Virus record (IMG/VR): IMGVR_UViG_3300016471_001002
Location: 128,001-192,000 of that record
Length of the DNA: 64,000 nt
Source of the DNA: a virus
Lineage: Duplodnaviria > Caudoviricetes
Reading direction: 5' to 3' (one strand)
A program made the position numbers and the translations under genes. Every line of letters begins with the position of its first letter. The stretch's first letter is position 1. The notes under the pieces are model-generated. The model was not told the DNA's origin. It was given only the letters and a program-made list of their open reading frames with translations, and made no database searches. Positions 1 through 64,000 of this stretch are shown piece after piece.

Positions 1-80
1 GAGTGTGATTGTATCGTTTTCTGGAACGAAGATTTCATTCCTTTCATATGGGAAAACCTAACACTCCTCTCGGAGGTACC

Positions 81-272
81 ATGAAACGGGGTGATCTGGT
101 AAAAATCACCCATCAAAAAACAGGAGAGGGTGAGGTGGTGGTGTGTTACAAACCGGAGGTAATCAGGTGTTTCAATCACTATGGTTCTTATCATGGAATC
201 CAGATGATCAATTCCAACGGAACCATTGTTTGTTACCCGGTGGATCGTTGGAGTTTTGAGGTGATCCGGTGA
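81..272 (+). CDS. small SH3/KOW-like protein
   Basis: ATG at 81 after GGAGG; MKRGDLVKI start typical of the paralog family. Confidence 0.7.
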   Translation: MKRGDLVKITHQKTGEGEVVVCYKPEVIRCFNHYGSYHGIQMINSNGTIVCYPVDRWSFEVIR

Positions 273-472
273 GAGTTGGAGATCTAGTTCGTTTCCGAAC
301 CGGGAGGAAACTAATCACCAGGGATATCACCTGGGATACAGGATTGATACTTGAGATATTCCTCGATGATTTTGATGGGGGAGATAAGTGCAAAATTCTG
401 GATTCCAGTGGTAGAATTAAATGGATTCGTTCCCATGGAACCGAGGTATTGAACCACAATGAAACCTGGTGA
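269..472 (+). CDS. small SH3/KOW-like protein
   Basis: VGDLVRF...KILDSSGRIKW; overlapping start/stop. Confidence 0.7.
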   Translation: MRVGDLVRFRTGRKLITRDITWDTGLILEIFLDDFDGGDKCKILDSSGRIKWIRSHGTEVLNHNETW

Positions 473-707
473 TATGGTTAGTGTGAAGGATGGTGATAAA
501 GGTAACACCTACTGGTTATACCATCCTGAATCCCCAATTACCATTAACCTCATCCCCACCGATATTCGGTTTGGATTCTCAGATACCGGTTTGATATTGG
601 AATCCCATGTGAACACTGGGATGTACCCTTACGCAACCTTCCTCAAGATTCTCACCCCTCGGGGAATCGGTTGGGCAAATGAGAATTGGGTGGAGGTTCT
701 ACTGTGA
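459..707 (+). CDS. small SH3-like protein
   Basis: MKPGDMVSV...KILTPRGIGWANENWVEV. Confidence 0.75.
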   Translation: MKPGDMVSVKDGDKGNTYWLYHPESPITINLIPTDIRFGFSDTGLILESHVNTGMYPYATFLKILTPRGIGWANENWVEVLL

Positions 708-973
708 AACCTGGATCACAAGTTCGTTTAATTCCTGAGTTGGAAGGTAACGAGGATTACAAGATCCTCTGGGATGATCCACCGGATTTCACTTCAATCT
801 ACAGGAAGAACCACACCGGGAGGTTCCGTTACACCGAGGTTGGAATGGTTCTTGAACAAAGATATGTTTCCGATGATAACCTACCTCTTCACGTTCAAAC
901 CACCTGGATCAAGGTTCTATGTTCCTCAGGAATCGGTTGGATTAAAAGATGTGATCTGGAGTTGGTGAGATGA
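704..973 (+). CDS. small SH3-like protein
   Basis: GTG start overlapping upstream stop; KPGSQVRL...KVLCSSGIGWIKRCDLELV. Confidence 0.75.
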   Translation: MKPGSQVRLIPELEGNEDYKILWDDPPDFTSIYRKNHTGRFRYTEVGMVLEQRYVSDDNLPLHVQTTWIKVLCSSGIGWIKRCDLELVR

Positions 974-1176
974 AGATCGGAAATCTTATTCGAATCACTC
1001 GGTTCTTCAAGGATTGGAAGATCAACACCACCACCGGTGTTCTACTACATTTTTGCCCCGTGGAACCAATCAAGGATACCCATAAAAAATCTTTCAATAT
1101 TCGGATGTTGGAAACCAACGGGGAAATTCAGGATTTTATTCTGGTTCCGGAGGATGGGATTGAGGTGTTGGGGTGA
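970..1176 (+). CDS. small SH3/KOW-like protein
   Basis: MKIGNLIRI; translationally coupled. Confidence 0.65.
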   Translation: MKIGNLIRITRFFKDWKINTTTGVLLHFCPVEPIKDTHKKSFNIRMLETNGEIQDFILVPEDGIEVLG

Positions 1177-1370
1177 GAAAACCAGGTGATATGGTTCGAA
1201 TCTCCTCCAAAACCGATGGTGATATTGATGGAAAACTTGCCACCGTTATCGAGCATGTGGATGAGAACCTCCGTTCCGGGAGGATGTGTTACACCAAGGT
1301 TTTCCTCATGATTTCCGGGGTTCCTGTTTTTAGGTACCTCTGCCCGGATTCACTGGAGTTGGTGAGATGA
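1173..1370 (+). CDS. small SH3/KOW-like protein
   Basis: KPGDMVRI...DSLELVR. Confidence 0.7.
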   Translation: MRKPGDMVRISSKTDGDIDGKLATVIEHVDENLRSGRMCYTKVFLMISGVPVFRYLCPDSLELVR

Positions 1371-1594
1371 AAAATAGAACACTTTTATCTCTAGGTGATC
1401 CAGTTATTTGTACCCCTTTCAAATGGGAAAACAATCCTGAAGTGGATTCTCCACCGTTTGTGGGGATGTGGATGGGGAGTAGAAGGAATGAATGGAATCC
1501 ATCCGAATATAATGTTCTCGGCCCGGATGGGTTGGTTTGGTTGTGGAGTAACCGTTGGGCGGTGGAGAGGATCAATGAAACCGAACCTCGGTGA
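1367..1594 (+). CDS. small SH3/KOW-like protein
   Basis: LGDPVIC...YNVLGPDGLVW. Confidence 0.65.
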   Translation: MKNRTLLSLGDPVICTPFKWENNPEVDSPPFVGMWMGSRRNEWNPSEYNVLGPDGLVWLWSNRWAVERINETEPR

Positions 1595-1784
1595 GTTGTG
1601 GATGGTGAGTGATACCGTTAGGGTAACCGTTGGAAACAAGGTTGCAACTTTCCGCCTATCCGGGCCGGGTTTGGTGGTGAAAATCCATGAGAACCGCGAT
1701 GAATACGGAGATTATTACACCGTGTTCTGGGGTGGAAAAACATCGGAACTATTCCGGGATAATTTTGTGGAGAGGATATCTTGA
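1575..1784 (+). CDS. small SH3/KOW-like protein
   Basis: ATG 1575 after GGAG; GPGLVVKI...YTVFWGG. Confidence 0.65.
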   Translation: MKPNLGELWMVSDTVRVTVGNKVATFRLSGPGLVVKIHENRDEYGDYYTVFWGGKTSELFRDNFVERIS

Positions 1785-1981
1785 AATTATCTCCTGGAAA
1801 TCTAATCAGAATCTATCTCCTACCACACCGAGATGAGTTACGGAACGGTGGGATTGTTGTTGGGAAATCCAATGAATTCGGTTCTGATTTCTATGATGTT
1901 CTGGAACTTGGAACCGGGCGGATGATTTATGTTCCAGTGAACAGTATCGGGAAGAAGTATGAGATTGAGGTGTTTGGGTGA
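1781..1981 (+). CDS. small SH3/KOW-like protein
   Basis: PGNLIRI...GIVV...YDVLE. Confidence 0.65.
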   Translation: MKLSPGNLIRIYLLPHRDELRNGGIVVGKSNEFGSDFYDVLELGTGRMIYVPVNSIGKKYEIEVFG

Positions 1982-2241
1982 GTAAATTTAACCCCGGTGA
2001 TTCGGTTCGGATCAGATCTGATCCAAATCACCCAACGGATCAACATCGAATTTACGATTTCCCGGAGAAGATCCGCTGGGCTGGAGAATCCATAGTTCCT
2101 CGGAGTTTCATCGGTAAGGTTCCGGGTGGTTCAATTGGAATCGTGGTGGAGATAAAAGAGGAACAGTGTAAGGTTCTGTTTTTCGGTGGTGAGGTTTTCG
2201 GATGGGTGAGTGAGAACAAATTAGTTGGGGAGGCAGAGTGA
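1978..2241 (+). CDS. small SH3-like protein
   Basis: FNPGDSVRI...KVLFFGGEVFGWVSENKL. Confidence 0.75.
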   Translation: MSKFNPGDSVRIRSDPNHPTDQHRIYDFPEKIRWAGESIVPRSFIGKVPGGSIGIVVEIKEEQCKVLFFGGEVFGWVSENKLVGEAE

Positions 2242-2257
2242 ATCTAGGAAAACTTTT

Positions 2258-3151
2258 TCAACCTTCCCGTTGAAGTTTTTCTAACCTTTTCTTTTCCCGC
2301 CCTAATCTCTGTTTTTCCTTCACCATTGCTCTATATTCAGGATTTTCCCACTGTTTCTTTCTTATTTCACTCATCTTTTTCCTGTGCTCAGGATCCTCCC
2401 ACATTTTCTTACTCGATTCAGAAATCTTTTCTTTATACTCAGGATCCTCCCACTTTTTCTTGCTGGATTCAGAAATCTTTTCTCTATACTCAGGATCCTC
2501 CCACTTTTTTTTATGTGATTCTCTCATCTTTTCTCTATATTCAGGATTTTCCCACTGTTTCTTTACTGATTCGCTTAATTTTCCCCTGCGTTCAGGACCC
2601 TCCCACACCTTCTTTCTAGATTTACTCATCTTTTCCTTGTGCTCAGGATCCTCCCACATTTTCTTTTGAGTTTCGCTCATCTTTTTTCTTTGTTCAGGAT
2701 CTTCACACCTTTTTTTATGTGATTCACGCATCTTTTTTTTGAACATGGGATCTTCCCACATCTTCTTACTTTTTTCCTGATGTTTTTTTCTTTGTTCAGG
2801 ATCTTCGAGCCTTTTTTTATGTGATTCACTCATCTTTTTTTTAACTTCTTCAGTGTACTTGTATCCTGAAACACCATCTCCACCAAGGGTAAAATTCGCT
2901 CCACCTTTTCCATGATGAACATATGTTTGAAGTTCCCCAATGAGTTGAATCTCTTTCTCAAATGATTCTTGCTCACTGCGAGTTTCAAAAACAATTTCTC
3001 TGATGATCCCATGCTTGTTTTTGATTCTTGTGTGAAGATGATTTCTTTCTAGATCTTTAACTCTACTTTCATCACCTTTCCCAACGTAGAAGGGCTTTCT
3101 ATCATCACCTCTGAAATCAACATACACGAAGAATTTCTTCTCAATTTCCAT
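2258..3151 (-). CDS. GIY-YIG-type free-standing homing endonuclease with C-terminal ~14-aa helical repeats
   Basis: FFVYVD..KPFYVGKG..R...E...I...NFTLGGDG; repeats KKxWEDPEYREKMS. Confidence 0.8.
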   Translation of the reverse strand: MEIEKKFFVYVDFRGDDRKPFYVGKGDESRVKDLERNHLHTRIKNKHGIIREIVFETRSEQESFEKEIQLIGELQTYVHHGKGGANFTLGGDGVSGYKYTEEVKKKMSESHKKRLEDPEQRKKHQEKSKKMWEDPMFKKKMRESHKKRCEDPEQRKKMSETQKKMWEDPEHKEKMSKSRKKVWEGPERRGKLSESVKKQWENPEYREKMRESHKKKWEDPEYREKISESSKKKWEDPEYKEKISESSKKMWEDPEHRKKMSEIRKKQWENPEYRAMVKEKQRLGREKKRLEKLQREG

Positions 3152-3214
3152 ATCAATAAATATACTCTAAGTACCTAAAAAGATAACAAAAACAATGGTT
3201 TTTGATAGGTTTTA

Positions 3215-3243
3215 TGTAAATTTAAGGGATCATAGAGTAGAAA
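3215..3243 (+). promoter_or_regulatory. early-type promoter
   Basis: TGTAAA-N17-TAGAAA, matches recurring consensus. Confidence 0.5.
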
Positions 3244-3281
3244 ATTATAAGATTGAGAAGTTATAGTTTGTTCGGAGAAAA

Positions 3282-4922
3282 ATGAAAACCAGCAAAATTT
3301 TTTTGATCATATGTACCCTGGTTTCAGGGGCATTCCTTTCTTACCCGAAGATCCTCCGGTGGCAGGTAGAGAAAAGGTTACCAGGAGTTGAATTCACGGA
3401 TGTAAATCTAGAGTTGTTACCTTTCGTGCTCACCCTATCAGGGGTTACCTTCAACCGTGGGTGGATCTCCGGTGATCTGGAAAGTATAACCTCTGATTTC
3501 CGCGGTGAACATGTTGTTCTGAGGGGTGGAAACCTGACCGTGAACCTGGATGATAAACCAGAAGGGGATGATAAACCGGATGGGTTTACCGTTCAAAAGA
3601 GGGATATTCAACTAAGAAACCTTGGTGTGAAGGTATCCCACACGGGGCACAACATCACCATGGAAGGTGTTCGAACCGATGGCCCCAAGGTGTGTTTCTC
3701 CTCGGCCAGGTTGGAGGTTCCAAACATCACCACCGGGAACGGTTGTTTCAACCGGGAAGATGATAGTTTCACCGTGGGCCGGGCAGAAATGAAGTTGATG
3801 AAGTTCAGAGGTGCTGAGGTAAAGAACCTCACCGCAGAGAACATCACCTTCAACACCAAAACCAAGGTGGCCCAGGTGGATAAGGTAGGGGTTCAGGTAA
3901 CCTTCGAAGGCCAAGAATTCCTCATCGATTCTCACGGTGTGATGGCATCCAGAAAACCCGATACCATCAAGGTTGAATCACTAAAGGTAAAACATCCATG
4001 GTTGGCCGGGGATTGGTTGGAACTAGGAAAGGTGAGTGTTGGCCACGGAGACAGGTGGAGCCTCACCGTTGGGGGTTCCCACATCGGGGTTGAACCAAAA
4101 TCACTTACGATTTCAGGGGAGGAGGAATGCGGAACCTGGATCGATTCACTTCCGCCCAACCTGAAGATCGGCCCACTTTCAGGGGTGAAGATGACAGGTA
4201 AATCCAGTTTTTCCATCGGGTTCCGTCCCAAACCTACCTTCAACCTCAGGTCCGATTGCAGGGCCCGGTGTGATTCACTTCCAAACCTACGGAAGCCATT
4301 CCGCTACACGGCCTATGATCCCAAAGGAAAACCATTCGAGAGGGAGACCGGCCGAGGTACCAGAAGCTGGGTTTCATTGTTGATGACCGGAGATATGCCC
4401 CTGGCCGTAACCACCATGGAGGATCCTGGTTTCGAACATCACCGTGGATTCATTGTTCAGGCCTTCAGCAACAGTTTCCTGGATAACCTAAAACAAGGCC
4501 GTTTTCTCCGAGGTGGAAGTACCATCACAATGCAGTTGGCCAAGAACCTCTGGTTGACCCGAGAAAAAACCTTGGGTAGAAAGGTTCAGGAATTCTTCTT
4601 ATCTCAGGCCCTGGAATCTTGTTATTCCAAGGATGAGATCATGGAGTTGTACCTAAACGTTGTTGAATTTGGCCCTAATCAGTATGGAGTTGGAAACGGT
4701 TCCATGTATTGGTTCCACAAGGGCCCTGGTGAATTGGTACCAACCGAGGCATTTTGGTTGGCCAGTATCCTACCTCGGCCTAGTAGAACACAACCTCCAA
4801 CCGATTCTAGTTTGAAACACGTGGAAGGTTTGATGAAACGTTTGGCCGAGGATGGCCGTATTCCTAATTTCACGGATGATATGGTGGAACCCGAGGAAGT
4901 GCAAAACCCCGAGGAGCCATGA
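3282..4922 (+). CDS. membrane-anchored peptidoglycan glycosyltransferase (GT51 transglycosylase domain, no transpeptidase)
   Basis: N-terminal hydrophobic helix; EDxxFxxHxG, RGGSTITMQLAKNL, RKVQE, ELYLN motifs. Confidence 0.9.
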   Translation: MKTSKIFLIICTLVSGAFLSYPKILRWQVEKRLPGVEFTDVNLELLPFVLTLSGVTFNRGWISGDLESITSDFRGEHVVLRGGNLTVNLDDKPEGDDKPDGFTVQKRDIQLRNLGVKVSHTGHNITMEGVRTDGPKVCFSSARLEVPNITTGNGCFNREDDSFTVGRAEMKLMKFRGAEVKNLTAENITFNTKTKVAQVDKVGVQVTFEGQEFLIDSHGVMASRKPDTIKVESLKVKHPWLAGDWLELGKVSVGHGDRWSLTVGGSHIGVEPKSLTISGEEECGTWIDSLPPNLKIGPLSGVKMTGKSSFSIGFRPKPTFNLRSDCRARCDSLPNLRKPFRYTAYDPKGKPFERETGRGTRSWVSLLMTGDMPLAVTTMEDPGFEHHRGFIVQAFSNSFLDNLKQGRFLRGGSTITMQLAKNLWLTREKTLGRKVQEFFLSQALESCYSKDEIMELYLNVVEFGPNQYGVGNGSMYWFHKGPGELVPTEAFWLASILPRPSRTQPPTDSSLKHVEGLMKRLAEDGRIPNFTDDMVEPEEVQNPEEP

Positions 4923-4928
4923 TAGGAT

Positions 4929-5123
4929 GTGGTTATGGATGTTGGTGATTTGTGTTTTACCAATTTCTTTGGTGAACCACACCGAGCGGGGATAATCCTG
5001 AGAGTTGGGTGGAATTCCTATGGGATTGTATCCTACCTAACCCTCCTCCCTGATGGGAAACAGGTTTATTTCCGCCCGGAACAAATCATCCTCCCCGAGG
5101 AGTTTCAAAAATATCATGAGTGA
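4929..5123 (+). CDS. small SH3/KOW-like protein
   Basis: VGDLCF...AGIILRV. Confidence 0.65.
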   Translation: MVMDVGDLCFTNFFGEPHRAGIILRVGWNSYGIVSYLTLLPDGKQVYFRPEQIILPEEFQKYHE

Positions 5124-5442
5124 AATAAACACGGTATTCATCACCTCCCTCCTCACCCTCGATGGAAAACTACTCGATGAGGTTGATTGGAAAATTGGAG
5201 ATATGGTTCGTTTCCTTTACTCCAGTTCCACCGGAACCATTGTGAGAAAAACCTCCGATAATCAGGTGGAGGTTTTATGGGGTGATTTTTACAATCCCTT
5301 CCACGATACATTGGGGAGGCCCGGAGGTAGGATTAACTACGATCAGGTTGCAAGGAATTTATTCACCGTGGAACCTCTTCCTCAAGGTGCAATTCCTTTC
5401 TACCTGGATATGGTGGAAAAAAGAATGAAGGGTGATGAGTGA
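5116..5442 (+). CDS. hypothetical protein with KOW-like segment
   Basis: WKIGDMVRF...TGTIV...VEVLW. Confidence 0.65.
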   Translation: MSEINTVFITSLLTLDGKLLDEVDWKIGDMVRFLYSSSTGTIVRKTSDNQVEVLWGDFYNPFHDTLGRPGGRINYDQVARNLFTVEPLPQGAIPFYLDMVEKRMKGDE

Positions 5443-5485
5443 AATTCCTCCACCTCATGTGGTACCTTGATCAAGGAGAAGAAGG

Positions 5486-5758
5486 ATGAGCAAAGAAATC
5501 GATACCGAGAAGTGGTTGAGTTGTTTGTTTTCCGAGTTAATCAGGCGTGGGTTGGATAGTGATGAACACCTACATTTTAAAGATTCCCCTCTAGGTGGTT
5601 CTCCTGCCCCGAGCCGGGTAGAGTTGATGGTGGCCCACCTTGGTTACACGGGTGAGTTTCTAACGGAACTTCTCCAGGAACACCTCGAGAGGATCCTCCA
5701 TGATTACGGAAAGTTGGAGGCCGGGTTACATGCACCACCCCCAGGAGATTCGAAGTGA
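5486..5758 (+). CDS. hypothetical protein
   Basis: SD plus upstream TGAAAT-N17-TACCTT promoter. Confidence 0.6.
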   Translation: MSKEIDTEKWLSCLFSELIRRGLDSDEHLHFKDSPLGGSPAPSRVELMVAHLGYTGEFLTELLQEHLERILHDYGKLEAGLHAPPPGDSK

Positions 5759-6081
5759 ATAAATCCCGTTATGAAATTCATCTTGATCCACCACTCGCAC
5801 CGGAACAAGGAATCACCAAGGAAAACCACCAGTTATTGGAATTGTTCTTCCTCGCACCACCTCACATTGGGGAATGGTTTCTAAAACTACCTGATGTTCA
5901 GGATAGAATGGTGGTTAACTTCACCGATTCCAAGTACCACCCGGATTCCTACCGGGAAATGATTGTGGAGCTCCTGGAGGAAATGAACCGAAACCGGTGC
6001 GGTGAGTTTCCAGAGGATCTAAAGGAAGTCATGAAGATCCTAAAGGTTGGTGAGGATGTGCAAAGTTCCGCGGGAGGATGA
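5755..6081 (+). CDS. hypothetical protein
   Basis: coupled ORF in operon. Confidence 0.6.
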   Translation: MNKSRYEIHLDPPLAPEQGITKENHQLLELFFLAPPHIGEWFLKLPDVQDRMVVNFTDSKYHPDSYREMIVELLEEMNRNRCGEFPEDLKEVMKILKVGEDVQSSAGG

Positions 6082-6087
6082 TAAGGT
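6059..6087 (+). promoter_or_regulatory. early-type promoter with TTCCGCGG spacer (copy 1)
   Basis: TGCAAA-gttccgcgggaggatga-TAAGGT. Confidence 0.65.
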
Positions 6088-6093
6088 GGAACC

Positions 6094-6315
6094 ATGAGCA
6101 ACCCCAAGAACATCAATGATGTGATTCATGATCTCGATGTGTTGATCATGGATCTTCAAAAAATTCATGATGAACACTGGATCAAGAGCACCGCAAAGGG
6201 AACCACATCCAAGAGGATCTTAAGGGTTCTTTCTATCCTCAACACCCAGTTCCAGGAACTTGATGATCTTGAAATTCTGGTGAATGATGAGATGAAGGTG
6301 GAGGAGAGCAAGTGA
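6094..6315 (+). CDS. hypothetical helical protein
   Basis: ORF directly after promoter. Confidence 0.6.
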   Translation: MSNPKNINDVIHDLDVLIMDLQKIHDEHWIKSTAKGTTSKRILRVLSILNTQFQELDDLEILVNDEMKVEESK

Positions 6316-6587
6316 GCAATTCCGATAAAAATCCGTGCAAGGAAATCGATCTTGGGGTTCACGATGAAATCGATTACATCTCCAGGAAGATCAGAGAAGC
6401 CCTAGGAACCCAACACATCGGTGAGAATCAATCCCGTGAGATCCTTGAGAAACAGTTTAATAGTGATCGGGAATACATAAGGAACCTGTACGAGAACATC
6501 CTCAAGGAGAAGTGCGTAGAGTTGGGAATCGATCCTGAATCACTTCGTGTGGATTGGGGATCAATGAAGGTGGAGGAGAAACAATGA
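6312..6587 (+). CDS. hypothetical protein
   Basis: coupled ORF. Confidence 0.6.
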   Translation: MSNSDKNPCKEIDLGVHDEIDYISRKIREALGTQHIGENQSREILEKQFNSDREYIRNLYENILKEKCVELGIDPESLRVDWGSMKVEEKQ

Positions 6588-6775
6588 AGAAGATTTGGAT
6601 CGTAGTTCAATCAACTCCGGATCCTGATTATGAGTGTGGTAGGATTAAGTGCCTTAGTGCTCATAGTTCAAAGAAGAAGGCAGAGGTTTGGTTGAACGAT
6701 AACGAAAAGATGTACAAGGAAGATTTTAGTTCATTTCAGATCCAATCGGTTCCTTGGGAGGAGGATAAACCGTGA
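6584..6775 (+). CDS. hypothetical protein
   Basis: ATG 6584 after GGAGG; IWIVV...SAHSSKKKAE. Confidence 0.6.
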   Translation: MKKIWIVVQSTPDPDYECGRIKCLSAHSSKKKAEVWLNDNEKMYKEDFSSFQIQSVPWEEDKP

Positions 6776-6963
6776 AGAAATCAAAATCAAAGTTTTGTTC
6801 CAATTGCGGTGATCTGATTCCTGAAGGAAAGGAATTCATCGAGTTCAAAGGTTCATACTTTCACGATGATAAGGTAACCTGCATCGGAAACCTAAAGGTT
6901 ACGGTTGAAACCCTCAGGAGAAAGTTGATCGAGATCAATTCGATCACCAACGATATCCCATGA
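6772..6963 (+). CDS. small Zn-finger-like protein
   Basis: CSNCG...H....C. Confidence 0.55.
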   Translation: MKKSKSKFCSNCGDLIPEGKEFIEFKGSYFHDDKVTCIGNLKVTVETLRRKLIEINSITNDIP

Positions 6964-7463
6964 AAATCAATCAAGATCTTGTAACCAAAACCTTCCAGTG
7001 TAGGAATGGAACCTCTGGGTTGTACCATGATCCAGGTGATGTGAAGTTTATCCAAGAGGTTCTACAGAGAAACCTTGGTGTTTTTGTTAGTGAATCCGAG
7101 GTGATCGATTTTTGGCACTGGAGATCCAACGAATGGGATTCTTCTTTTCTCTCAATCAATTACCATGATGATGTTGAAATCCTGGAATGGTTCCAAAAAT
7201 TCATTGAATTTGTTGGGGTTGAACCTGATGAGGATGAAGAAAATATTCCTCAACCATCTCCAAGGGTTGGTGTGAAGGTTGTGGTGAAGGATGAGGAAGG
7301 AATCCCATGGGAGATCGAATTGGATCCTGATTATCACTCACAACTTATCCAGGATATTGAATCCCAGATTCCAGAAAATAGTGAAGGTGGATCCGTTCGA
7401 TATTCCTTGGAATATGATCCCAAAAAGATTTGGAACATGAGAAAGTTGGATGAGAAGAAATAA
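6960..7463 (+). CDS. hypothetical protein (putative target of endonuclease cassette 2)
   Basis: 167-aa coupled ORF; internal segment duplicated at 8526-8600. Confidence 0.65.
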   Translation: MKINQDLVTKTFQCRNGTSGLYHDPGDVKFIQEVLQRNLGVFVSESEVIDFWHWRSNEWDSSFLSINYHDDVEILEWFQKFIEFVGVEPDEDEENIPQPSPRVGVKVVVKDEEGIPWEIELDPDYHSQLIQDIESQIPENSEGGSVRYSLEYDPKKIWNMRKLDEKK

Positions 7464-7483
7464 AAGAACAGAGATCTAAAAGA

Positions 7484-8449
7484 TCAATTAGAATCTTTTC
7501 CCTCAGCTTCTTTTTTAAGCTTGTTTAATCTTCTTGTTTCCCAACACTTTTTAAGGTGTTCTTTCTTTTGTTCAGGGGTTCTTTTGCTATGAGCTTCTTT
7601 CATTTTTTTGATTCTTAAATCTCTTATATCAGGATCTTCCCACTGTTTTTTTGCGATCTGTTTGGATCTTTTTTTATATTCAGGTTTGTTTACTGCTTTC
7701 TTTATTGATTCTCTAGTTTTTTCTTTGTAATCAGGATCTTCCCATCTTTTCTTATTTAACTCACTCATCTTTTCTCTGAGCTCAGGATTTTCCCAGGTTT
7801 TCTTCAAAGAATCACTCAACGTTTTTCTAAGCTCAGGATCTTCCCACGCCTTTTTCATAGAAGCTTTTCGAGATGATTTATGCTCAGGATCTTCCCAAAT
7901 CTCTTTTGTTTTTTCACTTATGTTTTTTCTGTACTCTTCATCTTTTCTTGCTTCTATTTGTTTCTCTCTAAATTCATAATTTTCCCATGCTTTTTTTGTT
8001 AAATCAGAAAACTTCGTTCCAAGTTTTTCTCTCGAATCAGAATCATTCCAAATCTCTTGCATTGATTTTTTAATTGATTCACTAGTTTTTCTCTTGTATT
8101 CTTCATCTTCCCATATTGATTTTACGGAGTTTCTTATTTTTTCTTTGCTTTCTTCACTTATCCCAACACAACCTTCTCCACCAAAGGTAAAATTTGATCC
8201 ACCTTTTCCAAAATCAACATGTGTTTCAAGCTCTTGGATAAGCTCAATTTCTCTTTTAAAAGCTTCATTTTCATCAACATGTTCAGAATCAATTTTTCTG
8301 ATTATCCCATGCTTGTTTTTTATTCTTTCATGAAGTTGATTTCGATTTAGATCTTTAATTCTCGATTTAGTTCCTTTTCCTACATAAAAAGGTTTTCCAT
8401 CATCTTCACGATAATCCACATAAACGTAAAACATTCCTCTTATCTCCAT
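7484..8449 (-). CDS. GIY-YIG-type homing endonuclease with helical repeats
   Basis: FYVYVDYREDDGKPFYVGKG; paralog of 2258 and 13366; start placed by ATATTTAT-N4-ATG. Confidence 0.8.
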   Translation of the reverse strand: MEIRGMFYVYVDYREDDGKPFYVGKGTKSRIKDLNRNQLHERIKNKHGIIRKIDSEHVDENEAFKREIELIQELETHVDFGKGGSNFTFGGEGCVGISEESKEKIRNSVKSIWEDEEYKRKTSESIKKSMQEIWNDSDSREKLGTKFSDLTKKAWENYEFREKQIEARKDEEYRKNISEKTKEIWEDPEHKSSRKASMKKAWEDPELRKTLSDSLKKTWENPELREKMSELNKKRWEDPDYKEKTRESIKKAVNKPEYKKRSKQIAKKQWEDPDIRDLRIKKMKEAHSKRTPEQKKEHLKKCWETRRLNKLKKEAEGKDSN

Positions 8450-8489
8450 TACCATAAATATAAGTAAAGATAAGAAAAAAGATTCTTTT

Positions 8490-8518
8490 TGTAAATTTAA
8501 TAGAACCTTTGATATGGT
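8490..8518 (+). promoter_or_regulatory. early-type promoter
   Basis: TGTAAA-N17-TATGGT with TG extension. Confidence 0.65.
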
Positions 8519-8525
8519 TAGAAAT

Positions 8526-8600
8526 ATGAAACATTTAGAATTCTTCTCCGAGTTTCTACAACATGTTGGGGTGGAAATTGATGAGGAGGATGAACCATGA
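8526..8600 (+). pseudogene. 24-aa mini-ORF, displaced homolog of part of 6960-7463
   Basis: MKHLEFFSEFLQHVGVEIDEEDEP vs LEWFQKFIEFVGVEPDEDEE; ATGA-coupled to 8597. Confidence 0.6.
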
Positions 8601-8872
8601 AGAAAGTAACAAAGATCAAAAGATCACCTAGAATTGTTCAAAAGGTTGAGAATGAAGGGTGTGAAACCATCTATTGGATCGGTAATTCCGCATTCATTCA
8701 TTATGAGGATGAGGAAGGTAGTTCAGATAAGAAACATACCATTAGTACCGATGGTAGGTTTTATAGGGAAGTAGGAAGTTCCAGTTCACCAGATTCGGTG
8801 AGCATCACAGTTGTTTCACCAGATTTCACGATTATTAATTACTGCTACGAACCAATCCCTGAGGAACCATGA
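8597..8872 (+). CDS. hypothetical protein
   Basis: SD and coupling. Confidence 0.6.
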   Translation: MKKVTKIKRSPRIVQKVENEGCETIYWIGNSAFIHYEDEEGSSDKKHTISTDGRFYREVGSSSSPDSVSITVVSPDFTIINYCYEPIPEEP

Positions 8873-9090
8873 AGAAACTTAAGGTTGAGAGCATCCAAAC
8901 TGATCACAGGATTGAAAATGAATCTGATCTTGGTATTGCATTGAAACACCATAATCAGATGGCAAGATTGGGAGGATTGGTTCCTGATGCAATTGAACCA
9001 ATTGAGATCAACCTGAAGAATATCAAACTGGATTCTAATGGAAAACCTATTCTAACCATTGAAACGAAGGTGGGAGAAACTAATGAATAA
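8869..9090 (+). CDS. hypothetical protein
   Basis: coupled ORF. Confidence 0.6.
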   Translation: MKKLKVESIQTDHRIENESDLGIALKHHNQMARLGGLVPDAIEPIEINLKNIKLDSNGKPILTIETKVGETNE

Positions 9091-9394
9091 CATTGATCTA
9101 AGCGGTGTGTTTGATGGTGTAAAACCACAGGAGGATAACGTTCTTCCTCGTTTGGTTACCATGATCCAGGTTACGGAACCGATCCAGGAGAAGGATGTTC
9201 CAAAGAGATTGTTGGTAACCGTTAACGGTGGTGAGGTGATCAGGTACCAGAGCCTTTCCCACCTTCCGGTGGAGGTTGTGAGGGTGATCGATACACTTCC
9301 AGGTTTCGTGGGTTTCAATAAGGATATCCTCCTGGAAAAGATCGATAATCTCCGGAACGCGGTGGAGAATCTAAAAGTGGAGGAGGAACCATGA
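9083..9394 (+). CDS. hypothetical protein
   Basis: ATG 9083 after GGAG. Confidence 0.6.
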   Translation: MNNIDLSGVFDGVKPQEDNVLPRLVTMIQVTEPIQEKDVPKRLLVTVNGGEVIRYQSLSHLPVEVVRVIDTLPGFVGFNKDILLEKIDNLRNAVENLKVEEEP

Positions 9395-9783
9395 AGAAGA
9401 TCTTGGTGAATGATGGATTGAGGGAATTTCTTGATCCAAAGGAATTTTTTGTAAAGAGATATGATGAGAACATGAAGGAAGGAAACACCGAGTGTTTTGG
9501 GCTCCGCCAAACCGGGAGAACAACTCGGATGATTATTGAAACAATCCAGAAGGTTGTGGAGAATCCTGAATTAAAGTTCACCATTCTTACCCACAATTGG
9601 GATATGGTTCCTCGGATCATCCATGTGATGAACCACTATGCACACCAAATGGATGTTAAAATCCCAAATGATTCCATTAGTGTTGTTCCTGATGTGGAAC
9701 TTGGTTTCACCGGAGCAACAGTGTTGAGGGATAATGGAATCACCGATGTGAGAATCACCAAGGAATTGAGGGAGAAACCATGA
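9391..9783 (+). CDS. hypothetical protein with degenerate P-loop-like RQTGRTT
   Basis: Walker-A-like motif only. Confidence 0.55.
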   Translation: MKKILVNDGLREFLDPKEFFVKRYDENMKEGNTECFGLRQTGRTTRMIIETIQKVVENPELKFTILTHNWDMVPRIIHVMNHYAHQMDVKIPNDSISVVPDVELGFTGATVLRDNGITDVRITKELREKP

Positions 9784-10031
9784 GCGGAGATAATCAACCA
9801 GAAACAGTTTCGGTTCCTGTAACCCAACAGGATTTCATGGTGATCCGGGCATCACTTCACCACTCGATCTCATTCTGGGGCCATGCCCTGGAAACTGGGG
9901 AATATCCAGAAAACTTTGATGAAGGAAAAGCAAAGGAGATCCTCCAGATGAGCAGGGATGTTATCGAGAAAGTGAACATGATCTTAACCATGAAACCGAT
10001 TTCTTCCCAGAATGTTGGAGTTACACATTGA
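9780..10031 (+). CDS. hypothetical protein
   Basis: coupled ORF. Confidence 0.6.
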   Translation: MSGDNQPETVSVPVTQQDFMVIRASLHHSISFWGHALETGEYPENFDEGKAKEILQMSRDVIEKVNMILTMKPISSQNVGVTH

Positions 10032-10216
10032 ACCCAATCCCTCTATATTCTCCACCCCGATTCCCCAGGTTCTTCCGTTCAAAACCCGGTGAAATTAGTG
10101 AAGGTAGGTGTTGGTGTTGTTCCCACGGTGCTTATCTGTACATCGGAACTTCACTGTGGAACCTCATCTGGATCTTCATCAAAGAGTTTAAATCGGATCG
10201 GCATCTCGTGGGTTAA
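10028..10216 (+). CDS. hypothetical protein
   Basis: coupled ORF, CWCC motif. Confidence 0.55.
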   Translation: MNPIPLYSPPRFPRFFRSKPGEISEGRCWCCSHGAYLYIGTSLWNLIWIFIKEFKSDRHLVG

Positions 10217-10217
10217 G

Positions 10218-10246
10218 TGTAAAGTTCCGCGGGGTGATGATATACT
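10218..10246 (+). promoter_or_regulatory. early-type promoter with TTCCGCGG spacer (copy 2)
   Basis: TGTAAA-gttccgcggggtgatga-TATACT. Confidence 0.7.
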
Positions 10247-10252
10247 AGAACC

Positions 10253-10618
10253 ATGGAAACCAAGAAAACCCCTAAGAAACCAAAACACAAACACTTCTGG
10301 GAGTTTCATTCCTGGGTAAAAGGCCCAAAGAGCCCAAAGGATAACTACCAAACCTGGGATTTCGAGGTTGAATACAGGTGTTCCTGTGGGAAGAACCAAA
10401 AGGTTGAACCCAGTGAGGAAGAACTGAAACAATACATCAAGGATTCCATGTGTGATTACTGCGGTGAACTTCATGAACAACATGAGGATCCTCGTGAATG
10501 TATCACGGTTCTTCGAACCAAGGTGGTTGGGCTAGAGGATCGCCTGGAAAAACTAGAGGATCAAATGGATTCCATCCGAAGGGTGTTCAGGGATTCCGTT
10601 GATCGAGATCGATGGTGA
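10253..10618 (+). CDS. Cys/His-rich hypothetical protein with coiled-coil end
   Basis: CSCG, CDYCG..H. Confidence 0.6.
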   Translation: METKKTPKKPKHKHFWEFHSWVKGPKSPKDNYQTWDFEVEYRCSCGKNQKVEPSEEELKQYIKDSMCDYCGELHEQHEDPRECITVLRTKVVGLEDRLEKLEDQMDSIRRVFRDSVDRDRW

Positions 10619-10621
10619 ACC

Positions 10622-10879
10622 ATGAGGAAGAAGAAGATGGGATTTTACTCAACCAACTTTCAAGATTCGGAAGAGAACAACATCTCGATCCACTACTCAC
10701 CTGAATACAAGCAATTTTCGGTATCCATCACCGATGGGCACGGAGAAAGAACTAATTCAATTGAGATGGGTTATGAGGATCTCCGTTCTCTATTCAAAGA
10801 AGCCGAGAACATCTTCTTTCAACATGAAGGGTTGATTGATGATGAACGGAGTTTCCCAAAACCAAACACAGAGGATTGA
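10622..10879 (+). CDS. hypothetical protein
   Basis: ORF in operon. Confidence 0.6.
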   Translation: MRKKKMGFYSTNFQDSEENNISIHYSPEYKQFSVSITDGHGERTNSIEMGYEDLRSLFKEAENIFFQHEGLIDDERSFPKPNTED

Positions 10880-10882
10880 ATC

Positions 10883-11071
10883 ATGAAAGCCAAAGTTACT
10901 GCTCGATACTGGGATTCTGAACTCCAATCCAGGTTTGGTTCATTTGATTCAATCCATAATTTTCCAAATGATACCGAAACATTCCTGAAGGAAGTTATGA
11001 AGTTCGGTAGGTTTGAAACGAAGTTGGAAGGTGATCTACTCACCCTTGAGTTCCAAAACGATTACGATTGA
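10883..11071 (+). CDS. hypothetical protein
   Basis: ORF in operon. Confidence 0.6.
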   Translation: MKAKVTARYWDSELQSRFGSFDSIHNFPNDTETFLKEVMKFGRFETKLEGDLLTLEFQNDYD

Positions 11072-11247
11072 ATCATGAAACCCGAGAAAAACTTCTTCTT
11101 CTCTGCCAAAAATTCATACGAGATAATGAGATAGGTTGTTCCGAATCCATCTACCAATCGGATAGGATCATCCTAAATTCACCGGATTTCATTCGTGAAA
11201 TTTGTGATCTGGTTGGTTACCATCAATTCGAGGAGGATGAAAAGTGA
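11068..11247 (+). CDS. hypothetical protein (59 aa, below ORF-track cutoff)
   Basis: TTG start overlapping upstream stop; LCQKFIRDNEIGCSESIYQSD; fills the gap exactly. Confidence 0.6.
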   Translation: MNHETREKLLLLCQKFIRDNEIGCSESIYQSDRIILNSPDFIREICDLVGYHQFEEDEK

Positions 11248-11531
11248 TTCTATATAATGATTACGAACAAGTTGAAACCTGGGAAGATCTTGATGATCTT
11301 GTGAAAAGGATGTATGGCCCCGTTCCAATCACCAACCGGATGGTAACACCTCATCTCCCCAAGGAATGGGATGAGAAGAACCAGTACCCCTGGAAGAACG
11401 GTGAACCAGTTCTATTCCTCGGTGAAGTGATTGGTATGCCAGGCCACGGTGTTTTTGTGGGTAAGGATGGCCTAGTGAAGTTTGGGTACCACACAGATTC
11501 CTTCAAGGTTATTCCAAAGGATGAACTATGA
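11244..11531 (+). CDS. conserved phage-type hypothetical protein
   Basis: VLFLGEVIGMPGHGVFVGKDGLVKFGYHTDSF. Confidence 0.65.
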   Translation: MILYNDYEQVETWEDLDDLVKRMYGPVPITNRMVTPHLPKEWDEKNQYPWKNGEPVLFLGEVIGMPGHGVFVGKDGLVKFGYHTDSFKVIPKDEL

Positions 11532-11959
11532 ATCCCGATCAAAAATACCTGATCAAATACAAAGATCCCTTTGATTCCAACACCAAAAACCGATATTGGT
11601 TCAAGGATCATGAGGAATGGATTCCAGATCCAAGTGGAGCAACACTTTTTACTCAGGAAGGTGGTGTAAGAGAGGTTGGTAGGTTACTGGTGGATTATGA
11701 GTGGATCACAAAATTGATTCCCTCGGAGGAAATTCCAAAGGTAAAACCTGTTTCACCTCCAAGCGGGGATTTCATTCTCATTGTTGATTGTGATGGAGAT
11801 CCTCAGGAAGTTTTTGGGGGAAATGTAAACCTTGATCAGGTATTCCAGTTGATCGATAAACTGGATCGTGAATCAGGTTATCATCCACATTCCGCCTGGA
11901 GGAGGTGCGCAGGTGGATTTACTCGGGTGTTTGAAAGAATTGGAAAGGATCCAAAGTGA
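11528..11959 (+). CDS. hypothetical protein
   Basis: coupled ORF. Confidence 0.6.
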   Translation: MNPDQKYLIKYKDPFDSNTKNRYWFKDHEEWIPDPSGATLFTQEGGVREVGRLLVDYEWITKLIPSEEIPKVKPVSPPSGDFILIVDCDGDPQEVFGGNVNLDQVFQLIDKLDRESGYHPHSAWRRCAGGFTRVFERIGKDPK

Positions 11960-12183
11960 AAAACGAATCACTTGATTTTTTGGTGGAGAAGGGAGATATT
12001 GTTTTTTACACCTATGAAAATCTGGATGAGGAAGGTAATCCAGGTGAAGGTGAGTTTAGAAACACCGAGAGGTTAACCCTTCTATTTCCAAGTGGAAATA
12101 ATTTGATCCTGGATACGTGTTGTTCCGGTATGAATCAAAACACTGTTTTGATGATGGAATTATTGAAAGTAGATCCAAAGTGA
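11956..12183 (+). CDS. hypothetical protein
   Basis: coupled ORF. Confidence 0.55.
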   Translation: MKNESLDFLVEKGDIVFYTYENLDEEGNPGEGEFRNTERLTLLFPSGNNLILDTCCSGMNQNTVLMMELLKVDPK

Positions 12184-12452
12184 AACTCGAGCAACTTGGG
12201 AGGGATACCAACGGAGGTATTTCCTCCCTTCCACAAATTAAATCAGGTAAGAACCGTGGTTTTAGAAAACCTGAGGTTGGTGGTAATTGGTTGTGTACCG
12301 GTGGTTATACCCACGATTCTCGGTGGGATGAGAAGAATGCCCACGGCTCATGGCTCACTTCCATGGAGAAAATCGGGTTCCGCACCGGAAAATATGAACT
12401 GGATGGGGTGGTTAACCTATATGTTTGGGTGCAAAATTCCGCGGGGGGATGA
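12180..12452 (+). CDS. hypothetical protein
   Basis: GTG start overlapping upstream stop. Confidence 0.55.
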   Translation: MKLEQLGRDTNGGISSLPQIKSGKNRGFRKPEVGGNWLCTGGYTHDSRWDEKNAHGSWLTSMEKIGFRTGKYELDGVVNLYVWVQNSAGG

Positions 12453-12458
12453 TAGAAT
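12430..12458 (+). promoter_or_regulatory. early-type promoter with TTCCGCGG spacer (copy 3)
   Basis: TGCAAA-attccgcggggggatga-TAGAAT. Confidence 0.7.
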
Positions 12459-12464
12459 AAAAAT

Positions 12465-12752
12465 ATGAACACCACACCAACCCGAATCGATCTGGTTCAA
12501 CTCTGGATGGAAACCCACTTCAAGGGGATTCCCTGTGCTGTTTTCTTCGATCCTCTAGGGGATGGTGATAGAATCTCACTGTTCATCGATAAACTCGGAA
12601 TCTCCTGCGGAACAGGTATGGGGCAAATCATCAACTCCAACTTTCTCATCCTACCATCACCCAACCCAGATTCACTAGTGAACAACCTCAAACAAGACAC
12701 CTGGGGCTTCGCAATGAGCTGGAATGGAAACAATTTCACGAGTGAGAATTAA
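12465..12752 (+). CDS. hypothetical protein
   Basis: ORF after promoter. Confidence 0.6.
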   Translation: MNTTPTRIDLVQLWMETHFKGIPCAVFFDPLGDGDRISLFIDKLGISCGTGMGQIINSNFLILPSPNPDSLVNNLKQDTWGFAMSWNGNNFTSEN

Positions 12753-12768
12753 TAGATATTTAACCTCC

Positions 12769-13068
12769 ATGAAGATATCAATCAATCAACTCCGCAGGAT
12801 TATCAAGGAAGAAGTTCAAACACTCACCGAGGCAGGAGATCCAAACAAAATCAAGTTTGAAGAAATCAAACAATCACTGGTTGATTTCCTCCAATCCAAC
12901 GGTGAACTGGTTTCAGGTGATGTTGTTCTACAAGGAAATACCATCAAGTTCCACATCTATGATCAAGATGCCCCAGATCTTCAATCACAACCCAGAGTTA
13001 AGATAACCCTGGAACTAGAACCCAGCATGGCACAACTTCGAGATGAAAATCCAGAGGTTTTCCTGTGA
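12769..13068 (+). CDS. MKIT-tag family protein
   Basis: MKISINQLRRIIKEEV; TATTTA 6 nt upstream of ATG. Confidence 0.7.
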   Translation: MKISINQLRRIIKEEVQTLTEAGDPNKIKFEEIKQSLVDFLQSNGELVSGDVVLQGNTIKFHIYDQDAPDLQSQPRVKITLELEPSMAQLRDENPEVFL

Positions 13069-13084
13069 GAATTAAAGGATAAAA

Positions 13085-13393
13085 ATGTCGGGAGGAGCCA
13101 TTCACCCACAATACCTGTACTACCAGGTGAACCAATTCGCGGATGAACTTGAGAACCGAATCGAAAACAACAATGTTCCGGATGAATACGGTTATGCCCC
13201 AAACCTCCCGGATGATATCCTCGATTACCTAAAACTCCAGGTTTCCAACCTAAGGAAAATCTCCGAGGTGATGAGAGCAACGGACTATTTATTTGCTGGT
13301 GACCATGGACCCGAAAATTTTCTAAAGATCATTGAGAAAATTGAAAAAAGTATTCAGGCTCTACATCAGGTATTTGACTCAATTTCCTGTTGA
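13085..13393 (+). CDS. conserved phage hypothetical (MSGG... family), putative target of endonuclease cassette 3
   Basis: 3' end overlaps endonuclease stop; tail homolog at 14438. Confidence 0.7.
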   Translation: MSGGAIHPQYLYYQVNQFADELENRIENNNVPDEYGYAPNLPDDILDYLKLQVSNLRKISEVMRATDYLFAGDHGPENFLKIIEKIEKSIQALHQVFDSISC

Positions 13394-14340
13394 AGTTTTT
13401 TTAACCTTCTGGTTTCCCACCCCTTTTTAAGTCTCTCGCTTCTTTGCTCGGGTGTGAGTTCAGCTAATTTCGATTTTATAGATTCACTTGTTTTTTTCTT
13501 ATGTTCAGGATCCTCCCACAATTTTTTTCTTATTTCGCTCATTTTTTCTCTATATTCAGGATCCTCCCACGATTTTTTTCTTATTTCACTCATTTTTTCT
13601 TTGAACTCAGGATCCTCCCATTTCTTTTTGTTGGCTTCGCTTTGTTTTCTTTTGTATTCAGGATCGTTTCGTATTTTTTTCATTTTGTGATCCGGATTTT
13701 CCCAGGATTTTCTAATAGATTCTTTATGCTTTTCCTTGATCTCAGGTTTTTTTAGAGAATCTTTGATAGCTTCGCTGTGCTTCTTTAATAATTCAGGATC
13801 TTCCCAAACTTTTTGTTGTTGTTCACTGCATTTTTTTCTGAGTTCAGGGTCACTCCAAGTTTTCTTAAATGATTCACTCATCCTTTCCTTGAATTCAGGA
13901 TTCTCCCATTTCTTTCTTTTTGTTGCCTTCATTCTTTCTTTTCTATCCTGGTTTTCCCAAGATTTTTTTTGTAATTCACTCATCCTTTCTTTGAACTCAG
14001 GATTTTCCCACTTCTTTTTACAGGCCTCTCTTTGTTCTTCGTTCCATTTGTAGCCTGTTGTTCCATCTCCGCCAAGGGTAAAATTGGCACCACCTTCACC
14101 AAAATCAACATGGGTTTTTAGTTCCTGGATAAGTTCGACTTCTTTATCAAATGCCTCTTGTTGATTGATGGTTTCAAATAGGACTTTCCTAACCATGCCA
14201 TGCTTATTTTTGATTTTGGCGTGAAGAGGATTTCTTTTTGATTTTCTCACTCTACAATCTACACCTTTTCCAACATAAAAAGGTCTTCCATCATCCTCTC
14301 GATAATCAACATAAACAAAGAATTTTTGTTCGGTTTCCAT
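13366..14340 (-). CDS. GIY-YIG-type homing endonuclease with helical repeats
   Basis: FFVYVDYREDDGRPFYVGKG; WEDPE repeats; ATATTTAT-N4-ATG start. Confidence 0.8.
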   Translation of the reverse strand: METEQKFFVYVDYREDDGRPFYVGKGVDCRVRKSKRNPLHAKIKNKHGMVRKVLFETINQQEAFDKEVELIQELKTHVDFGEGGANFTLGGDGTTGYKWNEEQREACKKKWENPEFKERMSELQKKSWENQDRKERMKATKRKKWENPEFKERMSESFKKTWSDPELRKKCSEQQQKVWEDPELLKKHSEAIKDSLKKPEIKEKHKESIRKSWENPDHKMKKIRNDPEYKRKQSEANKKKWEDPEFKEKMSEIRKKSWEDPEYREKMSEIRKKLWEDPEHKKKTSESIKSKLAELTPEQRSERLKKGWETRRLKKLQQEIESNT

Positions 14341-14437
14341 ATCCATAAATATGGAAAAAGATTATAAAAAGCCATATTTTTATATGGTTTCGTGTAAATT
14401 TTCAGATTTTTATATACTGTTTCTACTAATAAAAAGT

Positions 14438-14512
14438 ATGAAGAATATTTCTGGCGATCATAACGAGTTAAGCTTCATGAAAACCATCGGGAAAATCGAG
14501 GCTGAAAAATAA
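14438..14512 (+). pseudogene. 24-aa mini-ORF, displaced native 3' end of 13085 gene
   Basis: SGDHNELSFMKTIGKIE vs AGDHGPENFLKIIEKIE (9/17 identical). Confidence 0.65.
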
Positions 14513-14515
14513 ATC

Positions 14516-14731
14516 ATGGAACTCCGCATCGGTGATCAATGCTCAATTTGGAACGGAAATTCATCCATCTCAGATTCACGAAACTGGCTCATCGGCATCG
14601 TGATGAAAAAGAAGAACCACAAATACTGGAATGAAACTCGATACCAAGTTTTCTGGCACGATTTGTTAAAAGATACTACGTGGTACACTGCGAATGAGAT
14701 CAAATTAGATGAAACTCGGTTCTCTCGTTAA
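14516..14731 (+). CDS. small SH3/KOW-like protein
   Basis: LRIGDQC...IGIV...YQVFW. Confidence 0.7.
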   Translation: MELRIGDQCSIWNGNSSISDSRNWLIGIVMKKKNHKYWNETRYQVFWHDLLKDTTWYTANEIKLDETRFSR

Positions 14732-14900
14732 AATCCACCCAATCGATCATCTTTCACGTGAATTCCGCGGTGAACTTGGAACTCTATTAGATCTAGAGAT
14801 TCACAACTATCTCTCAGAGAAATTCTATTACGCAAAAGTGATGCTCCTCTCAGGGAAGATTATCTTCACCTCCCAAAATTCGCTGGAATTTATCAGTTAA
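14709..14900 (+). CDS. small SH3/KOW-like protein
   Basis: MKLGSLVKI...LGTLLD...AKVML. Confidence 0.7.
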   Translation: MKLGSLVKIHPIDHLSREFRGELGTLLDLEIHNYLSEKFYYAKVMLLSGKIIFTSQNSLEFIS

Positions 14901-14965
14901 AGGTAATAATTACCCCTATGAAGATCACAGTTTCACAACTCCGTAAAATCATCAAGGAAGAAGTT
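14862..14965 (+). repeat. ~104-bp imperfect direct repeat, copy 1 (copy 2 at 15305-15408)
   Basis: atcttcacctcccaaaattc...taataattacccctATGaagat...gaagaagt; offset 443. Confidence 0.85.
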
Positions 14966-15187
14966 TCTAGAATTATTGAAGAGAATATCAACATTGATCG
15001 AATGGTGCTTGATGAACACTATGAGGTTTATCAGGAAACCACTCGTAGTGGTGCAATACTCTACAAGGTGAAGTTCACTGCACCAAAGGATCTTCCACGT
15101 TTCATTTGGGTGAATCCAAATGGTTCCTGGATTGGCAGGAATTCTAAAATGCTAAACGATGATATCGTTGCGAGTGGAAATTTTTGA
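14918..15187 (+). CDS. MKIT-tag family protein
   Basis: MKITVSQLRKIIKEEV; TAATTA-N5-ATG. Confidence 0.75.
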   Translation: MKITVSQLRKIIKEEVSRIIEENINIDRMVLDEHYEVYQETTRSGAILYKVKFTAPKDLPRFIWVNPNGSWIGRNSKMLNDDIVASGNF

Positions 15188-15271
15188 AATATGATGAAGA
15201 TAGATTCCGTAATGCCATCCAAAAGATTGAAGGCAAACTAACCTTTTTAAGGGTGATGAATAATTAATCCC

Positions 15272-15343
15272 ATGAAACTCACAACGGCACAACTCAAACA
15301 AATCATCTTCACCTCCCAAAATTCTCTGGAATTTATCAATTAA
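15272..15343 (+). pseudogene. chimeric mini-ORF (tag fused to tail of 14709 gene)
   Basis: MKLTTAQLKQII+FTSQNSLEFIN*. Confidence 0.6.
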
Positions 15344-15408
15344 AGGTAATAATTACCCCTATGAAGATTACCGTATCGCAACTCCGTAAGATCATCCGTG
15401 AAGAAGTG
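15305..15408 (+). repeat. ~104-bp imperfect direct repeat, copy 2
   Basis: see copy 1. Confidence 0.85.
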
Positions 15409-16107
15409 CAGAGGAACATCTCTGAAGCCAAGTTCAACGTGGGTGATAAGGTAGAGGAAAAAGGAACCGATTCCGGTTGGTGGGAGGTTCTAGAATTAAT
15501 TCCCGATAATAGAACAGGTAAAACCGTTGCCAAATTACAAATGTTTCAACCTGTGGGTGGTAGAACACCAATCACACACGTAACAACGGATAAACTTGCT
15601 AAAGTTAGAGAATCTCTATCACATCCAGGTTCTTCACCCCTGAAGGATGGTGGTGTTGTTAACCGTGAATCCGGAGAGATTCTGGTTATGGATAGTGTTC
15701 CTCCTCAATACCTCGATCACATTGAGGTTGATGAGATGGGTTATACCACACTTCCAAATGATAAGTTTGAGGAACTTCGTGGTGAATTGAAGGGATTATC
15801 CGCAGGGAAACCAAAGAAACAACGATTAGCACCCTTCCAACTCAACAAGGGATCCAAGGGTTTCAATGATTACATCCGGGATGTTGATAGGGATATGCCA
15901 ACCTCATGGGATTCTCCAGATCCTCAGGATGTTCACGATGAATTTCTTAAGTTAAGGGATTATGATGGTGAAGTTCCACTCAAAATGCTAGCGGCCGGCT
16001 TAGGGGTAGAACCCAACCAAATCGATTGGAACGGAACCGGTTTAAGGGTGATGAACGGTGTTGTTACTGAACTCATCGGCGATACCCCCTACAGAACCAA
16101 TAGGTGA
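15361..16107 (+). CDS. MKIT-tag protein with KOW-like domain and possible C-terminal HTH
   Basis: MKITVSQLRKIIREEV; AKFNVGDKV; VPLKMLAAGLGVEP. Confidence 0.7.
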   Translation: MKITVSQLRKIIREEVQRNISEAKFNVGDKVEEKGTDSGWWEVLELIPDNRTGKTVAKLQMFQPVGGRTPITHVTTDKLAKVRESLSHPGSSPLKDGGVVNRESGEILVMDSVPPQYLDHIEVDEMGYTTLPNDKFEELRGELKGLSAGKPKKQRLAPFQLNKGSKGFNDYIRDVDRDMPTSWDSPDPQDVHDEFLKLRDYDGEVPLKMLAAGLGVEPNQIDWNGTGLRVMNGVVTELIGDTPYRTNR

Positions 16108-16119
16108 TCATCAGCACAA

Positions 16120-16150
16120 AAGGTAACCCACATTTAACTTTCGTGCAAAA
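16120..16150 (+). repeat. 31-bp direct repeat (second copy 16598-16628), overlaps -35 of promoter 16144-16172
   Basis: aaggtaacccacattta(a/c)ctttcgtgca(a/c)aa. Confidence 0.8.
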
Positions 16151-16178
16151 TACCTCATGGCGATGTTAAAATACCTCC

Positions 16179-16403
16179 ATGGCTCCACAACTCGGTGATC
16201 TAATCCACATCATAAAAGATACCCACGGCTACCCAGATAACTGGATCCGCGGCACAGATCCAATCAGATTCCCAAACGGCTCCACTGGCATCCTACTGGA
16301 TATCAAACCTTCATCCACAGATGAACCACGAACCTTCTACAAGGTTGCCACCCCACAAGGCACGGTATCCATCTTCGAAGGCTTCACAGAACTCATCAAA
16401 TAA
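16179..16403 (+). CDS. small SH3-like protein
   Basis: LGDLIHI...GILLD...YKVATPQG; after TGCAAA-N17-TAAAAT. Confidence 0.75.
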   Translation: MAPQLGDLIHIIKDTHGYPDNWIRGTDPIRFPNGSTGILLDIKPSSTDEPRTFYKVATPQGTVSIFEGFTELIK

Positions 16404-16415
16404 CGGATCAACACC

Positions 16416-16604
16416 ATGAACATCGGCGATCTTGTTCACGTAAGAAAATCTAACGTGTTTCACCAACTCGGCCTCGGGATCATCCTAGAACTTCACGCCG
16501 AACCCGATCGAACCTACTGCGATGTGTTCTTCCCAGACAGCGGAGAAACCTACGGGATCTTCGATAGAGATCTAGAAAAACTATCGGATCAACACGGAAG
16601 GTAA
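16416..16604 (+). CDS. small SH3/KOW-like protein
   Basis: MNIGDLVHV...GIILE...CDVFF. Confidence 0.75.
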   Translation: MNIGDLVHVRKSNVFHQLGLGIILELHAEPDRTYCDVFFPDSGETYGIFDRDLEKLSDQHGR

Positions 16605-16756
16605 CCCACATTTACCTTTCGTGCACAAAGAATAAACCACACCACTGCATCATACTGGATGCGGGGTTTTCGGAGGACGATGAGTACTTCTACCAGGTTC
16701 TCGCAGGTGAAAAGGTGGTTTGGATACGGGCAGAATACCTCACGGAGGTAAAGTGA
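16568..16756 (+). pseudogene. start-less SH3-like reading frame
   Basis: open frame KVTHIY...CIILD...YQVLAGEKVVWIRAEYLTEVK* with no ATG/GTG/TTG upstream of the domain. Confidence 0.45.
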
Positions 16757-16968
16757 ACCCAGGCGATCTGTGTATGGCCCAGGATTGGGCTCCAGATTAC
16801 AACTTTGTGAGGGGAACAAAACACCCCAATGTCACTACCAAAAAGATCCAACACAAACAGTTGTACATATTCCTAGGAATGGATACAGAAGAACAACACA
16901 TGGGTAGGTACTTACTTCCCGACGGCGGTGTGTGGTTGTCCGACCCAATGTTCATGGAGGTTCTATGA
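16753..16968 (+). CDS. small SH3/KOW-like protein
   Basis: GTG after GGAGG; NPGDLC. Confidence 0.65.
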   Translation: MNPGDLCMAQDWAPDYNFVRGTKHPNVTTKKIQHKQLYIFLGMDTEEQHMGRYLLPDGGVWLSDPMFMEVL

Positions 16969-17192
16969 TGAAACCAAACTCAGGTGACATGATTCTCATC
17001 CCAAAGGGCCGGCACTTCTACGGTCCTTCCTGGAAGGTGGGAGATGACCCACCTAGATTCCAACGAGACACCATCGGGGTGTTTATCGAGGTGATGAAGA
17101 GTGATGTGTACGAAACACGAGAGTTCTGGAGGATCTTCACGGAGATGGGTCCTGGGATCATCAACTCGAAGTTCTGTGAGGCGGTGAGGTGA
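16965..17192 (+). CDS. small SH3-like protein
   Basis: SGDMILI...IGVFIEV...WRIFTEMGPG. Confidence 0.7.
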   Translation: MMKPNSGDMILIPKGRHFYGPSWKVGDDPPRFQRDTIGVFIEVMKSDVYETREFWRIFTEMGPGIINSKFCEAVR

Positions 17193-17419
17193 AGCCCGGT
17201 GATATGGTTCGTCTCAAACGAGACATGGACTTAGAAATTGACGTATATTCGCACTGGGATAAACCTGCTCCTATTTTAGAAGAATTAGGAACGGTATCTC
17301 CTGGTCGGTTGTACCTGGTCCTAGATGTGGGCCGGGATGACCTAAATCTGAAGGGTGTTAAGGTCTTTGACGGTGTCATCGCGGGATGGACCTATGAAGA
17401 GTTCATGGAAGCTGTGTGA
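17189..17419 (+). CDS. small SH3-like protein
   Basis: KPGDMVRL...KVFDGVIAGWTY. Confidence 0.75.
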   Translation: MKPGDMVRLKRDMDLEIDVYSHWDKPAPILEELGTVSPGRLYLVLDVGRDDLNLKGVKVFDGVIAGWTYEEFMEAV

Positions 17420-17435
17420 AGATCAGACGGTGACC

Positions 17436-17657
17436 ATGTACCTCCGCCCCGGTGACCTGATCTGCTACGTACCGGGAGACTCAGAGAATTCACAGCAGAT
17501 GGGCGCGACGGAAGATATTCCTTACGGAACCACAGGGGTTTTTCTGGGATTAGGATCCGGTTGGGAGAAGTTCGTGGCAGGCTGTGAACCTGTCGACGTG
17601 TTGATAGAAGGTAGGGTGATACGGCTCTACATGGATGAGGTTAGGAAAGTTGCTTAA
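17436..17657 (+). CDS. small SH3/KOW-like protein
   Basis: LRPGDLICY...TGVFLG. Confidence 0.65.
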   Translation: MYLRPGDLICYVPGDSENSQQMGATEDIPYGTTGVFLGLGSGWEKFVAGCEPVDVLIEGRVIRLYMDEVRKVA

Positions 17658-17659
17658 AC

Positions 17660-19489
17660 TTATGATAGTTTTTCGATGGAAATGAAATTATTATTATAAC
17701 TTGCTCCCACTATCAAAGTGATTTTCCATGCAATCAAATTTGAAGTATCCATCAACAACCAGGTGTCTGTCGCTCCTGAAGTTTCAAAATTATGACCTGC
17801 TTGAATATATGTTGGAGTTGTCGTAATCGAAACTGGTGATGCTTGGCTAATCGTAGCACCACCAGTTCCATTATATGAATAAACCCCGCTACCATACACA
17901 CTATAAGTTCCAGAAACTGTTGATAATTGTAGACTTCTATTACCGCTAGTGGACATTCTTGCTTTTAAATTTCCAAGAGTAACATCACTGCCGGCGTTCA
18001 CAAATCCGGATGCACTGTTAGTTCCAATTGTAATTGAACCATTTGATCCTGTCGTGACAGTGATGTTATTTCCTGCTTTAAGATATGAAGTTCCATCAGA
18101 TAATTGAGTTAAAGAACCGCTTAATCCTTGATTGAACTTGACAGATTCTGAAAATGTTGTAGCCCCTGCAACTCCGGAGCTTCCTGCTCCCGAAGATCCT
18201 GTAGTTAACAGCCTAACCGTTATGATGTCTTCCGCGTTAAGAGCCGTATTAAAATGTATGACCGTGTTTTCTGGAACTGTGTAATCTTTGTCGTTTCCTG
18301 CAACTAATAGTTGTCCGTTGATATAAACGTCGACGTCTGATTGAGGGTTATATCCGGAAATTAATCTTCCTATTGAAGAAACGTCGATATTTCCTGAAGC
18401 ATCTTGCGATGTTCCATAAAAATATCCTTTCGAATAAATTTGAGATTCTGAAGTATTAGACGATCCTGTAACGGTTGATTCAACAGTAATTGATCCATTG
18501 GATCCTGTAGTTATTCTTATGCCGCTCCCAGCGATAAGATATGACGTTCCATCAGTTAACTTCGTTAATGAACCACTAAGACCAGCAACATGCTTAGTAA
18601 CACCTGTAAAAGTTGAACCGCTGATGGTTGCAACGACTGAATCATCAATTGAAACTGTATAATTACTGCCCGGACCACCGTTTGATGCTCTTAATCCAGT
18701 TCCTACAGTAAAAACTCTTTCTGAAGACAATGATCCCGTCGCAGATAGGACGAGATATTGGGAATCAGAATCTCCGCCGCGGGCGTTTGAATTACTTACT
18801 CCGCTAGATCCTGAACTGATGACCTCTGCGGCCATCTTTCCGACATAAGCAAATGCTCTAGCAAAAGCGGGTATTTTTGTTGCGCTGTAATCTTGTAAAA
18901 ACAAGATGCCGTTGTAGTAATCTACGTTCCAGTCGACGTTGTCTAACAATGGTATTTCATCGCCAACCCCGCCTGATCCGTCATCTTTGTATATTTTTAC
19001 GATGTATGGATTCGGCGCAGTTTGCGAATAAAATGGAGGAACTAATTGTAGTTGTCCTAAAGATTCATGAACTAATTTATTGTTATTAAAAACTCCATTA
19101 CCAATCCTTGAATTGTTTGAAATAGATTGGTAATTTGAAGGAAGAACGAATTTATAAGCATGAGGACCTGCAGACTGCAAGTCTTCTCCTGTATCAGTTC
19201 CTGAACCGCCTCCGGAAACGTTAGCGTCATATGTAGTACCAGTTAACGCAGTTAATACGAACTGAATATATTCGACAGTACCATTGTCTCCAGCAGATGC
19301 GCTTTGGACGAGATATAATGTTTGAGAAGGAGAATTAGGTATCGGTTCTCCGAATATAATGCCTGTCGACGTCTGTATGTTTGACCCTATTACCTCTTCA
19401 CCATCAATTTTTAAGTTGGAGGTATGAGCCTTGCCGAGTAATTTTTTCTGCGCAAAAAGTGTGGCGCTTGTGTCTGTTTTACCGGCCAT
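17660..19489 (-). CDS. virion structural / tail-fibre-like protein
   Basis: 609 aa G/S/T-rich; SGSLTxLxDGTSYL repeats; VDVYINGQLL...DY domain. Confidence 0.65.
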   Translation of the reverse strand: MAGKTDTSATLFAQKKLLGKAHTSNLKIDGEEVIGSNIQTSTGIIFGEPIPNSPSQTLYLVQSASAGDNGTVEYIQFVLTALTGTTYDANVSGGGSGTDTGEDLQSAGPHAYKFVLPSNYQSISNNSRIGNGVFNNNKLVHESLGQLQLVPPFYSQTAPNPYIVKIYKDDGSGGVGDEIPLLDNVDWNVDYYNGILFLQDYSATKIPAFARAFAYVGKMAAEVISSGSSGVSNSNARGGDSDSQYLVLSATGSLSSERVFTVGTGLRASNGGPGSNYTVSIDDSVVATISGSTFTGVTKHVAGLSGSLTKLTDGTSYLIAGSGIRITTGSNGSITVESTVTGSSNTSESQIYSKGYFYGTSQDASGNIDVSSIGRLISGYNPQSDVDVYINGQLLVAGNDKDYTVPENTVIHFNTALNAEDIITVRLLTTGSSGAGSSGVAGATTFSESVKFNQGLSGSLTQLSDGTSYLKAGNNITVTTGSNGSITIGTNSASGFVNAGSDVTLGNLKARMSTSGNRSLQLSTVSGTYSVYGSGVYSYNGTGGATISQASPVSITTTPTYIQAGHNFETSGATDTWLLMDTSNLIAWKITLIVGASYNNNFISIEKLS

Positions 19490-19490
19490 T

Positions 19491-22400
19491 TTAACTCCAG
19501 GTTATACTAATCCTATCTAAATAGCCAGTCCAGTCTTCAGATGCTGAAATTTTTACTACGATGTATTCAGCTCCTGATATTGTACCATCTGCTGTCGCAC
19601 CATTGAATGTGCACGTATTAGTCACACCGCTGACTGTCACTGTAGAATTTAAATCTCCACTTAAACAACCATCTCCTTCATTGAAATTTCCTGAACCTGC
19701 CGACGGCTTTCCTAAATCCAACAACCCTGTTTTTCCTGGTATACCAACTTCTACGAAAACATTCTTATTTGCCCCAAGAACCGCCGCGTTTGCTCCGGTT
19801 TTTCCAACAATTGTTGCGTCTCCGAATAATGTAACTTGAACGCTGGGTCTGTCATTTACAGTGTTGTTTAAAAATCCTCTAAAATAATTTCTTGTGGAAT
19901 TTGTTAATGAACTATAGTTAACGTTTCCAGCAGGAGACTCTATTGATCCACCCTCAATATGATTCCTGAAATCTCCATCAACTCCACCATCTTTAGGCGC
20001 TAATAGATAAGTGTCATACACCAGCAATCCCGTAGCGTAGGTTGGGTTTCCAACTTGATCGTCCATGCTTATGGTAGAATCCCAAGTTTTTGTACCGCCT
20101 GTTATATCTGATTGAGCAGTATAAGATCCACTTGTGAGTCTGTACGTTTCACTCGTAAAGTATTCATCTGTATTAGCATTGCTCGTGTTTACAGGGGTCC
20201 ACACTAACATATTTGTTGTAAGCTGAGAGGACAAAGTAAGAGTAGATTTTAGAGGGTGTAAAAACACCATTGCTCCGCCACAACTATACGCTGTTGTATA
20301 ATTTCCAGGTAAAGATTTTGTTCGCGTAAAGTTTATAGTTCCGCTAACGTGTAACAATTCATTTTGGCTATCTAAGTTTGTATTCAACGTTTGAAGACTG
20401 TCTGTTGTAGCATTTGTAGTCTTCGTCGAAGATAATCCAGAACCTGACTGGATAATTTGGGCTGCAGTTGCATTTGTTAGACTTGCGAAAGAAATTGCAG
20501 TTGAGCTATTGGAATAAACGTTCTTATAAATGTTCGATATTCTAGTTCTTATGCTTCCTGATGGGGAATTAAAGAACTTAACTCCGCTCATGTATGAGAA
20601 TGAATCATCACCAAATATTGACAGTCCATTGCCGGCAGAAGAAAGAGCATTTGAATCGGGATCATTAACCCACTCGACATAATTGGTTGTTCTGTTAACG
20701 CCGTTTACTGTGTGATATACACGTAAGTAATTCCAACCAGTTCTTTGATTGGCGGGTACGACTCTGTACCTGGCAGTTCTCTGTATTTCTGAATATCTTG
20801 GGACACCATTGTCAAACAAACCTGGGCCCCACGTGCTTAAAGCGATGAAACCTGAACCATTTGCATTTAAACTTGTACCTGTTCCTGCACCTGGCGATCC
20901 GACCCCTACGAGGTTATAAGATCCGGTTAATTCGACAGCATGTATTACGCTTCCGTTTACTTCGAGACTAATGCTTCCACTGTTGGCATCTGAAAATGCG
21001 TTTGCGACGTAGTCCTGACCTGGTGACGTCACATCTTCATTTAAATCACCTTCCATGGTTGTCGCGCCGGCGAATACTGCTCTTCGAAGATTTGCACCTG
21101 ATGTTGCAACTTGATATATTGCGTTAAGATCCGCCGCAGAGAATCCTGCGTCTGTCGAAGAATTCGTGTATCCCGTTATAGATTTCGAAGAACCGAAAGA
21201 AAGTCTTGCAGTCGTCCCAGTGTTGTCAGAATCTATATTGTCTAAATCAGGGACTGGTGTTAAAGTTCCAGTACCCGCGCCGAAGTCTACAGTGATAGAA
21301 GAAACGTTACCTGTCCAAGAAGCGTCTGCTAGTATCTTTAAGACGACATACTCATTGTTGTCTACTGAAACATTTCCAAAGTTTAAATAGTTTGTAGCGT
21401 TTAAAGTACTGTCAAAACTTAGTAAGGCATTAGAAACATACGCACCGGCTCCTTCTTGCACGTTATCTAATACGAAAGGTAGCGCCACGTCCATCCAGCC
21501 CGTTTTACCAGGTATTTTAATAAAACACTTGATTCTTGACGCGTTGAACGCTGTCGCATTAGAGACTATAGTCGATGATCCATTCATCGCCAAAGACAGG
21601 TCGTATTGTGCCCCAGATGTGTTTTTAAACCATCTATAAAATGTTCTTGTGCCTGTTATACCAGAATAATTTGGATTTTCATTAGGACCTCCTGAGAATA
21701 CGGAGAAGTTACCTCCATTCACAGCGTTCTTTGGAGATACCAGAGTCGTGTTATAGAATTGTAGTCCGTCAGAGTGGCCTCCATTTGAAGAAGTCATGAA
21801 AACTTGTGAGTTCCAAACATTCGATGCATTAATGACATCGGCCTGAGCGTCATATGATCCTGATACTATTCTGTAGTTTTCTCTTCTAAATGTTTCAACT
21901 AGTTCAGTCGATGTATTCGCATAATTGTATGCTAATATTTGAGAAGTTGTTGCTTGTCCACCATTAGATAAATTTGACTTAAGAGGATGAGTAACATTGA
22001 CCCCTGCAGTTATTGACCCACTGACCAAATAATCTACGTTGATTGCTGCAGATGAAGTTATATGTAAAGATTTGGAATGATTTTCTCCTGCAGCAGTATT
22101 GATTGTCGGTTTAGCCTGGTTTGCAAAACTAAAGTTTAATCCTGAACTTGCGGCAGATGAATTGGACGTCGTAAAGCTAATTGCAGTGGTGTCATAAACG
22201 TATTTGTAAGCGTTATCAACTTTAACTTTGTAGGTTAATGTTCCGCTTTGGAAATATTCGACGCCAGAAAGATGTATGGATCCTGAACCAGTAAAGGATA
22301 ATGAGCTATTGCTTGCAGATAAAGCGTTAGCATTGTTATCGTTAACCCATTCGACATAGTTCGTTTGAACTTGTGATGATCCTTTATTGTGTATGACTTG

Positions 22401-24716
22401 AAGATAATTCCATCCGTTTCTTTGGTCTGCGGTGTGAACTAGATACTTACCTGTTCTGTGTTGGAATGGTGAAAATTCCATTCCATTAGATTGCAATGCG
22501 CTACCTGTTTGTGAGAGATTTGTAAATCCAGATCCGTTTGCGTTAAGCTGCGATTTGGTTCCAGATCCAGGAACTCCAGTTCCTGCAGAGCTAGTTGTTA
22601 AATCTATGCTGTGAATTAAAGATCCGTTGACATAAAGATTTAAAGTTCCTTGGTTTGCATTTCCAAATGCGTTTGCTACGTAGTTCGTTACACCGGTATT
22701 GTGTACGTATGATGAAACATCTTCGTTTAAATCTCCAGATACGTTCGTTGTTCCAGTATAGATTCCTTTTCTAATATTGTTTCCTGATGTAGAAGCAGAA
22801 TAAGATCCGTTAACATCAACTGCTGAAAATCCTGCAGTCGTATTGCTAGAAACGTATGCAGGAGACGAAGAAGATTGATCATTGCTAGATCCAAATGAAA
22901 GATATGCAGTCGTTCCAGCTGCTGCATCACAATCTAAATTATCTAAATCTGGAGCTGGGGAAGGTGCTAAAGACAGTAATAATTCGTTGAATCTATCAAT
23001 TGCAGTTCCTATCGGGGTAGACGGAGTGAAATCAGTAAAAATGCCGTCTGTGTACGTACCGTCTTCCGGATCTCCGATTGTTCCTGAAGATCCACCCCCA
23101 CCAGTATCTCCAGTTGAAGATATGATTATAGAACCATTTGATTGGGATGTTATTTGAATACCAGATCCGGCAACAAGATATGATGTTCCATCGGTCAGCT
23201 GAGTTAATGATCCAGAAAATCCTGAATTAGCCTCTATTACATTTCCTGATATATCAGCTGCTCTTAAATTAGAATATGAAGAAATAGGAATAGGGAGAGA
23301 TCCTGTAGCACTGTTCGTAGTCTTAGCAAATGCAAATTCTTCAGCAGAATCATCCCAAAACGCTGCGACATTTTCTCCTCCGGAAATTCCTCCAATCCAC
23401 CCTCTATCTCCCGATGTTTCCGCAATTGTTCCAGAAGAAAATCCTAATCCTATGATTGAATCTTTAATTTCTAGATTTGTCGTGTTAATTGTAGTTGTGA
23501 CGCCATCAACTATTAAATCGCCTGAAATTACTACATCGCCACCAATGATAACATCATTAGATACGCTTAACCCAGAACTGCCAGTAATCGATAAGTCATT
23601 AAACTGATTATTTGTGCCTTTTGAAAATATGCTATCTTGAACTTCTAAATTGCCTTGTACGGCTGCATCATTAGAGATTGTAATTTCGTAAAAAGATCCA
23701 GTTACTCCTGACAACGTGCTGGTCATCTTGTCATATGCAAGACCTTCACTTCCCCCGAAAGAACCTCCGTCATTAAATTGAACTTGAGTATTTGATCCTC
23801 CTGGAGAGGATACTGCTGTTGATGAAATGGTGACTGAACCATTAGACGCAGATGAAATTGTTATATTATCGCCCGCAACTAAATATGATGTTCCATCTGC
23901 AAGAGTTGTGAGAGAACCTGAAAATCCGAGGATCGATTTTAGAGTACCAGATGCTACAACATCTCCGCTAAATACTGATTTATATCCGTCGCCAGGGGAT
24001 CCTGAAACGAAAAAGAATGTGTCCGATCCTACGGTTATTGTCTCTGGATGAGGAGAGAAAACGATCGTTCCTGGTTCATTCTCAACTCTAATGTATGCAG
24101 ATGCTTGTCCTAAAGCCAAAGATCCGCTGATTCTGACGTCGCCTCCAAAAACAGCCTTAGATCCGTCTAGTATCGATCCGCTGACATAGAAGAAAACGTC
24201 TGTTCCTTTGTCACGAGGAGAATCAATTCCAGGTTCGCCTCCAGTAAAAGCTACAGCCCCTGTTGTAAATGCTGCGCCCGTCGTCGTTGAAACAAAGAAA
24301 TTATCTCCACCACCTCCTGCAGAAGAAATCTGAATAGCTCCATTAGAAGTCGTAAGAAGAGTAATGTTGCTTCCAGCTATGAGGTAGTCCGTTCCATCTG
24401 TTAATTTTGTTAATGAACCTGATATTTTGTTAGAAATTAAATTTTGTGCAGAAACTCCAGCTAACGTCGTACTACCTGTAGCGCTGAAATTGTTTATATT
24501 CAATGTTCCTGTAAACATTGAATTAATCTCATAAAGATCTAACGCTGGATTGTCTACCCAAGTACCTTCCGGATTTAACAATCTTCTTATCTGCGTTCTC
24601 AGGCTATTGAGATCATCCGTGAGGTCACGATTCGCTAATGTAAGATCGCGATTATCATCAACATCACTCCCAAATGAGGCAGTAATTTGATTTTGAAATA
24701 CCGAGGTTTTTCCCAT
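19491..24716 (-). CDS. very large tail-fibre/baseplate-like protein with ~570-aa internal duplication
   Basis: 1741 aa; PDLDN...GDLNEDV...YVANAF...TNYVEWVND module occurs twice; TATTTA-N6-ATG. Confidence 0.7.
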   Translation of the reverse strand: MGKTSVFQNQITASFGSDVDDNRDLTLANRDLTDDLNSLRTQIRRLLNPEGTWVDNPALDLYEINSMFTGTLNINNFSATGSTTLAGVSAQNLISNKISGSLTKLTDGTDYLIAGSNITLLTTSNGAIQISSAGGGGDNFFVSTTTGAAFTTGAVAFTGGEPGIDSPRDKGTDVFFYVSGSILDGSKAVFGGDVRISGSLALGQASAYIRVENEPGTIVFSPHPETITVGSDTFFFVSGSPGDGYKSVFSGDVVASGTLKSILGFSGSLTTLADGTSYLVAGDNITISSASNGSVTISSTAVSSPGGSNTQVQFNDGGSFGGSEGLAYDKMTSTLSGVTGSFYEITISNDAAVQGNLEVQDSIFSKGTNNQFNDLSITGSSGLSVSNDVIIGGDVVISGDLIVDGVTTTINTTNLEIKDSIIGLGFSSGTIAETSGDRGWIGGISGGENVAAFWDDSAEEFAFAKTTNSATGSLPIPISSYSNLRAADISGNVIEANSGFSGSLTQLTDGTSYLVAGSGIQITSQSNGSIIISSTGDTGGGGSSGTIGDPEDGTYTDGIFTDFTPSTPIGTAIDRFNELLLSLAPSPAPDLDNLDCDAAAGTTAYLSFGSSNDQSSSSPAYVSSNTTAGFSAVDVNGSYSASTSGNNIRKGIYTGTTNVSGDLNEDVSSYVHNTGVTNYVANAFGNANQGTLNLYVNGSLIHSIDLTTSSAGTGVPGSGTKSQLNANGSGFTNLSQTGSALQSNGMEFSPFQHRTGKYLVHTADQRNGWNYLQVIHNKGSSQVQTNYVEWVNDNNANALSASNSSLSFTGSGSIHLSGVEYFQSGTLTYKVKVDNAYKYVYDTTAISFTTSNSSAASSGLNFSFANQAKPTINTAAGENHSKSLHITSSAAINVDYLVSGSITAGVNVTHPLKSNLSNGGQATTSQILAYNYANTSTELVETFRRENYRIVSGSYDAQADVINASNVWNSQVFMTSSNGGHSDGLQFYNTTLVSPKNAVNGGNFSVFSGGPNENPNYSGITGTRTFYRWFKNTSGAQYDLSLAMNGSSTIVSNATAFNASRIKCFIKIPGKTGWMDVALPFVLDNVQEGAGAYVSNALLSFDSTLNATNYLNFGNVSVDNNEYVVLKILADASWTGNVSSITVDFGAGTGTLTPVPDLDNIDSDNTGTTARLSFGSSKSITGYTNSSTDAGFSAADLNAIYQVATSGANLRRAVFAGATTMEGDLNEDVTSPGQDYVANAFSDANSGSISLEVNGSVIHAVELTGSYNLVGVGSPGAGTGTSLNANGSGFIALSTWGPGLFDNGVPRYSEIQRTARYRVVPANQRTGWNYLRVYHTVNGVNRTTNYVEWVNDPDSNALSSAGNGLSIFGDDSFSYMSGVKFFNSPSGSIRTRISNIYKNVYSNSSTAISFASLTNATAAQIIQSGSGLSSTKTTNATTDSLQTLNTNLDSQNELLHVSGTINFTRTKSLPGNYTTAYSCGGAMVFLHPLKSTLTLSSQLTTNMLVWTPVNTSNANTDEYFTSETYRLTSGSYTAQSDITGGTKTWDSTISMDDQVGNPTYATGLLVYDTYLLAPKDGGVDGDFRNHIEGGSIESPAGNVNYSSLTNSTRNYFRGFLNNTVNDRPSVQVTLFGDATIVGKTGANAAVLGANKNVFVEVGIPGKTGLLDLGKPSAGSGNFNEGDGCLSGDLNSTVTVSGVTNTCTFNGATADGTISGAEYIVVKISASEDWTGYLDRISITWS

Positions 24717-24787
24717 CGAATTTAAATATACGGCTTATGAGTATATGGCAACAATGACTTTATAAACGTATTAAATAATACAAAAGA

Positions 24788-26335
24788 TCACTGATCTTCG
24801 AACCAGCCCACAGATACTGCCGCGGTGTCGATATCACTACTACCTGCCCTGACGGCCGCTACGGTTATAGTCTCTCCATTCCCCACGTAGAAGTTTTCAT
24901 CTTCGATCTTTAGAGTCACGGAAATATTCGCGCCGATGATGACTTCCTTTAAAAGCTGTGTGTTTGATCCTATCGAGACCGTCGTGGCAGCTGTATCTGT
25001 CGCGACCATAGAATGTGTTGAGTCTATGTGTTGGAAGTTGACCGGTCCTCCCAGCACCGCATTTTTATAGAGGATTATCTTTAAGATCTTACCGCTACTG
25101 GAATTACCAGTTTCGCAACCGAAAGAAGCATTGAATAGTTGTATTTCTCCGTAGTTGGATTGGTTGTTAAACACCCTGTTCACACGAAGGGTTACGACAG
25201 GAACTATCGTGCTGCTCACGCTAGACTTCGTAGCTCCTTTCGCGTACGCGACGCCGACGTTCCTTTGGACCAACCCTTCGTTGAATATCGCGGCCGAAGC
25301 GCCCTTTATTGTGACGTTAGAAGCCGAAGATCCGCTGTTGATGGCTTCCCATCTGGCGCTGGTCGCTGGGTCTCTTAGGACCAGAGTGTCTCTCACGTTC
25401 GTGTTTTGGATCTTGTGAACGTCGGTCAGGAATCCAGATTCTGGGTTTTCTATAGAGAACACTGCGTCTCCGAACCCGAGGTACTGGTAACCTACCCCAT
25501 AGACGTTACCTTTAGAGGTATTGAGCGTGGTTCTGGATGGTCCGTTTCCGTCCATCGTGTCTAGGTTCCATAGTGATTGTGTGGTGAACGTCTCGATGGG
25601 CAGCTCACCGACCTGAAGGGTCGAAGTCGTGGACACGATGGATACACCTCCCACCGTGATGCTAAAAGTTCCTCCAAATGGTCCTGGGATGTCGGATATG
25701 AAGTACACGGTACCGTCTATCGACTCTGCTTTCCACCCAGAACCTATATTCGAATAATCTTGTTGAGAGATGAGATATGATGTTTGATTGGCGTTTGTCC
25801 CGCCATTGATAGCGAAGGACGTTGACTCTCCGTTGAGGGTGACAACAACAGTGACGGCACCTTGAGCGGTGATGGAAAATGACCTGATTTCACGTTTGGA
25901 CCTGGACCTGTGTAGGATTCCAAAGTCTGTACCGTTCTTACAGAAGAAATAACCAGATTCTCTGTTTCCGATGCCGGCTAATTGTCTTGTGTCGGTTTGT
26001 CCTGGACCAAACATAGAAGTAAGTCTGCACATCACTCCTTGTCCGGCTCTGTACTTTATGTGTCGTGACAGCCTCACTGATGAAGAACCTGACACCGAAT
26101 TCCCTGAAGAACACGACATGATTCCCTCGGAGACGGAGACCGAAGCCCCGATTCCGTTTGAGGATGTGACCCACAGTAACTTGTGCGGGGCCGTTCCGCG
26201 GGCAAAAGTGGCTTGAGCGGCAGGAGTCATGTTAGAAACCAGCGTCGTTCCGAATGGACCTACGCCGTTCGCATTTGAACCATTGGAACCACCACCGCCT
26301 GCTGTTCTTTTACCTAAAGACGTAAATCCTGACAT
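24788..26335 (-). CDS. putative virion structural protein (beta-rich)
   Basis: 515 aa, adjacent to fibre genes, TACTTA promoter. Confidence 0.55.
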   Translation of the reverse strand: MSGFTSLGKRTAGGGGSNGSNANGVGPFGTTLVSNMTPAAQATFARGTAPHKLLWVTSSNGIGASVSVSEGIMSCSSGNSVSGSSSVRLSRHIKYRAGQGVMCRLTSMFGPGQTDTRQLAGIGNRESGYFFCKNGTDFGILHRSRSKREIRSFSITAQGAVTVVVTLNGESTSFAINGGTNANQTSYLISQQDYSNIGSGWKAESIDGTVYFISDIPGPFGGTFSITVGGVSIVSTTSTLQVGELPIETFTTQSLWNLDTMDGNGPSRTTLNTSKGNVYGVGYQYLGFGDAVFSIENPESGFLTDVHKIQNTNVRDTLVLRDPATSARWEAINSGSSASNVTIKGASAAIFNEGLVQRNVGVAYAKGATKSSVSSTIVPVVTLRVNRVFNNQSNYGEIQLFNASFGCETGNSSSGKILKIILYKNAVLGGPVNFQHIDSTHSMVATDTAATTVSIGSNTQLLKEVIIGANISVTLKIEDENFYVGNGETITVAAVRAGSSDIDTAAVSVGWFEDQ

Positions 26336-26399
26336 TTAATCCTCGATATTTGATAAGTATTGTAGAACTTATTTACTTTTAAAAGTATATTTAATTACG

Positions 26400-26798
26400 A
26401 TGTCTATCAATTGGCCTGCAAACGGAGAATACGCATCACCTGCGTATCAGATATCCGCATTACCTTACCTATCTTCCTCGCTCATCTCGCAGGGCCAGGT
26501 TCACAAGTATGAATTTCCTTATGTCACGAAGTTCATCAACATCGTCAACAGAGGTTCAGTAGCGACGGACAAGATAACGTTGGCCTTCACGGAAAGAGGT
26601 TTGCAGTCTTCGGTTGGGAATTATATAACTCTTGATCAAGGAGACACGGTCCATGAAGAAATCAGAACCACTGTTCTTTTCATTTCGTGTTCGCAAGGTT
26701 CTTCTGTAGATTATCAAGTTTTTTGTGGTTTGACGAATATCCCGGCGAAAAATTTCTTGATCCTTACCGGATCTAACGGTCATCCTGGCGTAGGTTAG
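26400..26798 (+). CDS. conserved phage structural-type hypothetical protein
   Basis: PAYQISALPYLSSS motif; TATTTA-N6-ATG. Confidence 0.6.
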   Translation: MSINWPANGEYASPAYQISALPYLSSSLISQGQVHKYEFPYVTKFINIVNRGSVATDKITLAFTERGLQSSVGNYITLDQGDTVHEEIRTTVLFISCSQGSSVDYQVFCGLTNIPAKNFLILTGSNGHPGVG

Positions 26799-26827
26799 TG
26801 AAAACCTCGCGTTTTTTGTTGTATGAT
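26799..26827 (+). promoter_or_regulatory. early-type promoter
   Basis: TGAAAA-N17-TATGAT. Confidence 0.6.
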
Positions 26828-26838
26828 ACAATGATAGG

Positions 26839-27162
26839 GTGTCTTGCAAGAAACTAAAGAAGGGTCGACCAAAGAGATTTCGCAAAGGAAATCTTGTTAA
26901 GTTGTCGATTCCGAAGCTGTCGTTGTGTAGGGATATGACTTCAATTTCTATGTGGAATAAACATCCTGAGTTTGATCATGAAATCAACTCTTATACGTGG
27001 AAAGGATTCCCTAAGGTCATCGGCAACATGTTAAAAAACAAATTATATGTTGTGGTTTTTGTCCACAATTTCCCTCATCCTAGCAAAGATCAATATTGTT
27101 TTTTATTTGGAAACGGAGAAAAAGGGTGGGTCAACTCTCAAAACCTAGAGAAAATTTCATGA
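26839..27162 (+). CDS. SH3-like protein
   Basis: FRKGNLVKL...FLFGNGEKGWVNSQNLEKI. Confidence 0.7.
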   Translation: MSCKKLKKGRPKRFRKGNLVKLSIPKLSLCRDMTSISMWNKHPEFDHEINSYTWKGFPKVIGNMLKNKLYVVVFVHNFPHPSKDQYCFLFGNGEKGWVNSQNLEKIS

Positions 27163-27386
27163 AACCCGGAGATCTTGTAGCTGGAAAACTTCCTAAAAAA
27201 AAGTTTGGATATAATGTAACTTCGCTCGTTGGCATGTTGATCGAGATTAAACAGATTTGGAACGTGAAAGTAAGACAAGGGAAATGGGACGAGCACGTAG
27301 AAGACCGTCGGTTGTGGTCCGTCCTGACCGTCCACGGGCTGGTCGAAGAGCTAGAGTCCAGGATGGAGATCATACGTGAATCCTAG
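27159..27386 (+). CDS. small SH3/KOW-like protein
   Basis: MKPGDLVAG. Confidence 0.7.
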   Translation: MKPGDLVAGKLPKKKFGYNVTSLVGMLIEIKQIWNVKVRQGKWDEHVEDRRLWSVLTVHGLVEELESRMEIIRES

Positions 27387-27585
27387 GGTCGACAGAATGG
27401 AGGTGGGCGACCTGGTGGTCTGGAACGTGACACGGGGCTACAACTATTTTGACGATAGCTTGAGAAGAATCGGAATTCTTGTCAAAAAGATAGACGAGTT
27501 TGAGCATTGGATCTACGCCGATGTGGTGAATGAACAAGGTAAGTTCGATAGAGTAATGTTATACAAGAAGGATAATCCTCTATGA
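27376..27585 (+). CDS. small SH3/KOW-like protein
   Basis: MEVGDLVVW...IGILV. Confidence 0.65.
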   Translation: MNPRVDRMEVGDLVVWNVTRGYNYFDDSLRRIGILVKKIDEFEHWIYADVVNEQGKFDRVMLYKKDNPL

Positions 27586-27830
27586 AGCCAGGAGATATGG
27601 TAATTCTTCGTGCCGACAGGGTCGCAGTACAGCTTCTCAGTGATTCAATTGAGAACAGCACGAACGTTAGATCTGTTACTTACGGAAAGATTGGAGATTC
27701 CACATCTTTTCGTAGAGGAGATACCGGTACTGTAGTAGAGGTTAACGCAGAAAATACCGCTCGAGTGAAGATTCTATATAAATCTTCGATGTGGTGGGGA
27801 AACGTTTCTGATCTATTAGTTATAAGTTAG
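27582..27830 (+). CDS. small SH3-like protein
   Basis: MKPGDMVIL...GDTGTVVEV...VKILY. Confidence 0.7.
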   Translation: MKPGDMVILRADRVAVQLLSDSIENSTNVRSVTYGKIGDSTSFRRGDTGTVVEVNAENTARVKILYKSSMWWGNVSDLLVIS

Positions 27831-27839
27831 AACTGTGAC

Positions 27840-28079
27840 ATGAGCTGTGACATGAGTTGGGATTATAGAGTTTTTAAAAAGAAAATTGGTAATGACTTTG
27901 TTTATGAAGTTCACGAAGTTTATTACAACCTAGACGGTAGCATCAGGTCGTGGACAGAAAATCCAATTAATCCTACCGGTGGAACCTCCGAAGAATTAAA
28001 AAAAGATTTTTATAGGCAGCTGGATGCCTTTGATAAGCCGATTTTAGATTACGATCAGCTACCTTTGAGGCGTTCGTGA
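27840..28079 (+). CDS. conserved phage hypothetical protein
   Basis: WDYRV...EVHEVYY...WTENP. Confidence 0.65.
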   Translation: MSCDMSWDYRVFKKKIGNDFVYEVHEVYYNLDGSIRSWTENPINPTGGTSEELKKDFYRQLDAFDKPILDYDQLPLRRS

Positions 28080-28294
28080 AAAAAGGCGATTTAGTCAGGT
28101 TCGAATACCTCTCTCGACATTCATCTGGCGTTGGATGGGAATTCCACAGGGGTGTGGGGGTCATCGTAAAGCACGACTTGAAAGAAGATTCATACGCGAT
28201 CATGACGAAGAGCGGTAACATGATCGAGAGGCTCGACATTCAGCTAGAGTTGATTTCAGAAAACAGCGAAAATGTTGAGAAGAACGAAGGTTAA
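28076..28294 (+). CDS. small SH3/KOW-like protein
   Basis: KKGDLVRF...GVGVIV. Confidence 0.7.
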   Translation: MKKGDLVRFEYLSRHSSGVGWEFHRGVGVIVKHDLKEDSYAIMTKSGNMIERLDIQLELISENSENVEKNEG

Positions 28295-28535
28295 AATTGG
28301 GTCCATGGTCGTGTTAGCAAAGGGTTTACCTGATGATCCAATGTATCAAACGTCATTGTGGGAAACAGACCTTCATTTCCTTAGGGATCCTTTTACTTTA
28401 AAAATTTCTGGCGTCTGGATCGAACAGCGAGACATTTGTATCGTCATCGATAGAATCGGTACTGGGTTTGTTCTTTTAACTCCGCGAGGAGAAATTGGGT
28501 GGATCGGCAAAGAAAGAATGGAGATTGTTAGGTGA
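28272..28535 (+). CDS. small SH3-like protein
   Basis: KIGSMVVL...VLLTPRGEIGWI. Confidence 0.7.
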   Translation: MLRRTKVKIGSMVVLAKGLPDDPMYQTSLWETDLHFLRDPFTLKISGVWIEQRDICIVIDRIGTGFVLLTPRGEIGWIGKERMEIVR

Positions 28536-28744
28536 ATAAAAAAGTTTATTTATCTCTTTTGCAAAAAAATAATAATGATGTAAAAATCCTTGGCGTCTAT
28601 TCAACGGAAGAAAAAGCTATAAATCGTTGTTTAAAAGAACCATGCTTTTCCCACCAAGGATGGAGGAAAGAATCCATAGAAAAGAATCACTGGCATAATG
28701 GATATGGTCTTTATACGAAGGTATTAGAATCAGCAATAGAATAG
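28532..28744 (+). CDS. hypothetical protein
   Basis: ILGVYSTEEKA motif. Confidence 0.6.
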   Translation: MNKKVYLSLLQKNNNDVKILGVYSTEEKAINRCLKEPCFSHQGWRKESIEKNHWHNGYGLYTKVLESAIE

Positions 28745-28813
28745 ATGTTATGAACAAGAAATAAAAATGATGTAAAATAAAAAGTATCCCTTTCGGGCAG
28801 AAAGAAAAATAAA

Positions 28814-29032
28814 ATGAGTGATGAAACAACGACAGTCGGTCCTGATCCAAGCACAATTCTTTGCAGAGTAGTTGATGTCAATTCTGCAATACAAAACGCT
28901 TTTACAAAATTCCTAGAATCTGAAAGCAAGACTCTTGAAGATCTTGCAACTTCTTTACGCGATGAGATGTCTCAAATCGAATTGTTCGTTCCAAACATGT
29001 CAGCTGCTGAGCAAACAGACCAGACCGGCTGA
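28814..29032 (+). CDS. hypothetical protein
   Basis: 72-aa ORF before terminator. Confidence 0.55.
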   Translation: MSDETTTVGPDPSTILCRVVDVNSAIQNAFTKFLESESKTLEDLATSLRDEMSQIELFVPNMSAAEQTDQTG

Positions 29033-29053
29033 TCACAATGATCATTTGAAATT

Positions 29054-29081
29054 AAAAGGCTTCTTCATTGAAGCCTTTTTT
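29054..29081 (+). terminator. intrinsic terminator
   Basis: AAAAGGCTTC-ttcatt-GAAGCCTTTT plus T run. Confidence 0.75.
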
Positions 29082-29114
29082 GTATAATTTAAAAGCAGGA
29101 AATAGGATATCAAT

Positions 29115-29414
29115 ATGCCAAAAGCTACTAGTAAAGAAAAAGAAAAAACAACGTTTTATCCTGAACAAGGAACAGCATTTTGCGACAAGAGTTCAACTCA
29201 AAAACTTTTGATTGTTGAATCTCAAGAAAATCTCGCTGTAATTAATGATTTAGAAGATGGTTTCGTTGCCGTTTATTCTTTAGAAAGCGGTCACGAAGAT
29301 TTTGCTAATTGGTTGCAATCTGTAAAAGATGGTAAAATCGAAGTCGTGTGGTGTCCAGTGATGAAAAGAGTTGAAAACAACAAGGATTATTTAAAGCACT
29401 GGAAGCTTTCATGA
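29115..29414 (+). CDS. hypothetical protein
   Basis: TG-TATAAT and SD upstream. Confidence 0.6.
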   Translation: MPKATSKEKEKTTFYPEQGTAFCDKSSTQKLLIVESQENLAVINDLEDGFVAVYSLESGHEDFANWLQSVKDGKIEVVWCPVMKRVENNKDYLKHWKLS

Positions 29415-29614
29415 AACGCATCGGTGTTTCTGCAACAATACGTTTGGACGCTTATAAAATCATTGATGAGGTTATAGATCGAGCCATTCGATACGGATAT
29501 CGTCGTGCACATAAACATGTGAACAATCCCTCTGAAGAATCTTTGATAATGGAAATCCATAATTCAGTCATGAATGATTTAAATGACGTTTTAAAGTTCG
29601 ATGAAGAGTCTTGA
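29411..29614 (+). CDS. hypothetical protein
   Basis: coupled ORF. Confidence 0.6.
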   Translation: MKRIGVSATIRLDAYKIIDEVIDRAIRYGYRRAHKHVNNPSEESLIMEIHNSVMNDLNDVLKFDEES

Positions 29615-29738
29615 AAAAGAATCTAACGGTTCGGTTTTTATAATCCTTCAATTATTGTTGATGTTTCTTCCAATTTCTGTCTTTTTTATCCCAGCACTTT
29701 TAACAATTTTCTTTAATGAAAAAAAAGAGAATGAAGAG

Positions 29739-29767
29739 TGTAAATAGAAAGATATTGAAGTTATATT
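29739..29767 (+). promoter_or_regulatory. early-type promoter for tRNA-Ile(UAU)
   Basis: TGTAAA-N17-TATATT. Confidence 0.65.
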
Positions 29768-29781
29768 AACAATATAAACAC

Positions 29782-29856
29782 CCGCCTGTAGGGCCGGTTG
29801 CCCTAGGAGTTCTTATAAAGCTCCGTTGCCTGGTTCAACTCCAGGCAGGCGGACCA
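29782..29856 (+). tRNA. tRNA-Ile(UAU), atypical D-arm
   Basis: acceptor CCGCCTG/CAGGCGG, loop CTTATAA, T-arm CCTGG-TTCAACT-CCAGG, encoded CCA. Confidence 0.8.
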
Positions 29857-29874
29857 GACCAGCCAAGAGGAAAA

Positions 29875-30186
29875 ATGAATCTTCAATTAAATCCTAATCA
29901 ACTTCTTGCACTGTATGAATTAGTTGTTCATGCTACGTCTACTTCTTCTGACTCTAAAAAGAAATCTACTTTTATTGAATTAAAAGAGAAGCTTCATGAC
30001 ACCATATCAAACTCTTTAAACCAAGTGAATGATGAGAAAAATAAAGAAAAACTCTCTGCGTGGTTAGGAAAAGAAGAACAAAAAATTAATCAATTAAATG
30101 ATGAGCTTTCAAAGCTGCGTCAAACTAGAATTGACAGTTCAAAAGAACCAGACGATGGTCTTTATTTTCGTCCCGAAAAGAAGTAG
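29875..30186 (+). CDS. hypothetical coiled-coil protein
   Basis: GAGG SD, 103 aa. Confidence 0.6.
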   Translation: MNLQLNPNQLLALYELVVHATSTSSDSKKKSTFIELKEKLHDTISNSLNQVNDEKNKEKLSAWLGKEEQKINQLNDELSKLRQTRIDSSKEPDDGLYFRPEKK

Positions 30187-30202
30187 ATGATAAATAATTT
30201 TA

Positions 30203-31510
30203 GTGCTAATTTCTATCTTTACTCCAACAAATAATACTTCTTGGTTACCAGAAGTCTGGTTATCATTATCAGATCAAGACGTCCATTTTGAATGGATTAT
30301 TGGGTTGAATGGCAGAGCGGATAGAAAAAACATTCCACAAGATGAAAGGATCAAAATCATTGAGACCGGCGCTTGGGATGGCGTTGGTGATGCTAAAAAG
30401 AAGCTTTGCGAAGCTTCCTCAGGTGAAATCCTTCTTGAATTAGATCATGATGATATCCTTGCAGAAGGCGCCTTAAAAGAGGTCCTCGAATCTTTTTCAG
30501 ACCCTCTTGTAGGGTTTGTCTATTCTGATTGTGCTGAATGGATAGAGTCCACGGGTCAACCTTTTACGTATTCCAAAGATTATGGATGGGAATCATATCC
30601 TTGTGAGATCCGCGGGAAAAAGCTACTAGCTACAAAATCATTTCAACCCTCTGCAAGATCTATTTGCCAGATTCTATACGCACCTAATCACTTGAGAGCT
30701 TGGAGAAAGTCCGTCTATCTCGAAGTCGGTGGTCATGATTCATCTCTAAAGGTAGCAGATGATTTTGATCTAATCGCTAGGACATACCTCATCACAAAAT
30801 TCAAACATATCCAGAAGCCACTCTATTGTTACAGACGTAGGTCTGATGGTGGAAACACATGGCTTCAAAATGTGAATGAAATCCAAAGGCTTTGTGGACA
30901 AGGAGCTGATTTATCTATTCCAGCAGAATCGCAACCGATGCTCCTGAGAGACAAGTACCTCCATAAGCTTGTTGAAAGAGAGTGCGACTTAAAAGAGTTG
31001 CCTAAAATTGACATCGGCGGAGGAATATTTGGCGCGCCTGGGTGGAAGACGCTTGATGTATCTGGACATCCTGATATTCAACACGACGTCTTTGGTTCTA
31101 AAAAGCTTCCATTCAAAGACAATTCCATTGGAGCTTTTCGAGCCTTTGATTTCTTGGAGCACGGACATGATGAAGATGCATTTTGGCTGATGGATGAAAT
31201 CTATCGCTGTTTAGTTCCAGGAGGGTGGTTCTTATCTTATACTCCTCATGCATTAGGAATAGGAGCTTCATGTGATCCATCTCACAAAGCAAGATGGGAT
31301 GAAAGAAGATTTCTATACTGGTGTCATTCAGGATTGAGACCATTCCTAGAATCAGCTTACCCTCTAGCAAAGGCAAAATTTCAAGCAGTCAGGCTTTATA
31401 AGGAACTGAGAAAAATGGGACCGCATCCATATTCTTATGATATTCCTTATCTAGTTGCAGACTTGTGCGCACTAAAAGGACAACGCCAACCCGGGGCCAA
31501 GTATATTTAG
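30203..31510 (+). CDS. GT2 glycosyltransferase fused to class I SAM-methyltransferase-like domain
   Basis: ISIFTPT...LELDHDD; KIDIGGG...AFDFLEH...YRCLVPGG. Confidence 0.8.
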   Translation: MLISIFTPTNNTSWLPEVWLSLSDQDVHFEWIIGLNGRADRKNIPQDERIKIIETGAWDGVGDAKKKLCEASSGEILLELDHDDILAEGALKEVLESFSDPLVGFVYSDCAEWIESTGQPFTYSKDYGWESYPCEIRGKKLLATKSFQPSARSICQILYAPNHLRAWRKSVYLEVGGHDSSLKVADDFDLIARTYLITKFKHIQKPLYCYRRRSDGGNTWLQNVNEIQRLCGQGADLSIPAESQPMLLRDKYLHKLVERECDLKELPKIDIGGGIFGAPGWKTLDVSGHPDIQHDVFGSKKLPFKDNSIGAFRAFDFLEHGHDEDAFWLMDEIYRCLVPGGWFLSYTPHALGIGASCDPSHKARWDERRFLYWCHSGLRPFLESAYPLAKAKFQAVRLYKELRKMGPHPYSYDIPYLVADLCALKGQRQPGAKYI

Positions 31511-31620
31511 CCATATGAGCATTAAAGGTTTAGTGACGTTCATCGTCCTTGCAACTCCATGGACGTTTGTGATACCAGGCATCTTGTATCTTTATAAGAC
31601 ATTAAAAAATAAAAAAAAAT

Positions 31621-31647
31621 AAAGCCGAGGTTTCCCCCGGCTTTTTT
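31621..31647. terminator. bidirectional intrinsic terminator
   Basis: A run-AAAGCCG..CGGCTTT-T run between convergent units. Confidence 0.75.
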
Positions 31648-31778
31648 ATTTCAATTTATTCAAGAAGATTCTTGTTCAAGTAACTTCAATCTTTCTTTTT
31701 CTTCACGCTTACACTTTTAAAGTTAGTAACTAATAATGTAAGGTAAACTAACGTGATGCATCTAAGTAGTTGAAATCA

Positions 31779-33713
31779 TTAAGAGTCCCGCCATAAATTA
31801 TTTGAAGCAAAGACTAGGATCTCCTCCGCAGATTCTGCTGAATACCCATATTCTTTCATAAGAGTCTCCACCATGTCTGAGTATTTCTTTTGTTGATCCT
31901 CGTCGCGGGTCTTTGACTTGGTCACTATACGAGCCATTGACCTGACTGAAGAGATCAAGTATGATTCAATTGCATTCTTAAGGGGCTCATAGGTCTTGAA
32001 AGAGACCGTCTCGCCGCGCCTCATTTTTGCAAACATGTAGGCGGTGACGTCTGAACGGAATCCGTCTCGTGACGAGCCGGTAACTCCGATTTGTTCTTCG
32101 ATTGAGGCCATGAATCCTTCGTCTGGTTTTCGCTCTTCTTTTGTAACTCTATCCTTGAGTTTTGCACGTGTTGTATAAGCCTCAGCATTATCAAGATAAG
32201 AATCAAATAAAGCTTGAGCTTGTTCTTCATACGCTGAGATAAACGCCTTTGCGATTTCATTCTCAAGTATCTTTAAGTACTCTTCTCTGATCGTTTTCTG
32301 GAGAAGCTCTAGGCATTTTGACTTGAGGGCTTCATCGATCAATTGCTCTTTGACCATCTTCGTCAATGAGTCAAGGACAGAGATGGGTGTGATCATGTTC
32401 TTATCTGATGCAGTGAGAGCGTTGTCAAGAGCCTTGGTGATGAAACGAGTTGAGATGCCGTCCATTCCCTCGTGCTTGGCTTCTTCACGAAGATCCTTGA
32501 TGTCTACCTTACGAACGCGGCCTTTCTCGAGGACTTCCTCACCATTGTAGATCTTCATCTTGGTGAGAAGGTCACACTTGGCAGAATCCTTGAGACGTGA
32601 CATGACAGAGAACATGGATGCTACCTTGAGGGTGTGTGGGGCGATGTGGGCCTTGAACTCAGACTTGCCTAACATCTTCTCATAGATCTTGACTTCTTGA
32701 TTCAATTCAAGACAGTAAGGAACTGAGATCTTGACGATACGATCCATGATGGCTTCGTTGGTGTGTTCAGACTGGAATCGATTCCATTCTGCCTCGTTGC
32801 AGTGTGCTAGGATGACACCGTCGAAGTGTAACATGTCTGATTTGCCGGGAGATGGAACTCTCTTTTCCTGGGTGGCGGTGATGATGGTGTGAAGGAATTC
32901 AATTTCATTCTTGAAGACCTCGACGAGTTCCACGATACCGCGGTTACCGACGTTGAATGCACCGTTGAGCGATAGAGCTCTTGGATCATCCTCGGCAAAC
33001 TTATCTAATTTAGAAATATCAACAGATCCGATGAGGACTGAGACGTCTTGGGAGTTTGCATCCATTGGAGGAACGGAAGCTACACCACGACGAGCTCGTT
33101 GCGAAAATGTGACTTCTTCAACTTCAAAGTCTTCGTACTTTCCAGCATAGTCGTTGAGAAGTTTGTGGCGGGCGACGGGAGAAATGTCACCGTCAATCTT
33201 AACCCCAAGCGATTCTTCTACGGATTTTCGAAGAGAACGTGGGATTAATTGTAAAGGTTCACCACGGTGTGGATCGCCTTTCAATGCAAAGTACTTCTTC
33301 TGCTCTAGAGCCTTCTTGATGTGCTCAGTAAGTGCAGATTTACCAGCTCCAACTGGACCCATGAGAAGAAGAACCTGACGAGATTCTTCACCTTTGTGAG
33401 CTGCGGATGACAAGAAGCTCATGACTTTTTCGATGACGTTCTCCATTCCGAAGAACTCGCCTTCAAAGTACTTGTGAATCTTTATTTGTTCGCCGTCGAA
33501 AACCTTAAATTTTCTTGAATCAGAATCCGGCATCACGTAAGATCCATGCTCTTCTATTGCATCGTGGAGTCTTTTGTGCGCTGATTTGACGATAGAAGGA
33601 TCTTTCTCCACCATCTCGATGTAGTCCATTAGATTGCCAGAGAATTTCTTCTTCTTGCTTGATTCTTCGCGTTGTGCCTTGATCTGTTGGAGAAGTTGCT
33701 TTTTGATGCTCAT
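31779..33713 (-). CDS. prkA: PrkA/YeaG family AAA+ ATPase ('serine kinase')
   Basis: LLMGPVGAGKS, ANRGI-like NRGIVELVEVFK, vPYcL motifs; 644 aa. Confidence 0.92.
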   Translation of the reverse strand: MSIKKQLLQQIKAQREESSKKKKFSGNLMDYIEMVEKDPSIVKSAHKRLHDAIEEHGSYVMPDSDSRKFKVFDGEQIKIHKYFEGEFFGMENVIEKVMSFLSSAAHKGEESRQVLLLMGPVGAGKSALTEHIKKALEQKKYFALKGDPHRGEPLQLIPRSLRKSVEESLGVKIDGDISPVARHKLLNDYAGKYEDFEVEEVTFSQRARRGVASVPPMDANSQDVSVLIGSVDISKLDKFAEDDPRALSLNGAFNVGNRGIVELVEVFKNEIEFLHTIITATQEKRVPSPGKSDMLHFDGVILAHCNEAEWNRFQSEHTNEAIMDRIVKISVPYCLELNQEVKIYEKMLGKSEFKAHIAPHTLKVASMFSVMSRLKDSAKCDLLTKMKIYNGEEVLEKGRVRKVDIKDLREEAKHEGMDGISTRFITKALDNALTASDKNMITPISVLDSLTKMVKEQLIDEALKSKCLELLQKTIREEYLKILENEIAKAFISAYEEQAQALFDSYLDNAEAYTTRAKLKDRVTKEERKPDEGFMASIEEQIGVTGSSRDGFRSDVTAYMFAKMRRGETVSFKTYEPLKNAIESYLISSVRSMARIVTKSKTRDEDQQKKYSDMVETLMKEYGYSAESAEEILVFASNNLWRDS

Positions 33714-33744
33714 GATCTATATGTATTCTTTCTTTTTCTTGAAG

Positions 33745-35052
33745 TTAATCGATTTCCCACGGTTCTTCTTCGAGAAGCGTATAAAATCTCACCGGTCCAC
33801 CCCAAAGATATTTAATATGCTCGACGACTTCGTTTGCGTGTTTTATTTCTAGATCTCTGCCGTCGTGCTCGTGACGTACTACTAACATTCCGTCTCTCTT
33901 CATTTCATCAACGTAGACCACCGGGATTGATCCGCCTGCCACGTTCTTGATCAGTTCATCTTTAACTTTTTCCCACCCTATCTCGTCGGAGACATCGTCG
34001 ATCGAAACTCCCGCTTTTTTCTTTGATGAATACGAGAAAAGGTTGAGCTCAACGCAGTCTTCTTCTGTCAAGTACTGTCGTAGGAATGATGCATCATAGC
34101 AGACCTCACGTGCCAAGAAGCATTCATCAATGCCATGACGTTCTTTGATCTTCTGGAATAGATGGAATCCAAGATGGTATGGATTAATTCCGCCGACATG
34201 TGGACGAACAACTGCGTTGTGCATCTTGACGATGGGTAAATGAAGTCCATCTGGAAGTTCTAATTCGTGGCACAACGTGTAGTGCCAGTAAGAGGCCCAA
34301 CCTTCATTCATTATCTTGGTTTGGATCTGGGGCCAGAAGTATTGACCTTCTTCACGACAGACATGTATGATGTCTCGTTTCCATTCCGGGATCTTTGCAT
34401 TTTCTTCTATGAAGCCTAGTAGATCATAGTCTGGTTCGATCGGAACCATGTCTATGTTGAAGTTTTTATATCTGCCGTCCTTGTCGTTGTTGATCAATTC
34501 GACATATTCAGCTTTAATTTCAGCATGGGGACGCCTTACCTGTCCGTACTTCGTCGTTTGAAATTGAAGAGCCTGACACGCGTCGATGGTTCTTTCAACA
34601 ACTTCAATTCCGATGTGCTGATTTTCTACGTACCCCTGGATCCTCTTCTTTGCAGACCTCAGACGCTGGATGACCGATTCTGGTCTGGTGTTCTTGAACA
34701 TCCTGTTATTCTTGAAGAAATCGCTATGACCAACGCAGTGGGCCATGATGAGTATCTGGAGGTAGAGGGGGTTTTCTCTCATCAGGTAGGCAAGAGAAGG
34801 ATCAGAATTGATGATGAGTTCGTAGGGAAGACCTTCCATACCGACGTTGTATCGTCTCATGGTCTGTTCGAAAGACTTGCCAAAAGACCAATGAGAATAC
34901 ATGGAAGGCATACCGTGGTGCACCATGGCGCCGATCATTTCATGGTAATCAATGACTTCATAGTCTAGCTCATACCAGTCAAGGTTGTGCTTCTTGGCAA
35001 GAGCGACGATCTTTTCATCCCATTCTTTTAGATCTTCTAGTTTATAATCCAT
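33745..35052 (-). CDS. spoVR: SpoVR family protein
   Basis: HWSFGK, YELIINSDP, AHCVGHSDFFKNN, KIMNEGWASYWH, NPYHLG. Confidence 0.92.
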   Translation of the reverse strand: MDYKLEDLKEWDEKIVALAKKHNLDWYELDYEVIDYHEMIGAMVHHGMPSMYSHWSFGKSFEQTMRRYNVGMEGLPYELIINSDPSLAYLMRENPLYLQILIMAHCVGHSDFFKNNRMFKNTRPESVIQRLRSAKKRIQGYVENQHIGIEVVERTIDACQALQFQTTKYGQVRRPHAEIKAEYVELINNDKDGRYKNFNIDMVPIEPDYDLLGFIEENAKIPEWKRDIIHVCREEGQYFWPQIQTKIMNEGWASYWHYTLCHELELPDGLHLPIVKMHNAVVRPHVGGINPYHLGFHLFQKIKERHGIDECFLAREVCYDASFLRQYLTEEDCVELNLFSYSSKKKAGVSIDDVSDEIGWEKVKDELIKNVAGGSIPVVYVDEMKRDGMLVVRHEHDGRDLEIKHANEVVEHIKYLWGGPVRFYTLLEEEPWEID

Positions 35053-35053
35053 G

Positions 35054-36217
35054 TCACTCCTCCGTTTGTGTTCCGCCCATGAGGCTCAAAAATGCCGGCC
35101 AAACATCTTCACGCTTGTTGATCCTGACTTCTTTTAGTCTAGGTCCCTGGTGCGGTCTAAGAAGCTGGTACAGCTTTCCAGGATCTGATATCCAGCTAAT
35201 TTCTGGTTCGATTTCACAGTAACCATACAGCTGGGCAACAGAGGTTAACTTTGCTGTTTCTTCTAGAAATTTTTCATTGTCTTCTGGGAAGTTGTCACCG
35301 TCAGAGCACTGGAACATATAGATGTTCCAAGATGAAGGATGGAAACGCTTTTGTATGATGTCATTGACCATGACTAGAGCAGAAGATGCCTTCGTTCCAC
35401 CAGTGGAAGCCTTTTCGAAAAAGTCTTTTTCTTCAACTTCTTGAGCCTCTGTGTCGTGGGAGATGAACACAATCTCTATTGTTTCATACTTGAGACGTAG
35501 GAACTGATAAAGAAGGAAGAAGAAAGACCTTGCAAGGAACTTCTTTTCTTGGCTCATGGATCCGCTGACGTCCATGACGAAGAAGATGACAGCATTCGTG
35601 CAAGGCTTCTTTGTGACTTTGTAGTGGCGATACTTTAGATCATCTTCATGAAAAGAGAATGTCTCGCCTTCTTCTGCTTTTTCTGGATCAAACCCTGCGG
35701 CTTTCATTCGCTTGATACGAGCGATAGCGGATTTTTTTCTATCCAGACGGGGCATAATTCCCTGCGGACGGTAGCCCTTACGCTTCATCTTTTCTGTATC
35801 GATGTTGCTTAGGCGTTTCTTTTGAAGTTCTGGGAGTTGCAGTTCAGCAAAGAGATACTGGGCTAATTCTTCATGGGTGATTTCTACGTCATAGTATTCT
35901 TCACCCTTATCGCCACCGGCCTTATTAGGCTGACCACCCTGCTGTTGCTGTTGATCTCCTATCTTTTGTCCACGCTTAATATCTTTTCCAGGCGCAGAGC
36001 CGACCTGCTTTCCGTTATCACCATAAACAAATCGATATTCTTTTATTCCCCTAACTGGAATTCTATATTTTTGTTTTCCATCTTTTGAGATGATGCTTTC
36101 ATCTGCAACGATGTGGTGGATGCCGTCTCGAATGGCTTTTTCGATTTTTTGCTTATGCCTTCTGCGGTCTGACGCAGTTCGGTCAGCGACTGTTTTATGT
36201 TCACGAAAAATGCTCAT
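35054..36217 (-). CDS. yeaH: YeaH/YhbH (DUF444, vWA) family protein
   Basis: AVIFFVMDVSGSM, GGTKASSA, NIYMFQCSDGDN, YGYCEI. Confidence 0.92.
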   Translation of the reverse strand: MSIFREHKTVADRTASDRRRHKQKIEKAIRDGIHHIVADESIISKDGKQKYRIPVRGIKEYRFVYGDNGKQVGSAPGKDIKRGQKIGDQQQQQGGQPNKAGGDKGEEYYDVEITHEELAQYLFAELQLPELQKKRLSNIDTEKMKRKGYRPQGIMPRLDRKKSAIARIKRMKAAGFDPEKAEEGETFSFHEDDLKYRHYKVTKKPCTNAVIFFVMDVSGSMSQEKKFLARSFFFLLYQFLRLKYETIEIVFISHDTEAQEVEEKDFFEKASTGGTKASSALVMVNDIIQKRFHPSSWNIYMFQCSDGDNFPEDNEKFLEETAKLTSVAQLYGYCEIEPEISWISDPGKLYQLLRPHQGPRLKEVRINKREDVWPAFLSLMGGTQTEE

Positions 36218-36270
36218 GATCTTTGATTATAAGTACACATTAACTCTGCATATCTTCAAAAGATAAATGA

Positions 36271-36423
36271 TTAATTCCAAAAATGAAAATCATCTGGAAA
36301 GTCTAGGTTCCTGCTGCTTGATAATGAAGGTTTTGGAATGGATCCATTCTTTATTCTTAACGTTCCAATGAATAAACTTATGCTGATAGCTGCAATAGCA
36401 GCGTGACAAATTAATATCGCCAT
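36271..36423 (-). CDS. small membrane protein (50 aa)
   Basis: hydrophobic N-terminus; TATTTA just upstream. Confidence 0.4.
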   Translation of the reverse strand: MAILICHAAIAAISISLFIGTLRIKNGSIPKPSLSSSRNLDFPDDFHFWN

Positions 36424-36456
36424 ATAAATAAACCTTTTATTTTTATTTAATTCAAA

Positions 36457-36861
36457 TCAAACGTCTAGAGTTTTTGGATATCCTTTTTGTCCTGGCTTCA
36501 GTTTAGGTTTTCCTGCTTTTCTTCTTGCTCTTATGTTTGCCCAAAGACCCTTTTGGCCTTTTTTCTTTTTTGCTTCTTGAACCATCGCATGATCTAAGTC
36601 GACGATCATCATTCCATCATCATCACAAGGAATATTATGAGATTTTGATTCTATGTACCCAAATAGGTCAGACATATCATTATATGCACGTCCTAATTTG
36701 TATTGAACCCACCCGGGTAATTCATCATTTTCTCCAATGATATTTAACAACATGTTTGCCATGTCAGATATTCTATGTAATTGAGAAGTAGCCATTTCAC
36801 CTTCATGATCTGGGTGCCCTTCGTTCCAATCTCGACCGTTGTGGGTTAAATCTTTATGCAT
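36457..36861 (-). CDS. phage hypothetical protein with basic C-terminus
   Basis: EGEMA.SQL...LPGWVQ.K; GLWANIRARR. Confidence 0.65.
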   Translation of the reverse strand: MHKDLTHNGRDWNEGHPDHEGEMATSQLHRISDMANMLLNIIGENDELPGWVQYKLGRAYNDMSDLFGYIESKSHNIPCDDDGMMIVDLDHAMVQEAKKKKGQKGLWANIRARRKAGKPKLKPGQKGYPKTLDV

Positions 36862-36896
36862 ATCTTCTACCTTATGGGATATATATCAAATATCAT

Positions 36897-37076
36897 ATGA
36901 AGATAACTGTAAGACAATTACGAGAATTAATTAAAGAGGTCTTGGGACAAATTAATTATCCTCCCGGGCGTTATGAACCGTCCACCGGTGAACCAGTAGA
37001 CAACCCAGAAGAGTTATACTACGATGGATTTCCTGACGGAATTGAAGAAGAAGATTCTAAGGAAGATGAAACATGA
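36897..37076 (+). CDS. MKIT-tag acidic peptide (59 aa, not in ORF track)
   Basis: MKITVRQLRELIKEV; ATGA-coupled to 37073. Confidence 0.65.
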   Translation: MKITVRQLRELIKEVLGQINYPPGRYEPSTGEPVDNPEELYYDGFPDGIEEEDSKEDET

Positions 37077-37477
37077 AAATTACACCTGGAATTCTTAAAG
37101 AAATTATAGAAGAAGCTGTCATGCTTGAAGCCCTTGGCGTTTTAGATCAGTTTGAGCTTGATTTTGAAACTATTTCAGAAGAAGTTATCTTAGAAGCAGA
37201 GTATAAAGGTAGGGAAGTTTCTCTAGGAAAACCGATGCGTGGCGACGTAAAAAAATACAAAGTTTATGTCAAAGATGAAAAAACTGGTAATGTGAAAAAA
37301 GTCGAATTCGGAGATCCTAACATGGAAATTCGTAGAGATAATCCAAAGGCAAGAAAATCTTTTAGAGCCAGACATGGATGCGGTACTCCCAGAGCTTCAG
37401 ATAGAACAAAAGCAGCATATTGGTCATGCCGCATGTGGTCTACAAAACCTGTTTCTAAAATTCTTAAAGGAAAGTGA
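37073..37477 (+). CDS. MKIT-tag protein with conserved basic phage domain
   Basis: MKITPGILKEIIEEAV; EAEYKG..KPMR..FGDP..RKSFRARHGC..YWSCRMW. Confidence 0.75.
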   Translation: MKITPGILKEIIEEAVMLEALGVLDQFELDFETISEEVILEAEYKGREVSLGKPMRGDVKKYKVYVKDEKTGNVKKVEFGDPNMEIRRDNPKARKSFRARHGCGTPRASDRTKAAYWSCRMWSTKPVSKILKGK

Positions 37478-37563
37478 TTTAACTTTCTTAGTATAAACAT
37501 TCTTGATGTCGTGATATAATCGTTGATAACATCTTTCATTAGATGGTATCGAAAGGTTATAAA

Positions 37564-37833
37564 ATGTCAAAGAAAGTATTGTCAATTTTTTGTGTTGCGG
37601 CTTTTGTCTTCGGTTGCGAGGACAAGAAGTCAGAGACAGGGTCAACGTCCGCGAGCGTGACTGTCACTTCATCAGCTACTGGGGGTCAAGGAGGCTCAGG
37701 TGGTGAGGGTGGTCTTGGCGGCGCAGGAGGAGACGGTGGCTCTTCTGACTCAGCCGGCGGATCAAAGGGTACCGGTGGGCAAGGCGGATCTACTTCATCT
37801 GTCGGCGGCGCTGGCGGTCAAGGCGGAAACTGA
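37564..37833 (+). CDS. Gly/Ser-rich low-complexity lipoprotein
   Basis: lipobox VFGC; GGQGGSGGEGG repeats; TATAAA-N17-TATAAT upstream. Confidence 0.7.
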   Translation: MSKKVLSIFCVAAFVFGCEDKKSETGSTSASVTVTSSATGGQGGSGGEGGLGGAGGDGGSSDSAGGSKGTGGQGGSTSSVGGAGGQGGN

Positions 37834-37857
37834 TTTTTAATTTAGTTTATACGAATG

Positions 37858-37883
37858 AGGCTCTGGGAAACCAGGGCCTTTTT
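37858..37883. terminator. intrinsic terminator
   Basis: AGGCTCTGG-GAAA-CCAGGGCCT-TTTT. Confidence 0.75.
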
Positions 37884-38190
37884 ATTTTTGTATTAAGTTA
37901 ATTTCAGTAGGGCATCCTACATAAAAATCTGCGTGAGGATCGCATTGAAGAGGTATTTCTTTACTTATCAATTCTCCATCAGGTCCTTCAATTACGATCC
38001 ATTCTGATCCGCAATCCCAATAATTTTCATTTTCTTCAGGATAAGATTCGTTTGAATTAATCGATGGATATGGTCCGTATTCTTCTACGCCATCAACGTT
38101 TTGTGCAGCTTCATCAACTTTTTCTATTTTCATTGCGCACGATATTCCTACCAACAGCAATAAAAAACTAATAAGGTGATAGTTTTTCAT
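37882..38190 (-). CDS. putative lipoprotein
   Basis: signal peptide ending VGISC. Confidence 0.6.
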   Translation of the reverse strand: MKNYHLISFLLLLVGISCAMKIEKVDEAAQNVDGVEEYGPYPSINSNESYPEENENYWDCGSEWIVIEGPDGELISKEIPLQCDPHADFYVGCPTEINLIQK

Positions 38191-38219
38191 TAGTTCACAC
38201 CTTAAACATAAGTATTGTT

Positions 38220-38432
38220 ATGGACAAAGAAGAACTAACATTAAGAAAGTTAATCAGAGAATTTGTTAAAGCTCATGATATTAAATCAGGATCTCATCCT
38301 GAAGAAAGCTATGATAAAGAACTTTTAGATGACTCTTCTTTTAATGACGGAAGCGTGTACGTACCTGACGATATAAAAAAGAAAATCAAAAAATGGGCAA
38401 AAGACATGGGGCTCTCAACGAGCAAGAAATAA
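38220..38432 (+). CDS. tag-variant hypothetical protein
   Basis: LRKLIREFV. Confidence 0.6.
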   Translation: MDKEELTLRKLIREFVKAHDIKSGSHPEESYDKELLDDSSFNDGSVYVPDDIKKKIKKWAKDMGLSTSKK

Positions 38433-38439
38433 TTAGACC

Positions 38440-39327
38440 ATGCCTTATACGATAAGAAAACAAAAATGTAAGCAATCTGATGGTGATAGCGGTACGTACG
38501 TTTTGTCATACACGGACAAAAAAGGAAAAAAGCACCGTAATTGCCATACATCCAAAAAGAAAGCAAGAGGGCAGATTGCAGCAATTGAAGCAGAAAGCGT
38601 TGAGAGGAATGAAACCATGAAAATAAACTTGTCTGAATTACGCAAGTTGATTAGAGAAACAGTGACAACGTTAATGAGTCCCGAAGGAAAAGAAGCTGCA
38701 TTCAAGGCTGCTCCTACTTCAAGAGACGGAAAATTATTTCTCAGCAAAGACGGCTTGGAAGATCACATATTTGCAATTCAAGGTGGAATAGATGACATGG
38801 TTTTATATGATACCTTAGAAAACATGTTGAAGCGAGATGATAATCTTAGCGATGATCATCCCTTAAAACTAGATCCAGAATTTAGAAGATACATCGAAGA
38901 AAAAGTTACTGAATGGCATCTTATGGTCGATCCTGGAAGAGGAGAAAGTCCTGAAGATGAGCCAAAGTTGAAACAAATGATTGATGATACTCTTGATGGA
39001 TTATATGCAAAGAAAGCAGAAGATCCTTCAAAATACATTGCAGGATATAAATCTATGCAAGCACCCAAAGTTGATCCTTCAATGTATATGGCCAGAGGTG
39101 TTAAATCAGCCGCATCAAAATTTGGTGAATCTTCTGACATCAATAAATTAAAAAAAGTAATAAGAGAATTTATCCTTGATGAGTTAAAAGAAGAAGAAAA
39201 TAAAAAAGAAGACATGGATGGAGACGGTGACACCGATTCTGCAGATTATAAAATGAAAGTTTATATGGCAGGAGGAATAAAAAAAGACAAAGCTCTAAAA
39301 ATGTCCAGGAAATATGATAAAAAATAA
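38440..39327 (+). CDS. putative prohead-core/internal protein with two tag-like helices and DxDGDGD motif
   Basis: internal MKINLSELRKLIRETV (ATG 38617), LKKVIREFIL, DMDGDGDTD. Confidence 0.6.
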   Translation: MPYTIRKQKCKQSDGDSGTYVLSYTDKKGKKHRNCHTSKKKARGQIAAIEAESVERNETMKINLSELRKLIRETVTTLMSPEGKEAAFKAAPTSRDGKLFLSKDGLEDHIFAIQGGIDDMVLYDTLENMLKRDDNLSDDHPLKLDPEFRRYIEEKVTEWHLMVDPGRGESPEDEPKLKQMIDDTLDGLYAKKAEDPSKYIAGYKSMQAPKVDPSMYMARGVKSAASKFGESSDINKLKKVIREFILDELKEEENKKEDMDGDGDTDSADYKMKVYMAGGIKKDKALKMSRKYDKK

Positions 39328-39412
39328 TTTTTCAGTTTTGTGTAATTACAGTAAGTGTTGAATTAGATTATAATCATCTTTAATAGAAATTGAAGATGGA
39401 GAATTAATGTAA

Positions 39413-39739
39413 ATGTTCGGACCAAAGCCTACTTATGATCAACAAGCTCTAGAAAACAACAAGCTTAAAATGCGAACTAGAGGTACTACCGGACAAAATA
39501 CAACTTTAGAGTCATGCACTGAGTTTACATTGCATGTTACTCAACAAAATTTTTCATCTTCAAAAAAGAGAAATTTGATCGATTATTCTGCATGCAGATT
39601 AAAAAGATATATTGATACCGTCAATGACCCTCAACAAAAGATGGTATTAGTTGCATTACTTCATGACTACAAAAAAGGTGATGTTGCAATTGCTTGGCGC
39701 CGAGGGCAACCAGTATACGTTAAAGTTACGAAAGAATAA
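39413..39739 (+). CDS. hypothetical protein
   Basis: 108-aa ORF with TATAAT and GGAG upstream. Confidence 0.6.
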   Translation: MFGPKPTYDQQALENNKLKMRTRGTTGQNTTLESCTEFTLHVTQQNFSSSKKRNLIDYSACRLKRYIDTVNDPQQKMVLVALLHDYKKGDVAIAWRRGQPVYVKVTKE

Positions 39740-39789
39740 CGTTTCATAACGTATGTACATTTTTGCTATTGATCTTAATATGATGACAT

Positions 39790-41406
39790 ATGTCATCTGA
39801 ACAAGAGCAAAGTAATGTTGGGATTGTCTTTTCAAAAGACGCAAGAAAGAAGCTTTACAACGGTCTAAGATTAGCTGCTGAAGCCGTAAGCTGCACTTTA
39901 GGCCCGAATGGAAAAACAGTTTTAATTCAAAACGGTAATAATTCTCCAATCATAACCAAAGACGGAGTAACTGTAAGCAAATCAATCAAGCTTCCAGATC
40001 CTTTGGAAATGATGGGAGCCCAGCTGCTAAGAGAAGCTGCTTCTCAAACCAACGATGTCGCTGGAGATGGAACGACAACATCGACTGTTTTAACTCATGC
40101 TTTGGTAAAAGAAGGCGTCAAATTACTTGATGCTGGATACAATTCAAAAAAGCTTTGTGAAGGATTTGATCTAGCTTCCAAGACTATTACGAGCTTTCTG
40201 TCGATGATGTCTACTCCGGTTGAATCATCAGAAAAAATAAAACAAATCGGAACGATTAGCGCAAACGGTGATGAAAAAATTGGTGAAATCATTGCTGCAG
40301 CGATGGATAAGGTTGGAAAAGATGGAATCATAACAGTTGAAGACGCAAAAGGAACTGCAACTAGCTTTGATGTTGTCGACGGCATGCAATTTGACAGAGG
40401 ATATCTTTCTCCTTACTTCGTTACAAATAACGAAAAAATGCATTCAATGTATAATGATGCATACGTTTTAGTTACAGACAAGAAGATTTCTACGATAAAG
40501 GAAATTCTTCAAATTCTTGAAAGAATTGTTGAAGTAAGAAAACCTCTGTTGATCGTCGCAGATGATGTTGAAGGAGAAGCTTTACAGGGGTTGGTTTTAA
40601 ATAGAGTTAAAACTCAATTACAGGTTGTTGCAATCAAAGCACCTGGATTTGGCCCATCAAGAACCGACTATTTGAATGATATTTGCGTTCTAACCGGTGC
40701 TACATTAATTTCAAGCATTAATGGAATCACTTTAGACAAAGCTACGTTGAATGAGCTTGGTAAAACAAAGAAGATTGTAGTAGATGCAAAATCTACGACC
40801 ATTGTTGGAACAGAATCTTCTCAAGAAAAAGTAAGTTCACATGTAGAAGATTTGAGAACACGAGCTACTGACATTACGTTGGGTCATGAAGAATTGTCTG
40901 CATTAAAAATGAGAATTGCAAGATTATCTTCGGGTGTTGCAATCATTAAGGTTGGAGGTGCAACTGAAATTGAAATGATCGAACGAAAGTACAGAATAGA
41001 AGATGCCCTTCATGCAACTCGAGCTGCAGCAGAAGATGGAATCGTTCCCGGAGGAGGTTCAGCATTGTTCTATGCTGCAGAAGAATCAAAAGCTGTTCTT
41101 CTTAGTGCAGATCATGATAGAGATGTCCTTGCAGGAATTGAGGTCGTTCTAAAAGCTTGCAAGGCTCCGTTGAGAAGAATCGTAGAAAATTCAGATAAAT
41201 CATCTGACGTTGTTGAAGATGAAATGCTAAGAAATAAGGGTCAAAAATTAGGATATGATGCATCAACTGGAAGGTTTATCGATTTAATTGCAGCAGGTAT
41301 AATTGATCCAGCCAAAGTGACAAAAACGGCCCTAAAAAATTCAACTTCTGTAGCAAAGTTGTTTATGACTTTGGACGCCGTCGTTTTAAATGACTCCAAG
41401 GTATAA
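39790..41406 (+). CDS. groL: chaperonin GroEL homolog
   Basis: TLGPNG, TKDGVTV, GDGTTT, GMQFDRGYLSPYF, KAPGFG, GIIDPAKV; lacks GGM tail. Confidence 0.95.
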   Translation: MSSEQEQSNVGIVFSKDARKKLYNGLRLAAEAVSCTLGPNGKTVLIQNGNNSPIITKDGVTVSKSIKLPDPLEMMGAQLLREAASQTNDVAGDGTTTSTVLTHALVKEGVKLLDAGYNSKKLCEGFDLASKTITSFLSMMSTPVESSEKIKQIGTISANGDEKIGEIIAAAMDKVGKDGIITVEDAKGTATSFDVVDGMQFDRGYLSPYFVTNNEKMHSMYNDAYVLVTDKKISTIKEILQILERIVEVRKPLLIVADDVEGEALQGLVLNRVKTQLQVVAIKAPGFGPSRTDYLNDICVLTGATLISSINGITLDKATLNELGKTKKIVVDAKSTTIVGTESSQEKVSSHVEDLRTRATDITLGHEELSALKMRIARLSSGVAIIKVGGATEIEMIERKYRIEDALHATRAAAEDGIVPGGGSALFYAAEESKAVLLSADHDRDVLAGIEVVLKACKAPLRRIVENSDKSSDVVEDEMLRNKGQKLGYDASTGRFIDLIAAGIIDPAKVTKTALKNSTSVAKLFMTLDAVVLNDSKV

Positions 41407-41409
41407 AGT

Positions 41410-41616
41410 TTGCTAAATAAGATTAACAACGGAGACCTAGTTTATCACATCTTTAAAACAAAGTGTGGTATAGTTGTATGTTCTAAACCATCAAACAGCT
41501 ATCCTAGTAAACACGTAGAAAATGTTTCTGAAAGCTATCATTTGAATCATTATGTTCTTTTTGAAGATTTAATAGAAGGACCTTTTCTTTCAAGCGAGCT
41601 ATCTAAGGTAAGTTAA
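41410..41616 (+). CDS. small KOW-like protein
   Basis: NGDLVYHI...GIVV. Confidence 0.55.
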   Translation: MLNKINNGDLVYHIFKTKCGIVVCSKPSNSYPSKHVENVSESYHLNHYVLFEDLIEGPFLSSELSKVS

Positions 41617-42023
41617 TGATTGAAAATAGTTCTTCATATTCAATTTCAGGAAATTGTGAATTTGATCTTCCGAATTTCATGAATACGATTGAATCGTTTT
41701 ATGATGATGGATCAATTTCTATCGTTTCTTGTGGCATTCATCCAAAAACAAAAGAGCTGATCATTTTAACATCTAGTTGTATATTAAAAGAATTAAATCT
41801 AGATCATTTCTTTCATTCTAAAAAAAATATTCTAAATGTCTATCCAATTCATAATGGATCAATTTTAGAATTTATTTTTGATGATATGATCGTCACTGTT
41901 GATGCGGAAGATATTTTAAGTTTATCGAAAGAATTACAACTCATGAACCTCGAAATAGGTATGAATCATGAAGATAACAATGTTGGCCCTGAGAAAAATG
42001 ATCAGGGAAGAAATGGAACGTAA
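41616..42023 (+). CDS. hypothetical protein
   Basis: coupled ORF. Confidence 0.5.
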   Translation: MIENSSSYSISGNCEFDLPNFMNTIESFYDDGSISIVSCGIHPKTKELIILTSSCILKELNLDHFFHSKKNILNVYPIHNGSILEFIFDDMIVTVDAEDILSLSKELQLMNLEIGMNHEDNNVGPEKNDQGRNGT

Positions 42024-42183
42024 TCTTAGATGGACTGCAGGAATTGCAATGAATGGTGCTAGGTTAAGTCAACCAGGCAGAGGCATAACATACGGAGTTC
42101 CACCAGGACTTGGAAAAGATTCTGGTGATGAAATTGAAGAAAAGGAGAATGAAGAGTTAGTTTATGAAGAAGAATCGTCATGA
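41968..42183 (+). CDS. MKIT-tag family protein
   Basis: MKITMLALRKMIREEM. Confidence 0.7.
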   Translation: MKITMLALRKMIREEMERNLRWTAGIAMNGARLSQPGRGITYGVPPGLGKDSGDEIEEKENEELVYEEESS

Positions 42184-42184
42184 T

Positions 42185-42403
42185 ATGAATGATCGCGAAG
42201 ATAGAATGGAATTAATCGGTAAAGTAGTTGAGTCGCTTCCTGGAACGTTGTTTGAAGTTAAAACTACAACAGGACAAACTGTTTTAGCAACATTATCAGG
42301 TAAGATGAGACAAAACCACATTATGGTTTTGCCCGGCGATGAGGTTATCATTGAGGTGTCGCCTTACGATACTACGCGGGGACGCATTATGCGGCGAAGA
42401 TGA
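42185..42403 (+). CDS. infA: translation initiation factor IF-1
   Basis: GKVVESLPG..F.V...VLATLSGKMRQNHIMVLPGDEV..EVSPYD..RGRI. Confidence 0.92.
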   Translation: MNDREDRMELIGKVVESLPGTLFEVKTTTGQTVLATLSGKMRQNHIMVLPGDEVIIEVSPYDTTRGRIMRRR

Positions 42404-42597
42404 TACCTACAACATACTTAATAATATAAAAAAACAAAAAAGAGGAGAACTAAAATGTTCCAAAATTGGATTGAACAACATCCTTACATTTTTGCGTTTT
42501 TAGTTTTTTATGGAATTACATCAATATGTCATTCGGTAGTAAAGACCTCAGCATATAAATACAATAAAAACTTTCATGAATAAGATAGTTAATCTTG

Positions 42598-42912
42598 ATG
42601 AATAGCTCAAAAGATTTTATCTTAAGACATTATATACGTTGCATTTTGCAAGAAGCATATTATAGCAACGTAGATGGTCCTCATCTAACAAATTTAATGT
42701 CTCCTCATCTTTCTCAAAGAGATGAAATTCCTTATTTAGGAAAGAAGAGAAAAAAAGAAGAAGATGAAATTTCAGCTCATTTAATGGAACCAGAGTTTGA
42801 CATGGAAGATTGCTATGGACCGGTTCCTCCACTTGCTCAAGAGCCAGGGGTGTTCATCGATCCGTACACACAAAATTGGCATGTTACTCCTAAAGCCGAC
42901 CATCGTAGATAA
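42598..42912 (+). CDS. tag-variant hypothetical protein
   Basis: ILRHYIRCILQEA; TAGTTA-N6-ATG. Confidence 0.6.
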   Translation: MNSSKDFILRHYIRCILQEAYYSNVDGPHLTNLMSPHLSQRDEIPYLGKKRKKEEDEISAHLMEPEFDMEDCYGPVPPLAQEPGVFIDPYTQNWHVTPKADHRR

Positions 42913-42915
42913 TCA

Positions 42916-43314
42916 ATGTTTCTAGCTTTACGACACAAGTTACGAGTCTTTACATCGAAGATTCGAGAAAAGAAGAAAGAAAAACGAAGATCGAAAGATT
43001 GGTCTGAAGTAAGAGATAATTTTCTTTCTTTGAATCCAACATGTGCTGCATGCGGAGGAACTGAAAAATTGCAGGTTCACCATATAATTCCTTTTCATGT
43101 GAATGAAAAATTGGAACTTGACGAAAATAATCTCATAACTTTATGCATGGGAAAAGATGAATGTCATCTTGCAATTGGTCACGGAGATTCTTGGAAATGT
43201 TATAACCCTCGTGTGGAAAGAGACGCAAGAAAATATTTGTCTTCTGATGAAGGTCATAGACGATTTTTGATAGAAGAAATTAAATCAAAAAGATTTCATT
43301 CTTCAAAGGCATGA
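42916..43314 (+). CDS. HNH endonuclease
   Basis: CAACG...VHHIIP...NLITLC...CH. Confidence 0.85.
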   Translation: MFLALRHKLRVFTSKIREKKKEKRRSKDWSEVRDNFLSLNPTCAACGGTEKLQVHHIIPFHVNEKLELDENNLITLCMGKDECHLAIGHGDSWKCYNPRVERDARKYLSSDEGHRRFLIEEIKSKRFHSSKA

Positions 43315-43568
43315 GAAACATTCCACCAATCTGTCCATCCTGTTCCCGAAGGCGTCATGATTTTAATCATAACTTGTCCTATGCTGTCCATATCAACTTT
43401 TATTTCTAAAATAACGCCTGAAGAACCTATGGGCCAAGAGGGGCATGTTTCCCAATCTGACATCCACTCATATGCGTTTTTTCGCAACATGATAGGATGA
43501 AACTTTTTTACAGGTATGACAATATCTCCAATTCGGAACTTAAGTCCCGAATGTTGATCATCTCTCAT
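43296..43568 (-). CDS. small SH3-like protein
   Basis: FRIGDIVI...SGVILE...KIMTPSGTGW; TACTTA-N5-ATG. Confidence 0.7.
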   Translation of the reverse strand: MRDDQHSGLKFRIGDIVIPVKKFHPIMLRKNAYEWMSDWETCPSWPIGSSGVILEIKVDMDSIGQVMIKIMTPSGTGWTDWWNVSHAFEE

Positions 43569-43580
43569 ATTGTTAAGTAT

Positions 43581-43994
43581 CTAAGACAACGATTCCCAAG
43601 CGATTTTAAACATTGATTTATGATATGCTAAAAGTTGGCAAATCATCGGCGGATTTGATTTTAACATTTCAAGTCCAAACACTTGTGTTTCATCCACAAT
43701 TAGTTGTTTTAATTCTAAAATAACATGTGGATCATTATCAGAAGTATTTTCTAAAAATTTACAGTCAGGCACCGTGAACAAGTAAGGACCATATTTGTGA
43801 GGAATAAACATGTCACCAGGGTTTGAACATCCTATGATCATGAAAACATCTTGTTCGTTTGGATTTTCTGCAAAAAATCCCCAACAATTCATGATATCTG
43901 ACCAAACCCTGGATTTATTATCTTCTTGCTTTATTTTTTCTTGCGCTGCTCGTCTTATTAAATCTAAGCCGTGTACTTCAGATAAATTTCGCAT
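43581..43994 (-). CDS. hypothetical protein
   Basis: 137-aa ORF. Confidence 0.55.
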   Translation of the reverse strand: MRNLSEVHGLDLIRRAAQEKIKQEDNKSRVWSDIMNCWGFFAENPNEQDVFMIIGCSNPGDMFIPHKYGPYLFTVPDCKFLENTSDNDPHVILELKQLIVDETQVFGLEMLKSNPPMICQLLAYHKSMFKIAWESLS

Positions 43995-44012
43995 GGAAGA
44001 TATTCTGACCTA

Positions 44013-44981
44013 TTAAGTCTGCAATTTGTAAAGATAAGCTTCTGTTTCTTGTCCAAATCCATTTGTTGCAGTTGAATTAAGACGTATCGACGTTAGATTA
44101 TTTGTAGTATTTGACCAATCAAGATAACCTTGATATGTATAATAAGTCTGTGTTCCAGTTGTCACACCAGTAGATGTTGAATATCTCGTATATTCAAAGT
44201 GCACCATTCTTCTTGGCCTTGCTGCCCAGATGTGCATTGTTATTTCCCAAGTATCATATGTGCTGGACCCAGCGTATTCTCCTGAATTTGCGCTTGAAGC
44301 TCCAACAGTCCCATTTGAAGCCTGTCCGGCGTTGACTACTATAGTTAGACCGGTAGAACTTCCATTTGGATAGAAATTATATGCAGAATTTGTGTTGTTT
44401 TTCACTAATCTGTGCTTGAGAACGTAGATTCTATCACTGTCACCATCGAGTCCAGAAAAATCTATGTTTGTTCTTGTTGATCCAGCTGTACTGCTAGCAA
44501 CAAGAATTAAGCTACTACCTCCTGAACTGCTTCCTGAAGCCCCTTGAGAGCCAGCACTTCCTTGAGCTCCTTGAGAACCTTTGCCTCCTTGTGGTCCTTG
44601 GCTTCCTTGTGAACCTTGAGATCCTTGCAAACCTTGGGGACCAATCCCTGCTGCCCCTTGTGGTCCTTGTGATCCTTGTGAACCTTGGGTTCCTTGAGGA
44701 CCAGATGCTCCTGGATTACCTTGGGTTCCTTGGGGTCCGATGGCTCCTTGAGCCCCTTGTGGTCCTGAACCTCCTTCTGAAGCTCCTGATGAAGAAATAG
44801 CGGGTTTTACATTTGAATATGTTTGAAGAAGAACCCAACTAGTTCCTCCTTGACATTCATACACGCTTCCATTCGTGTGCTTTGCAAGAGACTTTGCCGT
44901 TGAAGAAACAACACCGTTTGGGTTTGAATTAACCTTTAAAATTTCTACAGACCCTAAATTTTTTCTTGATAAGATTGCCAT
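44013..44981 (-). CDS. collagen-repeat fibre/adhesin paralog 3
   Basis: ILSRKN..VEIL N-terminus; GPQ/GAQ/GSQ triplets; FSGLDGD domain. Confidence 0.75.
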   Translation of the reverse strand: MAILSRKNLGSVEILKVNSNPNGVVSSTAKSLAKHTNGSVYECQGGTSWVLLQTYSNVKPAISSSGASEGGSGPQGAQGAIGPQGTQGNPGASGPQGTQGSQGSQGPQGAAGIGPQGLQGSQGSQGSQGPQGGKGSQGAQGSAGSQGASGSSSGGSSLILVASSTAGSTRTNIDFSGLDGDSDRIYVLKHRLVKNNTNSAYNFYPNGSSTGLTIVVNAGQASNGTVGASSANSGEYAGSSTYDTWEITMHIWAARPRRMVHFEYTRYSTSTGVTTGTQTYYTYQGYLDWSNTTNNLTSIRLNSTATNGFGQETEAYLYKLQT

Positions 44982-44983
44982 GA

Positions 44984-45928
44984 CTATACCTCATACCTGT
45001 AAAGATGAAATGAACTACCAGATGCAATGACTGATTGAACTGAATTATTTGACCCAAGATAACTTGCGATTTGTAAGGATGTCAAATTATCTGTAGTGTT
45101 ATTCCATCTACCGGCTCCTTCCGCACAAAAAGTAGTAGGTCCTCCCACCGTGTATCCACACCATCTGTCATTTGTATATCTTGCATATGAGCTTGATGCT
45201 TTGATTTCTACTTTAGAAAAATAGTAGCTTGTACCGCCGGCAGAACCTAACCAATATCTGCTATTCCTATTAGCAAATCCGTGAGTTCCTGTCCTAAGAG
45301 TTGAACGATATACTTGTGTGACATTTGCATCAGATTCAGTACCATTGAAGTTTAATTGCATGGTATAAGACGTTGAAGTACTTCCTGCAAATGTAAATCT
45401 AGAAAATAGAACATAATGTTTATCGGCGTTTCCATCTAATCCCGAGAAAGTAACTGATGAAGTTGTGTTAGTGACATATTTGCTTTCTATAAGAACTAAT
45501 CCGCCTCCTGATGAAAAAACGCCTTGGGAACCTTGCGCTCCTTGAACTCCTTGGTCTCCTTGGTCTCCTTGTGATCCTTGTGGACCTTGTGGACCTTCTA
45601 ATCCTTGAGTTCCTTGTGGACCTTCTAATCCTTGAGATCCTTGAGAACCTTGTGCTCCTTGGGGGCCTTGTGCACCTTGAGCTCCTTGTGGGCCTTGGTT
45701 TCCTGCTGCTCCTTGTGGTCCTGTATTTCCTTGTGATCCTTGAGCGCCGGTCGGACCGGAACCAGATTGAGATGCAAGGAATGACCATGTTGATCCGTCT
45801 AATGTCTTATATGTCGCCCCGCTGGGTGATAATTTTGCAAGAGATCCAGGAAGCGCCGTGACGCCAGACAAGGAACTGACCTTTAAGATTTCTATATTAT
45901 TAAAGTTTCTTCTAGATAATATCGTCAT
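44984..45928 (-). CDS. collagen-repeat fibre/adhesin paralog 2
   Basis: same architecture. Confidence 0.75.
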
Positions 45929-45930
45929 GA

Positions 45931-46926
45931 TCAAACCTCATATTTGTAAAGATAAAATTCACTACCGACCCCTATTGCATTCTCCGACGTGGCGTTGTTG
46001 GACATGGTGTCGATTACTAGAGAAGTAATATTTGTTGAAGAGTCAAGCAAGTTTCCCATCCACCTAAAAGATCTCAATGCGCCAGCACCAGGCTCTTTAG
46101 CTGTAGAATCGATTTTAAAAGTTCTCTTAGCACCTGATCTTGCCCCAATCTCAACAAATGAAATTCCTTCAACGCCAGCTGTTCCTTGTAGTATTTGTAT
46201 TACAGCTGTGGCGCCCACCACGCCCGAACTTTGAGTCGAACCATTCTGGACATAATATGCATTTCTATGATTTGAAGTACTTCCATTCGGTTTTAAATTG
46301 ACATACACTGGCAAGGAACCAGCTGTTACATTTCTGATAAAACACCTTAGATAATAATTTTTATCTACGTCGCCATCTAATCCAGAGAATGTCACTGAAG
46401 TTACCGCAGAACCTGTGATGACTTGACTAGAAATTAAAGTAAGCCCTGCTCCACCGCCTACACCACTTGAAGCCCCTTGAGAGCCTTGAGGGCCTTGTAA
46501 TCCCTGAGCACCTGCGTGTCCCGATGAACCTTGTTGGCCTTGTGAACCGACATGTCCAACCTGACCTTGAGCGCCAGGCGTACCGTTATGTCCGATTGGA
46601 CCTTGAGCTCCTTGGGGTCCTACATCCCCTGTTGGGCCTTGTAATAAGCTAGATATACCTTGAGATCCTTGAGAACCTTGTGCTCCTTGTGGGCCTTGTG
46701 CACCCTGAGCTCCATTTTCCCCTGAGGAGCCTCCTGATATTTGAGAAACGTTAATAATGCTGGAAGAAACTAACATCCAAGAAGTTCCCCCAACACTTTG
46801 GTAAACAGCATTTGTGTTTGTGTTTTTTGCCAATGAACCAGCAGCAGCTGACACGCTACCATTCGGGTTGCTAGAGACTCTTAATATCTCTACATTCCCA
46901 AAATTACGTCTAGATAATACAGCCAT
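45931..46926 (-). CDS. collagen-repeat fibre/adhesin paralog 1
   Basis: same architecture. Confidence 0.75.
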
Positions 46927-47102
46927 GATCAAAATCCTTTCTAGAAATACAGATCATGCTCGGCGCGCAGCAACATCCGCACACCAAACTATGCCAGAAA
47001 TATTTATTTCACGGTTTACAAATTCTTTGTAGAATTTTAATTTTCTTTTATTAAAAATTACTATAATCGATGCATCAATATTAGAAGATCTTGGCGTTCT
47101 TA

Positions 47103-49190
47103 TTATGATACTATGAATTTTATTTTAAATGTTCCATTTATTGAGCTGGAACTGTGTGAATTAATTATTCTAATGTTAAAAGATCCGTTGGTTATTGAAT
47201 CTACATGAATATATGGATGTCCGTTGGTTCCAAACGTGCCTGAATAGTCTCCAATAGAAGCAACAACGACTGAAGTCGAAGTCACGACATTGTTGTTTAC
47301 CGTAAAACTTTGCGAGTTGTTTGAACCTATAGAAGCATTCACGGTCGTTATGACCCCAGAAGCAGAATTGACAGTAACAGAAGACGTCAAGCTACCTGTT
47401 TGAGTCACTGAAGCTCGTCCTATGTTAAAGCTATAACCTTTTGCTACTTCGAAGCTTCCGCTAACTGTAACTGCTCCCGTAAAAGTAGCACCAGTTGAAA
47501 CTGAAAGTTCACCATCAACATTAATATCGTCTAAGACATTAAGAGTTCCTAGAATTGCAGCATCTCCAGACACAATTGCATTTCCAGTCGCAGACAATCC
47601 ACCTGCGCTATTTAAGGATCCTGATACTATAACATCACCGCCAAATAGAGAAATTTTAGGAGAAGATATCGAACCCAAGGTTCCGCTGACGTAGAAGAAA
47701 ACATCTTGCCCTTTTTCTGCAGGTGAGCTAATCGGTTCTTGTCCTCTTAAAGCCAAAGAACCCGTTGTTATAATCGATGCGCTCGTTAAGCTAGAAAAGA
47801 AATTATCTCCGTTATTTCCTTGTGAACCTTGAAGACCTTGTTGCCCTGTTGATCCTTGGCTTCCTTGTGTGCCCTGAGGACCGGAAGATCCAGTTTCACC
47901 TTGATACCCTTGGTGTCCTTGAAAACCTTGGGATCCTTGCTGTCCTATTTGACCTTGCCATCCTTGAGGACCAGCCTCTCCTTGTGCTCCTATAACGCCT
48001 TGGTTACCTTGAGACCCTTGACTTCCTTGTGCGCCTTGAACACCTTGTTGCCCTGTTAATCCTTGTGAACCTTGGTTTCCTTGAAGACCTTGTGGTCCTT
48101 GTGGCCCTTGGTACCCTTGAGAACCCTGCAACCCGGTTTCTCCTTGCGGTCCTTGGTTTCCTTGAAGACCTTGTGGTCCTGTGGACCCCATTTCTCCTTG
48201 AGGGCCTTGCGAACCAGTACTTCCTTGAAGGCCTTGATTTCCCATAACGCCTTGAAGACCAGTTTCGCCTTGGTATCCTTGAGGTCCAGCATAGCCTTGA
48301 GGACCCTGAGAACCAATCAACCCTTGGGGCCCTTGGTTTCCTGTGGCACCTTGCGATCCTACTGACCCTACTTCTCCTTGAGGACCTTGCGGCCCTGTGA
48401 GACCCGTCACACCAATTTCTCCTTGAGCGCCTTGTGAACCAGTACTTCCTTGGACGCCTTGTGGTCCTTGAAATCCTTCAGGCACATTCGATGAAATTGT
48501 GATTGATCCATTAGATCCCGTAGTTATAGCTACGTTTGGACCTGCTATAAGATATGAAGATCCATCGATTAAATTTGTCAGTGATCCGCTCAATCCGTTG
48601 ACAAATTTAACAGATCCTGTTACGTCTGCACCTGAAGAAATGTTAATTTTTCCTTCAACATTTACGTCGTCTAGAACCGTTAATGTTCCTAGAAACGCTC
48701 CATCTCCAGAGATCACAGAGTTTCCTGTTACAGATAATCCGCCTGCTGAATTTAATGAACCAGAGACTACAACGTCTCCTCCAAATAATGAAATTTTGGG
48801 AGAAGACGAACCGCCTAGCGTTCCGCTAACATAGAAGAAAACATCTTGTCCCTTTGCGGATGGAGAACTTATTTGTTCTTGTCCACGAAGTGCGACAGAT
48901 CCAGTTGTGATGATGGAATTAGTCGTTGCGCTAGAAAAGAAATCTTGTCCTGAAGACCCGCCACCAGAAGCAGATCCAGATATTGCAAGATATTGAATTG
49001 ATCCTGATGAACCAACTATGTTGATCGTTATATTATCTCCAGCAAGGATCTTTGATGATAAGAACCCTGACGAAGAATCATTGATTGAAATCCTAGATTT
49101 AGTGAAGTCTTTTTCAAGATCATCATCAATATCTGCCGACTTGATCGTACCGTCTTGTATCTGGCTGCCTTTTATTTGCGTAGTGCTCAC
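47103..49190 (-). CDS. collagen-repeat tail fibre protein
   Basis: GTG start; long Gly-X-Y block (~47815-48475) flanked by duplicated KGQDVFFYVSG domain. Confidence 0.75.
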   Translation of the reverse strand: MSTTQIKGSQIQDGTIKSADIDDDLEKDFTKSRISINDSSSGFLSSKILAGDNITINIVGSSGSIQYLAISGSASGGGSSGQDFFSSATTNSIITTGSVALRGQEQISSPSAKGQDVFFYVSGTLGGSSSPKISLFGGDVVVSGSLNSAGGLSVTGNSVISGDGAFLGTLTVLDDVNVEGKINISSGADVTGSVKFVNGLSGSLTNLIDGSSYLIAGPNVAITTGSNGSITISSNVPEGFQGPQGVQGSTGSQGAQGEIGVTGLTGPQGPQGEVGSVGSQGATGNQGPQGLIGSQGPQGYAGPQGYQGETGLQGVMGNQGLQGSTGSQGPQGEMGSTGPQGLQGNQGPQGETGLQGSQGYQGPQGPQGLQGNQGSQGLTGQQGVQGAQGSQGSQGNQGVIGAQGEAGPQGWQGQIGQQGSQGFQGHQGYQGETGSSGPQGTQGSQGSTGQQGLQGSQGNNGDNFFSSLTSASIITTGSLALRGQEPISSPAEKGQDVFFYVSGTLGSISSPKISLFGGDVIVSGSLNSAGGLSATGNAIVSGDAAILGTLNVLDDINVDGELSVSTGATFTGAVTVSGSFEVAKGYSFNIGRASVTQTGSLTSSVTVNSASGVITTVNASIGSNNSQSFTVNNNVVTSTSVVVASIGDYSGTFGTNGHPYIHVDSITNGSFNIRIINSHSSSSINGTFKIKFIVS

Positions 49191-49249
49191 GAGAATATGT
49201 ATCAACAATATAAAAAAGATATATTGATACAATAGTTATGACAAATAAA

Positions 49250-49627
49250 ATGAGCAAAATTGATCCAAAAATCGTTGTTTTAAGACAGCTGATAAGAGAA
49301 ATTATTGAATCTTCTTTATTAAACGAAGATAGCACACCAGGCGGAGGATTGACTGATTTTGGCGCAAAATTTAGAATTGAAAAATCCGGAGCAATTTCGG
49401 ATGCAATGAAAGCTTTAGCTGCAACCGGTGGAGATGCTACTAAAGCAGCAAAATCTTTAGGAGTCAGTACAAGAAGAATGTACGATTACATCTCTATGTC
49501 GCCGAAGCTCGACACAGCTCAAGATAAATTTCAAGATGAAGAAAGAAAAGAAAAAGAGACAGAAAAAAGATTATCCAAAGATAAAGATTCTGATGATGAC
49601 GAATCTTTAGAAGATGAAAAATTATAG
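49250..49627 (+). CDS. tag-variant protein with Fis-type HTH
   Basis: LRQLIREIIE..LLNE; ALAATGGDATKAAKSLGVSTRRMY. Confidence 0.7.
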   Translation: MSKIDPKIVVLRQLIREIIESSLLNEDSTPGGGLTDFGAKFRIEKSGAISDAMKALAATGGDATKAAKSLGVSTRRMYDYISMSPKLDTAQDKFQDEERKEKETEKRLSKDKDSDDDESLEDEKL

Positions 49628-50311
49628 AAGCTTTAGCTTTTCAATTAGCTTCGCCAAAGATTCTTTATTCATTTTTTCTGAAAGTTTTACTTCACCTTGT
49701 TTTCCTCCTCCGAACCAAGTTCCTTTGGGACAAATAGAGAACCATGTAGACATGGTTCGAGGATCAGAAGCTGGAAATCCTTGCCAGCAATTTTCCGTCG
49801 CAACAAATAGGAACACAAAATCTTTATTGATTCCAACGCTTTCAAAAATTTTAATTCTTTCGTTGAAAGAATTTTCCCATTCATTTCTGGCTCTTCCGAG
49901 GCTGGTTTTACATTCAATCACTCCGATGATCCTGTCATCCCTCCAAATTGCCACATCTGGTTTAACATATTTTCCTTTATCAATTTTTATGTTATTTTCT
50001 GATGTCACCTTAAGGCCTTTATGAATGAAATCTTTTGACCTCAACACAGCATCAATCATCATGATTGTGCATTCTGTAAAAACTTCAGAAATTGAAGGTT
50101 CTTTGATTCTATTGATGACTTCAGAAAGTGATCTTGATCGTCTCGCAGATTGATCAAGATATTTGCACATTCCAAGTTGAAGTTCTTCTGCAGAAATTGT
50201 TCCATCAGCATAAGAGTCACATGCAATTGCATATGTGATCATCTCTTGAGTAGGAGACAATCCATCACACATCATTGTGCTTGAAATTCTTGAAAGCAAA
50301 TTTGTACTCAT
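49622..50311 (-). CDS. PD-(D/E)XK nuclease-like protein
   Basis: KPDVAI...IGVIECK. Confidence 0.65.
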   Translation of the reverse strand: MSTNLLSRISSTMMCDGLSPTQEMITYAIACDSYADGTISAEELQLGMCKYLDQSARRSRSLSEVINRIKEPSISEVFTECTIMMIDAVLRSKDFIHKGLKVTSENNIKIDKGKYVKPDVAIWRDDRIIGVIECKTSLGRARNEWENSFNERIKIFESVGINKDFVFLFVATENCWQGFPASDPRTMSTWFSICPKGTWFGGGKQGEVKLSEKMNKESLAKLIEKLKLL

Positions 50312-50358
50312 GAATTTATCATATCATGAGATGTTAAAGTTTTATATTTTAAAAATCT

Positions 50359-51093
50359 TTATTGATTTTGTTTATATAGTTCTCTGAACTTCTTTGTTGT
50401 GATTCCGTAATCCAACAAAACCAGGCATCCTTCATCTGTAATTCCCCAAGAAGACAACTTCGCAAGATCCCCTGGTAACATGTCTTTGTACCTTTCCATG
50501 AAGGAAGAAATTGCAGATAAAAAGTCATTGCCGGTCATGCAGTTTTCTCTTCCCACGGGTTGAACTCGTTGTGCAACCCCAGGTTTTTGTCCTCCCACAG
50601 GTGCAGTGGCATCATATTCTGATCTTGCAGATAGTCCCATCATTTTTCTTACTTCATTCCACGGAACTCCTATAATTTTTTCCGCTTTAGAAACTTCTGC
50701 ATCATGAAGAGGGATGACTTTTTTTGAAACGACCCAATAAAATTCTGGATCATAATCTAATACTCCAGAAATGATCGATTCTACTTGAGGATCTCTTCCC
50801 GCCGTGACTTCAAGTTCATTTTGTGCCAGACCTTTTTCATCTCTAGCCAATTTAACTACTGAATTTCCGTCAAGCTCAAACACTAATCGTGAACTTCCTT
50901 CTCCGATTTGCTTTAATCCAAATTTGCTCAATGCTTTAAGCATTGCCTCAAAAGGAGTTTTTGATTCCCATTCTTCTGGGCTTTGGTATGCAGCAGTTAT
51001 CCAATCAAGCGGATCAGAAGACGTTTCAACGTCTTCCATCGCTATTTCATTGATCAATTCTCTGATATAAGCTTTCAATAAATTTTTTTTCAT
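50359..51093 (-). CDS. tag-variant protein kinase-like protein
   Basis: IGEGSSRLV, VVKLA, QNELE, GDL, LVLLDYG. Confidence 0.75.
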   Translation of the reverse strand: MKKNLLKAYIRELINEIAMEDVETSSDPLDWITAAYQSPEEWESKTPFEAMLKALSKFGLKQIGEGSSRLVFELDGNSVVKLARDEKGLAQNELEVTAGRDPQVESIISGVLDYDPEFYWVVSKKVIPLHDAEVSKAEKIIGVPWNEVRKMMGLSARSEYDATAPVGGQKPGVAQRVQPVGRENCMTGNDFLSAISSFMERYKDMLPGDLAKLSSWGITDEGCLVLLDYGITTKKFRELYKQNQ

Positions 51094-51119
51094 ATCTCAT
51101 TATAATTAACTCAGTAATC

Positions 51120-51341
51120 ATGAAAATTAAATTAAATGAGCTTAGAAAAATTATTAGAGAAATAATTGAAGAAGATTCCATTGATCAAGGACATGAACAA
51201 TCAGGAGATCCCGAATTGGTCCAATTAAACCACCAAGGTGACGGAAGCGAATACGATCAAATGGGAAATGAGGAAAATAATCAATCATTCGTTTCTACAC
51301 TCTTAAGCCAGATGAACTTATCAAAAGCTCCCTTTTCGTGA
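51120..51341 (+). CDS. MKIT-tag acidic peptide
   Basis: MKIKLNELRKIIREIIEE. Confidence 0.65.
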   Translation: MKIKLNELRKIIREIIEEDSIDQGHEQSGDPELVQLNHQGDGSEYDQMGNEENNQSFVSTLLSQMNLSKAPFS

Positions 51342-51616
51342 CGCTTTCGTTTCGTTTTTAAATCTAAATCAGCATCGATAAAACCGTGTTGATATACCAA
51401 CGCCAACAAAACCTCGTAAACGTCTGCAGCTTCTTCTAGAAATTCATTCGCGTCTTTCGAAGTAGAAGCTTCGATAAGCTCATCGACTTCTTCTCTGAGT
51501 TTGTCTACCAGCGCGGGAATCCTTTGTTCCTTGACAACGCTAACCCACTTGGCTTCCTTACCAGATTTTTTGATTAATTCAGGAATATTGTCTCGAACGA
51601 GTTTATTTGTTTTCAT
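51281..51616 (-). CDS. MazG-like nucleoside triphosphate pyrophosphohydrolase
   Basis: KLVRDNIP...KLREEVDE...EEAADVYE...KGAF. Confidence 0.8.
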   Translation of the reverse strand: MKTNKLVRDNIPELIKKSGKEAKWVSVVKEQRIPALVDKLREEVDELIEASTSKDANEFLEEAADVYEVLLALVYQHGFIDADLDLKTKRKRHEKGAFDKFIWLKSVETND

Positions 51617-52277
51617 TTGCAGTTGACTCCAGTGCGCTATAATCTTCGATATTTCCTTCTTGAACGTCTACCACTTTCATATCGCGAGGGTTGATAATCG
51701 TATGAAGAGGCGTGGCAAAAGCTGATGAAATTGAGAAGGTAAAATTCGGATCTACTCCTACTGCAATATCGATTAATCCGTATTGCGATTTCCACTGAAA
51801 TGTAGAAGAAGCTGTTGGTGGTCCATTTGCTTCACTGTTTGTCGTCATTAAAACTACAATTTTAATTCCCAACCCTTGCGAAGACCAGTCTTCTGCCAAA
51901 TTTTGTAGTTGTTTCGCCTCGGAAGCGCAAGCAGAGCATTCGTATTTTGAAGTGATGACCAAAACAGCATTAATACTCTTGCTCCCATCGGGGTCGTACC
52001 ATTGATGAGGACTTAACGTATTCAATTGTGATGTATTCGGATCTCCCTCTAGATATCCTGGCCATGTTAAGGATTCTGAAATGGTTTGACCAACGTTGTA
52101 ACCAACATTTTCTTGGGGCCATGTGGGTTGTCCGTCACCTGATGAAGTTGATGAGACCGATGAAGTAACTGTCACGCCAACAGACGTTTGAGAACCAAAG
52201 ATGTTTTTTCCTTCAAAGTCCCTGTTAGGTCCACACCCGACGAGAAGACTAATGAGACCAATCAAACTTTTCTTCAT
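51603..52277 (-). CDS. lipoprotein with thioredoxin-like CxxC domain
   Basis: lipobox LVGC; YDPDGSK; ECSACASEA. Confidence 0.7.
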   Translation of the reverse strand: MKKSLIGLISLLVGCGPNRDFEGKNIFGSQTSVGVTVTSSVSSTSSGDGQPTWPQENVGYNVGQTISESLTWPGYLEGDPNTSQLNTLSPHQWYDPDGSKSINAVLVITSKYECSACASEAKQLQNLAEDWSSQGLGIKIVVLMTTNSEANGPPTASSTFQWKSQYGLIDIAVGVDPNFTFSISSAFATPLHTIINPRDMKVVDVQEGNIEDYSALESTANENK

Positions 52278-52837
52278 GACTTTCTCCTGCGCTTAGAGCT
52301 CACGTAATCGTGCATTGCAATCGAAGCAGCTGCTCCGACATTCATACTTCGAACAGAACCGTAGTTTGGAATCTCAACAAACTTGTCGCATAGACTCAAC
52401 ACTTCTTGTGGAATTCCATTGCATTCTTCGCCGACGACGATGCAGGGCGGCTTTTCAAAGTTCCAGTTAAAATCGTATAAAGACACGGTTTCGGAAATGT
52501 TGTTCTCAAGGGCGACTAATGTGTAATTCTTTTTGATTTCAAAGACGCCATCGATATCATCGATAAATTGCATCTTTGTGTAGTTGTGAACGCCAACGCA
52601 ACCTCTTCGATCGAATTTCTTTCTTCCTAAATAATAGAAATCCCGCGCACCGTGGAAGTTTGCAGATCGCAACACTGTTCCAATGTTAAAGTCACCGCTG
52701 ATGTGCGTCATCAGGATTGCAAATTCGTTTGAGCGTTGATCCAAACGTTGGTTGATTTCTTCGTTCGTCAATCCCTTAAATTCATCGATGACATTTCGTG
52801 TCCACTGGCAAAATGGGCTTTCTGGATCATAGGGCAT
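52274..52837 (-). CDS. SpoU/TrmH family RNA 2'-O-methyltransferase
   Basis: FNIGTVLRSA, VVGEECNGI, VEIP.YGSVRSMNVGAA. Confidence 0.85.
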   Translation of the reverse strand: MPYDPESPFCQWTRNVIDEFKGLTNEEINQRLDQRSNEFAILMTHISGDFNIGTVLRSANFHGARDFYYLGRKKFDRRGCVGVHNYTKMQFIDDIDGVFEIKKNYTLVALENNISETVSLYDFNWNFEKPPCIVVGEECNGIPQEVLSLCDKFVEIPNYGSVRSMNVGAAASIAMHDYVSSKRRRKS

Positions 52838-52843
52838 GATATG

Positions 52844-52872
52844 ATCATATCAATTTAATTGTTACATTTGCA
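52844..52872 (-). promoter_or_regulatory. early-type promoter
   Basis: TGCAAA-N17-TATGAT. Confidence 0.65.
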
Positions 52873-52916
52873 CTTATTTCCGTTGAATACACTTTCTTGA
52901 ACGAATACGTATTCAT

Positions 52917-53489
52917 ATGCGAAGTTCAACTAGCAAAGTTGTCGCTTCTTTACTGATGTTGTTGATGATGATTACGACGTCGATCAGCCCATCTGCATGT
53001 GGTCCAACGGTCATATATACAGGCGGTAATAGAGATGTTTTAAATGAGTCAGAGAAAGCAGAAGTTTGTGTCGACGTAAATAAGAAATATTTGCCAGAAG
53101 TACTGGATGCAATTTATGCTTGGGATTCAGCGATAAGAAACTGGAAGCACCTAGTTCCCAGGTTAGGTCCAGACTTTGATGATTGCAATTACATAATAAA
53201 AGAGGTCGATCCAGACGATGATACCGGTCCAAGGACTCTTGGCGCGACTTCAAGATTGTTTGGAAGAGAAATTAAACTATACCGTGGAAGATATGAGATC
53301 GATCCGTTGTCAATTACTCTTCATGAAATAGGTCATGCTTTAGGTGCAAGACACATGCCAGGTACTATGATGAATGATGAGATCATTTATTTTAAATACA
53401 GGTGTCCTGACGCTGCTACTGTTGCTCAAGTTGCCGTAGCAAATGGAATCGACCCAAGCACTCTTTCGTGGTGTAGGCAATCTTTTTAA
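52917..53489 (+). CDS. secreted metzincin (matrixin-like) zinc metalloprotease
   Basis: signal peptide; HEIGHALGARH plus Met-turn. Confidence 0.8.
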   Translation: MRSSTSKVVASLLMLLMMITTSISPSACGPTVIYTGGNRDVLNESEKAEVCVDVNKKYLPEVLDAIYAWDSAIRNWKHLVPRLGPDFDDCNYIIKEVDPDDDTGPRTLGATSRLFGREIKLYRGRYEIDPLSITLHEIGHALGARHMPGTMMNDEIIYFKYRCPDAATVAQVAVANGIDPSTLSWCRQSF

Positions 53490-54368
53490 TCATCCGTACA
53501 ATGACATATACCGTTCGCCTCTATCGCACAACATAGTTACAACAATTCCGTCGGGTTTGTTTGCGTCTATCCATCGTTCTGAAGCCACAAGGTTTGCCCC
53601 TGAACTAATCCCGACGAGCAAACCAGTTTCTTTTGCAAACCGTTTGGCTCTTTCAATTGCCTCTTCTGTCTTCACGATGATGGTTTCATCCATGTCGGCT
53701 TGCTTCGCCAAAAAATCCCTTCCGTCTCCAATGCCTTGAATCCCGTGCGGCGACTCGGCGGGGATGACCATACAAACTTTGACATGACCATTGTCTTTCA
53801 AGAATCCAGATTCATTACGAACATATTGTCTAATACCTTCGATTGTTCCACCTGTCCCAGACCCATGGATGAATGCAGACCACTTCACTCCCATCAACCA
53901 AGTCTTCATGGATATTTCTGGCGCTGTTATCGTACGATGGCACTCAACGTTGTCAGGGTTACTAAACTGCATCGGAGACCATGACCCAGGATTCGCTACA
54001 ATAAATTCGTCTCTCATCTTTATAGCCGCTTCAAAGTCGCTGGGAGGCGCCTCGACAATCTCAGCTCCATAAACGCGCATCATCTGCTTTCGTTCTTCAG
54101 ACATGTTACTCGGCATGAAGATGACGCATCTGGAACTAAGACTCGCAGCTAATGCGCTTAAAGATATACCTGAATTTCCGCTTGTCGCTTCGCACAAGAC
54201 AGTACCAGACTTGACGTGACCAGATTCGATTGCTTTACACAGCACATAGGCAATCATTCTGTCCTTCACAGACCCGGCAGGATTAAATGTTTCTAATTTG
54301 GCATATAGTTTATCTGAAATCTTTATCAGGGGAGTATTTCCACATGCTTTCTTGAATTCTTCAGACAT
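53490..54368 (-). CDS. cysK: cysteine synthase family PLP enzyme
   Basis: GNTPL, KLETFNPAGSVKDR, EATSGNSG, GSGTGGT, IQGIG, GISSGA, DRGERY. Confidence 0.88.
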   Translation of the reverse strand: MSEEFKKACGNTPLIKISDKLYAKLETFNPAGSVKDRMIAYVLCKAIESGHVKSGTVLCEATSGNSGISLSALAASLSSRCVIFMPSNMSEERKQMMRVYGAEIVEAPPSDFEAAIKMRDEFIVANPGSWSPMQFSNPDNVECHRTITAPEISMKTWLMGVKWSAFIHGSGTGGTIEGIRQYVRNESGFLKDNGHVKVCMVIPAESPHGIQGIGDGRDFLAKQADMDETIIVKTEEAIERAKRFAKETGLLVGISSGANLVASERWIDANKPDGIVVTMLCDRGERYMSLYG

Positions 54369-54378
54369 ACGTAAGTAA

Positions 54379-54636
54379 CTATACTCCTTGAAGGTCTAAT
54401 TTTTTTAACCTGCTAATAAATGTCCATCCGACTTTTCCGCATGATGAGACAACCTTTATCGAATAATCTCTAGAAGATGATTTTTCATCAATCTCGATGA
54501 CGACCAAAAGTCCATCCGGATGTACATGACCGATGTCTGCAGAAATATTCATTCCTGATTGAGGTCTTAACCAAATTCCACCATTATACCCAGGGTCGAT
54601 GCCTGTAAGTTCTCCAACCTTAAACCCGGATCTCAT
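54379..54636 (-). CDS. SH3b-like protein
   Basis: IWLRPQ...IGHV..DGLLVVIE...IKVVSSCGKVGW. Confidence 0.75.
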   Translation of the reverse strand: MRSGFKVGELTGIDPGYNGGIWLRPQSGMNISADIGHVHPDGLLVVIEIDEKSSSRDYSIKVVSSCGKVGWTFISRLKKLDLQGV

Positions 54637-54695
54637 TTATAGAGATTATATCTTTTAATTCAAAAGATTAATTTATACTTTATTTTAAGCTGCTT

Positions 54696-55949
54696 ATGAA
54701 ACAAATACCAACACCAGAACAAATCAAACAACTTCAACAAAACTGTTATAACATCCAGGAATGGCTCGATCATGTGCATGGGTTTTGCCAAGATATTATT
54801 AACGAAGCTTACTTCAAGCTTTCGCAAGATGGCAAGACAGATCCCACTCAAAAATGGGTATCTGGTATCATGGACGTTGCTATGGCCGTTCTAGCTGACA
54901 TCGATTTTCCAGGTGCTGCAATCACTGGTTATGCGATACAGGGTCTTGTTGGATCTTTCTCTAGCGACACCCCTGAATCTCTCAATAAGGCTTTCGGTGA
55001 CGTGTGGGGCAGATTTTCAGCCACTTTCCAAACGATGCAAGATTCCTTCGGCGATTATGCTACTAACCCAGAGGAAAACTGGGATAAGACGATCAACGAT
55101 CCTTTCACAGGAAAGACTTTTACAGTGAGCGACTTGGGTCGAGGCGACGTGTTCTTCCCCAGTAGAAATCCTCAGGTGGTAGACCAGAGGTTTTATAACC
55201 CAGCAAAATACGACGAAGCGTCAGACAAAACCGTAGCAGCTTTCAAATACAATCTCGTCAAGAACGTGATCGGTAAGAAGTGGAACATTCTTCATTCTCC
55301 AAAGAATGACTTCTGGGATGGCTGGTCTGACGACGATGCTCGAAAGTTTGCAAAGGATCAAACGAATTCCAATAGAGACATCATAGTTCTATGGTGGCCT
55401 GACCAAGATGGATCTTGTGCCGGATGCCCAAACAATGGTATGTCAGTGACGGAACCACGTCTGGGAGTAGGTGATTGGTACTCTAGCTGGGACTATTACC
55501 ATGGAGAAAGCGCATCAAAGGATATGTGCGATTGGCTCATGCAAGATGATGGTTACGGTACCATACTCAATCCTGACGCTATCACAACTCGACACGATGT
55601 ATTCTACAATTGGCCTATGGAGGGTAATTTGACAGATCATCCAGAGGGTCGAACGGGGGTTAGTAAAGACCTACCGCCAGTTACAGAAGAGAGTCGAGAA
55701 AGAGCTAGGGATTGGCATAACCTCTTTTCAAATGTTTCTCGTAGTGAGTTAGAGGCTGGACTTGTACAAAAAACGATAGATGATCCATCATTCAAGGCTA
55801 ATTTGGTTCGTAATCCAAAGGAAGCAATAGAAAATTACCTTGGATTGAAGATCCCAGAAGAAGTCAAATTAGAAGTGATCTTGGAAAAACCAGGCGATTA
55901 CAAGTTGGTGCTTCCCTATGTCGGTAGACCAAAAAAATCCGGTCATTAG
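54696..55949 (+). CDS. hypothetical protein with C-terminal NHLP (nitrile hydratase leader-like) domain
   Basis: SRSELEAGLVQK..DDPSFKANL..NPKEAIE..LG.KIPE...LVLP. Confidence 0.7.
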   Translation: MKQIPTPEQIKQLQQNCYNIQEWLDHVHGFCQDIINEAYFKLSQDGKTDPTQKWVSGIMDVAMAVLADIDFPGAAITGYAIQGLVGSFSSDTPESLNKAFGDVWGRFSATFQTMQDSFGDYATNPEENWDKTINDPFTGKTFTVSDLGRGDVFFPSRNPQVVDQRFYNPAKYDEASDKTVAAFKYNLVKNVIGKKWNILHSPKNDFWDGWSDDDARKFAKDQTNSNRDIIVLWWPDQDGSCAGCPNNGMSVTEPRLGVGDWYSSWDYYHGESASKDMCDWLMQDDGYGTILNPDAITTRHDVFYNWPMEGNLTDHPEGRTGVSKDLPPVTEESRERARDWHNLFSNVSRSELEAGLVQKTIDDPSFKANLVRNPKEAIENYLGLKIPEEVKLEVILEKPGDYKLVLPYVGRPKKSGH

Positions 55950-56236
55950 TATCTACGGTTTATGCTTCCGCTGGGATACATTTGAATGTCTAATGCATAA
56001 TACGGTAGAGTTGTTTCACCTAGTCTTCCAGCAACCCTGTAAGCAAATTTTGTTCCATTTACTTTCATTTCTTCAAGAACAACGACTAATTCATTCATCC
56101 AAATTGGTCCACCGATCGGTAAAACTCTAGCTAAACAACCAACTTCGACAGGCAACCAAACAGTAGGTTGCGCCCATGATGGCGTTTCTACTTTCCATTC
56201 TCCCAAGCTACTGCTGGGTATGATGGACCATGCCAT
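55946..56236 (-). CDS. hypothetical protein
   Basis: TATTTA-N5-ATG. Confidence 0.55.
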   Translation of the reverse strand: MAWSIIPSSSLGEWKVETPSWAQPTVWLPVEVGCLARVLPIGGPIWMNELVVVLEEMKVNGTKFAYRVAGRLGETTLPYYALDIQMYPSGSINRRY

Positions 56237-56288
56237 GACAATAAATATTCGTCATGGAATTAATTCTGAAATTCTTCTTATAGAAGAA

Positions 56289-56753
56289 TCAAGTTCCTAG
56301 CGAACCGCCTTTTCCGCCTAAAAACTCAACCGGTTGACCTGTACGAGTATCAATCACTTGACTTCTTGAACGGCCATACTGAACGTCACGTTCAGATGTT
56401 ACATCTGCTTCTTTGAAGAATCCTTTCAGTTTTTCGTAATCGTTGTGCATTTCTTCAACTTGATCACGGTTCACATCCATGTTGAAATACATGTCTATGT
56501 AATTTGGCATCGCTTTTGGAGCTTTTTCCTTGACTGCATCAAAAAAACGATAGTAGTCGCCTTGAGCTTCTTCTTTTAACGCATCGATGTTTGGAATTTT
56601 TGATACAAGCTGTAACCAAAGACCAAGATGCTTTTGCCCTTCTTTGAACTTTGCATAATCTTTTGCGGATTGTTCTGGCGTTACATTTTCAGAAATAACT
56701 CTAGAAACTTCTTCTTTAATGATGCTACGTAATTGTCCGACAGTAATCTTCAT
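56289..56753 (-). CDS. MKIT-tag family protein
   Basis: MKITVGQLRSIIKEEVSRVISEN; TAGTTA-N6-ATG. Confidence 0.75.
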   Translation of the reverse strand: MKITVGQLRSIIKEEVSRVISENVTPEQSAKDYAKFKEGQKHLGLWLQLVSKIPNIDALKEEAQGDYYRFFDAVKEKAPKAMPNYIDMYFNMDVNRDQVEEMHNDYEKLKGFFKEADVTSERDVQYGRSRSQVIDTRTGQPVEFLGGKGGSLGT

Positions 56754-56782
56754 GGGATATAACTATACCTTATTAGAGAAAA

Positions 56783-57325
56783 TTATTTCTCCCAATACAC
56801 TGTTTCTCCCCTACGATAATATTTCATATTCAATTTTGCGTCATCGCTTGTGAAGTGTTTATCTTTAAATGTAACAAAGTTATTTGGTAACAATCCGAAT
56901 TGTCCGCAAGATAATTCAATCAAATTTAAAGGTTTATGTTCTTGAGGGTATCTGCTGTATCCATCTGACCAATCAATTATGATCCCAGTATGTCTACCTT
57001 CATACTTCGAAGGACGAATGATTTCGCACTCCAATCCCTCTAAATATTTTGCGTGAAAAGTTTGAATATCGTCTCCCATGCAAGACCAAGGCATTAAGTT
57101 TTCTATCTTCTCATCAAAATAGTCAAAAGTCGATAATGCGTGCAATGGAAGACCACTCCAGTTTGCCCCAGATTCCAACATCACGTGACACAATAAAACC
57201 TGATGTGGTCTTGAATAAACTCCATACCAAATTCCCGATGTACACCCACTAGGCATTGAAGGTCCAAGAAATTCATTTTTCACGTTAACATAAAGATGAA
57301 ACGGAAGATTTTCATTTCTACCCAT
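56783..57325 (-). CDS. conserved phage hypothetical protein
   Basis: NLPF..YV.NEFL...LLESGA.W..LPLHA...PNN. Confidence 0.65.
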   Translation of the reverse strand: MGRNENLPFHLYVNVKNEFLGPSMPSGCTSGIWYGVYSRPHQVLLCHVMLESGANWSGLPLHALSTFDYFDEKIENLMPWSCMGDDIQTFHAKYLEGLECEIIRPSKYEGRHTGIIIDWSDGYSRYPQEHKPLNLIELSCGQFGLLPNNFVTFKDKHFTSDDAKLNMKYYRRGETVYWEK

Positions 57326-57341
57326 AAAGCCTCTTTCTAAT

Positions 57342-57566
57342 TTAAGATCTTTTCTTCTTTTTCTGCAATTCGCGATCAACAGCAGAATGCCATTCAGATA
57401 ATGTCCATCCCACCTGAGGTAGCAATTCAGTAAAAGCTTTAGAAGTCATGTTAGCTCGAAGATCTGCATTCTCAACGTGCTCCAACGAATCAAATATCGC
57501 ATACCACGCTAACGCTAATTCTTCGTAACTAATCTTCGGCGCACTTTTCGTACTCTTCGACGACAT
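57342..57566 (-). CDS. hypothetical protein
   Basis: TACATA-N5-ATG. Confidence 0.55.
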   Translation of the reverse strand: MSSKSTKSAPKISYEELALAWYAIFDSLEHVENADLRANMTSKAFTELLPQVGWTLSEWHSAVDRELQKKKKRS

Positions 57567-57676
57567 ACAAATATGTATGCGAACTTAATAAAAAATTCTG
57601 AAGAGAACTATAAAGAAGAAAAATAAAAAGTGGACTTTTCTGGACAAAACTTAAGAAGTATTATACAATCTTCACT

Positions 57677-58180
57677 ATGTTAGTGTACGTCTCTCTATTC
57701 ATGTCGATTAATGCAATAGCGTTATCAATTTATTCATTAAATCTATTGAACAAATTAAAAAGAATCCCAGGACCACAAGGAATCCCAGGAATAAAAGGTG
57801 AACAAGGACCTCAAGGAATTCCTGGGGTGCAGGGGATACAAGGACCTCAAGGACTTAAGGGAGAAATTGGGCCGAAAGGAGAAATAGGACCGCAAGGCCC
57901 ACAAGGATATGAAGGACCAAAGGGTAACAAAGGGAATAAAGGAGATAAAGGAGATAAAGGAGATCCTGGAACAAAAGGAGAAATAGGACCGCAAGGCCAA
58001 CCAGGACCGGTTGGTATAAAAGGAGATCCTGGAACAAAAGGAGAAATGGGACCGCAAGGTCCGCAAGGTATCCCTGGGCTACAAGGTCCTCCAGGACTTA
58101 AAGGAGACAGCGGGGGACCTGCAGATCGAGAACTAATAGCTAAATGGGCAAATAAATCTCTTAAATTACCTCAAGAATAA
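57677..58180 (+). CDS. membrane-anchored collagen-like protein
   Basis: N-terminal TM then ~40 Gly-X-Y triplets; TGGACA-N17-TACAAT promoter. Confidence 0.75.
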
Positions 58181-58325
58181 CTTTCATAAATTTCTCTTAT
58201 GGTCTTCATCACTTCTTGAAGTTCTTTCGCTTCTTCGTTACGATTTTGGATCCTCAAAAGATATATGATGTCTTGAAGTTGAGATAATACGTTCTCGTAA
58301 TTTTCTATCATGTCCATTGTTCTTT

Positions 58326-58547
58326 TTACCGTTGAACAATACGATTCAAATTATTTCTATGCACAAAACCTATGATGCCGTTTTGCGTTGCAACTTGAGT
58401 CCATCCGCTGTCATTTTCGCATGAAATGACGATGACAAAACCTCGACCATTGATTGAATCAACTGCATTATTGAGATCTTCGTCCCACACGGTTGTTCCA
58501 AAGTAATGCTCTTTTGTCATGAGCAATTCGCCCTTTTTGAATCTCAC
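58326..58547 (-). CDS. SH3b-like protein
   Basis: FKKGELL...SGWTQVATQNGIIGFVHRNNL. Confidence 0.75.
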   Translation of the reverse strand: MRFKKGELLMTKEHYFGTTVWDEDLNNAVDSINGRGFVIVISCENDSGWTQVATQNGIIGFVHRNNLNRIVQR

Positions 58548-58876
58548 ATACGACCCTTGTGGTTCGTGGCAGTGGACTGCGTCACCGTCTTGAACTTGAC
58601 GTTCGGGGTTCGCTTCTGATACCCCAACTGGCAACTTTTTCCAACCATCATTCCACTATTGACCCACCACGCTTGCCGGTACTCCTCACGGTCCTCATGC
58701 GAATCAAACTTGAGGATGGTGACACCAGCCTGCTTCCCGTCGCCGGCGGACAGACCCAGGTACCTGACAGCGGGTTCCTCAGAACAGTCAGGACACGTGT
58801 TGATCCGACCGCCGGCGAGCCGCTTCGCTAGCGAATTTGAGTCGAAAGAACCACCACAAGAAACGCATTCTCGCAC
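58544..58876 (-). CDS. Zn-finger phage hypothetical protein
   Basis: CVSCG...CPDC. Confidence 0.65.
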   Translation of the reverse strand: MRECVSCGGSFDSNSLAKRLAGGRINTCPDCSEEPAVRYLGLSAGDGKQAGVTILKFDSHEDREEYRQAWWVNSGMMVGKSCQLGYQKRTPNVKFKTVTQSTATNHKGRM

Positions 58877-58903
58877 GTTGATCTCCTTAATTCGATGTTG
58901 AAC

Positions 58904-58978
58904 TGGTGGGTCGCCTGTGAGTCGAACACAGTTCAGAAGGTTAAAAGCCTACTGCATCACCACTAATGCTTGCAACCC
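58904..58978 (-). tRNA. tRNA-Lys(UUU)
   Basis: GGGTTGC/GCGACCC, loop CTTTTAA, TTCGACT, CCA; A8 and U-U in anticodon stem. Confidence 0.88.
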
Positions 58979-58990
58979 ATTGATATTGTT

Positions 58991-59019
58991 AATATATCAT
59001 ACTAAGTTAAGACTTTACA
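58991..59019 (-). promoter_or_regulatory. early-type promoter for tRNA-Lys
   Basis: TGTAAA-N17-TATATT. Confidence 0.7.
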
Positions 59020-59023
59020 CGCT

Positions 59024-59695
59024 CTAGAGCTTTTTTATTTCATCCAAACACTTTCTATAGAACTTGCGTCCGATATCCTTTTCGGTAATCCAGAGATGTT
59101 CATGTTTGGATAAAAGTTTCTTTTTTGCTTCTTGCGTAGAAATATAAGTTTTCCATTTATCAGAAAGCTTATCACCAACGTAAGGAGAAGTGTATTTTAC
59201 TTCAACGATAATCTTCCCGTCAATAATGAAATCAGGTTGGTACTTAATACCTTCCCCCTCAAGATAACCCTTGAATCTTTCAATTTTTGAATTTGGATGT
59301 TGTTCGAGGTACCATTTCAAAAAGGCATACTCTAAAGCAGAGTCGCATCGAATTCCTTCATACGACGTTTTTATGCCGTATCCGATGTTTCCCTTTTCGA
59401 TTTCTTTTAATCTAGAAACTCTCCATTTTTCTAGAACAGTTGGATCGGAATGCTGATGATTGATAGCACATTGACAGGAGCAAAACTTTTTATGCTTCTT
59501 TTTTGTAGAAAATTTCTTTTCACATTGTTTACAGGTTTTTTCGTATGGGTCAAGTGTTAACGTCTTACTAACTTTTTCGTTAATCTCTTTTCTTTTAGAC
59601 TTTGTAGAAAAACCTCTCGAACATCCCTTAGAACAAAATCTTCCAGAACCATAAGAGCCATCATTGTCAGAACCGCAGTATTCGCATTGTTTCAT
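59024..59695 (-). CDS. Zn-finger plus PD-(D/E)XK homing-type endonuclease
   Basis: CEYCG, FCSKGC, CKQC, FCSCQC; DSALE, YQPDFII, VEVK; TAGTTA-N5-ATG. Confidence 0.75.
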   Translation of the reverse strand: MKQCEYCGSDNDGSYGSGRFCSKGCSRGFSTKSKRKEINEKVSKTLTLDPYEKTCKQCEKKFSTKKKHKKFCSCQCAINHQHSDPTVLEKWRVSRLKEIEKGNIGYGIKTSYEGIRCDSALEYAFLKWYLEQHPNSKIERFKGYLEGEGIKYQPDFIIDGKIIVEVKYTSPYVGDKLSDKWKTYISTQEAKKKLLSKHEHLWITEKDIGRKFYRKCLDEIKKL

Positions 59696-59953
59696 GTAAA
59701 TAACTATTGGGCTCCAACAAATCGAACCTACAAACAATCGGTTATTTTCTAAAACTTTTTTTCATCGTGCGATATATTGATATCATGCCGAGAAACAAAA
59801 AGACAGCATCGTTAAAAGCCGGGATAACCTTTCTTAGTTTCTTATCCCAACTTGCTTCAATTCAAGAAGATAAAGGGAAAAAGAAAGAAATCGATAACAC
59901 AAACAGGTTATTAAAAGCCCTAAGATATCTTCTAGGAATTGAAAGATAAACTG

Positions 59954-60190
59954 TCAATCCTCTGATGCTCGTCTTGATGCATGGATAAAAGAAATTACCA
60001 TTGCGCAGATGATATGCCATCCTAAAGAGGATCGACTAAAACTAGCCCATGGCCAATTAAAAGCCGCACCCAAAATCCAAAAACCTATTCCAAAAAATAA
60101 TCCTGCAAGAGGTGCAGTGCATCCATAAACTAATACCTTAGGATAAAACACTATCATGCAGACAACAAAAATAATCCACAAAATAGGCAT
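59954..60190 (-). CDS. small membrane protein
   Basis: three hydrophobic segments. Confidence 0.6.
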   Translation of the reverse strand: MPILWIIFVVCMIVFYPKVLVYGCTAPLAGLFFGIGFWILGAAFNWPWASFSRSSLGWHIICAMVISFIHASRRASED

Positions 60191-60210
60191 ATTGTTTTCC
60201 TAACAATATT

Positions 60211-60408
60211 TCAAAACTTTTTTTCAATTACCGTAAGAGTGTCTGGATCAACAAAATCGAAGACTTTAGGATCACCCACCTTACAAATACGAGCCTGAAT
60301 GACGTCGAGCTCATAGTTCTTGGCAATCTTTGTGATCATCCACGATCCTTCAAATCCATCGCGGGTGACAAAATCTCCTGTGATTACTCGCTTCTTCTTC
60401 TTTTCCAT
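60211..60408 (-). CDS. small KOW-like protein
   Basis: ITGDFVT; TGTAAA-N17-TATGTT promoter at 60416-60444. Confidence 0.6.
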   Translation of the reverse strand: MEKKKKRVITGDFVTRDGFEGSWMITKIAKNYELDVIQARICKVGDPKVFDFVDPDTLTVIEKKF

Positions 60409-60452
60409 GTTCCCCAACATACCACCTTGTCTATCTACTTTACACAACTTTG

Positions 60453-60526
60453 TGGGCCATCCCCGTCCTGCCCGGGGGACCTCCACTTTATCAGAGTGGC
60501 TATCTAACTAACTGATATAATGGCCC
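60453..60526 (-). tRNA. tRNA-Ile(GAU), non-canonical elbow
   Basis: GGGCCAT/ATGGCCC, TATC/GATA, CCACT-CTGATAA-AGTGG, CCCCG-GGCAGGA-CGGGG; no CCA. Confidence 0.85.
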
Positions 60527-60546
60527 TTGTATTCTTACGTTTTATC

Positions 60547-60623
60547 TGGCGGGATAGATGGGGTTCGAACCCACGACCTTCGCAGTGACAGTGCGATATT
60601 CTAACCAACTGAACTACTATCCC
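60547..60623 (-). tRNA. tRNA-Asp(GUC)
   Basis: canonical cloverleaf, G73, CCA. Confidence 0.92.
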
Positions 60624-61429
60624 AGTCTTGATATATATTTCTCATTCCACCATTTAATCTTTTCTTGTAACTGTTCAAGCGTCATTCCACATTTTTTGCC
60701 TTTGGACACATTTAAGTTGTGAACCATTAATCTACAATTTGCTGGATGAGAAATTATGCTTGGGTCTATGTTGTTTTCAAATCCATATTTTACGGATATG
60801 ATGTGATCTCTTGAAACACCGTCGAGATTATTTCCGCGATTTTTTGCAGAATACCAACCATACTTTTCTATCAAAGTAAAGTCGAATTCTTCGGGATAAT
60901 CGGCTAAATTAAACTTAAAACAACAAAGAGTTCTATAATATTTTAGTCCTGCTTTGTCAAGAAGCGGGTATCGAATCTTCGTGCTGCATTCAACTGAACA
61001 ACATTTTTGATGAGGATGCTTTGAACTAACAACAAATCCGTTATTACATCCTTGACAAATTTTCGTGATTCTTTCAGAGATTATTCTTCCAGAAAGTTTC
61101 TTTCTTACTTTTTCTTTAAAGACTTCTGATCTAGGTCCTCTACTGTTTGCACAAGACCTTGAGCAGAAATAAATGTCTCTTTCTGGATGTCTCTTTTCTC
61201 TTTCTTTAACAAAGAAGTGAACATAACAACGTTCACATGTCACATCATATTCTCTTACTTCTCCAAATTCATTTTTATAACGTTCAATGGTTTTTTGAGA
61301 ACACTTTGATGCGCCCTTGTCACCGTTTGTAAGGTTTTTATCACACCATCTTACATGATTTGCAAACACTTTTCCTTCCTCGTTTGGAAAAAAAGTGTTG
61401 CAGTACTTACACGTTCTATCTTGTCTCAT
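60617..61429 (-). CDS. Zn-finger HNH homing endonuclease
   Basis: multiple CxxC; RDHII...ANC...N.SK; TACTTA-N5-ATG. Confidence 0.8.
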   Translation of the reverse strand: MRQDRTCKYCNTFFPNEEGKVFANHVRWCDKNLTNGDKGASKCSQKTIERYKNEFGEVREYDVTCERCYVHFFVKEREKRHPERDIYFCSRSCANSRGPRSEVFKEKVRKKLSGRIISERITKICQGCNNGFVVSSKHPHQKCCSVECSTKIRYPLLDKAGLKYYRTLCCFKFNLADYPEEFDFTLIEKYGWYSAKNRGNNLDGVSRDHIISVKYGFENNIDPSIISHPANCRLMVHNLNVSKGKKCGMTLEQLQEKIKWWNEKYISRLG

Positions 61430-61473
61430 ACTAATAAGTATGGACCTGCTTTTAATCGAACCTGTTTTATTTG

Positions 61474-61545
61474 TGGAGAATCCCGGCTACGCTCCGGGCA
61501 CTGCTGCGTGCAAGGCAACTGTTTTCCTGAATAAACTAATTCCCC
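61474..61545 (-). tRNA. tRNA-Ala(UGC), non-canonical elbow
   Basis: G3-U70, A73, loop CTTGCAC, T-loop AGCGTAG; no CCA. Confidence 0.85.
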
Positions 61546-61595
61546 GATGAACTACCGGCCCTAACTCTAATAAGTATTAGTCACTTTGCGTTTTG

Positions 61596-61678
61596 TGGAA
61601 CGGGACAGATTCGAACTGCCGTAGACATACGCCAACGCGTTTACAGCGCGTCCCCTTTAGCCACTCGGGCACCGTTCC
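61596..61678 (-). tRNA. tRNA-Tyr(GUA)
   Basis: class II cloverleaf, loop CTGTAAA; no CCA. Confidence 0.9.
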
Positions 61679-61679
61679 G

Positions 61680-61755
61680 TGGAGCCACCTGCCGGAATTG
61701 CACCAGCGACCGGGACTTTACAAGGGTCCTGCTCTGCTAACTGAGCTAAGGTGGC
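61680..61755 (-). tRNA. tRNA-Thr(UGU), non-canonical elbow
   Basis: GCCACCT/AGGTGGC, loop CTTGTAA, T-loop TGCAATT, CCA. Confidence 0.87.
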
Positions 61756-61768
61756 GTAATCTATGTTG

Positions 61769-61963
61769 TCAAGGTGGTAAAATTGTTTGTCCGTCAGAGG
61801 GAGGAATTTGTTTCCATTCCTCACAATTTTCAATGTAAAGATATCTTTCTTGAACTTTTTGTATACATTGCGCAGAAGGATGTTTGATTTTTTTTTGCTT
61901 TTTAGTTGGAAAGCAAGCGCACGTTAGAGCGAGTGCATATAATAATAAAGCTTTTTTTAACAT
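61769..61963 (-). CDS. small putative lipoprotein
   Basis: signal peptide ending TCAC. Confidence 0.55.
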   Translation of the reverse strand: MLKKALLLYALALTCACFPTKKQKKIKHPSAQCIQKVQERYLYIENCEEWKQIPPSDGQTILPP

Positions 61964-62175
61964 TGCTCTCCAAATAGCACGTTAAACTCATCCTCGTACA
62001 TTTTAGAGACTCTGCCCATAAAATCTACTGATTCGATCGTGTCCATTACAATTGATTCATCTCCAATGAACATCTTGATTCGACCGCGGCTGGATACATA
62101 CACACGCAAATTATCCTTGGAGTATGAAAACTTCCAAGTCTCGGCACGATCAAGAAGAGATACGACGTTATTCAT
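61957..62175 (-). CDS. hypothetical protein
   Basis: TGTAAA-N17-TATATT promoter at 62183-62211. Confidence 0.65.
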   Translation of the reverse strand: MNNVVSLLDRAETWKFSYSKDNLRVYVSSRGRIKMFIGDESIVMDTIESVDFMGRVSKMYEDEFNVLFGEQC

Positions 62176-62213
62176 GGTTCTTAATATAAAACAATCAAGT
62201 TAAAGTTTACACT

Positions 62214-62290
62214 TGGTGACCCTACTGGGTGCTGCCCCCAGTTTTTCGCCTTGAAAGGGCGACGACTTAGCTGACGTGGTCGATAGGGCC
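62214..62290 (-). tRNA. tRNA-Glu(UUC), non-canonical elbow
   Basis: GGCCCTA/TAGGGTC, TCGCC-CTTTCAA-GGCGA, CTGGG-GGCAGCA-CCCAG, CCA. Confidence 0.85.
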
Positions 62291-62291
62291 A

Positions 62292-62365
62292 TGGTTGGGG
62301 AACTAGGATTCGAACCTAGATAAAGAGATTCAAAGTCTCTTGTCCTGCCTTTGAACGATTCCCCA
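62292..62365 (-). tRNA. tRNA-Gln(UUG)
   Basis: U1-A72, loop CTTTGAA, TTCGAAT, CCA. Confidence 0.9.
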
Positions 62366-62366
62366 G

Positions 62367-62453
62367 CGGAGAGACAGGGATTCGAACCCTGGGTACCCGT
62401 TAAGATACACAGCATTTCCAATGCTGCTCCATCGGCCTCTCGGACATCTCTCC
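62367..62453 (-). tRNA. tRNA-Ser(GGA)
   Basis: long variable arm, G73, loop TTGGAAA. Confidence 0.9.
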
Positions 62454-62460
62454 AATTTTG

Positions 62461-62539
62461 AGCGGGTGGACGGACTCGAACCGACGATGCTTTCGCGGGA
62501 GGTTGGAAACCTCCTGCCATACCACTAGGCGACACCCGC
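62461..62539 (-). tRNA. tRNA-Gly(UCC) with 12-nt variable region
   Basis: GCGGGTG/CACCCGC, U73, loop TTTCCAA, variable CGCGAAAGCATC. Confidence 0.85.
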
Positions 62540-62616
62540 AAGATTAAGTTATCAACTTATCGATTATATTGTTAAAGACATGAAATGTATTCGTCAACGT
62601 TGAAATTTTAAAAACA

Positions 62617-62988
62617 TTAAATCTTACATGAATCATCGCAACGACCGGTCCACTTCAGCCGATTTTTTGCGAAGATTTTATATCCCCAATCAAGAAGATG
62701 AGAGATTCCTGGCCAACGAGTTACTTTAACAATCCAGCCAAATCCCACTGCTGTATAGAGATGACGGAAAACTTCTACGCCTTCGATCATTGTTCCGTCA
62801 GGGAGTTTACCATTGATTTTGTCCATCAACGCTTGCCATTCGGGAGTTCCTCGTTTATCGTAAAAATCCTGACCAGCAATGTCAGTGAACTTGATCTTGC
62901 TCTTCTTGTCCAACCTTCGCAGCATGTTGATTTCACGGATGCAAAGAGGGCAATCACCATCAAAAAAAACTTCTATATCCCAAGTCAT
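62617..62988 (-). CDS. DCC1-like thiol-disulfide oxidoreductase (DUF393)
   Basis: [14 protein letters not shown]...GVEVF...Y...FAKNR. Confidence 0.85.
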
Positions 62989-63028
62989 GTTTTATTATAC
63001 ACAAATATAAATATCGAATTGAGGATTT

Positions 63029-63790
63029 TCATTCTCTTATTAAACCATTGTCGATGATAATCTTCACGATTTCTTTCGATATAGCCGTGTCAGAAGGATA
63101 ATGAATGCCGACCAACTCTCTACTTCTGGCTATCTTGTCTCCTAGAGCATACAATTCAATTGCAGCATCAGGATACTTCCTGGCATAATATTCGCTCATC
63201 ATGAAACCTGCCATAGCATGACCGCCTGGGTAAGACGCTGACATCGCATCTGTACGCATCAATGGATACAAGGCAAGGCCATAAGACTTGGCTAACTGAT
63301 ATGGTCTTGGACGATTAATGATGTCTTTTAAGTGATAGAGAAGCCCTTCATTCTGGGTCTCGATCTCGAAGAATCTACCCATGTCCTCTTCATGTCCTTT
63401 TTCTGACAACAGGTCGATAAAAGTCTGCGCCAAATTACTCAAATCATCGACGTAACGAGCAAAGGTAATGTCTTCAGACGTCGCTGAATTCACTAATTCC
63501 AAAAGAATGTTTAAATCTTCTCTTGTCGTTTCGCTGTCGTTTGCCGGTGCCGATCGACAAATTTCATCTACCAATCCGTGGTTAATGAACCAGTTCTTGA
63601 TAAAATCTTCAGTGTTTTTGGCAATCTTGTGAAACTCCAGCGGAGGATTTCCGTAATTTACGACGTCGACGTCGCCGACGGGTTCGGCAGGCAAAGTTTT
63701 AGCAACAAAACCTTCGTCAGGCGTGAGGGCCGGCCTCAGCTCGACCTCCTCCCGGATCAACTTCCTCAATTCACTCAATCGTATCTTCAT
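63029..63790 (-). CDS. MKIT-tagged PAP2 family phosphatase/haloperoxidase-like protein
   Basis: MKIRLSELRKLIREEV; K..INRPRP, SYPGGH, SRELVGIHYPSD; TATTTA-N6-ATG. Confidence 0.82.
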   Translation of the reverse strand: MKIRLSELRKLIREEVELRPALTPDEGFVAKTLPAEPVGDVDVVNYGNPPLEFHKIAKNTEDFIKNWFINHGLVDEICRSAPANDSETTREDLNILLELVNSATSEDITFARYVDDLSNLAQTFIDLLSEKGHEEDMGRFFEIETQNEGLLYHLKDIINRPRPYQLAKSYGLALYPLMRTDAMSASYPGGHAMAGFMMSEYYARKYPDAAIELYALGDKIARSRELVGIHYPSDTAISKEIVKIIIDNGLIRE

Positions 63791-63839
63791 AACAGATAAA
63801 TATACCATGTTCCCCCTCTCGGGAGATAAATAAAAGTTC

Positions 63840-63998
63840 TCACTCGACAGGCAAAGGCTTCCAAACAATCTTGTAGACATTAATGTCCCCGAGACCGATA
63901 ACCTCAGCCTCGTCGCTAAATCCTGCAATGTAGTCAAGCTGATACAAGTGTCCGGGACCTGTAACAAACTTATTGGGGTTATCAGCCACCTTGGCGCA
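63840..63998 (-). CDS. 3' end of a gene truncated by the window edge
   Basis: open frame ...YKIVWKPLPVE* followed by a GC hairpin. Confidence 0.45.
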   Translation of the reverse strand, partial: CAKVADNPNKFVTGPGHLYQLDYIAGFSDEAEVIGLGDINVYKIVWKPLPVE

Positions 63999-64000
63999 TA

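Follow-up and report, generated by a model that had tools for sequence, protein, structure and literature searches.

Four tRNAs of a freshwater jumbo phage carry a covarying A18–G55 elbow that recurs in cellular genomes

In the canonical tRNA elbow G18 is intercalated between positions 57 and 58 and bonded to the U or pseudouridine at position 55, which heads a UNR-type U-turn. Among the 15 tRNA genes of a freshwater jumbo phage we found four with A18 and G55 in place of this near-universal G18–U55 corner contact, the remaining 11 being canonical. The question raised by this locus is whether these four genes are decaying, serve some end other than translation, are shaped by conflict with the host, or encode working tRNAs whose elbow is closed in another way. 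All four lie on the minus strand of the 64,000-nucleotide stretch of phage DNA that was analyzed (the window), within a tRNA array (58904..62539, minus strand) which also holds canonical tRNAs for Lys, Asp, Tyr, Gln, Ser, and Gly and which is broken up by small ORFs and by an HNH-type endonuclease gene (60620-61429). An earlier note on this DNA had described four tRNAs with A18-G19 and G55-C56 next to seven others with GG and TTC, and our analysis confirmed this description gene by gene; within the window the combination A18/G55 is present in 4/4 of the former and 0/7 of the latter (Fisher p = 0.003).

The gene for tRNA-Ile(GAU) (60453..60526) has no encoded CCA and gives a cloverleaf with no stem mismatches; its D-loop and T-loop read AGTTAGTTA and GGCAGGA, with A18 at 60509, G19 at 60508, G54 at 60472, G55 at 60471, C56 at 60470, and G58 at 60468. 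tRNA-Ala(UGC) (61474..61545), likewise without encoded CCA and without stem mismatches, has the loops ATTCAGGA and AGCGTAG, and its elbow consists of A18 (61528), G19 (61527), A54 (61493), G55 (61492), C56 (61491), and U58 (61489). In tRNA-Thr(UGU) (61683-61755, or 61680..61755 with the encoded CCA at 61680-61682) there is a single stem mismatch, the loops are AGTTAGCA and TGCAATT, and the elbow positions are A18 (61738), G19 (61737), U54 (61702), G55 (61701), C56 (61700), and A58 (61698). The fourth gene, tRNA-Glu(UUC) (62217-62290, or 62214..62290 with the encoded CCA at 62214-62216), has one mismatch (C13-A22), the loops ACGTCAGCTA and GGCAGCA, and A18 at 62272, G19 at 62271, G54 at 62236, G55 at 62235, C56 at 62234, and G58 at 62232; its 4-nt variable loop and 3-bp D-stem are like those of bacterial tRNA-Glu, and C15/A48 are present. 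All four show a 7-bp acceptor stem, a D-stem of 3-4 bp, 5-bp anticodon and T stems, and 7-nt anticodon and T loops, and their minimum free energy folds are cloverleaves or near-cloverleaves. The core bases U8, A14, A21, U33, A37, G53-C61, C56, and R57 are retained in 4/4, and all four belong to a variant class whose members have A in the position-18 register, G19 next to it, and G55-C56-R57. None carries the canonical elbow of G18, U54, U55, and A58, A18 and G55 being found in each. Positions 54/58 are G/G in Ile, A/U in Ala, U/A in Thr, and G/G in Glu, as had been claimed; the accompanying statement that the 54-58 pair is swapped holds for tRNA-Ala only, the other G55 tRNAs having 54:58 combinations of varied kinds.

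The expectation that standard scanners would overlook such genes proved correct for two of the four: tRNA-Ile and tRNA-Glu were reported neither by ARAGORN, even at 80% thresholds, nor by Rfam RF00005 (E<=10, 101-nt pieces). tRNA-Thr and tRNA-Ala were matched by both, with RF00005 scores of 52.9 and 41.4 bits, respectively (gathering threshold 29 bits). A covariance model, R1, which was built solely from A18/G55 tRNAs of unrelated genomes with this phage left out, recovered all four genes (Thr, 73.6 bits; Ile, 61.9 bits, E 2e-17; Ala, 43.5 bits; Glu, 27.5 bits, E 2e-6), and a structure-only cloverleaf scan gave 0 matches in 419 kb of shuffled sequence. It should be noted that the D-loop of tRNA-Ala includes AGG, so that a G18-G19 reading is possible and is the one chosen by the Rfam alignment. 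This reading was rejected, since the 8-nt loop would then have no position 20 and R1 aligns the AG to positions 18-19; the register A14..A18 G19 G20 A21, together with the R1 alignment, places A at 18. Of the variant tRNAs, ARAGORN recovered 5 out of 23 with the GGC type of T-loop and 1 out of 5 with the CGC type, and in a CPR genome Rfam and ARAGORN overlooked the sole tRNA-His found and a tRNA-Pro. Because scanners overlook the variants, too few tRNAs are counted in huge phages and in reduced-genome microbes, and conclusions of a “missing tRNA” can be wrong.

When compared with the sets given in PMC9976931, all four variants showed identity elements matching their anticodon, in the form of partly kept sets. 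tRNA-Ala has G1-C72, G2-C71, G3-U70, and A73, the intactness of G3-U70 having been pointed out in the earlier note, and tRNA-Thr has G1-C72, C2-G71, and UGU. In tRNA-Ile the GAU anticodon, A73, and C4-G69 are present and C29-G41 is absent, while tRNA-Glu has UUC, A37, and a 4-nt V-loop lacking residue 47, with A-U at 11-24 and C-A at 13-22.

The relation between positions 18 and 55 was surveyed in viral and cellular loci totalling about 2.3 Mb, which yielded 675 distinct tRNAs; these loci were picked by D-arm pattern, among the matches listed, and the survey frequencies are biased for this reason. Of the 675 tRNAs from the matches listed, 535 had GG with U55C56, 100 had AG (no GG) with G55C56, 6 had AGGA with G55C56, and 10 had A18 with U55. 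An A at the position-18 register was found in 106/106 G55 tRNAs among the matches listed, and an unambiguous G18 with G55 in none of these 675 distinct tRNAs (Fisher p = 5e-111 for the 18/55 association, phylogeny ignored). Again among the matches listed, the G55 tRNAs span 25 anticodons and 15 amino acids, retain R57 in 106/106 cases, and have U:A, G:G, C:C, A:A, A:U, or U:G at 54:58. In 24 distinct variant tRNA-Phe genes compensatory changes were seen in 15 of 21 stem pairs, with 1 of 504 cells unpaired, and G55-C56 was invariant. The 18/55 covariation is thus real and general. A description of it was not found in the literature searched, which covered tRNA elbows, CPR tRNAs, and phage non-canonical T-loops; the reviews consulted are silent on it, and reviews give pseudouridine-55 as universally conserved.

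The A18/G55 elbow is frequent among CPR bacteria and DPANN archaea, with further occurrences in other phyla. In a Zambryskibacteria genome (G001; CPR, an ultra-small bacterium) the sole tRNA-Phe and the sole tRNA-His found both carry A18/G55, which argues that the variant most likely works in translation. These two genes, together with the covariation in homologues, bear out the proposal that the phage tRNAs are intact and conserved and that their alternative elbow is functional. TruB_N is absent from 4/4 CPR genomes and present in 5/5 non-CPR genomes with variant tRNAs, and its presence in the latter rules out TruB loss as a precondition for the variant. A18/G55 is a general natural alternative which has arisen or spread again and again, in many lineages as well as in the tRNA cassettes of phages, and is not peculiar to phages.

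The tRNA arrays of related phage contigs (L001, L002, L005/6, and L283) are syntenic but mosaic. The Ile variant is 100% identical in three contigs (L001, L002, and this phage) despite differing flanks, the protein adjoining the gene being 75% identical in L002; the Ile homologue in L005 is canonical, with GG/TTC as against AG/GGC here, so that both partners have switched together. The Ala gene is also found in L001/L278, with one additional A in the D-loop, and the Thr copy in L005/L006 differs at D-loop positions 17 and 20 only; among cultured phages, the closest tRNA-Thr genes have the canonical GG/TTC. The variant Glu allele (AG/GGCAGCA) is also present in L283, and a canonical G18/U55 allele (GG/ATCGATA) in L001/L278/L280 is identical to it in the acceptor stem, D-stem, and anticodon arm, the differences between the two being confined to the D-loop, V-loop, and T-arm. 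Judged from the two sequences, this confinement to the elbow could mean that the elbow is under selection and that the two forms are not neutrally equivalent. The variant slot shifts among close relatives (Glu and Ile here, Gly in L001, Thr only in L005), and variants make up 8 of the 62 distinct tRNAs of this phage group. When the Ile and Glu variants were compared by BLAST with 50,697 phage records, the matches were all partial and sub-significant, and thus no cultured homologue of either was found among these records; a search anchored on the 312-aa neighbour protein found no relatives. tRNA-Glu is covered with 0 differences by one low-depth RNA-library contig (Logan), for which DNA carry-over is possible.

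The four genes probably encode working translational tRNAs which close the elbow by a second, structurally equivalent route, and we infer that they are aminoacylated and used by the ribosome in this phage. Against this stand, for tRNA-Glu, its R1 score of only 27.5 bits, C13-A22, and C15/A48. By analogy with known T-loops the A18/G55 corner is most likely a GNR-type “G-clamp” T-loop holding A18. The T-loop grammar set out in PMC2615604 comprises UNR or GNR U-turns, with a U-clamp or a G-clamp, respectively, and the trans Watson-Crick:Hoogsteen pairs U:A, A:A, C:C, and G:G. In the proposed corner G55 would hold A18 and head a GNR-type U-turn, G55-C56-R57 with A18 in trans would resemble a GNRA loop, and the G-clamp would replace the U-clamp. 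The outer G19-C56 pair, R57, and G53-C61, all retained, would present the face for the ribosome, RNase P, and the CCA-adding enzyme, and the 54:58 pair would be freed to be U:A, G:G, A:A, C:C, or A:U. Such tRNAs would be unable to carry Gm18 or pseudouridine-55, and m5U54 and m1A58 would be barred where 54 is not U and 58 is not A, respectively. The suggestion in the earlier note that the variants escape modification is in this sense trivially true, as G55, A18, and a non-U54 bar pseudouridine-55, Gm18, and m5U54.

Decay into pseudo-tRNA genes with drifted loops might be suspected from the invisibility of 2/4 genes to ARAGORN and Rfam, but it is close to refuted by stems that are perfect or near-perfect, by intact core bases and identity elements, by sequences fully conserved across diverged contigs, by loop changes that are strictly paired and not random, and by the high scores obtained with the variant-aware model. 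It is also very improbable that the four are non-translational tRNAs, charged but kept off EF-Tu and the ribosome, or acting as decoys, primers, or regulators. The best-known bacterial tRNAs without G18-G19 and U55 are indeed the cell-wall tRNA-Gly NP1-3 (PMC13443448; PMC4574755), and viral contigs (L058) hold A18/G55 tRNA-like elements without an anticodon arm; the phage genes, however, retain G19-C56 and 7-nt anticodon loops with U33 and A37, have four amino-acid identities, and are each the sole phage gene for their anticodon, and the sole tRNA-Phe and tRNA-His found in the CPR genome are themselves variant.

It is possible, if rather unlikely, that the elbow was selected in phages as a counter-defence which hides tRNAs from a factor reading U54-U55 or G18, for which the candidates would be a T-loop tRNase or a surveillance system linked to TruB, TrmA, or TrmH; the phage would then have Ile, Ala, Thr, and Glu tRNAs reserved for its own use in the course of infection. 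T-loop tRNases do exist, CdiA-CT E479 cleaving between the conserved T and pseudouridine (PMC9086364), and the 8/62 share of variants in the phage group, the flipping of the variant slot among close relatives, and the two Glu alleles that differ in the D-loop, V-loop, and T-arm alone also speak for such a role. Ordinary chromosomal tRNAs nevertheless have the same elbow, among them the sole Phe and His genes found in the CPR genome, and it is present in genomes retaining TruB, while 11/15 phage tRNAs remain canonical, and nuclease, tRNA-repair, and modification genes were not found in 211 kb of the phage genome, which is about 65% complete. Neither PolyA_pol (the CCA-adding enzyme) nor TruB was found in these 211 kb, and a search of them for T4-type RNA ligase 1 gave no match, but its control was also blank. 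The proposal in the earlier note that the elbow serves to evade toxins aimed at tRNA, or surveillance, found no support in the present data. Since the variant is spread widely over cellular genomes, TruB keepers included, a phage-specific counter-defence role is not required. We also doubt, without dismissing it, that the elbows of phage arrays are under diversifying selection by a factor reading U54-U55/G18, with A18/G55 as a resistant module in cassette exchange driven by homing endonucleases; diversifying selection with cassette shuffling would account both for Glu alleles that are unlike each other in the D-loop and T-arm alone and for the shifting of the variant slot among close relatives.

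Working tRNAs with an alternative elbow are the reading we prefer, and a strictly paired natural alternative in the sole tRNAs found for an amino acid in a genome means that there is a second way of building the elbow. This alternative offers a natural means of learning which functions depend on pseudouridine-55, T54, Gm18, and the chaperone activities of TruB/TrmA, and it gives phage biology a testable class of tRNA which is necessarily without three common host modifications.

Some phage tRNAs evade anticodon nucleases by changes in the anticodon loop. The variants resemble these in being phage-encoded and in differing from host tRNAs at a site that a host factor might read, but the changes here are in the elbow and not in the anticodon loop, and a cognate nuclease is not known. 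With canonical elongator tRNAs (RF00005) they share the 7/4/5/5 cloverleaf, U8, A14, A21, U33, R37, G19-C56, R57, and G53-C61, and with canonical phage and bacterial tRNAs the array layout with homing-endonuclease genes; from the canonical elbow of G18-pseudouridine-55, G19-C56, and T54-A58 they differ in A18, G55, and a 54:58 pair of G:G, A:U, or U:A. Staphylococcal NP1-3 tRNA-Gly (PMC13443448, PMC4574755) are likewise natural bacterial tRNAs without G18 and U55. They have, however, also lost G19 (U19 in NP2) and have a shortened anticodon loop, weak EF-Tu determinants, and a cell-wall role, whereas the phage variants, with G19-C56, normal 7-nt anticodon loops, and four amino-acid identities, fall outside the staphylococcal-type non-proteogenic tRNAs as characterized in PMC13443448. 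The T-arm of alphaproteobacterial tmRNA (RF01849) has a consensus loop starting with GGC and gave a weak local 6.9-bit match to the Glu T-arm, which is a resemblance only, tmRNA differing in that a normal D-loop is absent. In the GNR or “G-clamp” T-loops of rRNA, the TPP riboswitch, and the ATP aptamer (Jaeger et al. 2009, PMC2615604), which are five-nucleotide motifs, the second base G clamps an intercalated base or ligand; those described there lie outside tRNA, which according to that paper uses the U-clamp, and it is the comparison drawn here that suggests a G-clamp with A18 within tRNA itself.

Direct reading of the sequence confirmed the claim of the earlier note that four tRNA genes of the window carry an elbow with A18-G19 and G55-C56. 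All on the minus strand, these are tRNA-Ile(GAU) at 60453-60526 (no stem mismatch; D-loop AGTTAGTTA, T-loop GGCAGGA), tRNA-Ala(UGC) at 61474-61545, or 61473-61545 according to ARAGORN (no mismatch; ATTCAGGA, AGCGTAG), tRNA-Thr(UGU) at 61683-61755 plus CCA, or 61680-61755 according to ARAGORN (one mismatch; AGTTAGCA, TGCAATT), and tRNA-Glu(UUC) at 62217-62290 plus CCA (one mismatch, C13-A22; ACGTCAGCTA, GGCAGCA). All four are clean cloverleaves which keep U8, A14, A21, U33, A37, G53-C61, C56 and purine 57, and identity elements checked against the sets of PMC9976931 are present in Ala (G1-C72, G2-C71, G3-U70, A73), Ile (A73, C4-G69) and Glu (A37, 4-nt variable loop, 3-bp D-stem). The remaining seven tRNAs of the window have GG and TTC, a distribution of 4/4 versus 0/7 (Fisher p = 0.003). 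The only soft spot among the four assignments is Ala, whose D-loop contains AGG. The standard register of an 8-nt D-loop is A14-N-N-N-18-19-20-A21, which puts A at position 18; a G18 reading was rejected, as it leaves no position 20 in the loop.

The source record, of which the window covers bases 128001-192000, is a 211 kb IMG/VR sequence, estimated to be 65% complete, of a jumbo phage of freshwater metagenomes. Small ORFs break up the window's tRNA array (58904-62539, minus strand), as does an HNH-type endonuclease gene (60620-61429) with relatives in other huge phages; in comparison with the viral contigs L001, L002, L005 and L283, only the window has this gene between Asp and Ala. The arrays of these related phages are clearly mosaics in which identical genes for Ile, Tyr, Ala and Lys are accompanied by differing cassettes for Ser, Gln, Thr, Asp and Gly, and one RNA-library contig (run X17) joins a window-type Glu to an L001-type Gln. 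Two canonical GG/TTC tRNAs of the window are unusual in other respects: tRNA-Gly(UCC) at 62461-62539 has a 12-nt variable region, and the stand-alone tRNA-Ile(UAU) at 29782-29856 a 5-nt D-loop.

ARAGORN calls nine tRNAs in the window and 13 in the whole record, Ile and Glu being missing from both outputs; at 80% thresholds 146 "genes" were called in the record and both were still missed. The Rfam tRNA model RF00005 scored Thr at 52.9 bits and Ala at 41.4 bits and missed both Ile and Glu even when 101-nt pieces were searched at E<=10. The expectation that standard scanners may overlook such genes was borne out for these two, and the variant Gly(UCC) of L001 was also overlooked by ARAGORN. A covariance model trained on 44 A18/G55 tRNAs, solely from unrelated viral and cellular loci, recovered all four variants (73.6 bits for Thr, 61.9 bits with E 2e-17 for Ile, 43.5 bits for Ala, whose AG was placed at positions 18-19, and 27.5 bits with E 2e-6 for Glu) and no additional ones in the window.

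A structure-only cloverleaf scan, which requires the stems plus U8, U33 and R37 and ignores the loops, gave no match in 419 kb of shuffled sequence. Among related contigs, L001 and L002 carry the Ile gene without a single changed base despite differing flanking DNA, and the 66-aa protein downstream of it is 100% identical in L001 and 75% in L002. The Thr gene of L005/L006 differs at D-loop positions 17 and 20 alone, next to a protein that is 68% identical; the Ile(GAU) slot of these syntenic arrays holds a canonical gene (AGTTGGTTA / TTCGACT). Glu exists as two alleles, AG with GGCAGCA in the window and L283, and GG with ATCGATA in L001, L278 and L280, and no mixed form was seen among these five. 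The two alleles (window 62217-62290 versus L001:9801-9875) agree throughout the acceptor stem, the D-stem and the anticodon arm, and the roughly ten positions at which they differ are confined to D-loop, variable loop and T-arm. The Gly(UCC) gene, canonical in the window, is a variant in L001 (AGTGAGTA / GGCAGAG), and the 328-kb phage L010 has a variant Ile(GAU) (AGTCAGGA / AGCAAAG). The genes of cultured phages that come closest to Thr have the canonical elbow and differ from it there essentially by G18A plus U55G. Covariation of 18 and 55 in homologues, which had been named in advance as the decisive check, was thus found: both partners switch together in Ile, Glu and Thr. Another viral contig (L003:1575-1620) has just the 3' half of the variant tRNA-Ile, which extends from the anticodon loop (3' side) through the acceptor end and is joined to unrelated upstream DNA, an arrangement that resembles a scar of recombination or insertion.

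The most frequent type of D-arm having A at position 18 was sought by pattern in IMG/VR and the GTDB species genomes. Among the viral matches listed, an 8-nt loop without GG (AGTNAG, then a base other than G, then A) goes with an NGC T-loop in all parsed tRNAs but one (L028, T-loop read as GTTCAAA), and AGTNAGGNA tRNAs (A17a-G18-G19) have TTC in every case; among the cellular matches listed, 72 of 82 tRNAs with the 8-nt no-GG loop have G55-C56. The structure-only scan of 2.26 Mb of viral and cellular loci, pattern-unselected neighbours included, yielded 675 distinct tRNAs. GG occurs with U55-C56 in 535 and AG without GG occurs with G55-C56 in 100, as does a D-loop ending in AGGA or AGGAA (A18-G19-G20-A21) in six; A18 occurs with U55 in 10, G18-A19 with U55-U56 in eight, GG with C55 in seven, and unambiguous G18 with G55 in none (18/55 association, Fisher p = 5e-111, uncorrected for relatedness). 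The G55 class covers 25 anticodons and 15 amino acids and keeps R57 in 106/106; its 54:58 pair is U:A in 67, G:G in 23, C:C in five, A:A in four, U:G in four and A:U in three, as against U:A in 516 and G:G in only one of the U55 tRNAs. G18-A19 with U55-U56, a known type of 19-56 exchange, is a second elbow covariation, A19-U56 for G19-C56, and occurs at L001:10334-10408 and eight other loci (T-loop TTTGACT and similar). At L036:8910 and L103:9441 the T-loops TGGGAGT and TGGGAAT (G55-G56) accompany D-loops without GG (TAAAAAATA, CAGCACTCA) and may be a further variant with 19-56 reversed. Viral contigs also hold tRNA-like elements with the A18/G55 elbow that lack the anticodon arm (L058), have a 4-bp/6-nt one (L078) or carry A33 (L023, L040, L045).

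The variant elbow is not phage-specific. Among the matches listed, cellular variants belong mostly to CPR/Patescibacteria and DPANN archaea, with others in Omnitrophota, Planctomycetes, Elusimicrobia, Mollicutes, Bacilli and actinomycetes. In the Zambryskibacteria (CPR) genome G001 (483 kb analysed, contigs C1 and C2) ARAGORN and Rfam report 43 tRNAs apiece; the variant elbow is present in the single tRNA-Phe found (AGTTAGTA / TGCAAAT), in both CAU tRNAs and in Ala(GGC). Neither program calls a tRNA-His in the 483 kb; the structure scan found a perfect His(GUG) with A18/G55 (AGCAGCA / GGCAGCA; C2:434039-434109, plus strand), the sole tRNA-His found, and a perfect-cloverleaf A18/G55 Pro(GGG) (AAAAGCA / AGCATTA; C2:376325-376395, minus strand) likewise absent from both results. 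A tRNA for whose amino acid no second gene was found is most likely used in translation, and because such genes in G001 carry the variant it is most likely functional; together with the covariation in homologues this supports the proposal of a functional alternative elbow. In a set of 24 different tRNA-Phe genes with the variant elbow, compensatory double changes are seen at 15 of 21 stem pairs, one of 504 cells is unpaired and G55-C56 is invariant. G001 also has four C55 tRNAs with normal G18-G19 and TCCGATT or TCCGAGT (C2:104339-104409, 172869-172941, 248699-248769 and 376410-376480), and seven more cases occur at other loci.

The T-loop has been described as combining a trans Watson-Crick:Hoogsteen pair of the U:A type with a UNR or GNR U-turn, with a "U-clamp" in tRNA and a "G-clamp" in other T-loops, and with A:A, C:C and G:G tolerated in place of the U:A pair (Jaeger et al., PMC2615604). 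This scheme matches the variant tRNAs exactly, since their G55-C56-R57 is a GNR turn. A18 would be the base that intercalates after R57, so that G55-C56-R57 and A18 would read G-N-R-A, and A18 would pair with G55 as in a GNRA loop; under this proposed pairing G55 would demand A18 and U55 would demand G18. G19-C56 would retain the outer face of the elbow, which, according to an elbow review, the ribosome, RNase P and further partners recognise.

The variants are necessarily without pseudouridine-55 and Gm18, and in three of the four window genes m5U54 or m1A58 is necessarily excluded as well. TruB_N was undetectable in 4/4 CPR genomes tested, and neither TruB nor a CCA-adding enzyme was detectable in the phage fragment (211 kb, ~65% complete); loss of TruB as a precondition is ruled out because TruB is present in 5/5 non-CPR genomes that carry variant tRNAs. 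Escape of phage tRNAs from host toxins is conceivable, since a T-loop tRNase is known (CdiA-CT E479; PMC9086364), but the cellular distribution of the variant elbow makes a phage-specific role unnecessary. The Glu alleles differ solely in the elbow and the variant slot shifts between related arrays, and these comparisons are a hint that selection or module exchange may act on the elbow.

Parts of the tRNA region are present in four lake/river metatranscriptome runs, and one RNA-library contig (474 nt, depth 3.6) spans 61977-62295, the variant Glu gene in full among it, and matches without a difference; these contigs are assembled, without ends or strand, and may be DNA carry-over. In the open-access literature no description of the A18/G55 exchange in tRNA was found, nor a mention in reviews on the elbow, T-loop modifications or non-canonical tRNAs; older compilations may hold one. 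Of the natural cases described, the staphylococcal non-proteogenic tRNA-Gly comes closest; unlike the variant-elbow tRNAs, it has lost G19 and serves another function.
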